This document shows, piece by piece, positions 1 to 64,000 of a stretch of DNA of 64,000 nt. The stretch comes from Candidatus Palauibacter polyketidifaciens. GTDB taxonomy: Bacteria; Gemmatimonadota; Gemmatimonadetes; Palauibacterales; Palauibacteraceae. How positions within the stretch are numbered: the first letter of the stretch is position 1; the number at the start of each line of letters is the position of its first letter. The stretch covers positions 1,850 to 65,849 of the forward strand of contig NZ_CANPVO010000011.1 in assembly GCF_947581785.1 (NCBI RefSeq), written 5' to 3'. The notes below the pieces were generated by a model. That model was not told where the DNA came from. It saw only the letters and a program-made list of their open reading frames with translations, and did not search any database. A program made the position numbers and the translations under genes.

Positions 1-1524
1 ACGCAGGCGAGCGCGATCACGTATATCGGCACGACCGGACAGGCCTTCGACGACGGCATGGAGTTCGTCCAGTTCTACCTGGGCCAGCCGATCGCGATGG
101 TGATTCTCTGCGTCGTCTTCATCCCCTTCTTCTATCGCTCGAAGGTCTTCACCGCCTACGAGTACCTTGAACGCCGCTTCGACCCCAGAACCCGCTCGCT
201 GACGAGCTTCCTCTTTCTCGTCTCCCGCGGACTCTCGGCGGGGATCGTCCTCTACGCCCCGGCCATCGTCCTCTCGGTCATCATGGGATGGGACGAGCGC
301 GTGACGATTCTCGTCATGGGACTCATCACCGTGGCCTATACGATCATGGGGGGGATCACGGCCGTCATCTGGACGGACGTGCTGCAGATGATCGTCATGT
401 TCGCCGGGATCGCGATCGCGATCGCCGTGCTGTTCGCGACGCTGCCGGAGGGGGTGGGCGTCGGCGACGTGGCGTATATCGGCGGGATCCATGAGATGTG
501 GCGCAGCATCGACCTCTCCTGGGACCCGACGAATCGCTATACGCTCTGGTCCGGACTCATTGGAGGACTCTTTCTCGCCCTGGGCTACTTCGGGACCGAC
601 CAGAGCCAGGTACAGCGCTATCTGACGGCAAGCTCGCTCCGCCAGAGCCGCCTTTCGCTCATCTTCAACGCCTTCGTCAAAGTCCCGATGCAGATCTTCA
701 TCCTCGCCATCGGCGTCCTCCTCTACGTCTTCTATCACTTCGAGCGTCCCCCGCTCGTCTTCAATTCGGCGGAAGCCGCCATGGTCGCGGAAAGTCCCCG
801 CGCCGGAGACTTCGCCGCGCTGGAGGCCGAGCACGAACGCACGCACCAACTGCGCCGGGAGAGCACGCTCGCGGTGCTGGAAGCGCGCCGCACCGGCGAG
901 GATCCCGGGGCGATGCAGCGGCGGATCGCCGCGTACGACGACGAACTCGCGCGGTTGAGGGAGGAATCGAAATCGCTCGTGTCCGAAGTGCGGGGAGCTT
1001 CGTCGAACGACGTGAACTACGTCTTCCCGTCCTATCTCATCGCCTATGTCCCCGCCGGCATCCTGGGACTGTTGATCGCCGTCATCTTCGCGGCCGCCAT
1101 GTCCTCGCTGGACTCCGAACTCACGGCCCTGTCGAGCGCCACGGTCATCGACTTCTACCGGAGGTACGTGAAACCGGAGGGGACGGACGCCCACTATCTG
1201 CTCATCTCGCGGCTCGCCACGCTGGGCTGGGGCGGATTCGCCGTCCTCTTCGCGCTTTACGCGGGCCAGTTGGGGTCGCTCGTCGAAGCGGTCAACGAAG
1301 TCGGCTCGATCTTCTACGGCGCGCTCCTCGGCGTCTTCCTCCTCGCCTTTCTCGTGAAGCGGGCGACGGCGGCGGGGGCCTTCTACGGGCTCATCTCCTC
1401 GATGCTCGCCGTGCTCGCCGTGTCGCGCTTCACGGAGATCGCGTGGCTGTGGTACAACGTCGTCGGGACGCTGGCCGTTCTCGTGGTCGGCCTAGCGCTC
1501 CGCAGGCGGGAACGGCCGGCATGA
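1..1524 (+). CDS. Sodium:solute symporter (SSS) family transporter, 5'-partial at the window edge. It carries a roughly 90-aa predicted coiled-coil cytoplasmic insert.
   Basis: The frame is open from base 1 (TQASAITYIGTTGQAFDDGMEFVQFYLGQPIAMVI...). There are multiple hydrophobic TM segments typical of SSS/SLC5. The charged insert reads AEHERTHQLRRESTLAVLEARR...DDELARLREESKSL. Confidence 0.8.
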   Translation, partial: TQASAITYIGTTGQAFDDGMEFVQFYLGQPIAMVILCVVFIPFFYRSKVFTAYEYLERRFDPRTRSLTSFLFLVSRGLSAGIVLYAPAIVLSVIMGWDERVTILVMGLITVAYTIMGGITAVIWTDVLQMIVMFAGIAIAIAVLFATLPEGVGVGDVAYIGGIHEMWRSIDLSWDPTNRYTLWSGLIGGLFLALGYFGTDQSQVQRYLTASSLRQSRLSLIFNAFVKVPMQIFILAIGVLLYVFYHFERPPLVFNSAEAAMVAESPRAGDFAALEAEHERTHQLRRESTLAVLEARRTGEDPGAMQRRIAAYDDELARLREESKSLVSEVRGASSNDVNYVFPSYLIAYVPAGILGLLIAVIFAAAMSSLDSELTALSSATVIDFYRRYVKPEGTDAHYLLISRLATLGWGGFAVLFALYAGQLGSLVEAVNEVGSIFYGALLGVFLLAFLVKRATAAGAFYGLISSMLAVLAVSRFTEIAWLWYNVVGTLAVLVVGLALRRRERPA

Positions 1525-1567
1525 TCCGCGGTACGGTTTTCCGCGCGCGTCGCGTGCGGTAGAGTCT

Positions 1568-1619
1568 CCGACGGTTTTCGGGCCACGACAGTTTTTCAGC
1601 CACGACAGTTTTCAAGCCA
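1568..1619 (+). promoter_or_regulatory. Three tandem about 17-bp direct repeats (CGACRGTTTTYCRRGCCA) immediately upstream of fhs; a candidate regulator-binding array or phased T-tract promoter element.
   Basis: Read directly: ccgacggttttcgggcca / cgacagtttttcagcca / cgacagttttcaagcca. The array ends about 10 bp before the fhs start codon. Confidence 0.45.
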
Positions 1620-1629
1620 CCTGAGCGGG

Positions 1630-3306
1630 ATGATACGGATGCTCACGGACGTACAGATCGCCGAGGCCGCGACGCCCCGGCCCATACGGGAGATCGGGGA
1701 GAAGATCGGGCTGGGGCTCGAGGAACTCGTCCCCTACGGTCACTACAAAGCGAAGGTCGCCCCGGACTCCATCTTCGAGCGCGAGCCCGGATCGGGCCAG
1801 CTCGTCCTCGTCACGGGCATCACGCCGACGGCCGCGGGCGAGGGCAAGACGACCGTCTCCGTGGGGCTCGCCGACGGCCTGCGCCGCGTGGGGGCGAACT
1901 CGGTGCTCTGCATTCGCGAGCCGAGTCTCGGCCCGGTGTTCGGCGTCAAGGGCGGGGCCGCCGGCGGAGGGTATTCGCAGGTGATCCCGATGGCGGACAT
2001 CAACCTCCACTTCACGGGGGACCTGCACGCGATCACGTCCGCGCACGCGCTCCTTTCCGCCGCCCTGGACAACCACCTGCAGCAGGGGAACCGGCTCGGG
2101 ATCGACACGCGACAGATCACGTGGCGCCGCGCCGTGGACATGAACGACCGGGCGCTCAGGAACATCGTCGTCGGACTCGGGGGACGGATCAACGGGGTGC
2201 CGCGGGAGGACGGCTTCATGATCACGGCCGCCTCGGAGGTGATGGCGATCTTCTGCCTCGCGGCGAGCCTCGAGGACCTCGAGGAGCGGCTGAGCAGCAT
2301 CATCGTGGGGTACGACTACGGCGGCGAGCCCGTGCGGGCGCGCGAACTGAACGTGGCGGGCGCCATGACGCTGCTCCTGCGGGAGGCGATCGGACCGAAC
2401 CTCGTGCAGACGCTCGAGGGGACGCCCGCCTTCGTCCACGGCGGACCCTTCGCGAACATCGCCCACGGCTGCAATTCGCTCATGGCGACGCGGGCCGGGC
2501 TGGCCTTCGGCGATGTCGTGATCACGGAGGCGGGCTTCGGGTCGGACCTCGGCGCCGAGAAGTTCTTCGACATCAAGTGCCGGACCGGCGGACTCAACCC
2601 CGAGGCCACCGTGCTCGTGGCCACGATCCGCGCCCTCAAGTTGCACGGCGGGGGCGACCGCACGGCGCTCTCCACGCCGGACCCCAACGCCGTCCGCGGC
2701 GGGCTCGCGAACCTCGGCGCGCACGTCGAGAACATCCGCGGCTTCGGCATCGAGCCGGTCGTGGCGATCAACGTCTTCGCGACAGACTCCGACGAAGAGA
2801 TCGCGGCCGTGGCCGAGGCGTGCGAGGACCTGGGCGTGCCCTGGGCCCGCTCCGACGGCCACGCGCGGGGCGGCGCCGGCTGCGAAGACCTCGCCCGCGC
2901 GGTCCTCGCGGCGCTCGACGAGGGAGGGGCCGACTTCAAGCCCAAGTACGACGCGGAGGCTTCGATCCGGGACAAGATCGAGGCCATCGCGCGGAAGGTG
3001 TACGGCGCCGACGGGGTCGACTACACGCCGCGCGCCTCGAAGGACGTCGCCCAACTCGAGGCGGCGGGGATCGGGAATACGCCGGTCTGCATCGCGAAGA
3101 CGCCGAACAGCCTGAGCGACGACCCGGCGCGCCTCGGACGGCCGGCCGGCTTCCGCATCACGGTTCAGGACGTGCGCCCCTCGGCGGGGGCGGGCTTCGT
3201 CGTGGCCCGGGCCGGCACCGTCATGACGATGCCGGGACTCCCGCGCGTGCCCGCGGCGGAGGGGATCCGGATCGTCGAGGACGGGAGCGTGGTCGGGCTC
3301 TTCTAG
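1630..3306 (+). CDS. fhs: Formate--tetrahydrofolate ligase (formyltetrahydrofolate synthetase)
   Basis: The N-terminus (TDVQIAEAATPRPIREIGEKIGL...) and the P-loop GEGKTTVSVGL are typical of FTHFS, and the length is about 555 aa. The alternative start at 1639 (MLTDVQ) is equally plausible. Confidence 0.93.
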   Translation: MIRMLTDVQIAEAATPRPIREIGEKIGLGLEELVPYGHYKAKVAPDSIFEREPGSGQLVLVTGITPTAAGEGKTTVSVGLADGLRRVGANSVLCIREPSLGPVFGVKGGAAGGGYSQVIPMADINLHFTGDLHAITSAHALLSAALDNHLQQGNRLGIDTRQITWRRAVDMNDRALRNIVVGLGGRINGVPREDGFMITAASEVMAIFCLAASLEDLEERLSSIIVGYDYGGEPVRARELNVAGAMTLLLREAIGPNLVQTLEGTPAFVHGGPFANIAHGCNSLMATRAGLAFGDVVITEAGFGSDLGAEKFFDIKCRTGGLNPEATVLVATIRALKLHGGGDRTALSTPDPNAVRGGLANLGAHVENIRGFGIEPVVAINVFATDSDEEIAAVAEACEDLGVPWARSDGHARGGAGCEDLARAVLAALDEGGADFKPKYDAEASIRDKIEAIARKVYGADGVDYTPRASKDVAQLEAAGIGNTPVCIAKTPNSLSDDPARLGRPAGFRITVQDVRPSAGAGFVVARAGTVMTMPGLPRVPAAEGIRIVEDGSVVGLF

Positions 3307-3321
3307 TCCCGTGACCGGCTC

Positions 3322-5097
3322 ATGATCGAGATCGAACTCTCCGCGGGTCCCCACACGGAGGACATGGATCGCCGGCTCCGGGAATGGGCCGCCGGGGACG
3401 CGGTGGCGCGCCTCTGGCGGCGGGACCCGACGCTGTGGAGCGCGGACCCGGAGACGCCGGAGTTGGCCGACCGGCTCGGGTGGCTTGAACTCCCGGAGAC
3501 GTCTCCCGCCATGCTCGGTCCGCTCGAGGCGTTGCGCGCGGGCGTGCCCTTCTGGTTCACCGACCTCGTGCTGCTCGGCATGGGGGGCTCCAGCCTCGCG
3601 CCCGAGGTCATCGCGCACACGATGCGGGGCGAGGGGCTGCCGCTCACGCTCGTCGACACCACGCACCCCGGGACGCTCCGCGACCTCGAATGGCTGCGTC
3701 CGGCGAACACGATCTTCGTCGTCTCCAGCAAATCCGGCACGACCGTCGAGACGCTCTCGCTCTTCCGCCACTTCTGGTCGCGGACCGCGGAAGTCGTGGA
3801 CGATCCCGGGGAGCACTTCATCGCGATCACGGACCCCGGATCTCCCCTCGCCGAACTCGGCCGTGAGCGGGGATTCCGGGCGGTGTTCGAAGCGCCCCCC
3901 GACGTGGGCGGCCGCTTCTCCGCCCTGAGCCCCTTCGGTCTCGTGCCGGCGGCTCTGGCCGGCGCCGATGTCGCGGCCCTCCTGGCGGAAGCCGCCGAGG
4001 CCGCGGACGCCTGCAGGGACGACGCCCACCTCAACCCGGGCTTCCTCCTCGGGGCGGCGCTGGGAGAACTCGCGCTCGCGGGGCGCGACAAGGTCACCTT
4101 CGCCGCGGCGTCCGACTGGAACGCGTTTCCCGACTGGGCGGAGCAGCTTCTCGCCGAGAGCACCGGCAAGGAGGGCCGGGGCATCGTACCGGTCGTCGGC
4201 GAGCCCCCGCGGCCGCCGGACGAATACGGCGAGGACCGGGTCTTCGTCGGCCTCCTCCTCGGCGGGGACGCGGCGCGCGAGGCGGAGCAGTGGGGAGAAG
4301 CCGACGAGACCCCGGACCTCCTCGACGCGCTCGAGGCCGCCGGCCACCCGACGCTCCGCATCCGGGTCGAACAGCCCGGGGAACTCGGCGCGCTCTTCTT
4401 CGTGTGGGAGGTCGGCGTGGCCATGGCCGGAGCCGCCCTCGGCATCCACCCCTTCAACCAGCCGGACGTGCAACTCGCCAAGCGCCTCGCGCGCCGCGCG
4501 ATGGCGGGTGACGGCGAGCCGGAGGGCGACCGCGAGCCGGAGGAACGGTCGCCGGGCGTGGAGCCGGCGGAGGATGTGCAGGTCTCCGAGGCGGACGAGA
4601 TCGACCTCGTCTGGGAGTTGCCGCGGTTCGGACACGCCCCGCCCCGCACCCCCGTGACGCCCGACGTGGATGGAATCCGGGAGCGGGTGGAGGAGTTCCT
4701 GGCCGCGGTGGAGTCGACGGACTACATCGCCATACAGGCGTTCCTCGCGGGCGGCGAGGAGGAGGAAGGGCTACTCGCGACGCTGCGCGCGGCCCTGGCC
4801 GGAGCCACGGGGGCGACGACCACGCTGGGCTACGGCCCGCGCTTCCTCCACTCGACCGGGCAGTTGCACAAGGGAGGCGGGGACAACGCCGTCTTCCTCC
4901 AACTCGTCGACGACGCCGGCGAGCACATGCACGTCCCCGAGACCGACTTCACCTTCCGCAGACTGATCCGCGCCCAGGGCCTCGGGGATATCGAAGCGCT
5001 CGGTCGATGCGAACGCCTGGCGCTCCGGGTCCGCGTGGGCGGCCCGGAGGGCCTCGGCCTCCGTCGCCTGATTCAACTCGTCGAGGAGTCCCCCTAG
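3322..5097 (+). CDS. pgi: Glucose-6-phosphate isomerase, long form related to the PGI part of bifunctional transaldolase/PGI proteins
   Basis: The LWRRDPTLWS motif is present near the N-terminus. The SIS/PGI signature GGRFSALS is present, with SSKSGTTVET upstream. The length is 591 aa. Confidence 0.75.
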   Translation: MIEIELSAGPHTEDMDRRLREWAAGDAVARLWRRDPTLWSADPETPELADRLGWLELPETSPAMLGPLEALRAGVPFWFTDLVLLGMGGSSLAPEVIAHTMRGEGLPLTLVDTTHPGTLRDLEWLRPANTIFVVSSKSGTTVETLSLFRHFWSRTAEVVDDPGEHFIAITDPGSPLAELGRERGFRAVFEAPPDVGGRFSALSPFGLVPAALAGADVAALLAEAAEAADACRDDAHLNPGFLLGAALGELALAGRDKVTFAAASDWNAFPDWAEQLLAESTGKEGRGIVPVVGEPPRPPDEYGEDRVFVGLLLGGDAAREAEQWGEADETPDLLDALEAAGHPTLRIRVEQPGELGALFFVWEVGVAMAGAALGIHPFNQPDVQLAKRLARRAMAGDGEPEGDREPEERSPGVEPAEDVQVSEADEIDLVWELPRFGHAPPRTPVTPDVDGIRERVEEFLAAVESTDYIAIQAFLAGGEEEEGLLATLRAALAGATGATTTLGYGPRFLHSTGQLHKGGGDNAVFLQLVDDAGEHMHVPETDFTFRRLIRAQGLGDIEALGRCERLALRVRVGGPEGLGLRRLIQLVEESP

Positions 5098-5128
5098 AAC
5101 GACTCCCGACGCCGAGCGGCGGTCCGGC

Positions 5129-6091
5129 TCAGTGGACCAGGCGCACCTGCAGGCCCAGGCCGCCACCGACCCAGGCCGCCGAAGGCGCAAGAAGCCGCGG
5201 GCGCTGCGACCTCAGCGCGGTCGCAAGCCCGTCCTCGGCTCCCGCCGTCGAAGTCTCGTCCGGGTCTCGGATCAACAGCGTCCACGCCGCGTGCGCGGAC
5301 AGGAACGTCAGCGCGGTGTTGGCGAGCGCCGAGAGTTCGGCCCCGTCGGTCCCCCCGTCATTCCATTCATTGAGCGCATGCCAAGCGAAGCCGGCGTGCG
5401 CCGCGGCAAAGGCCCCGTTGAGCGCGCCAACCACGGGTTTCGCCCACCCCTCGGGTTTCGCGAGGTGAGTCACCAAGGCCGACCCCGCGGACAGCGGGGC
5501 CACATATCGCCAGGTGTTGGACGCCGCATCCCGGGGGCAGAAGCAACCGTCGGCGTAGGCGGGCTGGATCCTCGCGGCCTCATCCAGCGTGAGACCCGTC
5601 TCATCGAGCCATTCGGAGAAGCGTGCGTCGCCGGCAAGCTCCCACGCGTACACGTTGTTGTCCGTGCTTGCGACCTCCCGGACGAGATCCTCCCTGCCCG
5701 ACCTCTGGAGCAGGTAGGCCACCGCGCACGGCGTCCCGTGTTCGTCGACGAAGACGGGCACACGGTCGGCGTGCGTGTGGTTGCGGGGGAACTCGCCCCG
5801 CTCCCGGTACTCGCGCAGCCAGTTCAGGGCGGTGTTCCGTCTCTCCCGCTGCGAGGCGCTCAGGGCGTCCGTCGCCCTTCGCCGCAGCACCCCCTCGACG
5901 TCGAGCAGGTGCCCGTGAATCCGCCGGGTCTCCAGCACCCCCGGTTCGGCCCGCGCGAACGTGGCCGCCGAGGGCGGCGCCGTCGCGGTGCGGCCGGACG
6001 CCTCGTCGCCGGCGTCCCCGGGACCCCCGGAGGCGACGATGAACGTGCACAGAACTCCAATGGCGGCAACGGCTTTCGATGAAGCGGGCAT
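5129..6091 (-). CDS. Hypothetical secreted protein
   Basis: Signal-peptide-like N-terminus MPASSKAVAAIGVLCTFIVASGG when started at 6091. The full ORF runs to 6160. Cys-containing, with no recognisable domain. Confidence 0.5.
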   Translation of the reverse strand: MPASSKAVAAIGVLCTFIVASGGPGDAGDEASGRTATAPPSAATFARAEPGVLETRRIHGHLLDVEGVLRRRATDALSASQRERRNTALNWLREYRERGEFPRNHTHADRVPVFVDEHGTPCAVAYLLQRSGREDLVREVASTDNNVYAWELAGDARFSEWLDETGLTLDEAARIQPAYADGCFCPRDAASNTWRYVAPLSAGSALVTHLAKPEGWAKPVVGALNGAFAAAHAGFAWHALNEWNDGGTDGAELSALANTALTFLSAHAAWTLLIRDPDETSTAGAEDGLATALRSQRPRLLAPSAAWVGGGLGLQVRLVH

Positions 6092-6214
6092 GGTTGCGAC
6101 TCCCGTGAAGATCCCCCCCTCCCCGGCGTTCGCGCGGAAGGCGCGGCGCCGGGACACCATTTCGGGAGGTACCGGCGGCGGCGGCCGGAGTTCCGCATGG
6201 CGCCGACCCTGCGG

Positions 6215-6937
6215 TCAGGCGAGCGGCATCTCCGTCTGGGCGTGCGAGCCGAGGAGGTCGGTGCGGCCCTCGATGTCGAGGAGAGTGCGCTTGTAGCGGA
6301 GTCCGCCGGTGTATCCGCCGAGGGTTCCGTCGGTCCGGACGACCCGGTGGCACGGCACGATGATCGGGACCGGATTGCGGCCGAGCGCGTTGCCCACGGC
6401 GCGTGAGGCCTTTGGGCGTCCGATCCGACGCGCGATCTCCGTGTACGTCACCGTCTCGCCGAAACCGAGCCCCGAGGCGGCGTCCAGCACCGCGCGCTGG
6501 AAGTCGCCCAGCTCCGTGAGGTCGACGAAGAGATCGAAGCGGGGGCGGCGGCGGCCGAAGTACTCCGTCAGCTGCGCTTCGGCGGAGGCGAGCCGGTCGG
6601 TGTCGCACACCACGGGGGTCGACGGATATCGGCGCTCGAGGCCGACCACGAAGGCATCGTCGCCCTCGTCCTGCCACGAGAGCGCGACCAGGCCCTCGGC
6701 GCTCGCCGCGATCCGCATGGCGCCGAAGGGCGAATCGAAGCGGCGCCAGCGGATGACGGGACCGTCCCGGAGGCTCTCCGCGGAACGATGCAGGAGCCGG
6801 TACTCCGCCGCCCGCTCCCGGAGGTCCGGGCTCGCCGCCAGGTGCTCGGCCGTCTCCTTGGCGGCCTCCGCCTCCGAGTCGCCTAGAATCCATGCGACCA
6901 GATCTTCCTCGCTCCGGGTCGTCCCGCGTTCAGTCAT
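6215..6937 (-). CDS. Fusion protein: a degenerate zf-HC2 anti-sigma-like N-terminal segment (about 60 aa) fused to a complete methylated-DNA--protein-cysteine methyltransferase (Ogt/MGMT; N- and C-terminal domains both present)
   Basis: The N-terminus EDLVAWILGDSEAEAAKETAEHLAASPDLRERAAEY follows the anti-sigma zf-HC2 pattern (xxLxAYLxGxLxxxExxxVExHLxxCxxCRxE) but with the Cys replaced. The MGMT active site is intact (IVPCHRVV, plus the helix-turn-helix TYTEIARRIGRPKASRAVGNA). An ATGA start-stop overlap links it to the upstream ECF sigma gene. Confidence 0.75.
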   Translation of the reverse strand: MTERGTTRSEEDLVAWILGDSEAEAAKETAEHLAASPDLRERAAEYRLLHRSAESLRDGPVIRWRRFDSPFGAMRIAASAEGLVALSWQDEGDDAFVVGLERRYPSTPVVCDTDRLASAEAQLTEYFGRRRPRFDLFVDLTELGDFQRAVLDAASGLGFGETVTYTEIARRIGRPKASRAVGNALGRNPVPIIVPCHRVVRTDGTLGGYTGGLRYKRTLLDIEGRTDLLGSHAQTEMPLA

Positions 6938-7446
6938 ATCGGTCCCTCCTCAAGCCACACCTCGGCGAGGTCGCGGCGCAGCTTCTTCATCCCCTGGTAG
7001 ACGTTGGCCCTCGCGGCCTCGCGAGAAATCCCCATCCGTCGAGCGATCGTCGCGTAATCCACCTCTTCGATCCAGCGGAGCCAGACCGCGTCCCGCTGCC
7101 GCCGGGGAAGCTCCGCCACCCCCTTCCGGACGCGCGCCGCGGCGGCCTCCGAAAGCCGGTTCAACGCCGCGTCGGCCGCGGGAGGAGCGCCAGGCTCCAC
7201 TTCCCCGGAGCGGGCCGCGAGCAACTTCGAGCGGCGGCGGCGCATCGAGATGCGGTCGAGCGCCCGGCGGGTCGCGACCCGGTACAGCCACGCACGCACG
7301 TTCACGGCGTCGCCCGCCTCGGGCGGCGCACGAAGCGCCGTCACCCACAGTTCCTGCACGACGTCGCGCGCCTCCTCCGCGTTCCCCAGCATCGCGGCCA
7401 CATGGCGCTCCAGTTCCCCGCCGTAACGTTCGGACCAGTCGTCCAC
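6934..7446 (-). CDS. ECF-type RNA polymerase sigma-70 factor
   Basis: Region 2 (DVVQELWVTALRA...RAWLYRVATRRALD) and region 4 (LPRRQRDAVWLRWIEEVDYATIARRMGISREAARANVYQGMKKLR) are present. The length is about 170 aa. Confidence 0.9.
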   Translation of the reverse strand: MDDWSERYGGELERHVAAMLGNAEEARDVVQELWVTALRAPPEAGDAVNVRAWLYRVATRRALDRISMRRRRSKLLAARSGEVEPGAPPAADAALNRLSEAAAARVRKGVAELPRRQRDAVWLRWIEEVDYATIARRMGISREAARANVYQGMKKLRRDLAEVWLEEGPI

Positions 7447-7474
7447 CCGCCCTCTCCCTTCGTTCTCACCCCCT

Positions 7475-7499
7475 GGAACGTATCATGTCGAAATCCGTG
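7475..7499 (+). promoter_or_regulatory. ECF-sigma-type promoter-like motif GGAAC-N16-CGTG, oriented toward the TolB-like gene
   Basis: tGGAACgtatcatgtcgaaatcCGTGaa lies in the divergent intergenic region between the ECF sigma gene and the propeller gene, about 120 bp upstream of the 7621 start. Confidence 0.3.
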
Positions 7500-7620
7500 A
7501 AACGGGACCGCCCGCGAACCCACCCGTAATCCCTCGAAGCAGGCCTGAATCTGGCCGCGCGCGCGCGCGAGCCGTACCGTGTGAGCCCGCAGCCCCTACC
7601 CGGAGCACTCGGAGGTTTTC

Positions 7621-8757
7621 TTGAACCCAGAGTTTTCAGTTTCGGTGTCCTGGCCGACCCGCGTCGCGCTCACGCTCATCGCTGCGTCCGCGGCAGCGGC
7701 CTGCGCCGGCGATGCCGGAGCCGGGAGCGGCGGCGCGGCGGATGAGGGCCGTGCGGAGACGAGTGCCGTGGCCCGCGACCCGCTCCCGGAAGAGCGGCGC
7801 TTCGCGAGTCTCACCCAGCTCACCTTCGAGGGAGAAAACGCCGAGGCTTACTACTCGTCGGACGGACAGCGGCTGATCTTCCAACGCAGCCACGAGGGCG
7901 AGTACGAGTGCGACCAGATCTTCACGATGACCGTCGAAGGCGGCGAACGGCGCCTCGTGTCGACCGGGCTCGGCCGGACCACCTGCGGCTACTTTTTTCC
8001 GGATGATTCCAGAATCGTCTACAGTTCGACCCACCACGCGGCACCCGGGTGTCCTCCGCCCCCGGACATGCGCCGCGGCTACGTGTGGGCGCTCTACGAC
8101 TACGACATCTACACGGCGCAGCCCGACGGCTCCGACGTCCGGGTGATTTCTTCGAGCCCCGGGTACGACGCGGAGCCGACCCTCTCTCCCGACGGCTCGC
8201 GGATCGTGTTCACCTCCACGCGGGACGGAGACCTGAACATCTACTCGATGAATCCCGACGGCTCCGATGTGCAACAACTGACGGACGAACCGGGATACGA
8301 TGGCGGCCCGTTCTATTCCCCGGACGGGACGAAGATCGTCTACCGGGCGCGCTATCCCGAGAGCGAGGAGGAACTCGCGGACTACCAGGCGCTCCTGGCC
8401 GACGGTCTCGTGCGGCCCGGCGTGCTCGACATCTACGTGATGGACGCGGACGGCTCGAACCGGATTCGCCTCACGGACAACGGGGCCGCGAACTTCGCCC
8501 CCTTCTTCCACCCCAGCGGCGAGAAGGTGATCTTCTCCTCGAACCTGAACGATCCGGACGGCCGCAACTTCGACCTCTTCCTGATCAACCTGGACGGGAC
8601 GGGGCTGGAGCAGGTGACGTTCAGCGAGGAGTTCGAGAGCTTCCCCATGTTCAGCCCCGATGGCCGCTTTCTCGTGTTCGCATCAAACCGGCACGGGTCC
8701 CACGAGGGGAACACGAACGTCTTCATCGCCGAGTGGATCGACGACCTCGCCGAGTGA
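7621..8757 (+). CDS. Periplasmic PD40/WD40-like beta-propeller protein (TolB-like)
   Basis: Signal peptide present. Repeated PDGS..I.F.S.RDG...IY motifs (PDGSRIVFTSTRDGDLNIYSMNPDGSDVQQLT; SPDGRFLVFASNRHG). Confidence 0.8.
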   Translation: MNPEFSVSVSWPTRVALTLIAASAAAACAGDAGAGSGGAADEGRAETSAVARDPLPEERRFASLTQLTFEGENAEAYYSSDGQRLIFQRSHEGEYECDQIFTMTVEGGERRLVSTGLGRTTCGYFFPDDSRIVYSSTHHAAPGCPPPPDMRRGYVWALYDYDIYTAQPDGSDVRVISSSPGYDAEPTLSPDGSRIVFTSTRDGDLNIYSMNPDGSDVQQLTDEPGYDGGPFYSPDGTKIVYRARYPESEEELADYQALLADGLVRPGVLDIYVMDADGSNRIRLTDNGAANFAPFFHPSGEKVIFSSNLNDPDGRNFDLFLINLDGTGLEQVTFSEEFESFPMFSPDGRFLVFASNRHGSHEGNTNVFIAEWIDDLAE

Positions 8758-8849
8758 CCGACTTCCCGCGCGAACCGTCTAATCTCTGAAGACAGCCCCG
8801 GCGGCAGGCCGGCCGCCCGGGAAGGGACCGGAGGACACGGGAGTTCGGG

Positions 8850-11021
8850 ATGCGGTTCGCAAAGACAATATGGGGTCGGCGGCGGGCGTGGGCGGTCGGG
8901 GTGGCGTGGGGCGTCTCGTTCGCCGCGCTCCCGGTCTCCGCCCAGGAAGCGGGAACCCCGATCGACTACGACGCCGCGATCGCGCAGAGCGGAATCGACG
9001 GCAGCTACGGGTACCTTAGCGCGCTGGAAGGGTCCGCGACGCTCATTCAGGGAGACACCCGGGAGCGCATCCAGCTCTCGGTGAACGAGCCCGTCCTTGT
9101 CGGCGACCGGATCTTCGTGTCCGACGAATCGCGCATCGAGATTCTGCTCGCCGACGGAAACCCCGTTCGGATCGGGGACCGGGCGGAGCTTGTCTTCCGC
9201 GCGCTCGCCAACTCGGCGGATTCGAGCGACCCCGCCTCCATCCTCGAACTCGCGCGCGGATCGCTGCAACTCGTGGTGGCCGCGAATCCGCCGGCGGCCG
9301 AAGGGCCCTCCGTCATCACGCCGAACGCGACGATCCGGCCGCAGGGAGCGGGTGCCTTCCTGATCCTTGTCGACGACGGGGGCCGCAGCGAGATCGTCGT
9401 GCGCGAGGGGGTGGCCGAGGTCACCACGCAGTCCGAACTCGCGGAGGTTCGCCCGGGAGAGAGCCTGTTCGTAGAGGGAGCGCAGGGCGACCGGCTCCGC
9501 TTTGCGGCGGCCCCGGGTCTCCAGCAACTGGAAGCGTGGGGGCGGGGGCTCGCCGACCAGGCGGGCGGCGAGTACGCCGCTCACGTGGACCCGGACCTCC
9601 ACTACGCCGCGTCTTCGCTCGGGGGGCACGGGTCGTGGGTGCAGGTGGACGCGGGGGTCGCGTGGCGTCCGCGGGTGTCCACGGGCTGGGCCCCGTACCG
9701 ACACGGGCGCTGGCGAAACACGCCCAGCGGAATGTTCTGGGTCTCCTACGAGCCGTGGGGCTGGGTTCCCTACCACTACGGGTACTGGGACCTCGATCCG
9801 AACTGGGGCTGGATCTGGTTCCCCGGCCGCCGTTTCGCCGTGGCGCACGTCTACTGGTACTGGGGCCCGAGCTACGCGGGCTGGATTCCGTCGGGATACT
9901 ACTGGCGCCACTACCGGAATTATTACGGGAGCAGTTGGGGCTTCCACTTCGGCGTCTACGGACACATCGGGGGCGGCTTCGGGCGGTATCGGCACTGGAC
10001 GTTCCTGCCGCACGGGCGCCTCGGACACCGGCGACAGCACTTCTACTCGGTGGGCGGTTCGGACTTCGGCCGCGGGCGAAAGGCGGTCGAGCGAGGCGTC
10101 CTGCTGACGGATTCCCGTCTGCTCGGGCGGCAGGCGCAGCGGCGACCCGCGCAGACGCTGGCGAGTCTCAGGCGCGCGGTCTCGCGTGACGGGAGGACGG
10201 CGGTCGATGCGAACGGCTTCATCGATCGCGGCGCGAGCCTGCCGCGGGATGTCGAACGCGTCGTGCTACGGAGCCGCGATGGCCGGTCGGCCCGCCCGCG
10301 CGACGCGACCGCCGGAATGCGGAACGGCACCTCGCGGACGGCCGGTTCGCCGCGTGTTCGCGTGACCACGCGGTCGCCCGAGGCCGGCGCGTTGCGGCTG
10401 GAGCGGTCCGGCGCGCAGGGGACGACGCGGACCGGCGTGCAGCGGGCGACGCCGCCCGCGGACGGGACCGGAGCCCGCCCGGCGATCCGGCGGCCCACGG
10501 CGCGGGCGCGGGATGTGCCCGACGCCGTGAGACGACCGGTCGTGCGGCCCACGACGCGCACGGGTTCCGGCGGCGTACAGCGCGCGTCCCCGCGGACGGG
10601 CGACGACGGCGTTCGTCGGATCGTTCGCCCGCGGACGGCGCGGGAGTCGCCGGCCGTTCGGCGGACGGGAGGCTCGACGACGCGGCCGACGGCACGGTCG
10701 AATTCGGCGAGGCCGACCGTGCGGTCCACGCCGGCGCGACCAGCGGCGCGGCCCACGACGACGAGACCCGTGACCCGGCAACCCGCCCCGCGGTCATCGC
10801 GGCCGGCGGCGCGGCCTTCCGGCCCGTCGAGGTCGAGCGGCACCATCAGTCGTTCCAGCGGCGGGTCCCGATCCGGGGGCACGGTCCGCCGCTCCAGCGG
10901 CAGCTCCCGATCCGGGGGCACGGTCCGCCGCTCCAGCGGTAGCTCCCGATCCGGGGGCGCGGTCCGCCGCTCGGGTGGCAGCTCCCGATCCGGAGGTGCC
11001 GTTCGCCGATCGGGCGGCTAG
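8850..11021 (+). CDS. Secreted FecR-domain protein with a Trp/Tyr-rich repeat region and an Arg/Ser/Thr/Pro-rich low-complexity C-terminal tail
   Basis: Signal peptide present. A FecR-like segment follows (LIQGDTRERIQLSVNEPVLVGDRIFV...). An aromatic repeat region follows (WAPYRHGRWRN...YEPWGWVPYHYGYWDLDPNWGWIWFPG). Beyond that, roughly 300 aa are rich in Arg, Ser, Thr and Pro. Confidence 0.7.
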   Translation: MRFAKTIWGRRRAWAVGVAWGVSFAALPVSAQEAGTPIDYDAAIAQSGIDGSYGYLSALEGSATLIQGDTRERIQLSVNEPVLVGDRIFVSDESRIEILLADGNPVRIGDRAELVFRALANSADSSDPASILELARGSLQLVVAANPPAAEGPSVITPNATIRPQGAGAFLILVDDGGRSEIVVREGVAEVTTQSELAEVRPGESLFVEGAQGDRLRFAAAPGLQQLEAWGRGLADQAGGEYAAHVDPDLHYAASSLGGHGSWVQVDAGVAWRPRVSTGWAPYRHGRWRNTPSGMFWVSYEPWGWVPYHYGYWDLDPNWGWIWFPGRRFAVAHVYWYWGPSYAGWIPSGYYWRHYRNYYGSSWGFHFGVYGHIGGGFGRYRHWTFLPHGRLGHRRQHFYSVGGSDFGRGRKAVERGVLLTDSRLLGRQAQRRPAQTLASLRRAVSRDGRTAVDANGFIDRGASLPRDVERVVLRSRDGRSARPRDATAGMRNGTSRTAGSPRVRVTTRSPEAGALRLERSGAQGTTRTGVQRATPPADGTGARPAIRRPTARARDVPDAVRRPVVRPTTRTGSGGVQRASPRTGDDGVRRIVRPRTARESPAVRRTGGSTTRPTARSNSARPTVRSTPARPAARPTTTRPVTRQPAPRSSRPAARPSGPSRSSGTISRSSGGSRSGGTVRRSSGSSRSGGTVRRSSGSSRSGGAVRRSGGSSRSGGAVRRSGG
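10862..11017 (+). repeat. Four tandem copies of a 39-bp coding repeat (tccagcggcagctcccgatccgggggcacggtccgccgc), each encoding SSGSSRSGG(T/A)VRR, forming the C-terminus of the preceding CDS
   Basis: Read directly. Copies A to D differ at only 1-4 nt each, with a partial copy upstream (10841-10861). Confidence 0.85.
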
Positions 11022-11033
11022 CAGTCCGAGAGA

Positions 11034-11603
11034 TCAGGAATCCGGCCACACGGCCGGGTCCCGCTCCATCTCCGGCTCCGGTTCGACGCCGAGCGCCTCG
11101 ACCATGCGGACGTAGTAGTTGAAGAAGCCGACGACTTCGGTCGCGGTCAGGATCTGCGCGTCGGTCCAGCCGACCTCTCGCAACTCGTCGATGTCCCGCC
11201 GGGCTGTGGAGGTCGGGTCGCGCGTGATCGCCACGGCATAGTCCATCAGGCGGCGCGTCTTTTCGTCGAGCCCCGCCGTCCGGTAGTCGGCGCGGATCGC
11301 GCCGGCCAGTTCAGCGTCTCCAGTGGCCTGACGGAGATCCTCTCCGTGCGCCTCCGTTCAGTAGAAACAGTCCAGTTCGCGCGAGGTCACGGTCGCGAGC
11401 ATCTCGCGCACGTCCCGCGCCAGCGGTCCCGGCGCCAGCATCAACGCCTCGTAGAGCTGGATCGAGGCGCGCATGACGGGCGGGTTCAGGCTCTGGATGC
11501 CGATCACGTTGAAGACGCGCCCCGCGCGGCGGACGGCCTTCTCGTACTCGCGGGCCACGAGCCCTTTCGCTTCGTCGGGAGCTACCGTCTCGATATGCGG
11601 CAT
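11034..11603 (-). CDS. AhpD/carboxymuconolactone-decarboxylase-family peroxidase-related protein with an in-frame TGA at the conserved CxxC position (C-F-Y-U-T-E-A-H), i.e. a candidate selenoprotein. The ORF caller split it into two ORFs (11358..11603 and 11034..11246).
   Basis: Both fragments are on the same strand and in the same frame. A single TGA (11358-11360) sits between ...SRELDCFY and TEAHGEDLRQATGDAELAGAIRADYRTAGLDEKTRRLMDYAVAITRD..., giving the CMD-family CxxU/C...H redox motif. Joined, the protein is 189 aa. Confidence 0.6.
11318..11357 (-). ncRNA. Candidate bacterial SECIS-like hairpin immediately 3' of the in-frame UGA (mRNA: ACGGAGGCGCACGGAGAGGAUCUCCGUCAGG...)
   Basis: ACGGAG...CUCCGU can pair (6 bp) with an internal GGAGA/UCUCC helix. 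This was folded by eye only. Confidence 0.25.
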
Positions 11604-11663
11604 GCCGCCTCCTGTGGGCGATGGATCCGGGGTGCGAGTCAGCTCATCGGCGGAACCGGCTCC

Positions 11664-12692
11664 TCAGCGTACGAGGAAGCCGTCCCGCCACGGGTCCTCC
11701 GGATCGACGAGGAACTCGTGACGGCCCGTCACCCAGGCCCGGCCGCCGACCTCCGGCACGACGGCCTCGTGCCCGCCGACCGACGTCGTCTCCACGACGC
11801 GGCCGCTGAACCGGCCGCCGATGATGCTCTCGACGATAATCTCCGCAGCCCCGGACCCCTCCCCACGCGCGTGAAGGATGGCGAGGCGGCCGCTCACTGC
11901 CGTCCCCGTCGGACTTCGGTCGAGTTCCCCGTCCGCGAAGATGCAGACATGCCGCGAGTGGTGTGCGGTGTCCGCCGCCGCCCCCGTGAACACGGTGCCG
12001 TAGAGAAACCCGAGATCCGGGTCGTCCGGATGCGAGATGTGATTCGCGGCGGACGAAGACACTGCGCGCGTGATCCGGCGCCCCGCGTCGATGAGGTCGG
12101 CGGCGGCGGCGGGTGTGAGGGCGAGCCCGAGCGCGTCCGCATCGACGTACGCGTAGAAGGCCCCGCCGAAGGCGAGGTCGTACGGCACGGTACCCAGCCC
12201 CTCGACCTCCACGGCCTGGCCCAGAGCGGGCGCGAAGGAAGGCACGTTGACGAACCGGACCTCGCTGACCCGCTCGCCGTCCACGATCGCGGTGGCGCCC
12301 ACGAGCCCGGCGGGCGTGTCGATCACCACGGGCCGCTCCCGCGCCGACCCGTCGATCCAGCCGGCTTCGACGGCGATCTTCGCCACGCCGATGATCCCGT
12401 GGCCGCACATGGTCGAATAGCCCTCGTTGTGCATGAACAGGACGGAGAAGTCGGATCCGGCCCGGACGGGCGGCATCACGAGGCAGCCGTACATGTCCGC
12501 GTGCCCTCGCGGCTCCCACATCAGCGCGCGGCGGAGTTCGTCGTGGTCCGCTCGCGCGACGCGACGCCGTGCGAGGACCGTGTCTCCCTCCAACTCCGGG
12601 AAGCCCGCCACGATGACGCGGAGCGGCTCTCCCTCGGTGTGAGCGTCGATCGTCTCGATGCGAAGCCAGTGTCCGGGCGCGGTCCAGGTCAT
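11664..12692 (-). CDS. Proline racemase family enzyme with a Cys/Thr catalytic pair, the trans-3-hydroxy-L-proline dehydratase type
   Basis: HTEGEP is present near the N-terminus. The first catalytic motif is STMCGHG. The second is SPTGTAVSG, with Thr in place of Cys. Start taken at MTWTAPGHW. Confidence 0.75.
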   Translation of the reverse strand: MTWTAPGHWLRIETIDAHTEGEPLRVIVAGFPELEGDTVLARRRVARADHDELRRALMWEPRGHADMYGCLVMPPVRAGSDFSVLFMHNEGYSTMCGHGIIGVAKIAVEAGWIDGSARERPVVIDTPAGLVGATAIVDGERVSEVRFVNVPSFAPALGQAVEVEGLGTVPYDLAFGGAFYAYVDADALGLALTPAAAADLIDAGRRITRAVSSSAANHISHPDDPDLGFLYGTVFTGAAADTAHHSRHVCIFADGELDRSPTGTAVSGRLAILHARGEGSGAAEIIVESIIGGRFSGRVVETTSVGGHEAVVPEVGGRAWVTGRHEFLVDPEDPWRDGFLVR

Positions 12693-12832
12693 GTGAACTC
12701 CTCGGTGAGGCGGTGGCCCCCATCGACGGGATCGTCGTATGCTGGCGTCGCTGATCTTACACCCCGTCGCCGCAGTCCGCTCCAGCGGCGGCTCGCCGCG
12801 CTCCGCAACGGTTGCCTGCTTCAGGAGAAGGC

Positions 12833-13441
12833 ATGAAACCAAGGGCTCTCGCCGCCGAACTCGTGGGCACGTTTGCGCTCGCGGTGTCCGCCGTGATCTC
12901 CGTCAACAACCCCGGTTTTCCCATCCCGGCGCCGGCGATGGCGGGACTCACGCTGGGCGTCCTCGTTCACCTGCTCGGGCCTGTCTCGGGCTGCCTGCTC
13001 AACCCGGCGGTGACGATCGCCATCTGGTCGATCGGCAGACTCGAGGCGAAGGATGCCGGCTCGTTCATCGCGGCGCAGCTTGCGGGGGCCGGACTGGCCC
13101 TCGCCCTCGGAAGCGTCCTGTTCGCAGATCCGGTCCCGCTCCTTGTAGACGCGTCCGCCAGCACCGGCGTCGCCGAGATGCTGGGAGCTGCATTGCTCGC
13201 CTTCACGATCGGGGCCGTCTTCATGGGCCGCATCCCCGACCGGCTGACCGGCGCCGTCATCGGCGCGGCACTCGTCGTGGGAATCTCCTGGGCCGCGCAC
13301 GGATCGAACGGAGTACTCAATCCCGCGGTGGCCTTGGGGATCGGTTCCTTCTCGTTCCCCTACGTCTGGGGACCGGTCGTCGGCGCCCTGATCGGCGCGC
13401 ACCTGTCCCGATACGTCCGCGATCCCGGCGACGCCCCGTAG
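12833..13441 (+). CDS. MIP-family aquaporin/aquaglyceroporin
   Basis: Two NPA boxes (LNPAVTIA and LNPAVALG) are present. The protein has six hydrophobic segments. An AGGAGAAG RBS sits 5 bp upstream of the ATG. Confidence 0.88.
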   Translation: MKPRALAAELVGTFALAVSAVISVNNPGFPIPAPAMAGLTLGVLVHLLGPVSGCLLNPAVTIAIWSIGRLEAKDAGSFIAAQLAGAGLALALGSVLFADPVPLLVDASASTGVAEMLGAALLAFTIGAVFMGRIPDRLTGAVIGAALVVGISWAAHGSNGVLNPAVALGIGSFSFPYVWGPVVGALIGAHLSRYVRDPGDAP

Positions 13442-13480
13442 CTGGCTAGCGGTGCGTGGCGTAGCGGTCGGCGCCCGGAG

Positions 13481-13870
13481 TCATTCGGAGCGGTCCTCGC
13501 CCTCCGGCGAGTCCGGCGCCTCGCCCTCCGCGAGGGCGCGGTAGAAGGTGAGGCCGTTCATGTCGAGGTCGTAGAAGGCGAACTCGCGGGTGCCCCAGGG
13601 GGTCCGGCGCAGCGCCGTCCGCTCGTGGAAGACGCCCTGATCCCGGTATTCCTCGAACAATGCCTCGACGTCGGGCACGACGAAGCGCAGCATGGGGCGC
13701 TCGACGCGGGACCAATCCTCCGCATCGTGCCACTGCAGGTGTAACTCGATCCCGTCGCGCCTCAGTCCGGCGTATCCCGGATCGCGGGTGGAATCGGCGA
13801 AGGCGAGTTCGAAACCCAGCCGCCCGACGTAGAAGCCGATCGCCGCGGCGACGTCCCGCGACGGGAGCAC
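13481..13870 (-). CDS. Glyoxalase/bleomycin-resistance (VOC) family protein
   Basis: VQPVLPSRDVAAAIGFYVGRLGFEL... is a typical VOC N-terminus. GTG start just after the korB stop. Length about 129 aa. Confidence 0.65.
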   Translation of the reverse strand: MLPSRDVAAAIGFYVGRLGFELAFADSTRDPGYAGLRRDGIELHLQWHDAEDWSRVERPMLRFVVPDVEALFEEYRDQGVFHERTALRRTPWGTREFAFYDLDMNGLTFYRALAEGEAPDSPEGEDRSE

Positions 13871-13911
13871 GGGCTGTACCGCCTCGAGGCGGGCCGCCCT
13901 CCCCTCCCCCG

Positions 13912-14985
13912 CTATCGGTAGTTCTCCATCAGGGCGTCCAGCGCCTCGGATCCCGGACACAACTCCTCGAAGGGAAGGTCCCACAGCGGCCGGTCGACCG
14001 TCCCCAGCACGTCGTGCAGGTCCCTCGACTCCGGGTCCACGTAGAGGAGCCCGGTCGGAACCTCTCCCGCGTTCTGCCGTTCGCGCAGGTAGCCGTACAC
14101 GGCGTCCCGGTCGGTCGCGTCGTAGTCGCCCTCCACCTGCCGGAAGCGGATCACGCTGCCGTCGTGCATGCGGACGTCGCGCACATCGGCGGACGCGATG
14201 TCGGCCGTGATCTCATCGGCCGGGGGGACGAAGTCCTTCGGGGCGACGAACGCCGCCTCGACGGCCTCGCGAAAGTGCTCGCGCGTGTAGGCGTAGCTCT
14301 TCGTCGAACCCACATGGTCGTTGAACGTCACGCAGGGCGAGATGACATCGACGAGGGCGAGGCCCGGGTGCCGGATTCCCGCCTTGATGATGGGGACGAG
14401 CTGGTCCTTGTCGCCGGAGAAGCCCCGGGCGACGAAGGTCGCGCCGATCGAAAGTCCGAGCAGGGCGGGATCGATGGGGGGCTGTTCGTTCGACACGCCC
14501 CGCTTCGACTTCGAGCCCATGTCGGCCGAGGCGGAGAACTGGCCCTTCGTCAGGCCGTAGACCCCGTTGTTCTCGATGATGTAGAGGAGGTTGAGGTTGC
14601 GCCGCACCGCGTGGCACAGCTGCCCGAGCCCGATCGAGAGCGAGTCCCCGTCTCCGGAGACGCCGACGTAAACGAGGTCGCGGTTCGCGGCGTTCGCTCC
14701 GCTCGCGACCGACGGCATCCGCCCGTGCACGCTGTTGAAGCCGTGGGATTCGGACATGAAGTAGGCGGTCGTCTTCGACGAGCAGCCGATCCCGCTCATC
14801 TTCGCGGCCCGGTGCGTCGGGATCGCGAGTTCCCACGCCGCCTCGATGAGCGCGGCGGTGACGGAATCGTGACCGCACCCCGCGCACAGGGTGGACATCA
14901 CGCCCTCGTAGTCGCGCCGCGTCAGCCCGAGTTCGTTCTTCTCCAGGCTCGGGTGGAAGACCCGCGGCTTGGCGATGTACGTCAT
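13912..14985 (-). CDS. korB: 2-oxoacid:ferredoxin oxidoreductase beta subunit (TPP-binding)
   Basis: CAGCGHDSV, GIGCSS, and the TPP motif GDGDSLSIGLGQLCH...NNGVYGLTKGQ are present. Confidence 0.9.
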   Translation of the reverse strand: MTYIAKPRVFHPSLEKNELGLTRRDYEGVMSTLCAGCGHDSVTAALIEAAWELAIPTHRAAKMSGIGCSSKTTAYFMSESHGFNSVHGRMPSVASGANAANRDLVYVGVSGDGDSLSIGLGQLCHAVRRNLNLLYIIENNGVYGLTKGQFSASADMGSKSKRGVSNEQPPIDPALLGLSIGATFVARGFSGDKDQLVPIIKAGIRHPGLALVDVISPCVTFNDHVGSTKSYAYTREHFREAVEAAFVAPKDFVPPADEITADIASADVRDVRMHDGSVIRFRQVEGDYDATDRDAVYGYLRERQNAGEVPTGLLYVDPESRDLHDVLGTVDRPLWDLPFEELCPGSEALDALMENYR

Positions 14986-16823
14986 GCACCCACTCCTTCC
15001 GCGGTCTCCGCCGTGAGCCCGAGGCGGTCCTTCACGCCCGCGATGACGTGGCGCGCGCTCAGCGGGAGCCCCCCGTAGCGGAGGACCGAGGCCAGCCGTT
15101 CCTTCGAGGCCGGCGTCTCCAGCGTGAGCAGCGACTTCAACTGCGCGTCCCGGTTCTGTTCGATGACGATGTTGAGGTCGTGCGCCTCGATGAAGCGTCC
15201 GACTTCGGGCGCGAAGGGGAAGGCGCGGATCCGCATGTAGTCGAGCCGGAGCCCGTCTTCCGCCTCCATGCGCTCGATGGCCTCGCGCACCGCGCCGTCG
15301 CAGGCGCCCAGCGTGATGAGCCCGTATCGCGCGTCCGGCCGCGAGCGGATCTCCGGGGCCGGCACGGCCTCCGCGGCGTTGTCGATCTTCACCGCGATGC
15401 GGTCGATGACCTCCTGGTACTCGTCCGGCTCCTCAGTGTACTTGCCGTACTTCGTGTGGCCGGAGCCGCGCGTGAAGTAGGCGCCCTTCGGATCCTCGCC
15501 CGGGATCGTCCGATACGGGATCCCGTCCCCGTCCACGTCGAGGTAGCGATAGAACGTCTCGATCTCCGCGAGCGCCTCCGAGTCGAGCACCTTCCCGCGA
15601 TCCGGCCGGTACGCGTCATCCCACTCGAAGCGGGGCACGACCCAGTCGTTCATCCCGATGTCGAGGTCGGAGAGCACGAAGATGGGCGTCTGGAAGCGTT
15701 CCGCGAGGTCGAACGCGTGCACGCTGAACTCGAAGCACTCCGCCGGGTCCTTCGGGTAGAGGCAGACGTGTTTCGTGTCTCCGTGCGAGGCGTAGGCGCA
15801 GAGGAGGATGTCGCCCTGCTGGGTGCGCGTCGGCATGCCGGTCGAGGGGCCGACGCGCTCGACGTCGAAGAAGACGCACGGGACTTCGGCGTAGTAGGCG
15901 AGCCCGATGAACTCGGTCATGAGCGAGATCCCGGCCCCGCTCGTCGCCGTGAAGGCCCGGGCTCCGGCCCACCCCGCGCCGATCGTGATGCCCGCCGCCG
16001 CGAGTTCGTCCTCCGCCTGCAGGATCGCCGCCCGGCTCCGCCCGGTCCCGTCCTCGACGCGCAGCCGCCGGCAATAGGCCGTGAAGGCGTCGACGAGCGA
16101 GGTCGAGGGGGTGATCGGGTACCAGGCCGCGACCGTCGCGCCCGCGTAGACGCAGCCGAGCGCCGCCGCCGTGTTGCCGTCGATGAGAATCGAGTCGCGC
16201 GTGGCGTCCATCCCCTCGAGCCGGATCGGCAGGGGGCACTCGAAGTTCTCCGTCGCGTAGTCGTGGCCGAGCCGGATCGCCTCGAAGTTGGCGTCGAGGA
16301 GGTGGCGCTTCCTCTCGCCGAAGGTCTCCTCGAGCAGTCCGCGGATCACCGCCATGTCGATGTCGAGGAGGGCGGCGAGCGCGCCCGTATAGGCGATGTT
16401 CTTCATCAGGATGCGCGTGCGGCCGCCGTCAAAGGTCTTCACGCACATCTCGGCCAGCGGGACGCCGAGGAAGGTCACCTCCTCGCGCCGCAGCGTGTCC
16501 GCCATGGGCCAGCTCGAGTCGTACAGCAGCCAGCCGCCAGGGACGAGTTCCTCGATGTCCTGGGCGTAGGTCTCCGGGTTCATCGCCACGATGAGGTCGA
16601 AGTCCGGCGTGCGCGCGACGTGGCCCGACCCGTTCACGCGGATCTCGTACCAGGTGGGAAGGCCCTGGATGTTCGACGGAAAGACGTTCTTCCCCGACAC
16701 CGGGACCCCCATCCGGAAGATCGACTGCATGATGAGCCCGTTGGCGCTCGCGGAGCCCGTCCCGTTCACGGTGCCGATCTTGAGCGCGAAGTCGTTCACG
16801 CGGCCGGTCTTCATTTCGGGCAT
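14982..16823 (-). CDS. korA: 2-oxoacid:ferredoxin oxidoreductase alpha subunit
   Basis: N-terminus GTVNGTGSASANGLIMQSIFRMGVPVSGKNVFPSNIQGLPTWYEIRV is typical of KorA. Start-stop overlap with korB. Confidence 0.9.
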   Translation of the reverse strand: MPEMKTGRVNDFALKIGTVNGTGSASANGLIMQSIFRMGVPVSGKNVFPSNIQGLPTWYEIRVNGSGHVARTPDFDLIVAMNPETYAQDIEELVPGGWLLYDSSWPMADTLRREEVTFLGVPLAEMCVKTFDGGRTRILMKNIAYTGALAALLDIDMAVIRGLLEETFGERKRHLLDANFEAIRLGHDYATENFECPLPIRLEGMDATRDSILIDGNTAAALGCVYAGATVAAWYPITPSTSLVDAFTAYCRRLRVEDGTGRSRAAILQAEDELAAAGITIGAGWAGARAFTATSGAGISLMTEFIGLAYYAEVPCVFFDVERVGPSTGMPTRTQQGDILLCAYASHGDTKHVCLYPKDPAECFEFSVHAFDLAERFQTPIFVLSDLDIGMNDWVVPRFEWDDAYRPDRGKVLDSEALAEIETFYRYLDVDGDGIPYRTIPGEDPKGAYFTRGSGHTKYGKYTEEPDEYQEVIDRIAVKIDNAAEAVPAPEIRSRPDARYGLITLGACDGAVREAIERMEAEDGLRLDYMRIRAFPFAPEVGRFIEAHDLNIVIEQNRDAQLKSLLTLETPASKERLASVLRYGGLPLSARHVIAGVKDRLGLTAETAEGVGA

Positions 16824-16827
16824 TCCG

Positions 16828-18666
16828 TCAGGGAGTCACCGAAACGAAGCCGCCCGGCGACATCTCCTCGATTCCCATTCCGGAGTAGGGATGCTCCGCG
16901 TCCTGGCCGGCGTACGGCTTGAGCAGATCGAAGGTCCGCATGTCCCAGGCCGCCGTCGGACAGCGCTCCGCGCACAGCCCGCAGTGGATGCAGAGGTCCT
17001 CGTCCTTCACCATGACGCGGGAGGTCTGCGGCAGCGGCTCGGAGACGTAGATGTCCTGCTCCGCGTTCTCGGCGGGCGCGGTGAGCCGCGTGCGGAGTTC
17101 CGCCTCCGCCCCGTTGTGGGTGATCGTGAGACAGCTGAGGGGACAGATGTCGATGCAGGCGTCGCACTCGATGCACAGGCTCCCCGTGAAGTGCGTCTGA
17201 ATGTCGCAGTTCAGGCAGCGCTCGACCTCGGTCAGCGTCTGCTCGATGTCGAACCCCTCCTCGACTTCCGTCTCGATGCTCTGGAGGCGCTCCTCGAGGC
17301 GGACGTGCCGCATCTTCCGGCGGGCCGCGTACTCGTAGTCGTTCGAGTAGCTCCACTCGTGGAGGCCCATCTTGGCGCTCACGAGGTTCATGTGCTCGGG
17401 CGGGCGCTTCCGGAGGTCCTCGCCACGGCAGTAGGCGTGGATGGAGATCGCCGCCTGGTGCCCGTGCTCGGCCGCCCAGATGATGTTCTCCGGGCCCCAC
17501 GCCGCGTCGCCGCCGAAGAAGACGCCCTCGCGCGTGGACATGAACGTCGTGCGGTCGACGACGGCTTCGCGCCACTTGTTGAAATCGATCCCCGCATCGT
17601 CCTCGATCCAGGGGAAGGCGGTCTCCTGCCCAATGGCGAGGATGACGGCCTCCGCGGGGAAGAACGCCTCGTCGAGCTTGGTCGAGACGAGCCGCCCCTC
17701 GTCGTTCTCGTGCCATTCCACGATGTCGAAGTTCATCCCCTTGAGGACGCCGTCCTCGATGACGAACTCCGTGGGCGAGTGGTTCTCGACGATGTCGACG
17801 AGTTCCTCTTCCGCGTCCTCGAGTTCCCAGGGGGAGGCCTTGAAGTACGGCTTCGACTTTCGGGCCATGACCTTGACGTTCGTGCCGCCGATCCGCTTCG
17901 AGGTGCGGCAGCAGTCCATCGCGGTGTTCCCGACGCCGATGACGAGGACGTTCTCCTCGATCGTGTTCGTGTGCCCGAAGGCGACGGATTCGAGCCAGTC
18001 GATGCCGATGTAGATGTGGTCGGTGTCGTACCGGCCCGGCAGGCGAAGTTCCTTGCCGCGCGGGGCGCCGGAGCCGACGAAGACGGCGTCGAAGTCCTGC
18101 TCCAGCAGCCACTTCATGCTCTCGACGGGCGCGTTGTAGCGGATGTCGACGCCCATGTCGAGGATGTAGTCGATCTCCTCCCACAGCACTTCCGGGGGCA
18201 GGCGGAACTGCGGAATGTTCGTCCACATGAGACCGCCGGGGCGGTCGTTCTTCTCGAAGATCGTGACCTCGTAGCCGAGCGGCATGAGGTCTCGGGCGAC
18301 GGTCAGCGACGCCGGGCCCGCGCCCACGCAGGCGATCCGCTTCCCGTTCTTCTGCTTCGGGATGTCGGGGAAGCGGGGAGTGATGTCGCCCCTGAGGTCG
18401 GCGGCGACGCGCTTGAGGCGGCAGATCGCGACCGGCTTCTCCTCGACCCGTACGCGCCGGCACGCGGGCTCGCAGGGGCGGTCGCACGTCCGGCCGAGGA
18501 TGCCCGGAAAGACGTTCGACTCCCAGTTGAGCATGTAGGCGTCGTCGTACCGTTCCTGCGCGATGAGGCGGATGTAACCCGGTACGTTGGTGTGAGCCGG
18601 GCAGGCCCACTGGCAATCCACGACTTTGTGGTAGTAGTCGGGATTCCCGACGTTTGTTGGCTCCAC
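16828..18666 (-). CDS. GltD/DPD-like NAD(P)H:FAD oxidoreductase (N-terminal Fe-S domain plus FAD/NAD(P) Rossmann folds) fused to a C-terminal 2x[4Fe-4S] ferredoxin domain
   Basis: N-terminal Fe-S motif CQWACPAHTNVPGYI...CDRPCEPAC. Rossmann motifs IACVGAGPASLTVARDL and VLVIGVGNTAMDC. The C-terminus has CLNCD...CIECDACIDICP and CIHCGLCAERCP. It sits 4 bp upstream of korA. Confidence 0.8.
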   Translation of the reverse strand: MEPTNVGNPDYYHKVVDCQWACPAHTNVPGYIRLIAQERYDDAYMLNWESNVFPGILGRTCDRPCEPACRRVRVEEKPVAICRLKRVAADLRGDITPRFPDIPKQKNGKRIACVGAGPASLTVARDLMPLGYEVTIFEKNDRPGGLMWTNIPQFRLPPEVLWEEIDYILDMGVDIRYNAPVESMKWLLEQDFDAVFVGSGAPRGKELRLPGRYDTDHIYIGIDWLESVAFGHTNTIEENVLVIGVGNTAMDCCRTSKRIGGTNVKVMARKSKPYFKASPWELEDAEEELVDIVENHSPTEFVIEDGVLKGMNFDIVEWHENDEGRLVSTKLDEAFFPAEAVILAIGQETAFPWIEDDAGIDFNKWREAVVDRTTFMSTREGVFFGGDAAWGPENIIWAAEHGHQAAISIHAYCRGEDLRKRPPEHMNLVSAKMGLHEWSYSNDYEYAARRKMRHVRLEERLQSIETEVEEGFDIEQTLTEVERCLNCDIQTHFTGSLCIECDACIDICPLSCLTITHNGAEAELRTRLTAPAENAEQDIYVSEPLPQTSRVMVKDEDLCIHCGLCAERCPTAAWDMRTFDLLKPYAGQDAEHPYSGMGIEEMSPGGFVSVTP

Positions 18667-18882
18667 CGTTTCTCCTCGGGCTTACCCCGCCCGACAGGCG
18701 CTCCGTTCCCCGGCCCGTGAGTCGCTTGGAGACATAACCGCCCGCAATCGTAGGGGACGAGGGGGATTGTCGCCAGTTCTTCGTTGCGCCGGCGGGAGTG
18801 GCGGCGGGCGCGGCGCGGGACGGGCGGCGGGCGCGGCGGGCGGATCGTTGCTGCGGCGCCCGCAGCCGCGGAAGTTGAGCGC

Positions 18883-20160
18883 ATGCAAAAACAGCCCGTG
18901 CACACGGTTGCCGGCGGGGCTCACCTCTTCCGGCGGGACACGGCGGCGAAGCTTGGACGGATCGCCGGAGGATATCTCGACCGGTACGCGGCGGACCCCG
19001 CTTCCCTCGCCGATGCCCTGGGAGATCTCCTTCCGCCGGAGACCGCCGAATCGGTGCACCGGCGCGTGCGCGTCAAGCTCGAACGCGAGCCCGTCGAGTG
19101 CTTTCTGATCGACTTCGAGGATGGGTTCGGCGTCCGGTCCGAGGCGGAAGAGGACGAGGCGGCGACGGCGGCGGCGGCGGAAGTCGCGGCGGGGACGGCG
19201 GCGGGTGGTCTCCCGCCCTCGCTCGGAATCCGCATCAAGTCGCTGTCGGAAGCCACCGGCGGACGGGCGCTGCGGACGCTCGAACTCTTCCTTGCCGGGT
19301 TGGCGCGGACGGGGGGGGAGCTGCCGGACGGGTTCACGGTGCTTCTGCCGAAGATCGTCGACGCCGGGCAAGTGGAGAGGCTCGCGACCGCGCTGGATCG
19401 GCTCGAGGCGACGCTCGGCCTGCCGGAGAATCGGGTGGGCATCGACCTCATGATCGAGACGCCGCAGTCGCTCGTGGCGCCGGACGGACGCATCGCCGTG
19501 CCCGGGCTGGTCGCCGCGGCGGGGGGGCGGTGCCGCACCGTGCATCTCGGAGCGTACGACCTCACGGGCGCCGTGGCGGTCGCGGCGGAAGCCCAGACGC
19601 TCGGACATCCGTTGTGCGACATGGCCCGGCAGCTCCTTCAGCTCTCGCTCGGCGGGACCGGCGTTCGGCTGGCGGACGGCGCGACCAACGTGCTCCCCGT
19701 CGAGCCGCACCGGGGGAAGACGGAGATCTCGCCGGCCGAGCGCGGGGAGAACGCGGCGGTCGTGCATGACGCGTGGCGCCTGCACTACGCCGACGTGCGG
19801 CGGTCCCTGAGCCAGGGGTTCTACCAGAGCTGGGACCTCCACCCGGCGCAGCTCGTCTCCCGCTATGCGGCCGTGTTCTCCTTCTTCCTGGAGGGTCTGG
19901 ACGCGGCGGCGAGCCGGCTCGACCGTTTCGTGAGCGCAGCGGGACAGGCCATCCTCACGGGGTCCGTGTTCGACGATGAAGCCTCGGGCCAGGGTCTCCT
20001 GAACTTCTTTCTCCGGGGGCTCGCGAGCGGCGCACTGACGGCGGAGGAGGCGGCGCGTTCCGGCCTCACGCCCGCCGAACTCGAGACCCGCTCCTTCCCC
20101 GCCATCCTGGCAGGCCGCAGCAAGACCCCGCCTCAGCGCCCGGAGCGGCGCGGCGGGTGA
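18883..20160 (+). CDS. HpcH/HpaI aldolase / citrate-lyase beta (CitE)-like family protein
   Basis: ECFLIDFEDGFG (the D-x-E-D motif of CitE/HpcH TIM barrels) and DLMIETPQ are present. Start taken at MQKQPVHTVAGGAHLF. Confidence 0.5.
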   Translation: MQKQPVHTVAGGAHLFRRDTAAKLGRIAGGYLDRYAADPASLADALGDLLPPETAESVHRRVRVKLEREPVECFLIDFEDGFGVRSEAEEDEAATAAAAEVAAGTAAGGLPPSLGIRIKSLSEATGGRALRTLELFLAGLARTGGELPDGFTVLLPKIVDAGQVERLATALDRLEATLGLPENRVGIDLMIETPQSLVAPDGRIAVPGLVAAAGGRCRTVHLGAYDLTGAVAVAAEAQTLGHPLCDMARQLLQLSLGGTGVRLADGATNVLPVEPHRGKTEISPAERGENAAVVHDAWRLHYADVRRSLSQGFYQSWDLHPAQLVSRYAAVFSFFLEGLDAAASRLDRFVSAAGQAILTGSVFDDEASGQGLLNFFLRGLASGALTAEEAARSGLTPAELETRSFPAILAGRSKTPPQRPERRGG

Positions 20161-21149
20161 TCGCCGCCTGGATCGACCGCGGCAGGGTCCGCGTGCGCGA
20201 CGACCTCCCGCGGCCTTCCCCCGAGCCCGGGGAGGCCATCGTCCGGGTCCTGATGGCGGGAATCTGCGGGACGGACCTGGAGCTGCTGCGCGGATATCGC
20301 GACTTCTCGGGGATTCCGGGGCACGAGTTCGTCGGACGTGTCGAGGAGGGGCCGCCCGAGTGGGTCGGCGCGCGGGTCGTGGCGGAGATCAACATCACCT
20401 GCCGCGGGCGAAGGTTCGAGCCCCCCTGCTTCCCTTGCGCGAACGGGCGGCTCACGCACTGCCTTCGCCGCGAGGCGATCGGCATCCGCGGTCGCGACGG
20501 CGCCTTTGCCGAATGGCTGCGGGTGCCCGTCCCGAACCTGCATCGCGTGCCGGAGCCGCTTCCGGACGAGGTCGCCGTGTTCGCGGAACCCGTTGCGGCC
20601 GCGTGCCGCGTCCTGCGGCAGATCGAGGCCGACATCCGGCGCGACCTCGATCGTGGGCGCGTGACCCGGGCGCTCGTCGTAGGGGCCGGACGGCTGGGGC
20701 AGCTCGTGGCGCGGGTGCTGGCGCGTCGGCTGCCGGAGCTGGAGGTCGCCGGGCGGTCGGAGCGAAGCCTCGCGCGGGCTCGCGCGGCGGGTCTCGCCAC
20801 CGTGTCGGCCGCGGCCGTGGAGGAGGCGGCCTACGATCTCGTCGTCGATTGCAGCGGCGCCTCGGCCGGCTTCGCCGTCGCCCGGCAGGCGGTTCGGCCA
20901 CGCGGCACGATGATCCTCAAGAGCACGCATAAAAATGAGTTAGACGTCGACATCTCATCCATTGTCGTAGATGAAATCCGACTGCTCGGCTCCCGGTGCG
21001 GGTCTTTCGACGACGCCCTGTTGACGCTGGAGCGAAGAGAGTTCGAGGTGCGCGATCTCATCGACGACCGGCTGCCGCTCTCGGCCGCCCCGGAGGCCTT
21101 CGAGCAGGCGGCGGAGGCGGGAATCGCAAAGGTGCTTCTCGTCCCCTGA
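20157..21149 (+). CDS. Zinc-dependent alcohol dehydrogenase (MDR) family protein
   Basis: GICGTDLEL...GHEFVGRV (zinc and GHE motifs) and a GXGXXG Rossmann fold (VVGAGRLGQL). GTG start overlapping the upstream stop. Confidence 0.8.
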   Translation: MIAAWIDRGRVRVRDDLPRPSPEPGEAIVRVLMAGICGTDLELLRGYRDFSGIPGHEFVGRVEEGPPEWVGARVVAEINITCRGRRFEPPCFPCANGRLTHCLRREAIGIRGRDGAFAEWLRVPVPNLHRVPEPLPDEVAVFAEPVAAACRVLRQIEADIRRDLDRGRVTRALVVGAGRLGQLVARVLARRLPELEVAGRSERSLARARAAGLATVSAAAVEEAAYDLVVDCSGASAGFAVARQAVRPRGTMILKSTHKNELDVDISSIVVDEIRLLGSRCGSFDDALLTLERREFEVRDLIDDRLPLSAAPEAFEQAAEAGIAKVLLVP

Positions 21150-21161
21150 CCCCGGCCGGGT

Positions 21162-22412
21162 TCAGTCGGAGAGGCGCACGGGGCGGACGCGGACGCCGCC
21201 TCCCTCGCCCGGGATCGTCCACGCGAACAGGAGTTCGTCTCCCAGCCGCACCATGCGCGGGAATCCGCTCGAGCGCTCGCCGGCGGTCTCGGAGATGAGG
21301 AGGGGCGGCTCCTGCGAGCCGTCCGGGTGGACGCGGCGGACGAGGACGCGCGGGGTGTCGTTCGAGGCTTCGAGCCACACGACCGCCGCCGAACCGTCGT
21401 CGAGGCGCTCGATGTCCACGCGGCCCAGCGGCAGCCCTTCGTCGATTCGGATCCGCGGGCCGAAGCTCGCGCCGCCGTCGGCCGAGAAGGCGACGTACGC
21501 CTGCGGCGTGCCGCCGGCGCCAGTGTACCAAGCGGAAACCAGCGCCGCTTCGTCGCCGCTCAACTGCGGCCCGTTCACCGGACAGCCGGGAATGACCCAG
21601 CCGTCGGTCGACACCGGAGCGGGCGCGGTCCAGCGCTCCCCCGCCCCGCGGACGACGGCGATATCGCGGACCTCGGATTCGCTCCGGTCGCGGTAGGCGG
21701 CGACGAGTCCGTCGCCCACGCGGGCCAGCGCGGTCTGGCAGCACTCGCAGGTCCGGTCGTCGAGGAGTACCTCGGGGCCCAGTCGGCCGTCCGGCGCGAG
21801 CGTCCGGAAGCGGACGGACATCGGACCCCGCACGGCGTGGCTGTCTTCCGTTATGTGCACGCCCCCGGCGGCGGCGCCCGCCATCGCGCGGGCGTCGAGC
21901 CAGGTCAGCGCCGCGCCGTCGCGCCACGGGACCATCGATACGAAGCCGTGCTCGGTCGGCGACTCGTCGTCGTGCGCGCGGAACGGCTCCGTCCACGTCA
22001 TCCCGTCGTCCGAGGAGAGCGCCAGCATGACGTGGTACGCGTACGGCGCCTCGGCCACCTTCTCCAGCCAGTGGACGGCGAGGGTGCCGTCGGGCATCTC
22101 GACCGACGAGGGGAAGTCGGCCCAGTTCACAAACATGTCTTCCGACGTCCACACGGTGCGCGGCGCGGACCAGCCGTCCGCTTCGCGAATCGCCAGGCGC
22201 AGCGCGGGCACGCCATCCTCCGGCTCGGTCCACGTCAGGATCGTGCGACCCTCCGCGCCCACCGCGAGATGGGGTTCGCCGCTCGGGAATGGCCGCTCGA
22301 ACTCGATATCCCCGGACTCCAGCGACACCTGCCGTTCTGCCTCGCCGGCGCAGGCGCTGAGGAGTGCGCCGAGGGCGAGCGCACGAACCGGCCAGCCGGG
22401 ACGGGTCCTCAT
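21162..22412 (-). CDS. BNR/Asp-box repeat (sialidase-like beta-propeller) lipoprotein
   Basis: Lipobox LLSAC. BNR motifs SSDDGMTW and SADGGASF. Confidence 0.7.
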   Translation of the reverse strand: MRTRPGWPVRALALGALLSACAGEAERQVSLESGDIEFERPFPSGEPHLAVGAEGRTILTWTEPEDGVPALRLAIREADGWSAPRTVWTSEDMFVNWADFPSSVEMPDGTLAVHWLEKVAEAPYAYHVMLALSSDDGMTWTEPFRAHDDESPTEHGFVSMVPWRDGAALTWLDARAMAGAAAGGVHITEDSHAVRGPMSVRFRTLAPDGRLGPEVLLDDRTCECCQTALARVGDGLVAAYRDRSESEVRDIAVVRGAGERWTAPAPVSTDGWVIPGCPVNGPQLSGDEAALVSAWYTGAGGTPQAYVAFSADGGASFGPRIRIDEGLPLGRVDIERLDDGSAAVVWLEASNDTPRVLVRRVHPDGSQEPPLLISETAGERSSGFPRMVRLGDELLFAWTIPGEGGGVRVRPVRLSD

Positions 22413-24181
22413 CAGAAGTCGCCGGCCACCTGAGGGGCGGACTCCACGCGGATCGTGAGGATGTCGATGTCGTGGTACTGCTGGTGGCGGATGGACGAAG
22501 CATAGTGCCGCAGCAGCCGAAGCGGAGTCTCGGCTTCGACGGGGACCCCCGCTGCCGCTTCGCTGAGCATCGCCAACTGATCCTCGACGTTCTTCTCATC
22601 CGTCGTCGCGATGAACTCGAGATCCGCGGCGGGGCCATCGCTGCTCGCGATGAGCAGGAGGCTTCGCGCGTCATCGGCTTCGGCTTCGGCCTCCTGGCGG
22701 CCGAGGATCAGCATCGTCTCTTCACCCACCGCGCGCAGACGCGTCTCCATCGTCTCGTCCCAGCCTCTGCGCGCCGCGAACTTCACCAGGAAGGCGTCGA
22801 CTTCCGACCACGTGTCGTCCGATAACCGGGTCTTCAGTCGGGCCCGACGGCCTCCCGTGACCTCCGAGAAGATGGTGAGCAGGATCACCGTGATCCCGCC
22901 GACCGTCATGCCGTTGCCGAGGAATTCCTCCCAGGCCCCGACGATCTGCTCCGGGTAGATCCAGTCGAACTGGAAGACGATGCCGAGCCAGAACGCGACG
23001 CCCACGACGAGGCCATTGCGATAGTCCAGCCCCTCCTGGAGCAGGATCTTCATGCCAAAGACGAAGATCAGCGCCACGACGACGACGAAATAGGCCGCCA
23101 CGACGGGGCCGGGGATCACGATGATGAGGGCGAGCAGCTTCGGCAGGAAGGCGAACGCCGCGAAGACGACGCCAACGCAGATCCCGATGGCGCGAGAGGT
23201 GACGCCCGTGAGTTCGGCGACGGCGATGCCCACGCCGTAGGTCGTATTGGGGACGGTCCCCGCCAGACCGGACAGGAGGTTGCCGGCGCCGTCGGCCGCG
23301 ATCGCGCCCTGGATGGAGCGAAAGTCGATCGCGCGCGGCCTGCGCCAGGAGACCCGCTGAATCGCGATCGCGTCGCCAAGCGTGTCCATGGCGCTCACGA
23401 GCGTAACCATGAGGAAAGACGGGAGCAGGGCCCAGAACTCGGGGCGGAAGCTCAGATCGAGACCGGGGTACGCCAGGTCCGGGAGGCCGATCCAGTCGGC
23501 TTCGTAGACGGCGGACAGGTCGTAGATCCCGAATCCCAGGCCGGCGACGAGCGACCCGGCGACGATCCCGAGGGCCGGGGCCCACAGCCGGAGCGCGCCG
23601 GAGAACCGAAGCGGGACGAGGACCGTGACGGCCAGCGTCACGCCGGCCACGACCGGACCGGCGGCGGCCGGGGCTCCGGCCGGGACTTCGGCGAGCTTCC
23701 GCAGGATCATCGGAGTGAGGGTCACCGGGATCAGGATCAGCACGGTGCCCGCCACGGTGGGCGTGAAGACCCGGCGCAGGAGCGCCATCCTGGACGCGAG
23801 AAGGAACTGGACCAGCGAGGAAGCGATGATCAGCACCGCGAGCATGCCCGGGCCGCCCTGCTCGATGGCGGTGACGCTCACCGCGATGAATGCGCTCGTA
23901 CTCCCCATGACGAGCACGTAGCCGGCGCCGATCCGTCCCACTCTGCGCGCCTGGATCGCCGTCGTGACGCCGCTGATCACGAGCGCCGCGAACACCGCCC
24001 ACGACAGGTATTCGGCGCTGCCGCCCGCCACCGTGATCATGACCGTCGGCGTGAGCACGATGCTGGCGAGGCAGATGAGCGCGTACTGGACGCCGAGCCC
24101 GGCGGCCATGGGGAGCGGGGGACGCTCGTCGGGCTCGAAGCGCACGTCCTGGCGAGCGAGCCCGGAGCCGGAACCCGCCAT
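22412..24181 (-). CDS. NCS2 (xanthine/uracil permease) family transporter with an additional roughly 170-aa C-terminal cytoplasmic domain of unknown function
   Basis: GLGVQYALICLASIVLTPTV is a GLQH-like TM1 motif. TTYGVGIAVAELTGVTSRA is an NCS2 TM10-type motif. The C-terminal DTWSEVDAFLVKF...METRLRAVGEETMLIL...LLLIASSDGPAADLEFIATTDEKNV segment is non-membrane. Confidence 0.7.
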   Translation of the reverse strand: MAGSGSGLARQDVRFEPDERPPLPMAAGLGVQYALICLASIVLTPTVMITVAGGSAEYLSWAVFAALVISGVTTAIQARRVGRIGAGYVLVMGSTSAFIAVSVTAIEQGGPGMLAVLIIASSLVQFLLASRMALLRRVFTPTVAGTVLILIPVTLTPMILRKLAEVPAGAPAAAGPVVAGVTLAVTVLVPLRFSGALRLWAPALGIVAGSLVAGLGFGIYDLSAVYEADWIGLPDLAYPGLDLSFRPEFWALLPSFLMVTLVSAMDTLGDAIAIQRVSWRRPRAIDFRSIQGAIAADGAGNLLSGLAGTVPNTTYGVGIAVAELTGVTSRAIGICVGVVFAAFAFLPKLLALIIVIPGPVVAAYFVVVVALIFVFGMKILLQEGLDYRNGLVVGVAFWLGIVFQFDWIYPEQIVGAWEEFLGNGMTVGGITVILLTIFSEVTGGRRARLKTRLSDDTWSEVDAFLVKFAARRGWDETMETRLRAVGEETMLILGRQEAEAEADDARSLLLIASSDGPAADLEFIATTDEKNVEDQLAMLSEAAAGVPVEAETPLRLLRHYASSIRHQQYHDIDILTIRVESAPQVAGDF

Positions 24182-25701
24182 CAGCCGCCGCCTCCCCCGG
24201 CGAGCGCTTGGGCGGGCGCCGCGGAGCGCCAGCGCTCGGGGTGGGCCTCGAGGCGCTCCACGGCCTCCACGAGCACGTGGAGCGCCAGGTCGATGGTGTC
24301 GAGGTGCGTCCGGAAGGCGAGCGCCGCCATCCGCAGCCAGAACGTCCCGTCGATCGTCGTCGATGAGAGGAAGATCCTCCCATCGCGATGCGTTTCTTCC
24401 ACGAGAGCCTGGTTGAAGGCGTTCGCGTTACCCGACTCTGGCACCCAGCGGTAGGTCACGACCGAGAGCTGAGGCTCCGGACCCACTTCGAATCCGAGCG
24501 CCCCGATCTCGCCGTGGAAGTAGCGCGCGAGTTCGAGCTTCTCCTCGAGGCAGGCCCGAAAGGGGGCTTCTCCATACAGGAGGAGCGGCAGCCAGACCCG
24601 GAGCCCGCGAAAGTGCTTCGTGAGTTCGGGGGATACGGCGGCGGGCGAACGACCTCCCCACTCGGACTCGACGGTGTCCTGCAGGTAGCTCGCGTAGTAG
24701 GCGTGGGCATCCTGGAGAGCCTCCCCGTCGCGGATGAGCACGGCGCCGGTGCCGTACGGCAGGAACATTCCCTTATGCGGATCGAGCACGAGCGAGTCCG
24801 CGCGCTCCATCCCGGCGAGCACGCGTCGGCAGTCCTCCACGAGAGCGAAAAAGCCCCCGTATGCCGCGTCGACGTGGAACCAGAGCCCTTCCCGCTCGCA
24901 CACATCCGCGATGCGGTCCAGAGGATCGACCTGACCGGTATCCGCGGTTCCGGCCGAGCCGAGGACAAGCCACGGCATGAGCCCTCGCGCCCGGTCCTCC
25001 GCGACGAGTTCGGCGAGCGAGTCGGGACACAGGCGGAGATCCCGGTCTCGGGATACCTCGCGCCGGACGGCCTCCGCGAGGCCGGCCACGCGGATCGCCT
25101 TGTGCAGGCAGTGGTGTGTGTGGGCGGAGGAATAGACGACGGCCCGCTCGTAGTCGCGCGCCCGGAGACCGGCCGCTTCCCGGGCCGTAACCACCGAGAT
25201 GAGGCTGGCAATGGAGCCGCCCGAAGCGAGGTTCCCGTCGGCCCCGGCGGGGAATCCGGCGAACGACGCCATCCAGTCGAGGATCAGATCCTCGATCTCG
25301 ACCGCGCCCGGCCCGGTGAATCGTACGCCCGCGTATTCGTTCGTCACCGCAGCGAGATAGTCCCCCAGCGACGAGGCGTAGATGCCTCCGCCCGGGATGT
25401 AGCCGAGATGTCCGCCGTGCGAGGGCACGAGGCCGACGCCCGCCACGGATTCGTCGATCCGGTCGATGAGTCCGGCCAGGGGCTGCGGTCCGCGGCCGAA
25501 TCCGAGCTTTCGGATCTCCCGGACGGCGGACTTGTCGTGCCGGTAGGCGGGCCGCTCGGGGAGTCCGTCGAGGAACCTCTGCGCGTAGGCGTGTACCTCG
25601 GCCATGAGGCGGTCGCGCTCGCCCGCGTCGGGGTCGAGCGGCCGCGCAGCCTCCTCCAGTTCCAGGATCCGTGACCGCTGTCGACTTGAGATCGAGCGCA
25701 T
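24181..25701 (-). CDS. Group II pyridoxal-phosphate-dependent amino-acid decarboxylase
   Basis: LVLDPHKGMFLPYGTGAVLIRD is the PLP-lysine motif of fold-I group II decarboxylases. The length is 506 aa. Its stop overlaps the permease start. Confidence 0.8.
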   Translation of the reverse strand: MRSISSRQRSRILELEEAARPLDPDAGERDRLMAEVHAYAQRFLDGLPERPAYRHDKSAVREIRKLGFGRGPQPLAGLIDRIDESVAGVGLVPSHGGHLGYIPGGGIYASSLGDYLAAVTNEYAGVRFTGPGAVEIEDLILDWMASFAGFPAGADGNLASGGSIASLISVVTAREAAGLRARDYERAVVYSSAHTHHCLHKAIRVAGLAEAVRREVSRDRDLRLCPDSLAELVAEDRARGLMPWLVLGSAGTADTGQVDPLDRIADVCEREGLWFHVDAAYGGFFALVEDCRRVLAGMERADSLVLDPHKGMFLPYGTGAVLIRDGEALQDAHAYYASYLQDTVESEWGGRSPAAVSPELTKHFRGLRVWLPLLLYGEAPFRACLEEKLELARYFHGEIGALGFEVGPEPQLSVVTYRWVPESGNANAFNQALVEETHRDGRIFLSSTTIDGTFWLRMAALAFRTHLDTIDLALHVLVEAVERLEAHPERWRSAAPAQALAGGGGG

Positions 25702-25759
25702 GATGCGATCCTATCCCTTTCGTTCGGGGGACGCGAGCGTTCCGGTCCCTTTGTCACCC

Positions 25760-27532
25760 ATGGGAGGATCCCGCTTGGTTCCTCGTCGGAAATCATCCTG
25801 GAGGTACGGTCTCGCTGCGGCGCTCGCGCTCGGGCTCGCGTCCGGCGTCGAGGCGCAGGGGCGCGCGGACCGCGCGGAAGGCTACCTCCGGTCCTTTCAC
25901 GACCTGAGGCTCTTCAACGGCGCGGCCCTCATCGTCGACGAGGGCGAGGTGCTGTTCGAGGGCGCGTTCGGCGAATCCGATTTCGCCGGGGGCGGCCGCA
26001 ACGCCCTCGACACCCGGTTCCGCGTCGCGTCGCTGACGAAGCAGTTCACGGCCGCGCTCATCCTGAGACTCGAGGAGGAGGGACTGCTGCGGGTCGAGGA
26101 CCCGGTGGGCCGCCATATCGAGGAATATCCGCCGGAAAACGCAGAACGGATCACGCTCCACCACCTGCTCACGCACACCTCCGGGCTGCCGAGCTACACG
26201 AACATGCCGGGGTTCCTGGAGTGGGAGGCCGCAACTCCGTTCTCGCCGGGGGAGATCGTCGCGCTCACGTGGGAGGAGGCGCTCTCCTTCGAGCCGGGCA
26301 CGGACTTCGAGTACTCGAACTCGGGCTACGTACTCCTGGGCTGGATCGCGGAACGGGTCACGGGGCTGAGCTACGACGAGGCGCTCCGCACGTACGTGCT
26401 CGGACCGCTGGAGTTGAGCGATACGGGGTACGATCATGCGCTCCGGCCGCCGGAGGGCCACGCGGCCGGCCACACGCGGGACCTCGGCGGTTACCGGCCG
26501 GCGCGCCTCATCGACCCGACCGTGCCCCATGCCGCCGGCATGCTGTACTCCACCGCCGGCGACCTCGCCCGCTGGGGCGGCGGCCTCTTCGTCGACGGAG
26601 GCCTGTTCCGGGACACGGCGACGCTGGCGCGCATGACGACACCCGGCCTCGAGTCCGGATCCTACGGGTACGGCGTGGGCGTGCGGACGCGGGACATCGG
26701 AGACGACCGCGGCGTGCGCGTGATCGAACACTCGGGAGGGATCTTCGGCTTCTCCTCCTACCTGCGCGTCTTCCCGGACCACGACCGCCTCATCGTGCTG
26801 CTGGACAACACGTCCTCGGACCTGGGACCGCTCCTGGAGGGACTGACCAACCTGCTGTGGGGGGCCGAAGCCGTGCGCCCGAAACCGTCGATCGCGGAAC
26901 GGCTGCGGCCGATCGTCGAGGCGGGCGGGGTCGAGGCAGCGATGTCGAGGTACGAGAACTGGCGGCGCACGCGGCCGGAGGAATACGACTACTCCGCCGG
27001 CCAGATCCTGAGGCTCGCGGGCCATTTCCGGGAGGACGAGCCGGGCACGGCCATTGCGATCCTCGAGGCCTACGCGGTGGAGACGCCCGAACCCGCCGCG
27101 ATCCGCTTCGCGCTCTCCGAGCTTCACGAGGAGGCCGGGGATCCGGAGGCGGCGGCCGCCCACATCCGGGAGGCGCTCACATACGCTCCCGGCATGCCCC
27201 GGCTCCTGGAGCGTCTGTCGGAGCTGGGCGTCGAGCCCGATCCGGCGCTCACGCTCCCCGTCGTGCGCGCCGAACCCGGGAGTCTGTCGCTTTTCGTGGG
27301 CGAGTACCGCATCGACCCGACCACTACGCTGACCGTGACGCTCGAGGAGGGCGTCCTCATGGCCGCGCGCACCGGCGAGGCGGCGTTCCGACTCCTCCCG
27401 CAGTCACCGACGACCTTCCTCCTGCACGGTTCCGCCCTGCAGTTCGAGTTCGAGGTCGCCGACGGGGTCGCGAGGGCGGTCTCCGTGGTGGAGGCGGACC
27501 AGCGCCTCACCTTCCCCAGAATCGGGAACTGA
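25760..27532 (+). CDS. Serine hydrolase (beta-lactamase/transpeptidase-like family) with a C-terminal helical (TPR-like) extension
   Basis: Signal peptide present. S-x-x-K motif FRVASLTKQFTAALIL. A YSN motif (EYSNSGY) follows. C-terminal helical region of about 200 aa. Confidence 0.75.
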   Translation: MGGSRLVPRRKSSWRYGLAAALALGLASGVEAQGRADRAEGYLRSFHDLRLFNGAALIVDEGEVLFEGAFGESDFAGGGRNALDTRFRVASLTKQFTAALILRLEEEGLLRVEDPVGRHIEEYPPENAERITLHHLLTHTSGLPSYTNMPGFLEWEAATPFSPGEIVALTWEEALSFEPGTDFEYSNSGYVLLGWIAERVTGLSYDEALRTYVLGPLELSDTGYDHALRPPEGHAAGHTRDLGGYRPARLIDPTVPHAAGMLYSTAGDLARWGGGLFVDGGLFRDTATLARMTTPGLESGSYGYGVGVRTRDIGDDRGVRVIEHSGGIFGFSSYLRVFPDHDRLIVLLDNTSSDLGPLLEGLTNLLWGAEAVRPKPSIAERLRPIVEAGGVEAAMSRYENWRRTRPEEYDYSAGQILRLAGHFREDEPGTAIAILEAYAVETPEPAAIRFALSELHEEAGDPEAAAAHIREALTYAPGMPRLLERLSELGVEPDPALTLPVVRAEPGSLSLFVGEYRIDPTTTLTVTLEEGVLMAARTGEAAFRLLPQSPTTFLLHGSALQFEFEVADGVARAVSVVEADQRLTFPRIGN

Positions 27533-27548
27533 GCGGGCGGGGAGCCAC

Positions 27549-28667
27549 TTGCACGACTTCGCCGTCATCGGGCTCGGAGCCATCGGAGGCGCGACCGCAG
27601 CCGAACTCGTCCGGCGGGGACATTCGGTGGTCGGGTTCGACCGCCACACGCCCCCGCACACCATGGGGTCCGCGCACAGCGAGACGCGGATGATCCGCGA
27701 GGCGTGGTACCGGGGGTCTCCGTACATGCCGCTCGTCCGCGATGCCTGCCGCCGCTGGGCAGATCTCGAGCTTACGTCCGGCAGGACGCTGCTGCGGCCG
27801 GCGGGCGCCCTCATGATGGGGCCGGAGGACGGCCGCGTATTCGCGGGGAGTCCGCTTCGCGACGCCGCGCGGTCCGACACCGACGACCTCCTCCTCTCCG
27901 TCGGGGAGGTCGTCGAGCACTTCCCCTGGCTCCGGCCGGATCCCGGGACCGTCACCATCTACGAACCCGGTGCCGCGATCCTCTCACTGGAGGCCTGCCT
28001 CGAGGCGACGCTGGAGGCTGCGGAGGGCGCGGATCTGCTCTTCGACGAACCCGCGATGGAGTGGTCCGCCTCGGCTTCGGGCGTCCGGGTCCGGACGGAA
28101 CGGGGAGAGTACCCGGCGCGGCGGCTCGCGATCGCCGCGGGAGCCTGGACGCCGCAACTGCTTCCCGCGCTGTCCCTCCCGCTCGAGGTGGAGCGCACCG
28201 TCCAGTACTGGTTCGAGCCCGCGGGGGTGCATGCGGACGCGCTCGCGGAGGGTCCCGCCTGGGTGTGGGAACTCGAACGGGAGGGGACGTGGTACGGATT
28301 CCCGCCGAGTGCGCGGGGTCTCAAGGCGGGGATGCACTTCCAAGCCGGACGCGGGACCGATGTCGAGCAGGTCGACCGCGAGGTGGGGGCCTCCGAGACG
28401 GAGGATCTGCGACGGCTGTTCGCGCGGTACGCGCCGGGCGTCGCCGGCGCGCTGGCTCACGCCTCCGTCTGTCTCTACACGAACACGCCCGACGAAGACT
28501 TCATCCTAGACCGCCACCCCGAGCACTCCCGCGTCGCGATCTTCGCCGGGGGCTCCGGCCACGCCTTCAAGTTCGCGCCCACCCTCGGATCGCTCATGGC
28601 CGACCTCCTCACGGACGAGCCACGCCGCTACGCGCCGCCGATCTTCTCGATCGACCGTTTCGGGTGA
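27549..28667 (+). CDS. Monomeric sarcosine oxidase / N-methyl-L-tryptophan oxidase (MSOX/MTOX) family FAD oxidoreductase
   Basis: N-terminus DFAVIGLGAIGGATAAEL. Covalent-FAD Cys context ASVCLYTNTPDEDFILDRHPEHSRVAIFAGGSGHAFKF closely matches MSOX. TTG start. Confidence 0.8.
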   Translation: MHDFAVIGLGAIGGATAAELVRRGHSVVGFDRHTPPHTMGSAHSETRMIREAWYRGSPYMPLVRDACRRWADLELTSGRTLLRPAGALMMGPEDGRVFAGSPLRDAARSDTDDLLLSVGEVVEHFPWLRPDPGTVTIYEPGAAILSLEACLEATLEAAEGADLLFDEPAMEWSASASGVRVRTERGEYPARRLAIAAGAWTPQLLPALSLPLEVERTVQYWFEPAGVHADALAEGPAWVWELEREGTWYGFPPSARGLKAGMHFQAGRGTDVEQVDREVGASETEDLRRLFARYAPGVAGALAHASVCLYTNTPDEDFILDRHPEHSRVAIFAGGSGHAFKFAPTLGSLMADLLTDEPRRYAPPIFSIDRFG

Positions 28668-28711
28668 GACCGGAGACCGTCGCCAACGGTGTCCGCGCGT
28701 GGTAACCGAAC

Positions 28712-29338
28712 TCAGCCGCCGGGATCGGGCGCCAGTGGGATCTCACGGTTCAGGTCTATGTCCACGGCGTTGCCGCACAGCGTGCCCGAAGCACTTCCCG
28801 TCTGCATCAGATCGCTGAAGTTCAACCGGGACTCCACCGTGACCGAAACTTCGCAGACCCCGTTTCTTCCTTCGAGTCGGTATGCGAGAGCGCCAACCAT
28901 CGACACGTCGAGATCGAACACGAACACAAGCTCTTCCGGCATCGAAAACGCGTAGGTGCCCGTCTGTCGGAGGCTGGGCGCCCCATCGAGCGTGAACGTC
29001 CTGCCATTGGCGGTTTCCGTACAGCCCTCCGGCACCATCGTCAGATTCGCCAGCAACCGGAATCCGGTCTCGGTTTCCGAGGGGATCAGCGTCCCTCCCG
29101 CATTGACGACACCACCCCCCGCGCAGTTGGCCCTCACGCTCACGGTACCGGCGAAGGAGGCCGGATCCGCCTCCAACGGTCTCGTCCCGACGAGGTTGAT
29201 GGCCATGAGCAGCGCCTCGCTCTCCTCCAACGTCAGCACGGGCTCCTCAGGCTCCGTCGCGCCGTTACCGCAGCCCCACGTACTCCCTGCCACCGCCAGC
29301 AGGGCCGCAATGGACCCGGCTACTCCCGGATGTCTCAT
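28712..29338 (-). CDS. Hypothetical Cys-containing lipoprotein
   Basis: Lipobox STWGCGNG. Six Cys residues and no recognised domain. Confidence 0.5.
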   Translation of the reverse strand: MRHPGVAGSIAALLAVAGSTWGCGNGATEPEEPVLTLEESEALLMAINLVGTRPLEADPASFAGTVSVRANCAGGGVVNAGGTLIPSETETGFRLLANLTMVPEGCTETANGRTFTLDGAPSLRQTGTYAFSMPEELVFVFDLDVSMVGALAYRLEGRNGVCEVSVTVESRLNFSDLMQTGSASGTLCGNAVDIDLNREIPLAPDPGG

Positions 29339-29342
29339 CTCC

Positions 29343-32300
29343 TCACCTCCATTCCCCGCCGGGCTGTGTCCCGGCTGTCAGCCTCCCGCCGTCCCGAGGG
29401 CTCCCCGGCGACCCGGACCCGGCGAAGCGCAGGAAGAGGGCCGGAACGACGACCATGTTGAGCGTGGTGGAAGTCACGAGCCCCCCGAGGACGACGACGG
29501 CGAGCGGGGCCTGGATTTCCTTGCCCGGTTCGCCGATGCCCAGCGCGAGCGGGACGAGCGCGAGCCCCGCCGTGAGCGCCGTCATGAGGATCGGGCCGAG
29601 ACGTTCCATGGAGCCGCGCCGGATGCTCGGGCCGAGCCCGGCGCCCGCCGCGCGCAGGTCCTGGTAGCGGCTGACGAGAAGGATCCCGTTCCTCACCACG
29701 ATGCCGAACAGCGTGATGAACCCGACCAAAGTCGCGATGTTCACCGTGCCGCCGATGATCAGGACCGCGAGCACGCCTCCGGCCAGCGCCAGAGGCAGGT
29801 TCACCATGAGCAGTGCCGCGACCCGGGCGCTCCCGAAGGCCCGGAACATGATGAGGAAGATGGCGGCGATCGAGAACAGCGAGAGCAGCGTGATCCGTCG
29901 CGTCGCCTCCCGTCCGCTCTCGAACTGGCCTCCGTACTCGACGTAGTAGCCCGGCGGCAGGTCGACCTGCGCGGCGACGCGCGACTGCAGCTCCTCCGCC
30001 GCCCCGCCCACGTCGCGCCCGGCGACGTTTGCGCTCACGACGATCTTCCGCTGCACGTTCTCCCGGCTGATCGTGTTGGGCCCCAGCGACGGCACGATCG
30101 ATGCGAGCTGCGAGAGCGGCACGGTCGTGCCCGACGGGGTCGTCATCAGCGTCCCGCCGATCGCCTCGGGGTCCGTGCGGTGCTCGTCCGCGTAGCGAAC
30201 GACGAGGTCGAAGGCGCGCTCCCCCTCCCGGATGAGCGACACCTCCTCTCCCTGAAACGCGACGTCGACGGCCGCGGCCATCTCGGCCGGCGTGACGCCG
30301 TGACGGGCCATGGCTCGGCGGTCGGCGCGGACCTGAAGCTGGGGGATGTCCGCCTGCCTCTCGACGGAGACGTCCACGAGGCCCTCCACGGTCCCCGCGA
30401 CCGTCTCGATCTCGCCGGCGATGTCGCGCAGCTGCCGGAGGTCGGGCCCGAACAGGTTCGCCGCGATGGCGGCCCGCGTGCCCGAGAGCATGTGGTCGAT
30501 CCGGTGCCCGATCGGCTGTCCGATCGTGACATTCGTCCCGGGAAGCCCCGCCAGTTCGCCCCGGAGCGCGGCCATGACCTCCTCCAGGTCGTGCTCCGAG
30601 AGGTCCAGCCGCGCGTCGACCTCGGAGGCGTTGGCGCCCTGCGCGTGCTCGTCGAGTTCGGCCCGGCCGGTCCGCCGCGACGTGGAGACGACGGCCGGGT
30701 GCGCCAGAAGCTGGCGCTCCACGCGGGCCCCGATCGCATCGGACTCCACCAGCGACGTCCCGGGCAGGCTCACGACGGAGATCGTCAGCGTCCCCTCCTG
30801 GAACTCGGGCAGGAATCCGCGCCCCAGCGAGGGCACGAGCGCCAGGGTGCCGGCGAGCAGGAGCGCCGCGCCGCCAATCACGGCCCCGGACCGGCGCAGC
30901 GCCGCGTCGAGGACGCGCCCGTACGCCCGTTCGAGCCCGCGCATCAGCCACGGGTCGCGCGGGCGGGCGATCGCCCGATCCCCCGGCAGAAGCATGTGGC
31001 AGAGCGCCGGCGTCACCGTGACCGCGACGAGGAGCGATGACAGGATGCTCACGATGTACGCGAGCCCGAGCGGCCGGAGCATCCGCCCCTCCACGCCGGA
31101 GAGGAAGAAGAGCGGGACGAAGACGATGGAGATGATGAGCGTCGCGCTGAGGATCGGGTTCCGGATCTCCCGCGCCGCATCCCGGATGAGGGACAGCGTC
31201 TGTCGTCGGCGCTCCGGCGGGCGGCGGCGGTCCTCGCGCAGGCGGCGGTACACGTTCTCGACGACGATGATCGCGTCATCGACGAGGGCGCCGATGGCGA
31301 TGGCCATGCCGCCGAGCGTCATCGTGTTGATCGTGCCACCAAGGAGCCGCAGCACGATGACGGCCAGGGCGAGCGACAGCGGGATCGCGAGCACGGAGAT
31401 CGCCGTCGTCCTCAGGTTCCAGAGGAAGAGCAGGAGCACCGCGATGACGAGCAGCGCACCGTCGCGCAGGGCTTCGATGACGTTTTCCACGGCAAGCGAT
31501 ATGAAGTCCGCCTGTCGGAACACGGACCGCTCGAAGGCCACGCCCGCCGGGAGTTCCGCTTCGATTTCATTCAGTTCGGCGTCGATTCGCTCCGTCAGCT
31601 CCAGCGTGTTGGCGCCGGGCTGTTTCTGGATCGAGAGCACGACGGCGGGCTCCGCGTTCACGGAGGCGGTGCCGAGCCGGACGCGCGGACCGATCCGAAC
31701 CTCCGCCAGGTCCTCGATGAGGACCGGTACCCCCTCCCGCACGGCGACGACGGTGAGGCCGATCTCCTTGAGGTCGCGCGCGCGGCCGATGCCCCGGATC
31801 AAGATCTCGCGCCCGCCCGAGCGATAGACGCCTCCAGACGCGTTCCGGTTCGAGCCCGCCGCCGCCTCGAGCACCTGGTCCAGCCCGACGCCGTATGCGA
31901 GCAGGCGCTCGGGACGGATCAGGACCTGGTACTGGCGGACCTGTCCGCCGATGGCGACGACCTGCGAGACGCCGGGCACGGCGAGCAGCCTTCGCCGCAC
32001 GGTCCAGTCGGCCGCCGTCCGCGCCTCCATGAGTTGCGCGGCGGGCGCGCTCATGCCGACGAGCAGGATCTCTCCCATGATCGAACTCACGGGGGCGAGG
32101 ACGGGCGCGCTCACATCGTCGGGCAGCTGGGCCGTGGCGAGTTGAAGCCGCTCGTTCACGGTCTGCCGGGCGCGGAGGATGTCCGTCCCCCAATCGAAAT
32201 CCACCCAGACGATGCTGATCCCCTGCGCCGAGCTCGACCGGACCCGGCGTACGCCGGCCGCTCCGTTCACCGCGGTTTCGACGGGGAAGGTGACGAGACT

Positions 32301-32492
32301 CTCCACCTCTTCCGGGGCAAGTCCGTGGGCGTCGCTGAGCACCGTCACGGTGGGGGCGGTGAGGTCGGGAAAAACATCGACGGGCAGCGTGGCCGCCACC
32401 CAGCCCCCGCCCGCCAGGAGGAGGGCCCCGGCGGCCACGGCGAGGAAACGGTTCTCCAGGGAAGCGTGGACGAGTCGGTCCAGCAATCGCAT
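29343..32492 (-). CDS. Heavy-metal-efflux RND transporter (CzcA/CusA family)
   Basis: N-terminus MRLLDRLVHASLENRFLAVAAGALLL...VDVFPDLTAPTVTVLSDAHGLAPEEVE is typical of HME-RND. The start codon abuts the stop of the adaptor gene. The long upstream extension in the ORF track is rejected. Confidence 0.9.
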   Translation of the reverse strand: MRLLDRLVHASLENRFLAVAAGALLLAGGGWVAATLPVDVFPDLTAPTVTVLSDAHGLAPEEVESLVTFPVETAVNGAAGVRRVRSSSAQGISIVWVDFDWGTDILRARQTVNERLQLATAQLPDDVSAPVLAPVSSIMGEILLVGMSAPAAQLMEARTAADWTVRRRLLAVPGVSQVVAIGGQVRQYQVLIRPERLLAYGVGLDQVLEAAAGSNRNASGGVYRSGGREILIRGIGRARDLKEIGLTVVAVREGVPVLIEDLAEVRIGPRVRLGTASVNAEPAVVLSIQKQPGANTLELTERIDAELNEIEAELPAGVAFERSVFRQADFISLAVENVIEALRDGALLVIAVLLLFLWNLRTTAISVLAIPLSLALAVIVLRLLGGTINTMTLGGMAIAIGALVDDAIIVVENVYRRLREDRRRPPERRRQTLSLIRDAAREIRNPILSATLIISIVFVPLFFLSGVEGRMLRPLGLAYIVSILSSLLVAVTVTPALCHMLLPGDRAIARPRDPWLMRGLERAYGRVLDAALRRSGAVIGGAALLLAGTLALVPSLGRGFLPEFQEGTLTISVVSLPGTSLVESDAIGARVERQLLAHPAVVSTSRRTGRAELDEHAQGANASEVDARLDLSEHDLEEVMAALRGELAGLPGTNVTIGQPIGHRIDHMLSGTRAAIAANLFGPDLRQLRDIAGEIETVAGTVEGLVDVSVERQADIPQLQVRADRRAMARHGVTPAEMAAAVDVAFQGEEVSLIREGERAFDLVVRYADEHRTDPEAIGGTLMTTPSGTTVPLSQLASIVPSLGPNTISRENVQRKIVVSANVAGRDVGGAAEELQSRVAAQVDLPPGYYVEYGGQFESGREATRRITLLSLFSIAAIFLIMFRAFGSARVAALLMVNLPLALAGGVLAVLIIGGTVNIATLVGFITLFGIVVRNGILLVSRYQDLRAAGAGLGPSIRRGSMERLGPILMTALTAGLALVPLALGIGEPGKEIQAPLAVVVLGGLVTSTTLNMVVVPALFLRFAGSGSPGSPRDGGRLTAGTQPGGEWR

Positions 32493-32494
32493 CC

Positions 32495-33997
32495 TCAGTG
32501 CGGATGCCCGTGGTCCAAGATCTCCACTTCGCCGAGCGAGGCCAGTCTCACCTGGTAGGCGCCGACCGCGACGACCTGCTCCCCGCTCGCAACGCCGGAG
32601 TGAACGATGGTCCACGATCCGTCCGAGGGGCCGGTCTCCACCACCCGCCGCTGAAACGCTTCGCCGCCGACCTTCACGTAGACGACGGAGAGCCCGTCTT
32701 CGTCCAGGATCGCCGGCGTCGGGACCACCACGCCTTCCACGGGCTCGCCGAGGAGCAGATGTCCCTCGGCCAGCATCCCCACCTTGAGCACCCCGCCCGG
32801 GTTCGCCACCGCGAACCGAACCGGGAGCGCCCGGCTCTCCGGATCGATGATGCTGCCCACGGACACGACGCGGTCGGCGGCGTGCGTGCGGGTCGCGCCC
32901 TCGACGGTGAACCATGCGCCGCTGACTCCGCCGGCCGCTTCGGCGTGGCGGGCCGGAACCCGCGCGACGAACCACAGCGGATCGGGCCGCACGACCGTGA
33001 ACGCGTGCGTCCCGGTGGCGACGTGCTCGCCGGGGGCCACGTGACGATCCGCGATCACGCCCCCGATCGGACTCCGAAGCCGGTAGACGTTCGGATCGGA
33101 ACCGTCGTCCCCGTCGGCGGAGAGACTGCCTCCCACTGCCTCGAACGCCGACCGGGCCACCTCGAGGTCATGGTGGGCCTCTTCCAGACGGCGCTCGGCG
33201 ATGGCTCCGGCGGCGAAGAGACGCTCTGCCCGGGCCGCCTCGCGCTCGGCATCCTCCACATCCGCCAGCATGCGGGCGTACGAATCGTGGAGGCTCGTGG
33301 GGGCGATCAAGGCCAACGTCTCTCCCTCCCGCACCGCCTGGCCCGGGGCGGGCGACGGCCCCTGGACGAGCACGAGGCCCTCCACCGGCGTCGAGACGTG
33401 CGCGAGACCGCCCGCGGGAGCCGTGATCTCCCCGGTGACCGGGATCGAGTTCGGAATCCGGCGCGTCTCCGCGACCGCAACCTCGAACGGCATCGCCCAC
33501 TGCTCTTCCTTCAGGAGCGCGATCAGCCCCGGAAGCGGCTGCTCCACGTCGTGCGGGAGCGCATCTTCGCTCGCGAACACCTCCAGCTGCCCCATCGAGA
33601 TCGTGTGGTCCGCGCCGCGGGCCGTGAGGGTCAGGTCCGCCCGCCATGTCCCGACCTCCGTGAGGGTCGGGCTCGCGCTGTAGACGCCCGGGCTCGCCGG
33701 GGCCTGCATGACGATCTCTTCGCGGGCGCCGCCGGGTCCCCGGAGCACCAGCCGGAGGCGTCCCTCCCGCACCGGCTTCCAGTCCGCCAGCCACGTGAGG
33801 TGGATGCCCCACGGTTCGCTCGCGACCTCCCGGACGTGCGGAGGGTACTCGACGAAGAGTTCGAGCGACTCGGTCCAGTGCGTCACGACACCACCGCCGG
33901 CATGGGAATGGGTGGCCGCCGCCTCGTCGGCGGACGGTGAATCACACCCCGCACAAGAGAACGCCGCCGCAAGGGCGACCGCCCGGTTCACGCGCAT
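32495..33997 (-). CDS. RND efflux periplasmic adaptor (CzcB/CusB-like) with an extra N-terminal beta-rich domain and a His-rich C-terminus (HGHPH)
   Basis: Lipoprotein-like AFSCAGC. The hairpin and barrel sandwich region is typical of membrane-fusion proteins (GEITAPAGG...VSTPVEGLV...RLRSPIGGVIA). The C-terminus reads EILDHGHPH. Confidence 0.85.
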   Translation of the reverse strand: MRVNRAVALAAAFSCAGCDSPSADEAAATHSHAGGGVVTHWTESLELFVEYPPHVREVASEPWGIHLTWLADWKPVREGRLRLVLRGPGGAREEIVMQAPASPGVYSASPTLTEVGTWRADLTLTARGADHTISMGQLEVFASEDALPHDVEQPLPGLIALLKEEQWAMPFEVAVAETRRIPNSIPVTGEITAPAGGLAHVSTPVEGLVLVQGPSPAPGQAVREGETLALIAPTSLHDSYARMLADVEDAEREAARAERLFAAGAIAERRLEEAHHDLEVARSAFEAVGGSLSADGDDGSDPNVYRLRSPIGGVIADRHVAPGEHVATGTHAFTVVRPDPLWFVARVPARHAEAAGGVSGAWFTVEGATRTHAADRVVSVGSIIDPESRALPVRFAVANPGGVLKVGMLAEGHLLLGEPVEGVVVPTPAILDEDGLSVVYVKVGGEAFQRRVVETGPSDGSWTIVHSGVASGEQVVAVGAYQVRLASLGEVEILDHGHPH

Positions 33998-34096
33998 GAC
34001 ACCTCCTCGACTGCGAACCTCTCCCAGCCGCTCAACGTTGCCCGACGTCCGGCCGCGGGCCAGAGCCGCCGAAACCTCGACCCGGGAGCGGCCCGT

Positions 34097-34143
34097 ACTG
34101 TCCGACAGAGCGCGGATACACCCGCGGATGGACTGTCCGGCAG
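34097..34143. promoter_or_regulatory. Two copies of a near-palindromic 12-mer, ACTGTCCGACAG and ACTGTCCGGCAG, spaced 35 bp apart and flanking a CCGCGG-containing direct repeat. Candidate operator in the efflux-operon promoter region.
   Basis: Read directly. Located about 100-145 bp upstream of the adaptor start. Confidence 0.3.
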
Positions 34144-34194
34144 GGGGTGGACGCGCCACCTTGAAGCATACGCCATGCGCGGAAGAGGAAACCC

Positions 34195-34257
34195 GATGAG
34201 AAAGATCGCCATCGTCGTCGCCGTTTTCGTCATTCGGAAGCTGCTCAAGAAGCTCTG
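34195..34257 (+). CDS. Candidate 20-aa small hydrophobic/cationic peptide (MRKIAIVVAVFVIRKLLKKL)
   Basis: A GAGGAA Shine-Dalgarno sits 5 nt upstream of the ATG. The peptide has a hydrophobic core plus a cationic tail. It is followed by two CTGACGGCGGACG direct repeats. Not conserved to my knowledge. Confidence 0.25.
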
Positions 34258-34305
34258 ACGGCGGACGCCACACTCTGACGGCGGACGAAAACCTCCCGAC
34301 CCCGC

Positions 34306-35079
34306 TCAGTCCGGCGAGGGTCCGATCCTTCCCGGCCTCATTGCCGTGATGAATTTAACGGGCTTCAGCGCCTCCCGGTCGTACGAGAAGTAGATGAAGA
34401 AGGGCCGGCCCTGCATCTTCCCGCGCTCGACGAAGCCCCAGTACCGTGAATCGAGGCTCTCCTCCCGGTTATCCCCCAACATGAAGTAGCGTTCCGGCGG
34501 CACCACGAGGGGCCCCCAGTTGTCCCGCGTGGGTTTGTACTCGCCCCGCTCGGGATCCGGGATCAGGTGCGCGACTTGCCACTGCATCCGGAGATCCCCT
34601 TCATCCCGCTGTCGCGGATTCCGGCGGACGTAAGGCTCGTCGAGCGCGACGCCGTTCCGGTAGAGGATCCCCCCCTCCATGCGCAGCGTGTCGCCGGGCA
34701 GACCCAGGGTGCGCTTGACGATATCCAGCCCCGGAGAATGGTCCGCCCGGAACACGATGATGTCCCCGTATTCCGGCTCCGCGTATCCCGGGATGCGGGC
34801 ATTCGTAAACGGGATCGGCGCACCGAGCGACGTCTTGTTCACGAGCAGGAAATCGCCGACGAGGAGGGTCCCCTCCATCGACCCCGACGTGATCACGAAC
34901 GTCGCCAGCAGGAACGTCCGGAAGAACAGGAAGATGAGGAGCGCAACGAAGAGCGTGCGGCCCCAGTCGCGGAACCACGCCGCGCTGAACGCCGGCGGAG
35001 ACGGGGAACGTTCCCGCTTCCCTCCCGCGGCCTCGTCCGCCTCTCCGGAACCGTTCTTTACTTTCCGATCTCGTGCCAT
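34306..35079 (-). CDS. lepB: Signal peptidase I
   Basis: Catalytic-serine box VITSGSMEGTLLVGDFLLVNK. N-terminal TM segment. The C-terminus GRPFFIYFSYD is typical of S26 peptidases. Confidence 0.9.
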   Translation of the reverse strand: MARDRKVKNGSGEADEAAGGKRERSPSPPAFSAAWFRDWGRTLFVALLIFLFFRTFLLATFVITSGSMEGTLLVGDFLLVNKTSLGAPIPFTNARIPGYAEPEYGDIIVFRADHSPGLDIVKRTLGLPGDTLRMEGGILYRNGVALDEPYVRRNPRQRDEGDLRMQWQVAHLIPDPERGEYKPTRDNWGPLVVPPERYFMLGDNREESLDSRYWGFVERGKMQGRPFFIYFSYDREALKPVKFITAMRPGRIGPSPD

Positions 35080-35230
35080 GTTTCGGGACGCTCTTGCGGG
35101 GGTCGCCGGCGCCAACGGCACCGGGCGTCGTCGTCGGTTGCGGCGGACGCTACTCTGCGACCATGTCAGCCGCCATGCAAACACTCGGCCCTGCGGACGG
35201 ATCCAGCCAGCGCCGCGAGCTTCATGATCG

Positions 35231-35341
35231 TCAGTCCGGCCGGAGCCCGAACCTGCCCGGCCTCATGGCCGTCAGAACCCGAAACGGCTCGAGCGCGTCC
35301 CGATCGTATGAGAAGTAGACGAAGAAGGGCCTTCCCCGCAT
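35231..35341 (-). pseudogene. Duplicated 3'-terminal fragment of lepB. Encodes MRGRPFFVYFSYDRDALEPFRVLTAMRPGRFGLRPD, matching lepB residues 257-292.
   Basis: About 75% nucleotide and amino-acid identity to the lepB 3' end at 34309-34420. The fragment has no catalytic region. Confidence 0.6.
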
Positions 35342-35368
35342 CGTCAGAACCCCCGGCCCTCGGCATCG

Positions 35369-37669
35369 TTACATCAGGCCGTCGGAGTATATGTGGAGGC
35401 GCCAGAGGCTGCCGCCGCGGATGGCGCGGGCGATGTCGATGCGAAACAGGCCGTCCAGGAGAGACACGCCGACGCCCACGCTCGACCGCCAGCCCTCCGT
35501 GCCGAAGGCGTCCACGGGGCCCGTCCAGCCCGTGTCCCAGAACCCCGTGATCCGCATCGGGCTGCCCCCGACGTCGTACGTGGGATCGCCGATCCGGAAA
35601 CCGCGCCCCAGTTCCAATCGGCCGAACCAGAAGCTGTCGCCTCCGGTCGACACGGGATCGAAGGCCCGCAAGGTGTACGATCCGCCGAGGTGGAAGCGAC
35701 GCTGTGGAGGCGGCTCTCCGAATACTCTTCCGGCCCCGCCCTCCAGCGCCAGCGACCACTCGCTCACGGGGAGTTGCAGCGCCGCGGAGACGGCGGCGCG
35801 CCCGTAAAGATCGAAATCGCCCGTCGCGACTTCTCCCCAAACGGACCCGCTGAGGATCGGCGTGCCCGGGTCGACGGAGGAAAACGCGCGCAGGCGGCCC
35901 GAGACGCCGGCGAGATCTCCGCGCGCGGCGACGATGTTGTCCGGAAAGACCGCGTCGCCGAAGAGGTTCGGGAGCGAGGCGTCGCTCTGCTTCCGTGCGT
36001 TCTGGTGGCGCTCGGCGAAGAGGGCGCCTTCCACGCGCGTCCTCTTGCCGTGGCGGTTCGCCGAGACCTCGAAGCCGGTCTCGCGGAAGTAGAGGCCCTC
36101 GTCGTACCCCACAACCAAGCTGTTGAAGGAGTTGCCGAAGGAGAGCGGACGGCCCCAGTCCCCGAGGTCCGCGAGGCGCCGGTACGCCGTGATCCCGAAA
36201 CCGCCCGTCGCCGTCTGGCGCCGCCACCCGACCTCCACGCCCGGCTCCCACTCCGGTATGCCGATTCGCGGCGTGACCGCGAACTCGGACGTGACCCCCG
36301 TCGGCACGGCTAACCGGGCGCTGACCGACAGTCCCTCGACCCGATTGTAGCGGAGCCTGCGCAGACCCGGGGAAAGATCCAGACGGGGACTCAGGCCCAC
36401 GGCGGCGGGGATCTGCAGCGAGGACAAACGATCCTTCAGGTCGTCGAGCTCCGCCGTCGCGAAGGCGTCGACGGTGGCGGAAAAGAGCGGCTCCGGAAGC
36501 TCCGGGTACGCGGGAAGCTGATCGAGGGGCGGGACGATCGTCACGATGGGATGGACCCTGGCGGGGAGCGAATCCGCTTCCGCCGTCAACGGGTCGTCGC
36601 GAAATCCCTCGACTCGCCCCTCTTCGCCCTCTTCCCCCTCGAGCTCATCCGCGTCGATGACCTCGTCGACCCAGCGCGTCCAGCCCTCCGGCAGATCCTC
36701 CCCCGGATCGAGCGTCTGCTCGGCGTCGACGAGGTAGTCCTCGAAGATCCATTCGTAACGCACGGGCATGCTCGCGAGGTCCGCCATCGTGGCAACCGCA
36801 TCGAAGGCCATGCGATTCGGCAGCCACCAGCGCAATTCCTGGAGTCCGTAGTCGATCGTGATGAAGTCGACCCTGGCGCGGATCGGCTTCACAAACCCGG
36901 GAACATCCTCCGCATCCTCCGGTTCTTCGCGCTCGAAGTCGTATTCGATCGCGGGACGGTAGGCGGCGCGCGTGAGGACGCCCTCGTCGGCGTCAAACCA
37001 GAGCGAGCCCGCGATGCGGTCGAAGCGGGCCTCCCGCGGCTCGACGACCGCCTCGATCAGCGTCACCTCCCGGTTGTCCCCCGGGAAGCGGATGCGCAGC
37101 GTGTCGCCGGAGCGATAGCGGTAGTGATAGGCCGCAGTATCCGCCAGGGGATGGAGGGCCCACTCCGAGCCCAGGGCCAGGTGTTCGCTGGCCGGATCGA
37201 TGATGTCGAAATCGAGTTCGAACGCATCGTCGTCGCGCAGGTCGTCCTCGAACTCGACGCCGAGGCCGACGATCGGCACGCCGCGTCGCAGTCCCAGCCA
37301 ACGGATGATGTGTTCGCCCTCCGCCGCCCAGCGCAGCCGTGCGGCGCGTTCCTGGTGAAACACCGCCCGCTCCCGGCGCAGGGCCGCACCGCCCAGTCCC
37401 GCGTAGATGCGCTCGCGAAAAGTCGTCTCGAAGCTGGTCAGCCCTTCGGCCCGAGCCTTCCGCTGCGCCAGCGCGCGCTCGATCAGTCCCGCGATCCCTT
37501 CGTCGGCGTAGGCGTCGACCGGAATCGGCCGCGAGGCGGAGACGGGCGCCTCCTGGAGCGCGCGCGCGTCGAACGCGGCGCCCGCGGCGGCTCCCAGGCA
37601 CACCGCAAGCGCGAGGGCGCGTCCGGCAGCAGACATTCGGTTCAAGAGCGCTCTCCAGTCCAGAGCCAC
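35369..37669 (-). CDS. Large hypothetical secreted/outer-membrane protein with a C-terminal beta-rich (possibly beta-barrel) region
   Basis: Signal peptide present. An acidic central region follows. The C-terminal roughly 330 aa have alternating aromatic and Gly residues typical of beta-barrels (GFWDTGWTG...RIDIARAIRGGSLWRLHIYSDGLM). Confidence 0.55.
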   Translation of the reverse strand: MALDWRALLNRMSAAGRALALAVCLGAAAGAAFDARALQEAPVSASRPIPVDAYADEGIAGLIERALAQRKARAEGLTSFETTFRERIYAGLGGAALRRERAVFHQERAARLRWAAEGEHIIRWLGLRRGVPIVGLGVEFEDDLRDDDAFELDFDIIDPASEHLALGSEWALHPLADTAAYHYRYRSGDTLRIRFPGDNREVTLIEAVVEPREARFDRIAGSLWFDADEGVLTRAAYRPAIEYDFEREEPEDAEDVPGFVKPIRARVDFITIDYGLQELRWWLPNRMAFDAVATMADLASMPVRYEWIFEDYLVDAEQTLDPGEDLPEGWTRWVDEVIDADELEGEEGEEGRVEGFRDDPLTAEADSLPARVHPIVTIVPPLDQLPAYPELPEPLFSATVDAFATAELDDLKDRLSSLQIPAAVGLSPRLDLSPGLRRLRYNRVEGLSVSARLAVPTGVTSEFAVTPRIGIPEWEPGVEVGWRRQTATGGFGITAYRRLADLGDWGRPLSFGNSFNSLVVGYDEGLYFRETGFEVSANRHGKRTRVEGALFAERHQNARKQSDASLPNLFGDAVFPDNIVAARGDLAGVSGRLRAFSSVDPGTPILSGSVWGEVATGDFDLYGRAAVSAALQLPVSEWSLALEGGAGRVFGEPPPQRRFHLGGSYTLRAFDPVSTGGDSFWFGRLELGRGFRIGDPTYDVGGSPMRITGFWDTGWTGPVDAFGTEGWRSSVGVGVSLLDGLFRIDIARAIRGGSLWRLHIYSDGLM

Positions 37670-37792
37670 GACCCCTCCCGACGGGAGCCGTTACGTCTAT
37701 GTTCGGGTAGACGTTTCAACCTTCGCCCGCGTCACGGGGTCCGCGTCACCGGGCCCGCGTCACCGGGCCCGCGTCACCGGGGAGGAGAGCGA

Positions 37793-38452
37793 GTGGGGCT
37801 GTACTCCGAACACATCTTTCCGCGTCTCATGGAGAGCGGGCTCAAGGGCGAACTGCATCGCAGGTACCGGCGCCGGGTCCTCTCCCGTGCGCAGGGGCAC
37901 GTGCTCGAAGTCGGCTTCGGCACCGGGCTCAATGTCGAATGTTACCCGATGTCGGTTCGCCGCGTCACGGGGATCGATCCCGCGGCCGTACTCGAACGCC
38001 GCGTACGCGCCCGCATCGCCCGTGCCCCCTTCCGCGTCGACCGCGTGATCCACGACGCCGCCGACCGACTCCCCTTTCCGGATGGGCACTTCGACACGGT
38101 GACGACCACCTGGACGCTGTGTTCGATCGAGCGGCTCCGGGACGCCCTCCTCGAACTGAGGCGGGCGCTGAAACCCTCCGGCGAACTCCTCTTCCTCGAG
38201 CACGGACGGAACGACAAAGGCTGGGTCTCGCGCCTCCAGGACACGCTGAACCCGATCCAGAACGTCGTCGCCTGCGGCTGCAACATAAACCGGAAGATCG
38301 ATGCCGAGATCGAAGGCGGCGGATTCCGGATTGTCGACCTCGACCGGTTTACGATGCCGGGAGTGCCCCGGGCGCTGGGTTCCGTCTACCTCGGCGTGGC
38401 CACACCGCGCGGCGGCGGAGGCCTCGAGAGACCGCGGGGGACGGGGCCGTGA
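37793..38452 (+). CDS. Class I SAM-dependent methyltransferase
   Basis: VLEVGFGTGLN is motif I. ELRRALKPSGELLFLEH is post-motif II. GTG start. Confidence 0.75.
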   Translation: MGLYSEHIFPRLMESGLKGELHRRYRRRVLSRAQGHVLEVGFGTGLNVECYPMSVRRVTGIDPAAVLERRVRARIARAPFRVDRVIHDAADRLPFPDGHFDTVTTTWTLCSIERLRDALLELRRALKPSGELLFLEHGRNDKGWVSRLQDTLNPIQNVVACGCNINRKIDAEIEGGGFRIVDLDRFTMPGVPRALGSVYLGVATPRGGGGLERPRGTGP

Positions 38453-38459
38453 GCGCGGG

Positions 38460-38819
38460 TCAGCCGTTCACTGTCCTCGCGGCGAGGACGGCGCCCGCCG
38501 AGCCCGCGACGGCCGGGCCGAGCAGGAAGAGAAACGCCAGGCCCCAGTGGCCGGACGGAGGATCCGTCACCGTGACCCAGAGGCCGATGCCGCCCAGCAG
38601 GGCCAGGCTCCAGCCCGGCGCCAGCCCCCAGAGGAGGGGACGCGCGCCGCGATGCCACCGCGCGAGGCCGAAGCCCGCGGAGAAGTACAGTAGACCCCCG
38701 AGCGCGATGAGCCCGGGACCGGGACCCACGGGCAGATCTCTGAACACGAGCGCGAGCCCCGCGAGGCCCGCGAGGAGGCAGACGATGACCGAGACGAGGA
38801 CTTTCAGGACCGCTCTCAT
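38460..38819 (-). CDS. Small integral membrane protein (3-4 TM segments)
   Basis: Four hydrophobic stretches, Gly/Leu-rich, with no recognised family. Confidence 0.5.
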   Translation of the reverse strand: MRAVLKVLVSVIVCLLAGLAGLALVFRDLPVGPGPGLIALGGLLYFSAGFGLARWHRGARPLLWGLAPGWSLALLGGIGLWVTVTDPPSGHWGLAFLFLLGPAVAGSAGAVLAARTVNG

Positions 38820-38856
38820 GGCGTGCGAAGATGCGGCGGGAGCCGCGGTTTCTCAA

Positions 38857-39447
38857 ATGTCGACGGCGCGGGCCTTTCGCTGCCCGGCGCGAGTCTTTCG
38901 CCGGCGGGCGACATGGGTCGCCGTCGCGTTCGCAGCCGTCGTCCACGCGATCGGCGCCACCGGAGCGACGGGTCAGGATGCGGATCCGGCGGGCCATCCG
39001 GCGCCCGACGCGCCCTCACGGGCCGTCGATCTCGAGGAGCTGGCATGGATCGCCGGCCACTGGGGCGGGGACGCCTTCGGGGGACAGATCGAGGAGGGGT
39101 GGTTCGGCCCGGCGGGGCGCTCGATGTCCGGCTCCTTCCGCCTCGTGCAGGACGGTCTCGCGGTCATGTACGAGTTGCTGCTCCTGGAGCAGGACGACGA
39201 TGGCGAGATCTACTACCGGTTCAAGCACGTCGGGCGGGGCTGGGAACCCTGGGAGGAGACGCGCCTCGAATACCGTCTCACGGCCCTCGACGGCCGGAAG
39301 GCCACCTTCCGGAGCACGGCGGAGACACCACAGCCGAACGCTCCCTGGTGGTTCACGTACGAGAGCCCGACGAGCACCGAACTGATCGTGACCATCCACG
39401 GCAGCACGGGCGGCGATCCGACGGTGCTGTCGATGAAGAGGCGATGA
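38857..39447 (+). CDS. Hypothetical secreted protein
   Basis: Signal peptide MSTARAFRCPARVFRRRATWVAVAFAAVVHA. Contains a HWGGD...EEGWFGP...GSFRLV motif. Length about 196 aa. Confidence 0.55.
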   Translation: MSTARAFRCPARVFRRRATWVAVAFAAVVHAIGATGATGQDADPAGHPAPDAPSRAVDLEELAWIAGHWGGDAFGGQIEEGWFGPAGRSMSGSFRLVQDGLAVMYELLLLEQDDDGEIYYRFKHVGRGWEPWEETRLEYRLTALDGRKATFRSTAETPQPNAPWWFTYESPTSTELIVTIHGSTGGDPTVLSMKRR

Positions 39448-39523
39448 GACCTTATCTTTCGGATGATGGAAAGCGGATGATGGAAAGCGTCACGGAGAGA
39501 GCCGGATTCGAGCAGGGGGCGAC

Positions 39524-40348
39524 ATGAGTGCGTTGGAGCCGGGAAGCATAAGCGCCCGTTTGGCGGCACTGACCCTTGTCGCCGGAGGCGTGCTGGCGGG
39601 TTCGCCGGGCGCGGCTGTGGCGCAGGAGGAGACGGAACGGCAGACGGCGGAGCTGATCGGGCAGGTGGTCAGCGCCTCGACGGGGCTTCCGATCGAAGGG
39701 GCACGCGTGATCCTCATGGGCTCCGGGTACGGGGCGATCACCGATGTCGAAGGCAACTTCCGGGTCCCGCAGACCTGGGCCGGCAGGGACTCGATCGAGG
39801 TCCGGTTCATCGGCTACGAAGCCGGCTATACGCACATCGACCTCGAGCCCGGGCAGACGACACGCGTCACCCTGACCCTTTCGAGCACCGTCATTCGCAT
39901 CGCGGATCTCACCGTGGAGGTCCGCCAGACCCGCCGCGCGCGGAACCTCGAGGGCTTCCTCGAACGCAGGGGACGGGGATTCGGGACCTTCTTCACGCCG
40001 CGGGACATCATCAACCGCAACCCGCGGCTCCCCAGCGACCTCCTGCGCGGCCTGCCGAACGTCTCCGTGGGCCGAATCGAATACGGGATCGCGAAAGTCT
40101 TCCTCGGCGACGGCGCGCGGCTCAACTGTCCGCCGGCGCTCTACCTGGACGGGATGTACCAGGCGGGGATGCAGTTCGACGACCTCCCGAGGGACGACCT
40201 GGGCGCGGTCGAGGTCTACAAGCGTGAGGTCGAGACGCCCATGGAATTTATGCGCACAGGCTCGACCTGCGGCGCGATCGTCGTGTGGACGCCGAGCGGC
40301 GCGGGCTTCCTGGACTGGGCCGGGGACCTTCCCAATCCCTTCGAATAG
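39524..40348 (+). CDS. Secreted protein with a carboxypeptidase-regulatory-like (CarbopepD_reg) domain plus a TonB-dependent-receptor plug-like domain, and no beta-barrel. Paralogue of 50977..52074.
   Basis: Signal peptide present. QVVSASTGLPIEGARVILMGSGYGAITDVEGNFRV is CarbopepD_reg-like. DLLRGLPNVSV is plug-like. The C-terminus CGAIVVWTPS is shared with the paralogue (CGVVVIWTKS). Confidence 0.6.
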   Translation: MSALEPGSISARLAALTLVAGGVLAGSPGAAVAQEETERQTAELIGQVVSASTGLPIEGARVILMGSGYGAITDVEGNFRVPQTWAGRDSIEVRFIGYEAGYTHIDLEPGQTTRVTLTLSSTVIRIADLTVEVRQTRRARNLEGFLERRGRGFGTFFTPRDIINRNPRLPSDLLRGLPNVSVGRIEYGIAKVFLGDGARLNCPPALYLDGMYQAGMQFDDLPRDDLGAVEVYKREVETPMEFMRTGSTCGAIVVWTPSGAGFLDWAGDLPNPFE

Positions 40349-40361
40349 CGGCCCTGGTCGC

Positions 40362-40784
40362 TCAGTCCTGTCCGCCCGCGGGCTCGCCGTTGAGGGTCAG
40401 CGTCCATTCGAGTTCCATATCCTTCCGGAGCGAATGGTAGACGGAGCAGTAGCGCTCGAAGGAGAGCATGACGGCCCGCCGGGCCTTCGCCTCGTCCACG
40501 TCGCCGGAGACGTGGAAGTCGAACTGGAGACCCTTCACGTAGCGCGGCGCCGCGTCCGCCCTGCGCGCCCTCGCCCGGACCGAGAGCCCGGTGAGTTCCT
40601 GGCGCCCCTTCTGAAGAATGACCACCACGTCGATCGCGGCACAGGCGGCGACGGACTCCACCATAAGGGCGACCGGGCTGGGGGCGATGCCCTCGTCCCC
40701 GTCGATTCGCGTCTCGTGGTCGGCTCGGTCGGCGCTGAACCTGAGTCCGCCGTCCCACCGGACCTGGATTCCGTCCCTGTTCAT
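40362..40784 (-). CDS. OsmC/Ohr family peroxiredoxin-like protein
   Basis: MNRDGIQVRWDGGLRFSADRADHETRIDGDEG... Contains the paired-Cys region AACAAID. Length 140 aa. Confidence 0.75.
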   Translation of the reverse strand: MNRDGIQVRWDGGLRFSADRADHETRIDGDEGIAPSPVALMVESVAACAAIDVVVILQKGRQELTGLSVRARARRADAAPRYVKGLQFDFHVSGDVDEAKARRAVMLSFERYCSVYHSLRKDMELEWTLTLNGEPAGGQD

Positions 40785-40916
40785 CTCGATCTCCGTGGCT
40801 GGGTTCGGACTTCGGCAACATAGTACAACACGGTCGGCAGCCCGTCGCAAACCGGCTGCCGGACCGTTGAAACCGCCCCGGGATGGAGGGCGTACAGGCT
40901 GTGCGGGAGGTGCGAC

Positions 40917-41201
40917 ATGTTCGAGTTCATCGGGAATTTTCTCTGGCTCGCCATCGCGGGCTTCGCTTCGGTCGGCGGCTACGTGACGATGAAGAGGTTC
41001 GTGCGCGGACGGCTGCGCTTCGTGGACGGCGTTCACCGGCGCGGGGTTCCGCTCGTGGCCGGGGTCGCGGGCTGGGGCGTGGGATTGCTGGCGGCGATCC
41101 TTCCATTCGTCACTCCGCTCACGGCCGTCCTGTTCGGGATCGGGATCGGGACCGGCGTGGCCGCGGGGCGAAGGGAGATCAAGCGCCTCCCGAGCCCTTG
41201 A
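40917..41201 (+). CDS. Small membrane protein (2-3 TM segments), translationally coupled to the downstream M20 peptidase
   Basis: Hydrophobic Gly-rich segments. Its stop overlaps the TTG start of the next gene. Confidence 0.4.
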   Translation: MFEFIGNFLWLAIAGFASVGGYVTMKRFVRGRLRFVDGVHRRGVPLVAGVAGWGVGLLAAILPFVTPLTAVLFGIGIGTGVAAGRREIKRLPSP

Positions 41202-42370
41202 GCTTCTCCGCCGACCCGCTGCACCTCACAACCATCCTCACGGATCTCGTCGCCACGAACTCCGTGAACCCCAGGCTGGTGGAGGGGGCGCCCGGCGAGA
41301 CGGAGATCGCGCGCCTCACGGCGCGGCACATGCGCGAGGCGGGCCTCGAGGTGGCGCGGTACGAGCCCGAGGCGGGGCGGCCGAGCGTCGTCGGGCGCCT
41401 CGCGGGCGCGGGGAGCGGACAGGCGCTGATGCTGAACGCCCACTACGACACGGTCGGGGTGGAGGGCATGGAGGCGCCGTTCTCGCCGAGCTTGCGGGAC
41501 GGACGGCTCTACGGACGGGGGGCCTACGACATGAAGGGGGCGCTCGCCGCCTGCATCGAGGCCGCCCGACTCCTCCGCGAAGCGGGAACGCGCCTGGCAG
41601 GCGATGTCCTCGTGGCCGCCGTGGCCGACGAGGAATACGCGAGCCTCGGCACCGCGGACCTGCTCGAACGGCGCGTACGCGGCGAACTCGCGTTTGACGC
41701 CGCGATCGTCACCGAACCCACGTCGCTGGATCTGTGCGTGGCCCACCGCGGATTCACGTGGATCGAGATCACGACGCGCGGGCGCGCCGCCCACGGCAGC
41801 CGGTACCGGGAGGGCATCGATGCGAACGTGAGAATGGGACGCATCCTGCACCGGCTGGAGGCGTTCATGGGAGAACTCCAGTCCCGGCCGGGGCACCCCC
41901 TCCTCGGCCCCCCGTCGATGCACGCGCCGCTGCTCGAGGGCGGAAGCGGGATCAGCACCTACTCTCCGCGCTGCACGCTCCGGGTCGAGCGGCGCACCGT
42001 GCCGCCCGAGACGCGGGAGTCCGTGGAAGCCGAGATCGCGGCCATCATCGAGGACCTGCGCGCGGAGGACCCGTCGCTCGAGGTCGCCTGGTCGACCTTC
42101 TTCCACCGCGAACCCTTCGAGACGACGCCGGAGGCGCCGGTCGCGGCCTGCGTATCGCGCGCCGCCCGCACCGTTCTGGGCAGCGCACCGGAGGTCATCG
42201 GAGACTCTCCGTGGATGGACTCCGCGCTGACGCAGGCCGCGGGCGTCGACAGCGTCGTGATCGGCCCGGCCGGCGAGGGCGCGCACGCCGACGTGGAGTG
42301 GGTGGACCTCGCATCGTGCGCGAGGCTGGCCGAGATCCTCGCGGAGGCGGCCGCCGACTACTGCGGCTGA
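41198..42370 (+). CDS. M20 family metallopeptidase (ArgE/DapE/acetylornithine deacetylase-like)
   Basis: HYDTVGVEG and GRGAYDMKGALAA...AAVADEE metal-binding motifs. TTG start. Confidence 0.8.
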   Translation: MSFSADPLHLTTILTDLVATNSVNPRLVEGAPGETEIARLTARHMREAGLEVARYEPEAGRPSVVGRLAGAGSGQALMLNAHYDTVGVEGMEAPFSPSLRDGRLYGRGAYDMKGALAACIEAARLLREAGTRLAGDVLVAAVADEEYASLGTADLLERRVRGELAFDAAIVTEPTSLDLCVAHRGFTWIEITTRGRAAHGSRYREGIDANVRMGRILHRLEAFMGELQSRPGHPLLGPPSMHAPLLEGGSGISTYSPRCTLRVERRTVPPETRESVEAEIAAIIEDLRAEDPSLEVAWSTFFHREPFETTPEAPVAACVSRAARTVLGSAPEVIGDSPWMDSALTQAAGVDSVVIGPAGEGAHADVEWVDLASCARLAEILAEAAADYCG

Positions 42371-42389
42371 GCTCGCCGCGCGCGTCGAC

Positions 42390-44624
42390 TCAGCGGGCGA
42401 ACAGCTCCTCGACCGCGAGCCCCAACCGCAGCTTCCGTTCTATCGCCCCCTGCCAACCCGCCGGGCGGGCATCGAACAGGTTGTCGACGCCCGCCACGAG
42501 CTTGAGCCTCCGCCCGAGATCGACGGAGATCTGCAGGTCGATGGCCACGAACCGCTCCTGCGTGCCGATCCTCGCGTCGCTCCCGTCGGCGCCGGTTCCG
42601 ATGATCGGCGCGGCGCCCGTGAGATGTGCCGTGGCATCGAGCCGCAGCCCGGAGAGCGCCTCGGCGGTCCACGCCGCCCGGGCGCGCGCGGAATGTGCGG
42701 CGCGCCGGTCCAGCGGAAGCCCGGAGTCGACCGCGTACGCGTCGAGGTACGCGTAGCCCGCGGTGAACTCCGCGCGATCCAGGACGGCCCGGAGGCTGAA
42801 CTCGAACCCGCGCGTGATCGCGTCCGCGACGTTCCGCGGGGAGAAGACGAGGAGACCGCTCTCGGCATTACCGACGAACCCGGGCTCGATGAGGTTCCGA
42901 ATGCGGTTGGAGAAGGCCTCGACTTCCATCCGAAGGGTCGACGCCGGTTGCCATTCCACCCCGCCGGAGATGTTCCACGAGCGCTCCGGATCCAGATCCG
43001 GGAACCCCTGGAGGACGTAGCCGCCCCCCACGTTGACGAAGTTCCAGGCCAGCTCCTTGAAGGAGGGGGCCCGGAAGCCGCGGGCCACCGCCGCGCGGAG
43101 GTGCACGTGCTCCCCGGCGCGACGTGTGACGCCGACGGTCGGCGAGAGGTTGGAGCCCCAGCGGTCGTTCCAGGTGAGGCGGGCGCCCCCGCTCACGACG
43201 GTCCCCCCGAGACGCCACGCGTCCTGCGCGAAGAGCGCGAGCTGTTGGTCGGCCGCGCGCTCCTCGACCAGCTTGTCGGGCGACCGGATCGCGCGGCTCG
43301 CGACCTCGAAGCCGACATCGACGGAGTGTCCACCCAGGACGGCGGAATACCCCGCGGCACCCTTCGCCAGGCGTTCCCACTGGGTGTCGTCACCCTCATC
43401 GGCGATGGGGGCGTCTCCACGGGCGCTGCGGAACAGGTGCTCGTATTCCTGGAGAAAGAGACTTCCGCTCCACGTTCCGGCACCCAGCGGTCGCCGCGCC
43501 TCCACCGACCCCGAGAATCCCGCGTTGTCGTTGAACCCGGAGAACGCGCCGCCCACCGGCCAGCGCTGCCGCTCGCGGAGGTAGGTGGCGGTGGCGAGGA
43601 GGTCCCAGGCGTTCGATGCCTTGAACTGAAAGCGGGACCGGAAGTCCCAGACGCGGGCGAACGCGCTCCGCCCCCCATCGGCGAGCCCCGGGATCCGGTC
43701 TTCCTGGCGCCAGCCGCCCGTGATCCGGTACCGGAGACGGCCTCCACCGCTTGCCGTCGCCTCCGCCTCGCGACGTCCGGCGCCGCCTGACACGGCGCGC
43801 GCATCGATCTGGAACCCCGAGGCGGGAAGCTGGGTGATGACGTTCACGACGCCGCCCAGAGCGTCGGAGCCGTAAAGGGACGACAACGGGCCCTTCACGA
43901 TCTCCACGCGCTCCACGCCCGCCAGCGACATGCGGCTCAGGTCGCGGTTTTCGAGCAGCGCGCCCGCGGTCGGCTGGCCATCGAGCAGGACGAGGACGCG
44001 CGCGCCACCGATGCCCCGGATCATGAGATTCGAGCCGACCGGGGTGCCGGCCGTCACCTGGACGCCGGGAATCTCTGCAAGCAGCCCGTCGGCGGAAGCC
44101 ACGCCGGCCGCGTCGATCTCCTCGGCCTCCACCGTCTCCATGGGCACGGCGATCTGCGAGCGGAGCCGCGGGAGTGAACTCGCCGTGACCACGATCTCGT
44201 CGAGGGCGAGCGGGTCGCGTTCGAGTCCGATCCGCCAGCCCGCCGCCGCCGCGTCCGCCCAGGCCAGCTTTCGCGGGAGGTATCCGAGCGCCGAGACCTC
44301 GATGCCTCCGTCGGGCCCCCAGGTGTCGTCCGGCGTAAGAACGCCGACGGAGTTGGTGCGTACCGAGGTCTGGTGGGGAGCCCGAGCCGGCGAACCCTCG
44401 GCACCGGGAGCCGCCGACCCCGCGGCGGCGCGAGCCGGGAGCCACGTCACCTCGGCGTCCGCGATCCCCGCCCCCGACGCCAGGTCGAAGATCCGACCCT
44501 GCGCCTGAGCCTGTGTCCGGGCCTGTCTCTCGGCCTGTATCCGGGCCTCGGCCGCAGCCGGAAGCAGGCTGCCGCCCAGTCCGAGGGCGGCGCTGAGGGT
44601 CAGGCGCGCGAGCGCGGGCGTCAC
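42390..44624 (-). CDS. TonB-dependent outer-membrane receptor with an N-terminal CarbopepD_reg-like domain. Likely the haem/haemophore receptor of the operon.
   Basis: Signal peptide from a GTG start. Plug motifs (IVVTASS, GVQV...RGIGGARVLVLLDGQP) are present. The barrel is about 550 aa. The stop abuts the gene end; only the N-terminal portion of the ORF-track extension is rejected. Confidence 0.85.
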   Translation of the reverse strand: MTPALARLTLSAALGLGGSLLPAAAEARIQAERQARTQAQAQGRIFDLASGAGIADAEVTWLPARAAAGSAAPGAEGSPARAPHQTSVRTNSVGVLTPDDTWGPDGGIEVSALGYLPRKLAWADAAAAGWRIGLERDPLALDEIVVTASSLPRLRSQIAVPMETVEAEEIDAAGVASADGLLAEIPGVQVTAGTPVGSNLMIRGIGGARVLVLLDGQPTAGALLENRDLSRMSLAGVERVEIVKGPLSSLYGSDALGGVVNVITQLPASGFQIDARAVSGGAGRREAEATASGGGRLRYRITGGWRQEDRIPGLADGGRSAFARVWDFRSRFQFKASNAWDLLATATYLRERQRWPVGGAFSGFNDNAGFSGSVEARRPLGAGTWSGSLFLQEYEHLFRSARGDAPIADEGDDTQWERLAKGAAGYSAVLGGHSVDVGFEVASRAIRSPDKLVEERAADQQLALFAQDAWRLGGTVVSGGARLTWNDRWGSNLSPTVGVTRRAGEHVHLRAAVARGFRAPSFKELAWNFVNVGGGYVLQGFPDLDPERSWNISGGVEWQPASTLRMEVEAFSNRIRNLIEPGFVGNAESGLLVFSPRNVADAITRGFEFSLRAVLDRAEFTAGYAYLDAYAVDSGLPLDRRAAHSARARAAWTAEALSGLRLDATAHLTGAAPIIGTGADGSDARIGTQERFVAIDLQISVDLGRRLKLVAGVDNLFDARPAGWQGAIERKLRLGLAVEELFAR

Positions 44625-45697
44625 CGGAGCCGCTGGAACCTCACCGACGGATGGCCCGAATCCCCGGTCGCGTTGTAGTAGTCGAAGAGCTGCACCTTGT
44701 AGACCTCCGCGCCCACGCGGACGAAGTAGACGTTGTAGGTCGGCCACATTCGATTGTTCTGCCGGATGCTGTACCAGAACGCGCCCTGCGCATCTCCCAC
44801 CGTGGCCGGAAACGCGCCGGCGATCGTCGAGAGGAAGCCGGCGTAATCCGGAGCGTCGTCCGCCCGGGCGAGCGCCGTGAAGTCGTCCGTCGGGTCGAGC
44901 GGGAAGGTTCCCGCGCCGCAGGCCTCGTTCACCTGTATCGTGAATTCGGGCGATGTCGCGACGTCCCAGCCGCAACCGGCGGGGTCGCGCACGATCCCGT
45001 TCGACAGGCTCACGAAGACGGGACCGCGCGTGAGGTCCAGCGCCAGGCTTTCCGGCGCGCCGAGGCTGCCGCCCGGGTCGTGACGGCGGAACTGGATCGT
45101 CGCGCCCACGGGCCTCTCGCCCTGCATCGCGATCTCCACCATGCGAATCACGCCGTATCCGCGCCCCGAACCCTCTCGCAGCTTCCAGGCCGCGCCGGGG
45201 TTCGCCATGATCGAGCCCGACTGGCGGTCGAAGCGGAACCACGACGGTCCCGTCTCCGGCGCCAGGGCATCCTCGACGAATCCCCCCGCCGGAATGTCGG
45301 CGGCGGTGACCGCCGCGAACGCCGCTTCGCCGTCTTCCGGCGTCAGCGCGGCGACCTGATCCGCGGTCAGCCCCGCGTTGTTCCCCAGGCTGACCGCGGA
45401 GACGCTGCCGGGGCCCGCGACGCCGCCGTTCAGCCGCACGGAAAACCTGCGGAAGGCCATGTCCCACGCTGTGGAACCACCCGGGTCCGCCGGGCTCGGG
45501 AGCGCCCCGCCACCGGTCAGACTCACGTAGCCGAAGGAGACGGGCGAGGAGGCGTCGATCGTGAGCACCCCTTCTTCGAACGTCTCTTCGGCGGGGGCGG
45601 CGACTTCCGACTCGCAGGCCGCAAGGGCGGCGAGCGCGAGTGGAATCATCAGTGCGCGGAACGGGATCCGCGCCGGGAGAAGTGTGCTTCTGGACAT
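44621..45697 (-). CDS. hmuY: HmuY-family haem-binding lipoprotein (duplicated/extended form)
   Basis: Lipobox LAACES. LTIDAS...WDMAFRRFSVRLNGG matches the P. gingivalis HmuY core (TIDAS...WDMALHRYDVRLNCG). C-terminus PTYNVYFVRVGAEVYKVQLFDYYN. ATGA overlap with the receptor gene. Confidence 0.7.
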   Translation of the reverse strand: MSRSTLLPARIPFRALMIPLALAALAACESEVAAPAEETFEEGVLTIDASSPVSFGYVSLTGGGALPSPADPGGSTAWDMAFRRFSVRLNGGVAGPGSVSAVSLGNNAGLTADQVAALTPEDGEAAFAAVTAADIPAGGFVEDALAPETGPSWFRFDRQSGSIMANPGAAWKLREGSGRGYGVIRMVEIAMQGERPVGATIQFRRHDPGGSLGAPESLALDLTRGPVFVSLSNGIVRDPAGCGWDVATSPEFTIQVNEACGAGTFPLDPTDDFTALARADDAPDYAGFLSTIAGAFPATVGDAQGAFWYSIRQNNRMWPTYNVYFVRVGAEVYKVQLFDYYNATGDSGHPSVRFQRLR

Positions 45698-45720
45698 GTG
45701 GTCCGTCTCCGTGTCGAGAG

Positions 45721-46749
45721 CTAGCGCCGTGCGAGGTTTCGTGACTGTCCGCGGGGGGGCGACGGCGCCCGCCCGCCCGCGGAGGCTGAACAGGGTCCGA
45801 GCGGTGAGACGAGACCGGTGGCGCAGAACCGCGCCGCCGCCCTCTCCGCGATCCAGTCCGTGATCAGGGGATGGGGGAGGAAGCCTTCGGTGGCGACGTA
45901 CTCGAGACCTTCCAGCACGTCGGCGTAGGGTCCGAAGCCGGACACGCGGTACGGGACCACGAGGACGTGCCGGTAACGCTCTCCCATTCCGGCGACGAGC
46001 GATTTGATCCGCTCCTCCGCCTCCTCCCGTGCGCCGGCCCAGTCTTCCCTGAGCGTCCCGACGTGGACTTCGGCGTAGCCGCCGGTCCGCAGGGCCTCGG
46101 CCGCATCCTCCATGGAGCGGAGCACCTGTCGGTCCTCGCCATCATCGCCCATGCCGTGGGCGAGGAGCAGCACGCCGCTCTGGGCGGGGGGTATCCCGGC
46201 GGTCGCGGCCCTGTCGACCAGGATGCGAGCCGCCTGGCCGGACCCTCCCAACCCCTCCCGCACCAGCAGGATCCGGCTGCCGTTCGCGAGGGGATCGAGT
46301 TCCGTCCCGCTCACCATTCGGTGCCCCACCATCGCGCGCTCCGGGGGGTCGGGACGGAGGCCGAGGAGGAATTCCGTCGGATGCAGGAACGACGCTCCCG
46401 ACACGAACAGCCTCACGACGGCCACCGTGTTCACGCCCTCTTCCGCGAGAGAGTCCAGGGCGGACTGCATCGTCGCGGGGTCAGCCATCCCCAGCGCGAG
46501 CGACACGGGGATCCGGTCGCGCAGCGGCCGCAGGGCTTCCTCGACCCGTCCGTTCCACTCCGCCCCACCCCCATGCGCCATGACGAGGATCCCGGGACGT
46601 GGCACCGATTCCAGCGTGACTCCCCGATGCTCCGGGCGGGAGGTGAGTTCGACGGTGGGCTGCGGCCCCCCTGCGGAGGCGCACCCGCTCAACATCCAGA
46701 GCAATCCGAAGGCGGCGAACGGCGCGCGCGCCTGTGATCCGTTCAACAT
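45721..46749 (-). CDS. CbiX-like (class II chelatase fold) two-domain protein, first gene of the haem-uptake operon
   Basis: GILVMAHGG and GVLLLAHGMGDDGE, two CbiX-like modules. Lipoprotein-like N-terminus WMLSGCASAGG. Start taken at MLNGSQ because the upstream extension translates the Fur box. Confidence 0.65.
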   Translation of the reverse strand: MLNGSQARAPFAAFGLLWMLSGCASAGGPQPTVELTSRPEHRGVTLESVPRPGILVMAHGGGAEWNGRVEEALRPLRDRIPVSLALGMADPATMQSALDSLAEEGVNTVAVVRLFVSGASFLHPTEFLLGLRPDPPERAMVGHRMVSGTELDPLANGSRILLVREGLGGSGQAARILVDRAATAGIPPAQSGVLLLAHGMGDDGEDRQVLRSMEDAAEALRTGGYAEVHVGTLREDWAGAREEAEERIKSLVAGMGERYRHVLVVPYRVSGFGPYADVLEGLEYVATEGFLPHPLITDWIAERAAARFCATGLVSPLGPCSASAGGRAPSPPRGQSRNLARR

Positions 46750-46765
46750 CGGCTCAACCTTGTCA

Positions 46766-46789
46766 ATAATGATAATGAGAATCATTCTC
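46766..46789. promoter_or_regulatory. Fur box (aataat gataat gagaat cattctc), 17/19 match to the GATAATGATAATCATTATC consensus
   Basis: Read directly in an otherwise about 70% GC genome. Centred about 25 bp upstream of the cbiX-like start. Contains the palindrome GAGAATcATTCTC. Confidence 0.75.
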
Positions 46790-46924
46790 AACTAGAACCG
46801 TCAAATGATGATGCACGTCGCGAGGGGGGGATGGCAAGCGGCAATTCGGCCGGCGGCCAGCGGGGACGGCCCGGCGGCTAACGGGGACCGCGGGCGCCGG
46901 AAGGGACGTTGGCAAAGATACCGT

Positions 46925-48952
46925 TCAGCGCCCCGGAGTCGGCAGGGCGAAGGCCTGCAGCTTCGAATCGACCTGTCCGTCGGCGGAGGTTGCGACGACG
47001 ACGAACTGGCGTCCCGACCGGGTGCGATAGGTCATCGGGTTGCCGCGCCCCAGGCCCCCGGCCAGATCCCCTCGCCACAGCGTGGTTCCGTCGCGGACAT
47101 CCATGGCCTCGAGCCACGGAGTTCCACCCGCCAGGAATACGATCCCGCCCGCGGTCGCCAGCGGTCCCGACGTCGTGCCGTGGCTCTGCGGCGTGCCCCC
47201 CATCGGTGGGAGGTCGAGTCCCGCCAGTGCCGGGTGCTCCCGGATCGCCGAGTCGTCCCCGAACGGACGCTGCCACAGGTGGTCGCCCGTGTTGAGGTCG
47301 ATCGCCGTGATCGTGCCGTAGGGCGGCTTGAGGATGGGAAGCCCGCCGGCCACAGAGAGCGTGCTCGCGAAGTTCGGGAGATAGTCCGCGTCTCCCTCCC
47401 CCGGCTCCGCTTCGGCGACACGGGCCAGGAAGGGATCGTCATACGCCTTCACGAACATGTGGCCGCTCTCGGGATCGATCGCCGCGCCGCCCCACCCCGC
47501 CCCGCCGATGAGGCCCGGCATCATGATCGTCCCCTCGACCGAGGGCGGCGTGAAGATCGGGCCGGTCCGGTGGCGGCGGAACACCTCCAGCGCCTCGGCC
47601 CTCAGTTCGGGCGTGAAGTCGATGAGATCGTCCTCCGTAATCCCCTGTCGGGAGAACGGCGCGGGCCGCGTCGGGAACGGCTGGGTCGGCCACGGCACCT
47701 CGCCGGGCACCGTGCTCTCCGGCACCGCGCGCTCCTCGACCGGCCACACGGGCTCGCCGGTCACTCGGTCCAGCACGTACGTGAACGCCGTCTTCCCCAC
47801 CGCCACGACCGCGTCGATCTCGCGCTCGCCGACCTCGATCGTCGCGAGCGCGGGCGGCGCGGGCAGGTCGTAGTCCCACAGCCCGTGGTGAACGGTCTGG
47901 AAGTGCCACACACGCTCGCCCGTCCGCGCGTCGAGGCACACGAGCGACTCGGCGAACAGGTTCTGGCCCCTCCGGTGCCCGCCGTAGAAGTCGTTGTTCG
48001 GCGTGGAGACGGGCAGGTAAAGGAAGCCCCGCTCCGGGTCCAGCGAGAACGGCGCCCAAACGTTGGCCGAGCCGGTGTAGGACCACGACTCGTCCTCCCA
48101 CGTCTCGACCCCGAACTCCCCCTCCTTGGGGATGGTGTGGAAGGTCCAGAGCAGTTCTCCGGTGCGCGCGTCGAATGCCTGCACGTCGCCCGGAGGGTTG
48201 TTGCGGTAGATCCGGTTGTCCGGGACGCCACTGCCCACGATCACGATGTCCTCGAACACGACGGCGGGAGAGGTGTTGGAGATGTGAAGCCGGTTCGTGT
48301 CCCAGGCGAGCCCATCCGTCAGGTCGACCTCGCCTCCGTCCCCGAAGCTCTGGATCGGCTCGCCCGTGGCGGCGTCGAGCGCGATCAGCCGCCAGCGCGA
48401 GTTCAGGAAGATCCTCCGCTCGCCTCCGTCGTTCCACTGGGCGATTCCGCGGTGACAGAAGCGGCAGCCGCGGTGGAGGTTTCCCCACTCCCACGCTTTG
48501 GGATCGTAGCTCCAGAACTCCTCTCCCGTCTCCGCGTCCAGGGCGACGACGCGGCTGTAGGGGGTCGAGAGCCACATCGTGTCGTTGATGACGATCGGCG
48601 TCGCCTCGAAGGCCCCCGGCGCCACGCGTTCGCCCTGGATGGGGCTCGCCGCGTCGGGAATCGGCTCCTCCCCCGTCTCCCACACCCAGGCCGTCTTGAG
48701 GTCCGCGACGTTCGAGCGGTCGATATTCGTGAGGGCGGAATATTTGAGGCCGCCCGGGTCGCCGCCGTACACCGGCCAGTCGTCACCCGCATAGGCGTCA
48801 CCCGCGTGCGCCGCCGTCGGAGGCAGGCGTTCGCCGATACCGCTGGCCGCGTCCTCGCCGGCGCACCCCGAGAGCGCCACCCCGAGAGCCAGACAGTGCA
48901 CGGGCCGGCACGCCCGGGCCGGAGTCACGGGTCGACCGTCAGCCCTCTTCAT
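46925..48952 (-). CDS. PQQ-dependent dehydrogenase (quinoprotein, 8-bladed beta-propeller) lipoprotein
   Basis: Lipobox LSGCAGE. Repeated W-motifs (LKTAWVWETG, ELLWTFHT, GERVWHFQTVHHGLWDYD, GDHLWQRPF). Length about 675 aa, typical of glucose/alcohol dehydrogenase quinoproteins. Confidence 0.85.
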   Translation of the reverse strand: MKRADGRPVTPARACRPVHCLALGVALSGCAGEDAASGIGERLPPTAAHAGDAYAGDDWPVYGGDPGGLKYSALTNIDRSNVADLKTAWVWETGEEPIPDAASPIQGERVAPGAFEATPIVINDTMWLSTPYSRVVALDAETGEEFWSYDPKAWEWGNLHRGCRFCHRGIAQWNDGGERRIFLNSRWRLIALDAATGEPIQSFGDGGEVDLTDGLAWDTNRLHISNTSPAVVFEDIVIVGSGVPDNRIYRNNPPGDVQAFDARTGELLWTFHTIPKEGEFGVETWEDESWSYTGSANVWAPFSLDPERGFLYLPVSTPNNDFYGGHRRGQNLFAESLVCLDARTGERVWHFQTVHHGLWDYDLPAPPALATIEVGEREIDAVVAVGKTAFTYVLDRVTGEPVWPVEERAVPESTVPGEVPWPTQPFPTRPAPFSRQGITEDDLIDFTPELRAEALEVFRRHRTGPIFTPPSVEGTIMMPGLIGGAGWGGAAIDPESGHMFVKAYDDPFLARVAEAEPGEGDADYLPNFASTLSVAGGLPILKPPYGTITAIDLNTGDHLWQRPFGDDSAIREHPALAGLDLPPMGGTPQSHGTTSGPLATAGGIVFLAGGTPWLEAMDVRDGTTLWRGDLAGGLGRGNPMTYRTRSGRQFVVVATSADGQVDSKLQAFALPTPGR

Positions 48953-49388
48953 CGACCGCCGCGATAACCTTGACTTCTATAAGGGCGCCCGGGCTGTAGA
49001 GTTCGGTCACTCCCACGGCAGTCCAGGACGGGAGCTCGGGCACGAACTCATCCTTGACCTCGATGAAGGCCTCGATGTGAGCGTGCATGTCGATGTGGTA
49101 GGTCGTGATGTCGATCACCCGTTCCAGGCTCGATCCGGCGTCCTCGAGGACCTCGCCGATCCGGCGGAACGTGTTTCGGAACTGCGTAGCCGGGTCGGGG
49201 TCGCGGTTCACGACGCCCGCCAGAAAGACGAGATCCCCCACCCGCACGGCATCGGAGTACAGGCCGTGTTCCGGAGGCGGATCAGGAAAGCGCTCCTGCG
49301 CGGCGGCAGGTGCCGGGCCAGACGTCAGCCATCCGAGGGCCAGCATGGCTGGGGCCGCGCGGGGTATGAAGAACCGTAGTCGGGGCAT
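48939..49388 (-). CDS. RidA/YjgF/L-PSP family protein with signal peptide
   Basis: AVRVGDLVFLAGVV...ITTYHIDMHAHIEAFIEV...GVTELYSPGALIEVKVIA is typical of RidA. Confidence 0.75.
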   Translation of the reverse strand: MPRLRFFIPRAAPAMLALGWLTSGPAPAAAQERFPDPPPEHGLYSDAVRVGDLVFLAGVVNRDPDPATQFRNTFRRIGEVLEDAGSSLERVIDITTYHIDMHAHIEAFIEVKDEFVPELPSWTAVGVTELYSPGALIEVKVIAAVDEEG

Positions 49389-49485
49389 GCGTCCTCCCGG
49401 GTGTCGTCAGCAAACGAATCGCAGGGGCGGAAATCTGGCGGTCGCGATCGGATGCGGCGAGTCCTTCGCCGCCTTCGGCGTTCGG

Positions 49486-50319
49486 TCAGTCCCCGGCGAG
49501 GAGCCGCGGGTTGTGTCGGCGGGCATAGTCCACGCAGGCCTGCCAGTCCGTCTCGTAGAAGGCGCGGGAGCGCGCGAGTTGAGCTTCGGTGAGAAGCGCG
49601 TCGGAACTCAGCATCCGCTCCGGCACCACCCGTCCGAGCGCCACGCCCGCGTGCCAGGCGAACCGTCGACCCCGGACCCGAAGCCATCGGAGGGCGGCGG
49701 GCCCAGGCTCCGCGCTCCGCTTCGCCGGCCAGCGTCGACGCACCTCCCGCAGAAACCGGTACTGCCGGTCTCGATAGGAACGGTTCGACGGGCGAAACGA
49801 GATGTCGGTCTCGTCGTACGACGCGCCCACGTAGTCCGCGATCGTTCGGACGAACTCGCGCGGATCCGCGACGAGCCGGTCGAAGAAGAGGACGAGCGGC
49901 CGGTGTTCGAAGTGATCCTCCAGCACGCGGATGCGCTCGCGGAAGAGGGCCGAGGACTGCGGCCGGACGCCTTCGTCACGCTCGATGTCGATGAAAGCCC
50001 CGAACGGGACGTAGCGCAGTTCCTTGATCTCCCGGAGATATACCGACCGGAGCCACTCATCATGGCGGCGCAGGACCAGGATCGGCCGGGCCGCCGGTGC
50101 CAGGCGCGCGAACCACTCCACGGCGGGCGTAAACTCGCGGTATCCGAGCTGTCGGGACACGAGGACGGGAAGGTCTCCACCCCGCCGCACCACCTTCGCG
50201 CTCTGCCGAAACCGGGTGCGCGGGACGTAGCGCACGCCCCGAAAGTGCGGAAACACCCGTTCCTGCAGCCACCTGGACGCCGCCCGGCCGGCTCCCACGT
50301 GAAAAAAGACCTCCGGCAT
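49486..50319 (-). CDS. Sulfotransferase family protein
   Basis: N-terminus FFHVGAGRAASRWLQ, a PAPS 5'-phosphosulfate-binding-loop-like motif. Length about 277 aa. The long upstream ORF extension is rejected. Confidence 0.6.
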   Translation of the reverse strand: MPEVFFHVGAGRAASRWLQERVFPHFRGVRYVPRTRFRQSAKVVRRGGDLPVLVSRQLGYREFTPAVEWFARLAPAARPILVLRRHDEWLRSVYLREIKELRYVPFGAFIDIERDEGVRPQSSALFRERIRVLEDHFEHRPLVLFFDRLVADPREFVRTIADYVGASYDETDISFRPSNRSYRDRQYRFLREVRRRWPAKRSAEPGPAALRWLRVRGRRFAWHAGVALGRVVPERMLSSDALLTEAQLARSRAFYETDWQACVDYARRHNPRLLAGD

Positions 50320-50327
50320 CGGCTGCA

Positions 50328-50852
50328 CTACCGGGAGCGGCGGGACTGCGCGTCCCGCCGTGCTCCCGGAATCCACCGGGGGATGTCGCGGCAGTAGTCG
50401 TCGAATGCATCGCCGAACGTCCGACGGAGATCCGGCTCCTCCCTTCGTACGACGAAGAGGGTCAGCCACAGCCAGTAGGCCAGCGCGTAGACGAGCAACG
50501 CCATGGATGAGAAGAACACGGCCTCGGAGAAGAGGGTGAGGACCACGCCCAGGAGAAGCGGATGGCGAGTGCGTCCATACCAACCGTCCGTCACGAGCAC
50601 GCTGGGCGCGATTCCGGGGATGGCGGATGTCCGCCTCCGCAGGAGCCGGCTGGCCGCCCACAGGTAGAGATAGAAGCCGAATCCCGCCACAGGAACGCCC
50701 AGCCAGCGAAGAGTCCCGATGTCCGCCGATGGTAGCGGGATCGCCTGGGAGCGCTGGAGAATGAGTGCCGGGAGCCCCACCACGAAGACGCCGTACAGCA
50801 CGATCGCCGTGAGGATCGTTTTCAACGCTGCGGCGTGCGGGCGCTTCATCAT
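50328..50852 (-). CDS. Isoprenylcysteine carboxyl methyltransferase (ICMT)/phospholipid methyltransferase-like membrane protein
   Basis: Four to five TM segments. The C-terminal VTDGWYGRTRHPLLLGVVL...EEPDLRRTFGDAFDDY matches the ICMT/PEMT conserved region. Confidence 0.65.
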   Translation of the reverse strand: MMKRPHAAALKTILTAIVLYGVFVVGLPALILQRSQAIPLPSADIGTLRWLGVPVAGFGFYLYLWAASRLLRRRTSAIPGIAPSVLVTDGWYGRTRHPLLLGVVLTLFSEAVFFSSMALLVYALAYWLWLTLFVVRREEPDLRRTFGDAFDDYCRDIPRWIPGARRDAQSRRSR

Positions 50853-50976
50853 TCGGACCTCGGCGTCGGGTATCGGGGCCATGTGACGCCGGGAGTGATT
50901 TCGGCGTCTTCCGGACAGCATCCGGGAACGTAGCCTCGCCACGCCTCCATCGGGACGGGCTATACACCTCGCGGGA

Positions 50977-52074
50977 GTGACGGACATGCATCACGGACGA
51001 GCGTTGGCTCTGGCCGTTCTGGTCGCGCTGCAACCGGTTGTCGTCCCCCTCGGTGTGGAGGGCCAGTCGATGGACGACTGCGACGGCCGGGCCTCCCTCC
51101 GGGTCTCGGTGGTGGACGAGTCCGGCGTCATTCCGATCCCCGGAGCCACCGTGGTCCTGCGCTGGACGGACGCGGTGCGGCGACCCGTGCGGGAAAGTGC
51201 CGGCACGGACGGACACTTGCTTCTCTGCGCTCCGCGGGACGCGGGCGAGGCCACGCTCTGGGCCGAGTTCGGAGACGCATCCAGCCCGGAAGCCGTCGTG
51301 GCTCTCGAAGCGGGGATGCCGCACGACGTGGAGCTTCGGCTCCTGCTCTCGGAGGCCGGCACCGGACGGCTCGTGGGCCGTGTCCGCGATGCCGCTACGG
51401 ATGAGCCCGTGGCCGCGGCGGCGGTGTCCATCCTCGGTGCCGCCGGCGTAGTCTCGAGCAATCGGCGGGGCCGCTTCGTCCTCAGCGGCGTCCCCGTCGG
51501 CCGGCGCGAGATCGCCATACGCCACATCGGGTATGCGCCCTTCCGCCATCCGGTCGCGGTGGCCCGCGGCCACACGACGGAAATCGAGATCGGTCTCGTC
51601 CCGGACCCGGTGGAGTTGGAGCCGCTGGTCGCGACCGTGCTACGGTCTCGCCGACTGGAGACCAGGGGCTTCTACGAGCGGAAATACTGGGGCGAACTGG
51701 TCGCAGGCGGCATGTTCTTCACGGCCGAGGACATCGAGCGCCGCAATCCCCTGCGGATCACGCAGATGGTCGCCGATATCCCGGGGATCCGACTCCGGAA
51801 CTGCGGCGTGCGGCAGAACAGCTGCAGGCTGTACAACACCCGGATATCGGATATCTCTTCGAACGATGGCTGCCTGATGAACATCTACCTGGACGGCAGC
51901 CTCATCGTCCGCAGGGGTCGGATCGGGGGCGGTGACGTACCGAACATCAACGATTTCGTTCTTCCGATCGAGATCGCGGGGGTCGAAGTGTACCTGGGCC
52001 CCTCCGAGCTGCCGGCCGAGTTCGTCGGGATGGAATCGCGCTGCGGCGTCGTCGTGATCTGGACGAAGTCTTGA
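50977..52074 (+). CDS. Second CarbopepD_reg-like plus plug-like barrel-less secreted protein (paralogue of 39524..40348)
   Basis: Signal peptide present. Two CarbopepD_reg-like modules (ASLRVSVVDESGVIPIPGATVVL; GRLVGRVRDAATDEPVAAAAVSILG...RRGRFVLSGVPVG). A plug-like segment follows (IRLRNCGVR). The same CGVVVIWTKS C-terminus. Confidence 0.6.
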   Translation: MTDMHHGRALALAVLVALQPVVVPLGVEGQSMDDCDGRASLRVSVVDESGVIPIPGATVVLRWTDAVRRPVRESAGTDGHLLLCAPRDAGEATLWAEFGDASSPEAVVALEAGMPHDVELRLLLSEAGTGRLVGRVRDAATDEPVAAAAVSILGAAGVVSSNRRGRFVLSGVPVGRREIAIRHIGYAPFRHPVAVARGHTTEIEIGLVPDPVELEPLVATVLRSRRLETRGFYERKYWGELVAGGMFFTAEDIERRNPLRITQMVADIPGIRLRNCGVRQNSCRLYNTRISDISSNDGCLMNIYLDGSLIVRRGRIGGGDVPNINDFVLPIEIAGVEVYLGPSELPAEFVGMESRCGVVVIWTKS

Positions 52075-52076
52075 GA

Positions 52077-53636
52077 TCAGCCCTCGCGCAGCGCGTCGAG
52101 GAACACGTCGCCGTACTGCTGGAGCTTGGCGGGGCCGATGCCGGGGACCCGGAGCATCTCCTCGGGCGAGCCGGGGCGCTGGTCGATCAGGTCCCACAGT
52201 ACCTGGTCGCTGAACACGATGTAGGCGGGGACCCCTCTCGCATCCGCCAGCTGCTTCCGCAGGGTGCGGAGGCGCTGGAAGGTGGGGTCCGACGGTGACC
52301 GGTCGATCCCGCCCGCCGCAGCCGGTCGCCGGGAGTCCGCCGCACGCGCCTTCCGCTTGAGCACGGGGAGCACGTCCACGAGATCGGCGACGCCGATTCC
52401 CGCGCACACATCGCACGCTTCGCCGCACGTATCGAAGTCCTCCCCGAAGTACGCGAGCAGCCCGCGGTGGCGGCACACGTCTCGGTCCGCGAGGCGGAAG
52501 AGGTCGACGGCCGCCCGGCGCTTCGCCTCGCGCACCGTGGGGTCGTCGATGTCGGCGAGGAACCGCTCGCGCACCTTCACGTCCGCCCACGAGTAGAAGA
52601 GGACGCAATCGCTGGTGAGCCCGTCGCGCCCGGCGCGTCCGATCTCCTGGTACCACGACTCGATGTCCGACGGCATGTCGCGGTGGATGACGAAGCGCAC
52701 GTTGGATTTGTCGATTCCCATCCCGAAGGCGATCGTCGCCACGACCACGTCGACCTCGTCGCGGGCGAAGGCGTCCTGGTGCTCGGCCCGCGAGGCGTCG
52801 TCGAGTCCCGCGTGGTACGGAACGGCGTCGACACCCTCGCGGCGGAGAAACTCGGTCATCTGTTCCACGGACTTTCGCGACAGACAGTAGACGATTCCGC
52901 TCTCCCCGGCGTGGCGGCGGATAAGCCCGAGGATCTCGGCCCGTGTATTTCCCTCCCCCTTTTTTCGGCACACGACGCGGAGGTTCGAGCGAAAGAAGGA
53001 ACCCTTGTATCCCTCGGGTTTCCTCATCCCCAGCTGTCGAATGATGTCGGCCGCGACCCGGCGGGTGGCGGTGGCGGTGAGCGCGAGGATCGGCAGTCCG
53101 TTTTCCCCCGCGCCTCCGTCGCGAATCTCGTCCCGCAGTCCCTGAAGTGCCCGGTAGGACGGGCGAAAGTCGTGTCCCCATTGCGAAATGCAGTGCGCCT
53201 CATCGACGACGATCAGGGAAAGCGGCGCGTAACGCAGGCGTTCCCGCATGTGCGGACCCAGCGCTTCCGGCGCAAGATAGACGAGTTCATAGTCCCCCCG
53301 CTCGAATCCCCGCAGTCGGCGCCGGCGCTCGTCCGCCGCGAGAGACGAGTTGATCGCCGTGGCGCGGAACCCGACGTCGCGGAGGGCGTCGACCTGGTCC
53401 TTCATCAGGCTGATGAGCGGGGAGAGGACGAGCACGGTCCCGGGCATGATGCGGGCCGGAATCTGGAAGGTGAGCGACTTCCCCGCCCCGGTGGGCATAA
53501 CGCCTATGCAGTCCCGCTCCGCCAGGACCGAGTCGATGATGTGCGCCTGTCCCGGCCGGAACTCGTCGTAGCCGAAGACGTCGCGCAGGACGGATTCCGG
53601 GGCGTGGGGTCGGGGGTCGCTCATCTCGGTGAACAT
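52077..53636 (-). CDS. recQ: ATP-dependent DNA helicase RecQ
   Basis: Helicase motif I GVMPTGAGKSLTFQIPA. DEAH box VVDEAHCISQWGHDFRPSY. The zinc-binding RQC cysteines (CRHRGLLAYFGE...CGEACDVC) and a C-terminal HRDC-like segment are present. Confidence 0.9.
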   Translation of the reverse strand: MFTEMSDPRPHAPESVLRDVFGYDEFRPGQAHIIDSVLAERDCIGVMPTGAGKSLTFQIPARIMPGTVLVLSPLISLMKDQVDALRDVGFRATAINSSLAADERRRRLRGFERGDYELVYLAPEALGPHMRERLRYAPLSLIVVDEAHCISQWGHDFRPSYRALQGLRDEIRDGGAGENGLPILALTATATRRVAADIIRQLGMRKPEGYKGSFFRSNLRVVCRKKGEGNTRAEILGLIRRHAGESGIVYCLSRKSVEQMTEFLRREGVDAVPYHAGLDDASRAEHQDAFARDEVDVVVATIAFGMGIDKSNVRFVIHRDMPSDIESWYQEIGRAGRDGLTSDCVLFYSWADVKVRERFLADIDDPTVREAKRRAAVDLFRLADRDVCRHRGLLAYFGEDFDTCGEACDVCAGIGVADLVDVLPVLKRKARAADSRRPAAAGGIDRSPSDPTFQRLRTLRKQLADARGVPAYIVFSDQVLWDLIDQRPGSPEEMLRVPGIGPAKLQQYGDVFLDALREG

Positions 53637-53831
53637 ACGACGGATATCCGCCGGGGGCTCAACGTAACCTCAATGGCGTTAAGCGGGTCTCCTCTGCGAG
53701 GCCGTGCGTTGACGCCGGCGTGCGCGCGGGAACCCTTTCACCCGTCTCAGTGTCGATAGAGTTTGAGGAGTCTGGCCACGTCAGACCTGGCCTCGTCGGA
53801 CCCAAGGACGTCCCTGCCCTGGAGGTGTGCG

Positions 53832-56078
53832 ATGTCGACGCGTTCCCGCCGTTCCGGCCCGAAGGCCGGACTCTTCCTTCCGCTGGTCATGTTCGCGGGT
53901 GCGCTGCTTGGGGCATGTGGAGACGGCGCCGCTCCGCCCGACTACACCGCCGAGGAACTCGAAGCAGCGAAGGCCGCACTCCGGGACCACACCAGATTGC
54001 GCACCTTCGCGGCCGGAAAGCCGTTCGGAGAGCAGTGGGTTGCGCGCGCTCCGGACGACGCGGAACTCCGGGCCCTCTACGCGGAGCAGCTCGCGGGTTG
54101 GCGGCTGTCGAAGGAGCTGGAGGGGCAAGCGGACGTGCTCCTCTCCGATGACCCCGACAACCCCTGGGGTTCATACATCCGGGCGTTGGGGCACCTCGCA
54201 GCGTACGAATCCGATCTCGCGCTCGAGCCCGGCCGCCGGGCCTGGGAGGCCCTTCCGCGCCCCGAGGTTGCCGCCGCGTACGCGCGTGCCATGCGGACTG
54301 ACGACTTCGATGCGGCCCTCGAGTTCATCGGGACTCTGGATCCGGAGATCGGGGGATCGGCCGAAGTGCTCGCGGCACGGGCCGAACTGGAGAATCTGGC
54401 GCGGTACGAGCGTGAAGATCCCACGTGGGCGGACTCGAGTCTCGCCACGTACGCCGAACTGCGGGAACGGTGGCCAGACCATGTCGACGGCTATCTCAAG
54501 GCGGCCGAGGCTCTCTTCCGGGCCAATCGACCCGAGGAAGCTCTGCCGCTGATCGAGCAAGCGGTCGCCCTCGCACCCGGCTCCGTGGACGTCCGGCAGT
54601 GGCACTGGTGGATTCTGTTCGAGTCGGATGCGCTACCCACCGACGAGCGCCGCCCGGCGGTGGAAGCCAGCATCGCGGAGTTTCGCGACGCGGCGCCCGA
54701 GTCGCTTCGCAGTCTCTCCGTGATGGCAAGCATGTACCGCGATCTGGAAGACGATGATCGCGCAGAAGAACTGGAGGCAATGGTCGTCGAGCGGGAGCCG
54801 GAGAGCCGCCACGCCCTGTTGGTCTACGTCGGAAGGCAGCGCGCCGCAGAGGAGGAGCGGCGCCGGATCCTCGAAGAGCATGGCCAGGAGTCGCCCGAAT
54901 ACCAGGCTCAACTCGCGGGCGTGCGCGATGCAGTCCACGAATTCCTCGATCGTCCCCACTACAACGACAGGTACACCGGCGGCGCATACATCGATCTCTT
55001 CAACGCCCTGCGGCAGATGGACCCCGTACCGGCGGAAGAGTTGGCCGACGCGGTGCGCGGCCTCGCCGCGAACGCGAGGGGCACGCCCCCCTGGATCACC
55101 TATCTGCAGGCACCGCGAGCGATGGTCGAACATACACCCTACGCGCTCGAGGCGGTCGAGATTGCCCGCGAAGGGTTCCAGGCTATGATCGATTACTACC
55201 GGGAAACGCGGAGTTTCTTCGATACGGAGGGGGAGTTCGACCAAGCTATCCGTGCCGCTCTCAGCGAGGGTCATGACGTGATGGGTTGGGGCCTCGCCAA
55301 GGGCGGACGAAGTGAAGATGCGCGTCACACGCTCGAACGTGCGCTCGTCCTCTGGGGAGAGAATCCTTTGGCCCGTTACCACATTGGACAACTGTATGAG
55401 GAGCGGGCCGCCGAAGCGGCCGAGCGACAGGACGAGGAAGAAGCGGCGCGCTGGCTGGATCAGGCCGAGGATTCCTACATCGCGGGCTTCGGTGCCAGCC
55501 GGCGCGAAAACCCGAACGAGGCGGCGCTCGAAGCGCTCTATGAGAGCCGCAACGGGAGCCGCGAGGGGATCGAGGAGTACCTCGCGACGCTCGATGAGCG
55601 GGACCGGATCCGGCGGCACGAGCGGATCATGGAGTCACGGGTGGAGGCGGCGGGGACGTACGAACCGTTCACGCTCGCTCGACTCGACGGCGAGATGGTC
55701 GACTCCGCGGACCTCGACGGGAAGATCGCCGTGCTGCACTTCTGGGGGACGTGGTGCGGACCGTGCGTCGTCGAGATGCCGGAATACCAGAAGTTCGACG
55801 AACGCTACCGCGACGACGCCGAGGTCGCGGTCCTATCGATCAGCAACGACCGCACGACCGAGGTGATCGAAGACTACCTGGCGAAGAACGACTTCGACTT
55901 CACCGTGCTCGTCGACGACGACTACGTGACGCGCGCGGGCGTGAGCGCCTGGCCGACCACCTGGTTTGTCGACCGGGAGGGCTACGTACAGTTCGTGAAG
56001 ATCGGCACCGCGCTGAAACTGGACGAAGAGTTCTCCTGGCGCGTCGAGGCCCTGCGCGAAGCCGACGGCACGCGCTGA
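53832..56078 (+). CDS. Lipoprotein with a long TPR-like helical domain and a C-terminal TlpA/ResA-like thioredoxin domain
   Basis: Lipobox LLGACGDG. About 550 aa of helical TPR-like repeats. The C-terminal VLHFWGTWCGPCVVEMP carries a WCxxC thioredoxin motif. Confidence 0.8.
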   Translation: MSTRSRRSGPKAGLFLPLVMFAGALLGACGDGAAPPDYTAEELEAAKAALRDHTRLRTFAAGKPFGEQWVARAPDDAELRALYAEQLAGWRLSKELEGQADVLLSDDPDNPWGSYIRALGHLAAYESDLALEPGRRAWEALPRPEVAAAYARAMRTDDFDAALEFIGTLDPEIGGSAEVLAARAELENLARYEREDPTWADSSLATYAELRERWPDHVDGYLKAAEALFRANRPEEALPLIEQAVALAPGSVDVRQWHWWILFESDALPTDERRPAVEASIAEFRDAAPESLRSLSVMASMYRDLEDDDRAEELEAMVVEREPESRHALLVYVGRQRAAEEERRRILEEHGQESPEYQAQLAGVRDAVHEFLDRPHYNDRYTGGAYIDLFNALRQMDPVPAEELADAVRGLAANARGTPPWITYLQAPRAMVEHTPYALEAVEIAREGFQAMIDYYRETRSFFDTEGEFDQAIRAALSEGHDVMGWGLAKGGRSEDARHTLERALVLWGENPLARYHIGQLYEERAAEAAERQDEEEAARWLDQAEDSYIAGFGASRRENPNEAALEALYESRNGSREGIEEYLATLDERDRIRRHERIMESRVEAAGTYEPFTLARLDGEMVDSADLDGKIAVLHFWGTWCGPCVVEMPEYQKFDERYRDDAEVAVLSISNDRTTEVIEDYLAKNDFDFTVLVDDDYVTRAGVSAWPTTWFVDREGYVQFVKIGTALKLDEEFSWRVEALREADGTR

Positions 56079-56100
56079 CGTCGCCGGCGGCGATGGTCCC

Positions 56101-57732
56101 TTACCAGCGGAAGGCGGTTCGGGCGGCCTCCGCGGCCAGCAGCGTCCGTAGGTGCCGGGCTGTGTCGAGGGGCAGGTAGGGGATTTCGACCTTGTGGGAG
56201 GCGGCCCCTGCTCCGGCCGTGTCCACGCGGAGGCTGGCCATACCCCGCCAGCGGTCGATCGGGGACGCGCGCAGCGCCACGACCTGGATGCGGGTGTAGC
56301 GGGCGATGGTCGTGCGACGCCACAGCCAGCCGCTTCGGAACCAGACCATGTCGTCCTTTAGCGCCCACCCGAGGCAGGCGACGTAGCGCCGCGCGTAGAA
56401 CACGGCCCAGGCCAGAAAGACGGCGTGGAAGGCAACACCCCAGGCGCCGAGGGTGAAGTAGATCGGAACGGACGCTAGCGTGGCGAGGAAGCACGTTCCC
56501 CTCACGACGCGCCTGAACGCGAGCGGGGACACGGGCTCCCAGTTGACCTCGGGGGCGTCCAGCTCCGGGATCACCTCCCGGAGGAACTCGCGCAGGCGTT
56601 CCCGCCGAAGGATCGGCGCGAGTTGGTGCCGGTGCGGATCCGCGTTCCCCTGCGGCCCGGCCTGGCTTCCTCCGGCGGTCTGGACGCCCACGGCGACGCG
56701 GCCCGCCCAGCGCTGCAGCGGCCCCTCGTGGATCGTCACCGTCTGAACGCGCCGCAGCGGGATCGTGGCGGCGACCTGCGTCAGCATCCCGAACGTGGCG
56801 CGCAGCCCCTCCTCGGACCGCACGACCCGGTAGTTGTGGAGGCGGACGAGCGTCCAGGCGACGGAAAGCAGTCGAGCGAAGATCACGAAGGCGACGACCA
56901 GCACCGAAATGGCGGCCACGGTCGCCACGATGCCGGCCGCCACCACGTCCGCCGCCGCGCCCTCGACCGCCGGGCCGATCCACGACTGCTCCCCGGCGAC
57001 CCAATCGGAGGCCCGTTCGACGAACCCCAGTTCCCACGCGAGGCCGAAGGCGGCCGCGATCAACACCATGCCGCGGTTCTGGAGCAGGCCGTGGAGCAGG
57101 AGTTCGCGCCCGGGAAGATGCAGCAGCGTGCGGCCCTCCGAGGAATCGGCCGAGGCAAGATCCGCCGCCGCTGGCTCGGTGGGTATGCCGGTCGCCGCCT
57201 CCCCGGCACTCGTCGCCACCACGGCGGGAGTCGCCGCGTCCCCCGCAGCCGCCGTCTCGCCGGCGGCCTCCCGCTTTCCCTCGCGCACTCGCGCCCGCAG
57301 CGCTTCGAGGGCCGGCAGGGGGAGGACGGTCAGCGTCGCCTCGGGTTCCTGTCCCCCGCCCGTCTGGAGCTTGACCTCCACGACACCCAGCACGCGGTGG
57401 AACACGCCTTGTACGGCGTCGAGGTTCTGGATCCGCGCGTAGGGGACGTGCCGCTCGCGCCGAAACAGGAGACCGCTCCGGATCACGAGTTCCGCCTCCT
57501 CGTACCAGTACCGGAACGTCAGGTAGCGGACCACGGCACCCACCACGAAGGGGATGAGTCCGATGAGAAGGACAGAACGCATCTCCACGACGCCCAGGAA
57601 GTTGGCCGAGGCGCCTCCGATGATCAGGGGCAGGATCGCCCGCCGGAGTTGACTTGCGAGCGAGAAGCCGACGGAGAGCGGGTGCAGCCGGTGCTCGATG
57701 GCCCCGGCGGGCGCCGCCGCCTCAGACGGCAT
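56101..57732 (-). CDS. YdbT-like membrane protein with three bacterial PH (bPH_2/DUF304) domains
   Basis: Three repeats of TM-hairpin plus PH-like modules. Start-stop overlap with the ydbS-like gene. Confidence 0.65.
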   Translation of the reverse strand: MPSEAAAPAGAIEHRLHPLSVGFSLASQLRRAILPLIIGGASANFLGVVEMRSVLLIGLIPFVVGAVVRYLTFRYWYEEAELVIRSGLLFRRERHVPYARIQNLDAVQGVFHRVLGVVEVKLQTGGGQEPEATLTVLPLPALEALRARVREGKREAAGETAAAGDAATPAVVATSAGEAATGIPTEPAAADLASADSSEGRTLLHLPGRELLLHGLLQNRGMVLIAAAFGLAWELGFVERASDWVAGEQSWIGPAVEGAAADVVAAGIVATVAAISVLVVAFVIFARLLSVAWTLVRLHNYRVVRSEEGLRATFGMLTQVAATIPLRRVQTVTIHEGPLQRWAGRVAVGVQTAGGSQAGPQGNADPHRHQLAPILRRERLREFLREVIPELDAPEVNWEPVSPLAFRRVVRGTCFLATLASVPIYFTLGAWGVAFHAVFLAWAVFYARRYVACLGWALKDDMVWFRSGWLWRRTTIARYTRIQVVALRASPIDRWRGMASLRVDTAGAGAASHKVEIPYLPLDTARHLRTLLAAEAARTAFRW

Positions 57733-58312
57733 CGTCCCCCGCGGGCGGCAGGAGATGATCCCGGATGCGGAGCGCGGTTTCGTGCTCCAGGCCGTCGAGG
57801 GAGACCTTGGCGTGGTCGGTGCCCGCAGTGTAGATGCCCAGCGTCCCGAGGCCGTACTTCCGCTCGAGCGGCCCCTGCGACACGTCGGTGTGCTGGACGC
57901 GGGAGCGCGCCACGCTGATCGCCTGCCGCCAGATCACGCCCTTGCGGATCTCGATCCCGTCCGGGTGCACGGCGTAGGACGCGTGGCGGTGGTGAAGGAC
58001 GGGCCACCGGTACAGCCACCAGCCGAGCCCGCCCGTGACAACGGCCCAGACGCTCACGAGCCCCGCCACGACGCCGGGTGGCGGCCCGGCCGCGGCCCAC
58101 AGCAGGCCGACCGCGATGCCGAGCGGGAGCGAGACGCACGCCGTGACGATGCCGCCGATCGTGCGCTGCAGCGGGATCACCTTCGGATTGAGTGAACGGC
58201 GCACCCCGTCGGCAATGCCGCCGGCCGCCGTCTCCGCGGAGCCCGCCGTATCGGTCGTCGCCGCCGTTTCCGGCGTTGCCGGCGTCTCGATGCTGTGCGT
58301 CGACTCGTTCAT
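57722..58312 (-). CDS. YdbS-like membrane protein with a single bPH_2 domain
   Basis: Two TM segments followed by a PH-like module (YAVHPDGIEIRKGVIWRQAISVARSRVQHTDVSQGPLERKYGLGTLGIYTAG). Confidence 0.65.
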   Translation of the reverse strand: MNESTHSIETPATPETAATTDTAGSAETAAGGIADGVRRSLNPKVIPLQRTIGGIVTACVSLPLGIAVGLLWAAAGPPPGVVAGLVSVWAVVTGGLGWWLYRWPVLHHRHASYAVHPDGIEIRKGVIWRQAISVARSRVQHTDVSQGPLERKYGLGTLGIYTAGTDHAKVSLDGLEHETALRIRDHLLPPAGDDAV

Positions 58313-58396
58313 GTGGACAAGTTACGCTGATCGAACGGTTTTCGTGTCGGCGCTCCGGACCGGCGGGAACCGGCCGGTGATCCGAGGGAGGCAGCC

Positions 58397-58747
58397 GTGA
58401 GTGCCGCGGAGTCACGCAGCGACGAAGAACTGCTCGCCGAGTGCACCGTCGAGACGTTCCGGGCCGGAGGTCCGGGCGGCCAGCACCAGAACAAGACGGA
58501 GTCGGCCGTCCGGCTCACGCACCGTCCCACCGGCATCGTCGTGACCGCGCGCGAGTCCCGCAGCCAGCACCGCAACCGGGCCCGTGCCCTGGAGCGGCTC
58601 CGCGCCGCCCTGCGCGAACGCGAGCACACGCCGCAACCCCGCCGCCCGACGAAGCCCACCCGAGCCTCCCGCGAGGAGCGGCTGGAAAAGAAACGGCGCC
58701 GCTCCCTCACGAAGAGGCAGCGGCGCCGTCCCGAGTCCGACGAGTAG
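58397..58747 (+). CDS. arfB: Alternative ribosome-rescue factor ArfB (peptidyl-tRNA hydrolase, GGQ domain)
   Basis: [18 protein letters not shown] carries the GGQ motif. A basic C-terminal tail is present ([14 protein letters not shown]). Confidence 0.85.
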
Positions 58748-58776
58748 CCACCGCGGGTTGAACGCCCCCGGTCGCG

Positions 58777-60137
58777 TCAGGTCGTCGTCGTCGTCACCCG
58801 CCGCGCCGGCCGGTTCCTGTATTCCTCCCACAGGCTGTCGTGCTTGTTGTCCAGGTCGGACGGCACGCCCTTGATGAACACCCACTCGATCCGGGTCGTG
58901 ATCTCGAGCGGATCGCCGTCGGTCACGATCAGGTTCCCCACCTTCCCGATCTCCAGCGACCCCAGCCGGTCGTCCACGCCGAGCACGCGCGCCGGGGCCA
59001 GCGTCACCGCCTCCAGCGCCGCCTCCTTCGAGAGCCCCCACGACACGGAGTTCGCGGCCTCGTAGGGCAGTGTCCGCGCGTCGGACGAGTTGAAGGTCGC
59101 GAACGCGATCTCGACTCCCGCGTCGTGCAACACGCCGGGGAGCGTGTTCGGATCGTCGTACGCGGTGTCCTCGCCCTGCGGCAGCCGCTGCACCGGCCCC
59201 AGGATCACGGGGATGTTCTTCTCGGCCAGCGTGCCGGCGATCTCGCGCGCGCCGTTTCCGCCCGCGATGACGAGGTCCAGGTTCCATTTCTCCGCGAACT
59301 CGATGGCCGACTCGATTTCGCGCCATCCGTTCGCGCGCACGATGACCTTCATCCCCCGGTCGAGGACGCGCGACAGGTGCTCGAGCTGGATGTTGCGGGG
59401 CACGCGGCTCGATCCGGACGCCACCGCCTGCCGGTAGTGCTCCGCGGCGACGAACCACGAATCCATCTCCGCCACTTCCTCGTCAAAGCGCTCCTGCGCC
59501 CGCCGGAAGGAACGACCCCCTGCCGGGCGGCCGAAGCCGGCGAAGGCGCGGAACCCCGTCGACAGCGTGGGCCAGCCGATGATCATGGCCGCGGTCTTCT
59601 CGATCTCCATCTCCTCCACCGTCCAGCCGTCGAGGTGGACGAGCGTGGCCTGGCCCTGAATGCCGGAGCCTCCGCCGCCGAAGCCGCGCCCTCCCCCGCC
59701 GGGCGCGACCATCGAGTGCGTGATCCCGTTCGCGCGCGCGACCGGGATGTGCTCGCTGGCGGGGTGGATCGCCGTATGCGCGTTGAGATGCGGGTTCCAG
59801 CGCCCCAGCTCGCCCGAGTCGTTCGTCACCGCGACGGCCCCGACTTCCGTGAGCCCGAGCGAGCTGAACGAATCGATCATGCCGGGAAAGACGTGCTTCC
59901 CTTCCCCGTCGATGATCTCGGCGTCCGCCGGGATATCCACATCGCTTCCGACCGCGATGATGCGGCCGTCCCGGATCACGATCGTCCCGCCCTCGATCAC
60001 TCCGTCGGCCACCGTGTGAATCGTGGCCCCCTGCACCGCGAACGTGCCGCCGTCCTGCGCGGCGGCCTCAGCCGGCAGGGCGAGTCCGACGGCCCCAAGG
60101 ACGGCCGCCGCCGCGACGATCGACTTCACCATGCGTG

Positions 60138-60141
<4 letters not shown>
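58777..60141 (-). CDS. Periplasmic amidohydrolase family protein (1 of 3 tandem)
   Basis: Signal peptide present. GMIDSFSSLGL and HxH-type metal-ligand regions are present. Length about 454 aa. Confidence 0.75.
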
Positions 60142-61558
<1,417 letters not shown>

Positions 61559-61562
<4 letters not shown>

Positions 61563-63271
61563 CGGACACCTCCTCCGGGCCTCGTGCCCGTGAAGTCCAT
61601 GTTGCGCATGCCACCGAAGGAAGCGTTCCCCTCGATCGAATCGCCCTCGACCGTGCCGGTGTAGACGATCTCCACGTCCATGCCCGGCCCCATCGTGGCG
61701 GAGACCGTGATGCTGAACTCGTTGCCGCTCACCCAGCCGTCGGTGATCTGCTGCTCGCCGCGCTCGCCCTGGATGACGCCGGAAATCGTGCCGTCCTCCG
61801 AAACCTCGAGTTCGGCCGTCGCCTCCTGCGAGTCGTTGTTCAGAGAGAGGAGCCAGGTGCCGTTCATGTCGACCGCCGGGGGCTCCGTCGGCCGCGGCTC
61901 GGGCGCTTCCTCCTCGAACCTGTGACCGTCGACGAACACCATCCGGACGTCGGTGTCCTCATCGAACAACGGGCCGTCGGTCACGACGAGGTTCGCGATC
62001 TTGCCCGCCTCGACGGAGCCGAGCATCGCGTCCACGCCGTAGATGCGGGCGGGCGCGGCGGTGAGCGCCTCCAGCGCCGCCTCCTCGGAGAGCCCGTTGT
62101 CGATCGCCGTCCGCACCTTTTCCATCATCGCGCGGGGGCTCCCGGCCGAACCGCTGTAGAAGGCCCATTCGACGCCCGCCTCCTCGAGCCGGGCCGGCGT
62201 CGTCGGCGCATAGGCGCGGCGCTTCAGCGACGAGAGCGACTCCTCGGCTTCCGGATCCGCATCGCGGTTCCGCTCGGGCCAGTCGGCGTTCACGAGCACC
62301 TGGACCCCGGCCGACGCGATCTCGTCGGCGAGTCCGTACGCCTCGTGCGCGCCCTGGAGGACCGGCCGCGCGCCCGTGTCGCGCCCGAGCTTGATCGCGC
62401 GCCGGATCTGCCGCACCTCGTTCGCCGGCATCACGGTCGGCCACCCTGCGGCGATCGCGTCCTGGATCGGACCGAGCGCCCGGTCGTAGGTGGGCCGCGG
62501 CTGGCCGCTCGGGTCGGCCGTGTAGCGCGCTTCGTATTGCCCGCTGTGATCCGCGTCCAGATACAATTGTCGGATGTAGGCGATGACGCCCATGAGCGAG
62601 CCCGGGAAGCTCCGGAACCCGCCGGCTCCGCTCATCGTCACGCGGAGGGCGGCGGGCGCCTTCACGACCATCTCCTGCTCGTCGCCGGCGAGGTTCACTA
62701 CCACGCCCTGCCCCGTCACGATCCCGTCATCGGGAGCCACGAGCGCGTTCGTAAACCCGCCGCTCCGCCACGTCTCGATCTCATCGGAGTCCGGGTCAAG
62801 CATGTCGGCCGCGTTCACCCAGGAGTTCGTCGCCGGACGGTCCTCGGGGCCCACGGTGCGGGGCCGGTTCGCCTGCTCGGCAAGCACGGCAAAGGGGTTG
62901 CCCCCGCCGCCGCCTCCCGGATTGCCGGCCTGCGCAGCCATCCCGATGCGGGACAGCCCGTCGAACAGGCCGGGGTAGACGGTCAGGCCGGAGACGTCGA
63001 TCAGCCAAGCGTCGCCGGGGACCTCGACATCGGCTCCGACCGCCTCGATGAGGCCGTTGGCGATGACGACGGTGCCGTTTTCGATGACGGCGCCCGTGCC
63101 GGTCACGATGCGCGCGTTCTGGAGGGCGAAGAACGGGGGCGGCACCGGGGCCTGGCTCGGCATGTACTGCGCGTCGGCGGGCGCCGGGGCGGCGAGGCCG
63201 GACAGCGAAGCGAGGAGCAGGCCCGGGACCCCCCCGCCCGCCAGCCGGCGCGCGAGTGCGGTTCGGTTCAT
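61559..63271 (-). CDS. Periplasmic amidohydrolase family protein (3 of 3 tandem) with an extra C-terminal beta-rich domain
   Basis: Start taken at MNRTALARRLAGG (signal peptide). An amidohydrolase core is present. The C-terminal roughly 120 aa (NGTWLLSLNNDSQEATAELEVSEDGTISG...) form an extra domain. Confidence 0.75.
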
Positions 63272-63526
63272 CAGAGGCACATCCTTCCCAGAGGGTCCAT
63301 CAGGGGTCCAACGCGGATCCATCAGGGGTCCATCGCGGTGGAAAGCCCCCCCACGTCCTTCATAACACGCCTGCGTGAATCTCCGTTCAGTCACCCACTC
63401 GGTCAACGCCCGCCCGGGTCCAGCGGGCGCTATCCTACGGTCAACCCGATCGCCGGAGCGAATTCAGGTTGCCCGGATGCGGCAATGCAGTCACCCTATA
63501 TCGCAAACACGATACAGGAGGCTCGG

Positions 63527-63697
63527 ATGGGCTTGAAGCGGCCGGCAGCCGGTAAGCGGGCGCGGCCACCGCGCCGCATGGACTTTAGCCGGGGTTTCCT
63601 CAAGGATTGGGAGCGTCTCTCGCGTTCCGGCCGATACGATATGCATCGGCTCAAGTCGGTCATGCCCGACCTCGTCGCCAACGAGGCCCCGCTCTGA
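63527..63697 (+). pseudogene. Truncated YafQ/RelE-family toxin remnant
   Basis: MDFSRGFLKDWERLSRSGRYDMHRLKSVMPDLVANEAPL* parallels the YafQ N-terminal half (IEYSGQFKKDFKRLKKRGKDLSKLKEVITLLAEGKPLP) but stops about 40 aa early. No adjacent antitoxin is recognisable. Confidence 0.3.
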
Positions 63698-64000
63698 GCA
63701 TTCCAAGACTGGCCGCCTGCGCCATCTTCGGCCTCGGCTCCCCGACTCGCCAAGCCCAAACCGATCCTGAACCCGAGAGGGGTGATTCCCTTCGTCGGTC
63801 ACCGAAGAACGATCCACGGACGCGCAGCCGCTACGCCGCCTTCGCGGCGCTTGTGGCCGTCGGATGTGGAAGCGACCCGGGTGTCGCGGGCGACCGTGTC
63901 ACAGCCGGACCCGCAGTCGCCATCGTCGATAGCGTGCTCCTCGACGAGAATGATCGGTTCTATCTTGGTAATCCCTTCAGTTTAGTCGTGGACACGGCCG

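What the first reader, a model, noticed from the sequence alone, without database searches (positions are those of the whole stretch)
11034..11603. AhpD-family gene with in-frame UGA at the redox CxxC position: candidate selenoprotein split by the ORF caller
The two minus-strand ORFs 11358..11603 and 11034..11246 are in the same frame. They are separated by exactly one TGA that falls in the motif ...ELDCFY-[UGA]-TEAHGE..., reproducing the carboxymuconolactone-decarboxylase/AhpD C-x-x-C-x-x-x-H active site with the second Cys replaced by Sec (C-x-x-U). AhpD-like selenoproteins are an established family. A standard annotation pipeline would call this a pseudogene or two fragments. A hairpin-capable sequence (ACGGAG...GGAGAGGAUCUCCGU) lies immediately 3' of the UGA, where a bacterial SECIS must be.
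Basis: partly seen in the sequence, partly recalled or inferred. Interest (0 to 1): 0.65.

Follow-up and report, generated by a model that had tools for sequence, protein, structure and literature searches.

The report
AhpD-like selenoprotein gene, known family
This is one intact 189-codon gene for an AhpD-like redox protein whose in-frame UGA almost certainly encodes selenocysteine, an ordinary member of a selenoprotein family known since 2005 that gene callers split into two pieces.

Summary
On the minus strand, 11603..11034 is one 189-codon frame. It has a single internal TGA (11360..11358) in the motif E67-x11-C79-F-Y81-[UGA82]-T-E-A-H86. With Cys in place of the UGA, the protein matches NCBIfam TIGR01926 (peroxidase-related enzyme) at 129 bits against a cutoff of 81.8. 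A 2026 review lists that model as the "AhpD-like protein, CxxU" selenoprotein family. All 83 related loci I fetched, from several phyla, have TGA at the same position. The Cys-containing relatives and the solved structures have Cys there. dN/dS in the 37 codons just after the UGA is 0.14-0.33 against the five closest relatives, so that stretch is translated. A 7-bp hairpin with a GGA loop starts 10 nt after the UGA. It needs rare codons (about 0.3% expected from the peptide alone), is 98.8% paired in 23 relatives and shows one compensatory change. In 12 actinobacterial relatives the gene sits next to selB and/or selA, and tRNA-Sec is also present in 8 of them. The Sec machinery of the window's own genome (a Palauibacter-like Gemmatimonadota) could not be checked, and none lies in the 64 kb. 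Verdict: real, well explained, not novel, low interest.

The parts
11034..11603 (-). Complete AhpD-like (TIGR01926 / COG2128 type) selenoprotein gene: ATG 11603..11601, 189 codons including Sec82, terminal TGA 11036..11034.
   Evidence: single frame, one internal TGA. Pfam CMD PF02627, E 9.6e-11. TIGR01926, 129.1 bits against cutoff 81.8, model positions 3-178 of 178. GC3 0.83 and 0.86 on the two sides of the TGA; dN/dS 0.03-0.33 in all three segments against the five closest relatives.
11358..11360 (-). In-frame UGA, codon 82, predicted selenocysteine (the U of C-F-Y-U).
   Evidence: TGA at the aligned position in all 83 homologous loci. Cys (UGC) in P0001/L084 and P0002/L085; aligned with Cys in PDB 2oyo and 2pfx.
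11331..11347 (-). Predicted bacterial SECIS core hairpin: ACGGAGA (11347..11341), loop GGA (11340..11338), UCUCCGU (11337..11331). A 10-nt spacer follows the UGA. It overlaps codons H86-G-E-D-L-R91.
   Evidence: folds in the window and in all HGEDLR-type relatives; 98.8% of cells paired against 29-58% when the partner is slid, with C15-G29 changed to U-A in 2 sequences; about 0.003 expected from the peptide and the window's codon usage; synonymous columns 21, 24 and 27 are invariant while columns 6, 12, 33, 36 and 39 use all four bases.
11321..11356 (-). Possible extended lower stem around the core hairpin (nt 5-7 with 38-40 and nt 9-11 with 34-36). It is predicted in the closest relatives L003-L007 and in weakened form or not at all beyond them.
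   Evidence: minimum-free-energy structures of the window and L003-L012. Covariation was not tested, so this is weak.
11346..11405 (-). Active-site segment E67-x11-C79-x-Y81-U82-x3-H86, the AhpD-type proton-relay and redox motif.
   Evidence: E67, C79, Y81 and H86 are invariant in alignment A2. (PMC3141380): same spacing as M. tuberculosis AhpD E118/C130/H132/C133/H137 and P. aeruginosa PA0269 E36/C48/Y50/C51/H55.
11608..11613 (-). Shine-Dalgarno-like AGGAGG, 4 nt upstream of the ATG.
   Evidence: Read directly from the sequence. The N-terminus M-P-H-I-E-T is conserved in relatives.

Best explanation
The region is one gene for a roughly 21-kDa AhpD-like (carboxymuconolactone-decarboxylase fold, TIGR01926/COG2128 type) thiol-selenol oxidoreductase.

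During translation, UGA82 is not read as a stop. The hairpin that begins 10 nt downstream (ACGGAGA-GGA-UCUCCGU) acts as a bacterial SECIS. It recruits the elongation factor SelB carrying Sec-tRNA(Sec), and selenocysteine is inserted. Translation then continues for 107 more codons to the true UGA stop at 11036..11034.

In the protein, Sec82 takes the place of the second cysteine of the AhpD C-x-x-C motif. It sits in the conserved relay E67 / C79 / Y81 / U82 / H86. It would cycle between the selenol and a selenenylsulfide with C79, either to reduce a peroxiredoxin-type partner or to reduce peroxide directly.

Shown here: the single frame, family membership, UGA-for-Cys alignment, purifying selection across the UGA, and conservation and covariation of the hairpin. 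Inferred: actual Sec insertion, SelB binding, and the biochemical substrate.
For: Gene and family:
- The frame is continuous with one internal TGA.
- TIGR01926 scores 129 bits against a cutoff of 81.8 over the full model length. Pfam CMD also matches.

UGA position in relatives:
- All 83 related loci carry TGA at the aligned codon. They include Gemmatimonadota, Acidobacteriota, Actinomycetota, Planctomycetota, Chloroflexota and Myxococcota. The query used Cys at that position, so the ranking was biased against TGA forms.
- 'W' at this position in database proteins P0004 and P0006 is TGA in their DNA.
- Cys sits at this position in P0001 and P0002 and in solved structures 2oyo and 2pfx.

Translation through the UGA:
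- dN/dS for codons 83-119, which no alternative start could cover, is 0.14-0.33 against L004-L008. That is the same range as the N- and C-terminal parts.
- 18 of 27 confident ORFs in the window end in TGA, so UGA is not a general sense codon here.

Hairpin:
- All 84 sequences form one of two in-register hairpins.
- Class A, which includes the window, is 98.8% paired with a C-G to U-A double change. Class B is 94.1% paired with 2 covarying pairs.
- The window's hairpin needs the rare codons GGA (0.14), GAU (0.19) and CGU (0.06), giving a product of about 0.003.

Sec machinery in relatives:
- A tRNA-Sec gene lies within 3 kb upstream of the orthologue in 8 loci.
- selB and/or selA lie within 3 kb downstream in 12 loci. 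The query sequences were validated against PDB 3u0o and 8uzw.

Literature:
- AhpD-like protein, CxxU, COG2128/TIGR01926 (PMC1088965, PMC2398784, PMC13188914).
- The Cys relative DR1765 (PDB 6k40) protects D. radiodurans from H2O2, and its CxxC cysteines matter for that (PMC8945050).
Against: - No selA, selB, selD or tRNA-Sec lies in the 64-kb window or in the +/-3 kb around the Palauibacter-type orthologues L004-L008. The rest of this genome could not be searched.
- The reviews I searched do not mention Gemmatimonadota as users of Sec.
- The hairpin's folding energy is not exceptional for this G+C content (z = -0.94).
- The hairpin overlaps a conserved peptide (HGEDLR), which limits how much covariation can appear. 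Only one pair shows a double change, in 2 of 23 sequences.
- The close Cys homologue L085 keeps the same hairpin, so the Sec/Cys contrast is not a clean control.
- There is no protein-level evidence.
Confidence: 0.9

Rival explanations
1. The gene is a decaying pseudogene, or two independent small ORFs. On this view the UGA terminates translation, giving an 81-aa N-terminal fragment and possibly a separate 70-aa product from the ATG at 11246.
For: Gene callers annotate it this way. No Sec machinery was seen in the window.
Against: - The same TGA is kept in all 83 relatives across phyla, with the downstream frame intact.
- Codons 83-119, which neither fragment would cover, have dN/dS of 0.14-0.33.
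- The catalytic His86 and the C-terminal half of the TIGR01926 domain lie after the UGA.
- GC3 stays at coding level across the junction.
Confidence: 0.03
2. UGA82 is read through without selenium. Possible routes are near-cognate Trp or Cys insertion, or Cys carried on tRNA(Sec). The hairpin would then only slow termination.
For: Cys is functionally acceptable at this site, since P0001 and P0002 have it. Sec insertion itself was not observed here.
Against: - Eight orthologous loci carry tRNA-Sec and twelve carry selB and/or selA next to the gene. That ties this UGA to the dedicated Sec pathway.
- If Cys were the intended residue, a single-base change from UGA to UGC or UGU would be favoured. 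Yet the UGA is retained in all 80 of the best-matching genome loci.
- UGA is the main terminator in this window.
Confidence: 0.05
3. The TGA is a sequencing or assembly error for TGC or TGT.
For: None specific. It is a generic possibility for a metagenome-assembled sequence.
Against: - The identical 81-aa fragment ending at this TGA is recorded on 6 independent contigs from different assemblies.
- Five Palauibacter-type genomes at 81-94% identity carry the same codon.
Confidence: 0.01

Closest known systems
AhpD-like selenoprotein family (COG2128 / NCBIfam TIGR01926, 'AhpD-like 1', CxxU), described by Zhang, Fomenko and Gladyshev 2005 (Sargasso Sea) and Zhang and Gladyshev 2008 (GOS).
   Same: - Full-length match to TIGR01926 above its cutoff.
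- CxxU motif with Sec at the second Cys position.
- Hairpin with G in a small apical loop just 3' of the UGA.
- Cys homologues exist.
- Marine or host-associated origin.
   Different: Nothing substantive. This copy comes from a Palauibacter-like Gemmatimonadota, a phylum the selenoproteome papers I could search do not mention. Its SECIS is the nt 14-30 'class A' form, whereas most relatives fetched here use a hairpin at nt 22-39.
DR1765 of Deinococcus radiodurans (PDB 6k40) and the structural-genomics proteins 2oyo, 2pfx, 3c1l and 2prr ('uncharacterized peroxidase-related protein').
   Same: Same subfamily (E 3e-24 to 5e-18 over nearly the full length) and the same C-x-Y-C-x-x-x-H-G active-site segment. 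Loss of DR1765 sensitises cells to H2O2, and its CxxC cysteines matter for complementation (PMC8945050).
   Different: These proteins all have Cys where the window has UGA/Sec. No Sec form has been solved or assayed.
Mycobacterium tuberculosis AhpD (Rv2429).
   Same: Same fold superfamily and the same relay spacing: E-x11-C-x-(H/Y)-C-x3-H (PMC3141380). Likely the same chemistry, with a dithiol/disulfide or selenol/selenenylsulfide shuttling electrons to a peroxiredoxin.
   Different: Sequence similarity is very low: MtAhpD was not among the PDB hits at E <= 0.01. Its motif lies in the C-terminal helices of a longer protein. No AhpC gene is adjacent here, and a lipoamide-dependent partner has not been shown.
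NF041238 AhpD_rel_CFYUT ('hypothetical protein 1' of the Sargasso Sea).
   Same: It shares the literal C-F-Y-U-T motif and the CMD-type domain.
   Different: That model is 357 positions long, and the window protein matches only positions 218-341 at 46.7 bits against a cutoff of 175. It is a different, longer family, and the window protein is not a member.

Membership tests
AhpD-like selenoprotein (TIGR01926 / COG2128, CxxU) | Full-length match to the family model above the curated cutoff. | tested here: met
   TIGR01926, 129.1 bits against cutoff 81.8, residues 4-178 on model positions 3-178 of 178. The review PMC13188914 maps 'AhpD-like protein' to TIGR01926.
AhpD-like selenoprotein (TIGR01926 / COG2128, CxxU) | In-frame UGA at the second Cys of the CxxC redox motif, aligned with Cys in homologues. 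| tested here: met
   TGA in all 83 loci. Cys in P0001, P0002, 2oyo and 2pfx.
AhpD-like selenoprotein (TIGR01926 / COG2128, CxxU) | The reading frame is conserved and under purifying selection downstream of the UGA. | tested here: met
   dN/dS 0.14-0.33 for codons 83-119 and 0.11-0.20 for codons 120-189, against L004-L008.
Bacterial selenoprotein gene in general | A SECIS stem-loop directly 3' of the UGA, with a small apical loop containing G (criterion as worded in PMC1088965). | tested here: met
   A 7-bp stem with a GGA loop and a 10-nt spacer, conserved in 23 relatives, with a codon-bias expectation of about 0.003. bSECISearch itself was not available. The numerical limits of its model are from my memory and were not checked.
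Bacterial selenoprotein gene in general | The genome encodes selA, selB, selD and tRNA-Sec. | not testable with these tools
   None lies in the 64-kb window. Indirect support: tRNA-Sec, selB and selA flank the orthologue in 12 actinobacterial loci.
Bacterial selenoprotein gene in general | Selenium is actually incorporated at the UGA. | not testable with these tools
   This needs 75Se labelling or mass spectrometry.
AhpD / CMD superfamily (Pfam PF02627) | CMD domain match and the relay residues Glu, Cys, (His/Tyr), Cys and His with canonical spacing. | tested here: met
   PF02627, 42 bits against cutoff 23. E67, C79, Y81 and H86 are invariant; the spacing equals that of MtAhpD and PA0269.
NF041238 AhpD_rel_CFYUT | A score above the model cutoff over the 357-position model. 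| tested here: not met
   46.7 bits against cutoff 175, with only model positions 218-341 matched.

The most novel reading that the evidence does not exclude
The AhpD-like (TIGR01926) protein may be the main or even the only selenoprotein that keeps the Sec-decoding trait alive in certain high-G+C lineages: Palauibacterales (Gemmatimonadota) and the Gaiellales/Thermoleophilia. In the latter group the gene is physically embedded between tRNA-Sec and selB-selA. That placement would hint at co-inheritance with, or a functional tie to, selenium metabolism itself rather than generic peroxide defence. It would also make this a first explicit record of Sec use in Palauibacterales. Nothing here tests whether other selenoproteins exist in these genomes.
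Probability: 0.2. Interest if true: 0.4.

Novelty: new member of a known kind. Interest (0 to 1): 0.2.

Why it matters
The main value is for annotation. In public records of this organism the gene is stored as two meaningless fragments of 81 and 70 aa, so its redox function and the organism's dependence on selenium are invisible. Recognising it adds a selenium requirement to the physiology of Palauibacter-type Gemmatimonadota, which have not been cultured. It does not change what is known about selenoproteins.

Tried and rejected
- Folding energy as evidence for a SECIS: the 71 nt after the UGA fold no better than shuffles (z = -0.94). I rejected this as a criterion in 70% G+C DNA and used conservation, covariation and codon bias instead.
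- Cys homologues as a negative control for the hairpin: not clean. L085 keeps the hairpin and L084 has one mismatch. I read this as a remnant SECIS of the kind described in PMC1794560, but it weakens the test.
- Rfam (no hit) and ARAGORN (no tRNA) on the window.
- tblastn of E. coli SelD, SelA and SelB against the window: nothing better than E 0.65. The SelD and SelA queries came from memory and were then validated against PDB 3u0o and 8uzw. The SelB query was validated only indirectly, by its strong hits in the loci.
- A search for other in-frame-TGA candidates in the window: none besides 11360.
- Exact look-up of the neighbouring Pro_racemase product to find the source contig failed, probably because the start codon differs. 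The 81-aa fragment look-up succeeded.
- A literature search for Sec use in Gemmatimonadota or Palauibacter found nothing relevant.
- NF041238 ('CFYUT') membership was considered because of the identical motif and rejected on score and length.
- Structure prediction was not run. Full-length PDB sequence matches at E around 1e-24 already fix the fold.

Full report
**What is in the sequence.**
On the minus strand an ATG at 11603 is preceded by AGGAGG at 11613..11608. It opens a frame that runs to a TGA at 11036..11034 and has exactly one internal stop, TGA at 11360..11358. The ORF lister reports the two halves separately, as 11358..11603 (81 aa) and 11034..11246 (70 aa, counted from the next ATG).

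The peptide around the stop is ...REMLATVTSRELDCFY-[UGA]-TEAHGEDLRQ.... Third-position G+C is 0.83 before and 0.86 after the TGA. A systematic screen found no other in-frame TGA in the 64 kb with a coding signature and 60 stop-free codons on both sides.

**Family.**
With Cys written at codon 82, the 189-aa product matches Pfam CMD (PF02627, E 9.6e-11). It matches NCBIfam TIGR01926 'peroxidase-related enzyme' over the model's whole length at 129.1 bits, against a cutoff of 81.8.

It does not belong to NF041238 'AhpD_rel_CFYUT', although it shares the literal CFYUT motif. The score is 46.7 bits against a cutoff of 175, and only a third of that 357-position model is matched.

The closest solved structures are Cys-containing 'uncharacterized peroxidase-related proteins' 2oyo, 2pfx, 3c1l and 2prr, and D. 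radiodurans DR1765 (6k40). E-values run from 3e-24 to 5e-18. In the two alignments printed (2oyo and 2pfx) the UGA falls on the second Cys of C-x-Y-C-x-x-x-H-G.

E67, C79, Y81 and H86 are invariant in my alignment of 11 relatives. They have the spacing of the AhpD proton relay: E118/C130/H132/C133/H137 in M. tuberculosis AhpD and E36/C48/Y50/C51/H55 in P. aeruginosa PA0269 (PMC3141380).

**Is the UGA a coding position?**
A protein search returned three kinds of relatives:
- Full-length proteins with Cys at the site. P0001 and P0002, at 59% and 57% identity, read CFYCTEAHGEDLR.
- Proteins cut exactly at ...CFY, or starting just after it.
- Proteins with 'W' at the site.

The DNA of two 'W' proteins shows that the W is a TGA read under a different code table by the gene caller.

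A scan of one genome per species returned 80 loci. Together with three metagenome loci, all 83 carry TGA at the aligned codon with the downstream frame intact. The query had Cys there, so Cys forms would have scored higher. The result is not a ranking artefact.

The loci come from Gemmatimonadota, Acidobacteriota/Terriglobia, Actinomycetota (Gaiellaceae, Acidimicrobiia, Thermoleophilia), Planctomycetota, Chloroflexota, Myxococcota, Verrucomicrobiota and others.

Against the five closest relatives (Palauibacter-type MAGs, 81-94% amino-acid identity), Nei-Gojobori dN/dS is 0.14-0.33 for codons 83-119. That stretch lies between the UGA and the next possible start. The N-terminal part gives 0.03-0.17 and the C-terminal part 0.11-0.20. 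The stretch directly after the UGA is therefore translated in this frame in this lineage.

UGA is not a general sense codon here, because 18 of 27 confident ORFs in the window end in TGA.

**The SECIS.**
Folding energy alone says nothing in this 70% G+C DNA (z = -0.94). Comparison across relatives is informative.

Counting from the U of UGA, every one of the 84 sequences forms one of two in-register hairpins:
- Class A pairs nt 14-20 with nt 24-30, as ACGGAGA-GGA-UCUCCGU over the peptide H-G-E-D-L-R. It occurs in the window and 22 distinct relatives.
- Class B pairs nt 22-27 with nt 34-39, as GACCUC-N6-GAGGUC over D-L-R-x-E-V.

Class A is 98.8% paired, against 29-58% when the 3' partners are slid. 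In L034 and L053 the C15-G29 pair is replaced by U-A. That takes a synonymous His change plus an Arg-to-His change. Class B is 94.1% paired, with two covarying pairs and five double-change cells.

Within class A the synonymous columns 21, 24 and 27 are invariant and column 30 is U in 21 of 23 sequences. Synonymous columns outside the stem (6, 12, 33, 36, 39) use all four bases.

In the window the stem needs GGA (Gly usage 0.14), GAU (Asp 0.19) and CGU (Arg 0.06). Given the peptide and the window's own codon usage, the expected frequency of the hairpin is about 0.003.

The hairpin is 7 bp with a 3-nt loop that begins with G, and it lies 10 nt after the UGA. [quoted passage not shown] It also resembles the roughly 11-nt spacing of the E. 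coli fdhF minimal element, which I recall from memory.

One caveat applies. The Cys homologue L085 keeps the hairpin and L084 has one mismatch in it. This looks like the remnant SECIS described for recent Sec-to-Cys conversions (PMC1794560, Figure 4). It also means the Sec/Cys contrast is not a clean control.

**Sec machinery.**
The window has no tRNA gene and no Rfam hit at gathering thresholds. tblastn with E. coli SelD, SelA and SelB found nothing.

The flanks of the relatives are more informative. ARAGORN finds tRNA-Sec (anticodon tca) within 3 kb upstream of the AhpD-like gene in 8 loci: L029, L039, L040, L046, L047, L061, L063 and L066. tblastn finds selB and/or selA within 3 kb downstream in 12 loci, with E-values from 1e-27 to 1e-96. 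In L063, for example, the order is tRNA-Sec 2810-2902 (-), AhpD-like 3001-3534 (+), selB about 5272-4232 (-) and selA about 6391-5330 (-).

This ties the UGA gene family to the dedicated Sec pathway. All 12 loci are actinobacterial, however. The machinery of the window's own genome therefore remains untested, which is the one open refutation criterion.

**Origin and annotation.**
The 81-aa fragment is recorded on six contigs. Two of them are NCBI GCA_009841005.1 (contig VXMR01000151.1, 99.7% identical to the window over 2246 nt) and an ENA scaffold (99.9%). In both, the gene is called as two products of 81 and 70 aa between a Pro_racemase-family gene and a FecR/DUF6600 gene.

The best species-level matches are Candidatus Palauibacter and other Gemmatimonadota MAGs. 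The Palauibacterales description paper does not discuss selenium.

**Comparison with what is known.**
'AhpD-like protein' (COG2128, CxxU) was reported as a new selenoprotein family from the Sargasso Sea in 2005, with 27 sequences (PMC1088965). As 'AhpD-like 1' it had 299 sequences and was among the most abundant families in the Global Ocean Sampling (GOS) marine metagenome survey (PMC2398784). A 2026 review lists it under TIGR01926 (PMC13188914), which is the model matched here.

The biochemical function of the Sec form is unknown. The nearest studied Cys relative, DR1765, protects against H2O2, and its CxxC cysteines matter for that (PMC8945050). By analogy with M. tuberculosis AhpD, the second Cys is the attacking nucleophile and the first resolves the intermediate. 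That assignment is from my memory of Koshkin et al. 2003 and was not checked here. It would explain why Sec replaces that particular Cys.

**Verdict.**
The gene is an intact member of an established selenoprotein family that ordinary gene callers mis-split. Confidence that it is a Sec-decoded gene is about 0.9. What remains is the unverified sel machinery of this genome and the absence of protein data. It is a new member of a known kind, and its interest is low (0.2).

Two side observations are modestly interesting: the two SECIS registers within one family, and the gene's position inside the selC-selB-selA cluster in Gaiellales-type genomes.

Noticed in passing
L063 2810-6391. Also L021, L023, L026, L029, L035, L039, L040, L046, L047, L061 and L066.: In actinobacterial (Gaiellaceae/Thermoleophilia-type) MAGs the AhpD-like UGA gene lies inside the Sec-machinery cluster. 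tRNA-Sec is upstream on the opposite strand, and selB then selA are downstream on the opposite strand. I do not know whether this arrangement has been described.
   Followed up: partly
Alignments A3 and A4 (nt 1-45 from the UGA in the window and L001-L083).: One protein family uses two different SECIS hairpins in different registers: nt 14-30 over HGEDLR and nt 22-39 over DLRxEV. The shared Leu codon CUC serves as the 3' arm in one and the 5' arm in the other. The Asp codon is GAU in all 23 class A sequences. In class B it is GAC in 31 of the 34 aligned sequences, and GAU in L073 and L077 (paired with AUC) and in L082.
   Followed up: partly
L085 1364-1912 and L084 115-669.: The Cys-containing close homologues (CFYCTEAHGEDLR and CFYCMEAHGEDLR) still carry the class A hairpin. 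It is intact in L085 and has one mismatch in L084. This looks like a remnant SECIS after a Sec-to-Cys conversion.
   Followed up: partly
Window 10854-10993 (+ strand; ORF 8850-11021).: A 39-nt tandem repeat of 3.6 copies at 92% match encodes SSGSSRSGGTVRR-type repeats. They form the C-terminus of a convergent FecR/DUF6600 protein that ends 13 nt from the AhpD-like stop codon.
   Followed up: partly
L003 31-384.: In this ENA scaffold (97% identical in the shared part), the first roughly 55 residues of the AhpD-like gene are replaced by a SpoU_methylase-like segment. This is probably an assembly chimera or a local rearrangement.
   Followed up: no
L002 276-905.: The gene caller read TGA as Trp and so ran past the true stop, a second TGA after ...RPWGEG, adding about 16 spurious residues. 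Several 'W' proteins in the database are artefacts of this kind.
   Followed up: partly
Window 13912-18681 (- strand).: Three adjacent genes lie 2.3 kb upstream of the AhpD-like gene on the same strand. Two encode 2-oxoacid:ferredoxin oxidoreductase-type subunits (POR/POR_N and TPP_enzyme_C). The third encodes a Pyr_redox_2/4Fe-4S protein. No link to the AhpD-like gene was tested.
   Followed up: no
L031 and L032 (both from MAG CAVVIB01).: Two copies of the AhpD-like UGA gene sit on different contigs of one MAG. They differ at 1 of the 54 nt after the UGA. This is either a recent duplication or an assembly redundancy.
   Followed up: no

Follow-up and report, generated by a model that had tools for sequence, protein, structure and literature searches.

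The window that we analysed, a 64-kb stretch of DNA from a Gemmatimonadota bacterium of the sponge-associated Palauibacter lineage (overall GC 69.6%), carries a tight operon of three minus-strand genes with a Fur-type site at its promoter (Table 1). Genes 1 and 2 are separated by a gap of 23 nt, and gene 3 begins with a GTG (44624) that shares bases with the TGA stop codon of gene 2 (44623-44621), the two together reading GTGA. A previous inspection of the same DNA, hereafter the sequence-only reading, had proposed both the three-gene operon and a receptor start overlapping the hmuY stop, and our analysis confirmed the genes, the short gap, and the overlap (44624-44621). All three products are secreted, two as lipoproteins and one as a beta-barrel.

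Table 1. Features of the operon and its promoter region (positions in the window).
Feature	Position	Strand	Description
Gene 1, secreted lipoprotein with predicted class II chelatase (CbiX/SirB-like) fold, 342 aa	46749-45721	-	Lipobox LSGC, Cys23; AlphaFold2, Foldseek
Gene 2, long-form HmuY-family lipoprotein, 358 aa	45697-44621	-	Lipobox LAAC, Cys28, then acidic ESE
Gene 3, TonB-dependent receptor, 744 aa	44624-42390	-	Signal peptide, N-terminal extension, plug, 22-strand-type barrel
Fur box, 19-mer GATAATGAGAATCATTCTC on the + strand	46771..46789	.	17/19 to the E. coli consensus GATAATGATAATCATTATC
Core operator TGAGAAT-C-ATTCTCA (TGAGAATCATTCTCA)	46776..46790	.	Perfect 7-1-7 palindrome, TGAGAAT-N-ATTCTCA
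AT-rich hexamer array GAGAAT GATTCT CATTAT CATTAT (minus strand)	46765..46790	.	Read from sequence
Candidate sigma-70-like promoter, weak	46808..46837	-	TTGCCA, 18 nt, CATCAT; consensus scan, 9/12

The Fur-box region reads AATAATGATAATGAGAATCATTCTC on the + strand (46765-46789). With up to 3 mismatches allowed, the 19-mer was the window's only match to the consensus (0 expected from 100 shuffles), and the 26-mer at 46765..46790 had the lowest GC of the whole window (23%, against 69.6% overall). The near-consensus Fur box and the AT-rich island described earlier held up, and so did their position upstream of the operon; the distance of about 25 bp did not, as the gene 1 ATG (46749) lies 21 nt from the 19-mer and 15 nt from where the AT-rich array ends. 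On the minus strand, the box (GTTGAGAATGATTCTCATT) agrees with the Fur box of Riemerella (ATTTAGAATTATTCTAAAT; PMC5609570) at 14 of 19 positions in a comparison made here. Should the candidate promoter be in use, the Fur box would sit directly downstream of the transcription start. Judged by its sequence, the site at the operon promoter is a Fur-family operator, although its regulator could instead be another member of that family, e.g., Zur or Mur. Binding by Fur and iron-dependent repression (rather than control by Zur, Mur, or PerR) are predicted indirectly, from the likeness to the Riemerella Fur box and from a FUR gene that lies beside one fusion homologue of gene 1.

Loss of the Fur box from orthologous loci, which the sequence-only reading had named as a point against its own proposal, was not seen. 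In a comparison set of 84 related loci (1.1 Mb), the operator occurred once per locus, at the promoter, in ~55. A generalised operator pattern gave 55 matches in the 1.1 Mb compared with 2.25 in shuffles, and every one of them sat at a cbiX-like or receptor promoter. For Gemmatimonadota, the operator was found in most of the related loci (~47) at the same position, directly upstream of the cbiX-like gene, and nowhere else in the 1.1 Mb. In Rhodothermales loci, the variant TTTAGAY-N3-RTCTAAA precedes the cbiX-like gene as well as the receptor-hmuY pair; this variant matches the Fur box of R. anatipestifer, which is bound by Fur in EMSA and also regulates hmuY/hmuR in that species (PMC5609570).

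The lipobox of gene 1 (LSGC, Cys23) was overlooked in the sequence-only reading, and it decides the possible site of action, since it marks the product as a secreted lipoprotein. The AlphaFold2 model (pLDDT 84.8, core >90) had as its best Foldseek matches DR2241, SirB (5zt8/5zt9, target TM 0.73), periplasmic CbiK, CpfC, and CbiX (4ccs). The match to periplasmic CbiK (2xvz/2xvx; TM 0.58, E 1.4e-6) ranked below that to SirB, and a profile search returned no CbiK-family match for gene 1. The earlier description as a two-module CbiX-like protein is thus borne out by the predicted fold but not by Pfam, where gene 1 scored 18 bits against CbiX (PF01903), just under the gathering cut-off of 22. That cut-off was passed by three homologues (L061, 24.5 bits; P0385, 37.3 bits; P0285, 75.8 bits). 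At the level of the model, a two-module class II chelatase fold of the SirB/CbiX type is confirmed for gene 1. The same Foldseek list also holds many sugar-binding proteins at low TM (0.25-0.35). The CbiX-like family itself comprises ~1,100 clusters at 50% identity, from Gemmatimonadota, Rhodothermales, Acidobacteriota, and other phyla.

Residues invariant in the close homologues of gene 1 include H59, M88, H123, H198, LREDW (233-237), and H293, while H59, M88, R180, H198, R234, D236, R241, and H293 were kept across 150 family representatives. H59 belongs to a MAHGG motif and aligns with the histidine of the CbiX HGS motif. H123, located 64 residues further on, is invariant in the close homologues and is E, H, D, or A across the wider family. 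The metal-binding histidine pair of SirB, His10 and His76 of the N-terminal module, has a candidate SirB-type counterpart in H59 and H123, a pair that is retained in the close family of gene 1. In the homologue P0385, a CbiX-like domain is fused to the N-terminus, i.e., the periplasmic end, of a TonB receptor whose own best profile is TonB-hemin (226 bits, vs. 112 bits for TonB-B12), and the fusion gene adjoins the FUR gene mentioned above. This fusion to a haem-type receptor suggests a periplasmic role for the CbiX-like domain.

The fold and histidine pair of gene 1 are those of metal-inserting enzymes, and it is conceivable that the lipoprotein works in the forward direction, inserting a metal (e.g., Mn, Co, Zn, or Ni) into a porphyrin that is imported or found in the periplasm, or that it is a periplasmic metal chaperone, in an operon whose main purpose is not iron supply. 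The P. gingivalis protein FetB inserts Co and Mn and is needed for production of Mn-PPIX (PMC13065792), and many family members are solo genes, so that partnership with hmuY and a receptor is not obligatory. Nonetheless, we regard a forward chelatase as improbable: conservation of a Fur-type operator in two phyla speaks for iron supply, the CbiX-like protein is linked to haem-type receptors and once fused to one, and insertion of iron into porphyrin would be counterproductive under iron starvation.

Gene 2 was assigned to the HmuY family, as had been claimed, by the Pfam profile (PF14064, 41.6 bits with a gathering threshold of 27; 7-156 of the 157 profile positions aligned), by phmmer against HmuY of PDB 3h8t (E 5e-6), and by fold. 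A profile search that failed to back HmuY, another point which the sequence-only reading had named against itself, was thus not the outcome. The best Foldseek matches of its predicted model, which is of moderate quality (pLDDT 65), were 3h8t and 6ewm (HmuY), 8b6a (BfrB), and 6eu8 (Tfo), the E values reaching 2e-6 and the target TM 0.53. The unusual length of about 360 aa was likewise correct (358 aa) and is conserved across a long-HmuY family of 185 proteins (~355 aa); for the internal HmuY duplication offered to explain it, alignment of the two halves gave a weak signal (hhalign E 1.1e-3, probability 21%). The His/His ligands of P. gingivalis HmuY (His134/His166) are absent from gene 2, and no histidine is invariant among 44 homologues. 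His166 aligns near N314, and the nearby M317 varies between M and L among homologues (Met/Met being Tfo-type ligation). Other candidate haem ligands, M191, Y285, Y309, Y340, and Y341, are invariant. We consider membership in the HmuY family confirmed by profile and modelled fold, and haem binding is predicted.

The assignment of gene 3 as a TonB-dependent receptor was supported by the Plug (83.5 bits) and TonB_dep_Rec barrel (139.9 bits) profiles. Its best NCBIfam scores were 152 bits for TonB-B12 and 138 bits for TonB-hemin (cut-off 317), both far under the cut-offs, and in PDB comparisons BtuB and CirA scored as well as haem receptors. Among the haem-receptor boxes, FRAP is present (FRAPSFKEL) and the NPNL box reads FPDL, with no conserved histidine between them among 34 receptor orthologues. 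The leading TonB-B12 score, the match to BtuB, and the occurrence of the CbiX fold in cobalamin and siroheme pathways could together indicate import of cobalamin or of other corrinoids or tetrapyrroles in place of haem, with the CbiX-like protein handling corrinoids. We hold this to be very unlikely, given that all receptor scores of gene 3 fall so far below the family thresholds, that the regulator site is Fur-like and the partner an HmuY-family protein, and that the receptor part of P0385 favours TonB-hemin over TonB-B12. A siroheme or cobalamin setting for the CbiX-like gene, which the sequence-only reading had listed against itself, was not found either: there were no biosynthetic neighbours (cob or cbi genes) in the window or in the 84 related loci, and the window contained no cobalamin riboswitch or any other Rfam match.

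The order cbiX-like, hmuY, receptor was kept in ~35 loci, and Rhodothermus MAGs show the order receptor, short HmuY, CbiX-like. None of the ~40 operon-type loci had an inner-membrane transporter gene linked to the cassette. Long HmuY-receptor pairs (~52% identity) also occur without a cbiX-like gene and without the operator.

We propose, with a probability of about 0.5, that the operon is a Fur-repressed, self-sufficient cassette that extracts iron from haem or a related metalloporphyrin and whose components belong to the outer membrane and periplasm only. When iron is low, Fur would leave the operator and the operon would be transcribed. The HmuY-like lipoprotein, with its acidic CESE motif right after the lipid cysteine, would capture haem, probably at the cell surface, and would pass it to the receptor for TonB-energised import. 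On the periplasmic side, the CbiX/SirB-like lipoprotein would take the tetrapyrrole leaving the receptor and most likely run the chelatase reaction in reverse to free Fe2+, which is the least secure step. The freed Fe2+ could then enter via general inner-membrane iron importers, and iron release in the periplasm followed by such import would explain a cassette without an inner-membrane transporter. By analogy with HmuS, which in the published model strips iron from haem in the periplasm while FeoB imports the Fe2+ (PMC12583661), dechelatase activity of gene 1 is plausible.

These arguments need to be weighed against several observations. FetB, the closest studied analogue, is a Co and Mn chelatase for which no reverse reaction with haemin was seen in vitro (PMC13065792), which counts against a gene 1 dechelatase, and so does the fact that H123 gives way to E, D, or A in many members of the broader family. 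The missing His/His ligands and the pLDDT of gene 2, the BtuB/CirA-like scores of gene 3 and its lack of a conserved histidine between the boxes, the many solo cbiX-like genes, the long HmuY-receptor pairs that do without a cbiX-like gene or operator, and the possible assignment of the operator to Zur or Mur all count against the proposed cassette. It is possible, though we put it forward only tentatively, that the CbiX/SirB-like family as a whole provides the class II counterpart of HmuS, namely a periplasmic haem dechelatase that is small, needs no ATP, and is docked, or in some cases fused, at the periplasmic exit of haem receptors.

Uptake could also proceed in the same way with the CbiX-like lipoprotein as a non-catalytic haem binder, a receiver or chaperone at the receptor exit, from which unaltered haem would go on to an inner-membrane haem transporter and to a haem oxygenase, the genes of both lying elsewhere in the genome. 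This would be consistent with D. vulgaris periplasmic CbiK and FetB, which bind haem or porphyrins, FetB lacking reverse chelatase activity (PMC13065792), with the relationship of the class II chelatase fold to periplasmic binding proteins (the sugar-binding matches at TM 0.25-0.35), and with a conserved Met, His, and Arg pattern in gene 1 that suits simple haem ligation. However, a tethered lipoprotein or a receptor-fused domain such as that of P0385 would make a poor shuttle across the periplasm, the ~40 operon-type loci show no linked inner-membrane transporter gene, and the SirB-type pair H59 and H123 is kept in the close family. On balance we judge the binder to be rather unlikely and retain the iron-releasing cassette as our preferred reading.

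How haem gives up its iron when the ring is not cleaved with oxygen has only lately been explained in gut Bacteroidota, where the answer is HmuS, and it is a question that the secreted class II chelatases IhtB/FetB and CbiK-P also raise. Our data add a large family that shares this class II fold and has three independent links to haem-uptake components, i.e., the operon, the conserved operator, and one receptor fusion, making the CbiX-like family a clean candidate set for reverse class II chelatase activity in the periplasm. If dechelation were true, environmental and sponge-associated bacteria would be able to take haem iron with neither an inner-membrane haem transporter nor a haem oxygenase. 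For Gemmatimonadota, among them the little-known sponge-associated Palauibacter lineage, the locus is also a first look at a Fur-type operator and at iron acquisition related to haem.

The sequence-only reading took as its point of comparison HmuS, where, as here, a chelatase-superfamily partner stands beside HmuY and a receptor, but it overlooked the closer precedents of IhtB/FetB and D. vulgaris periplasmic CbiK (PMC12094164, PMC13065792). Class II chelatases that are secreted and accompany TonB receptors have been described before; the CbiX/SirB-like family of this operon is uncharacterised. P. gingivalis IhtB/FetB (structure PDB 9B86) is a CbiK-like lipoprotein whose gene adjoins that of the TonB receptor IhtA (PMC12094164); it resembles gene 1 as an extracytoplasmic class II chelatase-fold lipoprotein next to such a receptor, and for the Iht system, too, an action on haem that serves to acquire iron has been proposed (PMC12094164, PMC13065792). 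The two differ in that FetB is a CbiK-family member, 37% identical to CbiK of Salmonella, and gene 1 is CbiX/SirB-like, in that the Iht genes include an ABC transporter (IhtCDE) but lack HmuY whereas our operon has HmuY and no ABC transporter, and in that IhtB is reported to be surface-exposed whereas the fusion architecture here suggests a periplasmic location. D. vulgaris CbiK-P (2xvx, 2xvz), another secreted chelatase of class II, binds haem, and its presumed task is the transport of haem or iron, not biosynthesis; unlike gene 1, it is of the CbiK subfamily, soluble in the periplasm and not a lipoprotein, with neither HmuY nor a TonB-dependent receptor as partner.

The hmuYRSTUV systems of Bacteroidota share with this operon an HmuY lipoprotein, a TonB receptor, and a chelatase-superfamily protein, as well as Fur regulation in the case of R. 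anatipestifer hmuY/hmuR (PMC5609570). However, HmuS, which has HmuTUV as partners, is a large class I protein of the CobN-like type, whereas the protein here is a small class II one (~320 aa) without HmuTUV genes, the chelatase gene comes first here, and HmuY is ~215 aa there and ~355 aa here. SirB (B. subtilis) and CbiX are the best structural matches of gene 1 (5zt8/5zt9, TM 0.73; 4ccs) and share its two-module architecture, the aligned HG-motif histidine, and a second histidine ~64 residues downstream. In contrast to gene 1, a secreted lipoprotein under a Fur box, these sirohydrochlorin chelatases are cytoplasmic biosynthetic enzymes of siroheme and cobalamin contexts; gene 1 has in addition the conserved LREDW, H198, H293, and a Cys pair, and its sequence similarity to them lies under the Pfam threshold. 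Taken together, the operon probably serves as a compact system for obtaining haem iron, resembling those known from Porphyromonas but built on an uncharacterised protein family.

Our best-supported reading of the three-gene operon is that of an iron-starvation cassette. The genes encode a cbiX-like lipoprotein with a class II chelatase fold (gene 1), an HmuY-like lipoprotein (gene 2), and a TonB-dependent receptor (gene 3). Genes 1 and 2 are spaced by 23 nt, while genes 2 and 3 share GTGA, confirming that the receptor start overlaps the hmuY stop. The window has a GC content of 69.6% and its nearest relatives are Gemmatimonadota MAGs, many of which derive from sponges; Candidatus Palauibacter and Longimicrobiales predominate. 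The genes flanking the operon are unrelated: upstream, a PQQ dehydrogenase gene shares its strand, and downstream, an M20 peptidase gene converges on it. More distant genes encode an RND efflux pump, signal peptidase, RidA, and RecQ. The window also holds a 773-aa ORF of coding-type composition (GC3 0.86) without a Pfam match at E ≤1e-3, as well as two short secreted proteins that carry CarboxypepD_reg, an N-terminal module in many TonB-dependent receptors, and from which the barrel is absent.

Coordinates of the features discussed, in the window and in related loci (L-numbers).
Feature	Sequence	Position	Strand	Detail
Gene 1, cbiX-like	Window	46749-45721	minus	ATG at 46749; 342 aa
Gene 2, HmuY-like	Window	45697-44621	minus	358 aa
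Gene 3, TonB-dependent receptor	Window	44624-42390	minus	744 aa
Fur box, sequence first quoted	Window	46765-46789
Fur box, 19-mer	Window	46771-46789
Palindrome	Window	46776-46790		TGAGAAT-C-ATTCTCA
Cys28 codon of gene 2	Window	45614-45616
ORF without Pfam match	Window	35369-37690	minus	773 aa
CarboxypepD_reg protein	Window	39524-40348	plus
CarboxypepD_reg protein	Window	50899-52074	plus
Weak operator-like site	Window	50810-50824		3 mismatches
cbiX-like gene with Fur box, and hmuY and receptor fragments	L010	7001-8541		Ca. Palauibacter poriticola
cbiX-like match in two pieces	L013	7001-7964
FUR-family gene and fusion P0385	L085	1899-5804		1,069 aa
Double-length CbiX-like protein and following genes	L086	122-4492

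The Fur box proposed in the sequence-only reading was located upstream of gene 1, where 17 of the 19 positions of a 19-mer agree with the E. coli Fur consensus. No other such site occurs in 64 kb, and none arose in 100 shuffles. The Fur box lies 21 nt from the gene 1 ATG, is the lowest-GC 26-mer of the window (23%), and its region contains a perfect 7-1-7 palindrome. As a second operator, the only other match in the window was rejected, since 0.45 matches with 3 mismatches are expected per window by chance; this weak site (TGAGGATCGTTTTCA) is found 75 nt upstream of one of the CarboxypepD_reg protein genes (50899-52074).

Absence of the Fur box from orthologous loci had been named as a finding that would refute the original observation, and the box proved to be present. 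Specifically, the palindrome TGAGAAY-N-RTTCTCA occurs once per locus, immediately 5' of the cbiX-like gene, in both operon-type Gemmatimonadota loci and those with a solo cbiX-like gene. A Rhodothermales counterpart (TTTAGAY-N3-RTCTAAA) is found 5' of the cbiX-like gene as well as of the receptor-hmuY pair (L016, L020, L023, L061, L081, and others). A pattern spanning both forms gave 55 matches in 1.1 Mb, versus 2.25 in shuffles, and all 55 fall at cbiX-like or receptor-hmuY promoters. The Rhodothermales form is almost the same as the Fur box of R. anatipestifer, ATTTAGAATTATTCTAAAT, which is bound by Fur in EMSA and controls hmuY/hmuR and other genes (PMC5609570). Because the operator recurs in related loci and one of its forms resembles a published Fur box, the observation is not refuted by this test. 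The regulator presumably senses iron rather than another metal. The operator was absent from HmuY-receptor pairs without a cbiX-like gene (L088-L093), and tblastn with the Fur protein of L085 found no Fur gene in the window or the remaining loci. In L013 the operator is retained, the cbiX-like match consists of two overlapping pieces that may mean a frameshift, and no hmuY or receptor follows. L010 has an intact cbiX-like gene, downstream of which only pieces of hmuY (query residues 89-132) and the receptor (residues 678-744) are left; it looks like a decayed operon copy.

The identification of gene 1 as CbiX-like held at the level of fold and fell short by profile score (Pfam CbiX, 18 bits against a cut-off of 22). 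A phmmer search of the PDB returned nothing significant, and the family profile reached only one solved chelatase (CbiX 3lyh, E 0.15), so that the assignment requires structure. The AlphaFold2 model, built from a 44-sequence alignment, was confident (pLDDT 84.8, core >90), and its top structural matches were exclusively class II chelatases: DR2241, B. subtilis SirB (target TM 0.73), D. vulgaris periplasmic CbiK, coproporphyrin ferrochelatase, and Paracoccus CbiX. In a profile alignment, the family motif MAHGG was aligned with the HGS motif of CbiX. H59 and H123, both invariant in close homologues, are separated by 64 residues, resembling the SirB histidine pair; over 150 cluster representatives, position 123 is variable (E, H, D, A), and the best-kept residues are H59, M88, R180, H198, R234, D236, W237, R241, R268, and H293. 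Judged from residue conservation, His, Met, and several Arg would form the pattern needed for a tetrapyrrole site. The product opens with a lipoprotein signal (LSGC, Cys23) common to most homologues and thus acts outside the cytoplasm, a point that the sequence-only reading had not made.

Profile search bore out the HmuY assignment of gene 2 (Pfam HmuY, 41.6 bits against a threshold of 27; E 5e-6 to P. gingivalis HmuY in the PDB), and HmuY, BfrB, and Tfo were the sole significant fold matches of its model (pLDDT 65). Its lipobox is LAAC (Cys28) with an invariant Glu after the cysteine. The CESE at this position is similar to the acidic signal by which Bacteroidota lipoproteins are exported to the surface, and such an acidic stretch is missing from the cbiX-like lipoprotein (CASAGG). 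The long form is real: a length of ~355 aa is a family trait (185 homologues), with an extra ~160 residues that Pfam and PDB alignments put after the N-terminal HmuY segment and before the C-terminal one. The internal duplication once proposed to explain it is suggestive, not established, given that the two halves matched at E 1.1e-3 and 21% probability over 122 columns, and the insert matched the core at 26-44% probability across just 40 columns. The canonical haem ligands of HmuY are not conserved, and there is no invariant His among the gene 2 homologues; M191 and several Tyr (Y285, Y309, Y340, Y341) are conserved candidates for alternative ligands.

Gene 3 encodes a signal peptide, plug, and TonB-dependent barrel. 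Its NCBIfam scores (TonB-B12, 152 bits; TonB-hemin, 138 bits) are both far under the cut-offs, and its leading PDB matches are CirA, BtuB, and FepA. The protein retains a FRAP box and has a degenerate NPNL box, with no conserved His between the two; the substrate class is not readable from the protein sequence. An exhaustive profile search of the cbiX-like family (1,101 clusters at E ≤1e-3) recovered a natural fusion, P0385, that joins CbiX-like, CarboxypepD_reg, Plug, and TonB barrel domains. The receptor part best matches TonB-hemin (226 bits). A FUR-family gene is directly upstream, with no recognisable operator in the 190-nt gap between them. The N-terminus of TonB-dependent receptors is periplasmic, so that the fusion positions its chelatase-like domain where substrate leaves a haem-type receptor on the periplasmic side. 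It is of low probability that the cassette is instead a corrinoid/cobalamin system, considering the haem-type fusion partner, the Fur-type control, the lack of a riboswitch or other Rfam family in the window, and that cob, cbi, or sir neighbours were not found.

Scanning one genome per species gave 80 loci. In ~35 of them, which come from Palauibacter, Longimicrobiales, and sponge MAGs labelled Gammaproteobacteria, the cbiX-like gene is followed by hmuY and then the receptor. In Rhodothermus MAGs the order is receptor, short HmuY (223 aa, Pfam 52.8 bits), and CbiX-like (Pfam 24.5 bits), and in other Rhodothermales the receptor-HmuY pair is 2.5 kb from the cbiX-like gene. Many members are solo genes, for which ORF clustering over 49 loci found no conserved neighbours except the Rhodothermales receptor-HmuY pairs. 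Conversely, long HmuY-receptor pairs of ~52% identity (L088-L093) have no cbiX-like gene beside them. The components are thus separable modules that have been repeatedly joined. Other family architectures (P0292, P0389, P0324, and proteins of ~570 aa) include CbiX-like domains with an AhpC/TSA redoxin, four CbiX modules with FmdE and a Cu_amine_oxidN1 domain, CbiX-like domains with WD40 repeats, and numerous tandem double-length forms. In L086 PALP and OCD_Mu_crystall genes lie downstream of a gene for a double-length CbiX-like protein; this pairing, typical of SbnA/SbnB, makers of a siderophore precursor, indicates a further iron-related context.

In the iron-starvation cassette as we envisage it, the HmuY-type lipoprotein, probably surface-exposed, would capture haem and the receptor would import it. 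The chelatase-fold lipoprotein would then take over haem at the periplasmic face, with Fe2+ released on the spot and taken up by general importers. We favour such processing over shuttling because no inner-membrane transporter is encoded in the cassette, and because the chelatase-fold protein is tethered to the membrane or fused to a receptor. The proposal parallels the model for HmuS, the Bacteroidota haem dechelatase (PMC12583661), and the long-standing proposal for IhtB, a secreted class II chelatase of P. gingivalis (PMC12094164). FetB/IhtB (PDB 9B86) loaded a porphyrin analogue with Co and Mn and had no reverse activity on haemin (PMC13065792), which is the main caveat to a dechelatase. 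The main rivals are that the gene 1 product is a forward chelatase or a non-catalytic haem receiver, and the corrinoid system considered above. HmuY-receptor pairs, their Fur control, and secreted class II chelatases encoded next to TonB receptors are already known; the operon, though ordinary in outline, is well suited to testing whether a small chelatase can carry out dechelation in the periplasm. What is new is a chelatase partner from an uncharacterised CbiX/SirB-like family, not CbiK or CobN, its pairing with HmuY in an operon of three genes that lacks inner-membrane components, the long-form HmuY, the lineages (Gemmatimonadota and Rhodothermales), and the natural fusion of the cbiX-like domain to a receptor.
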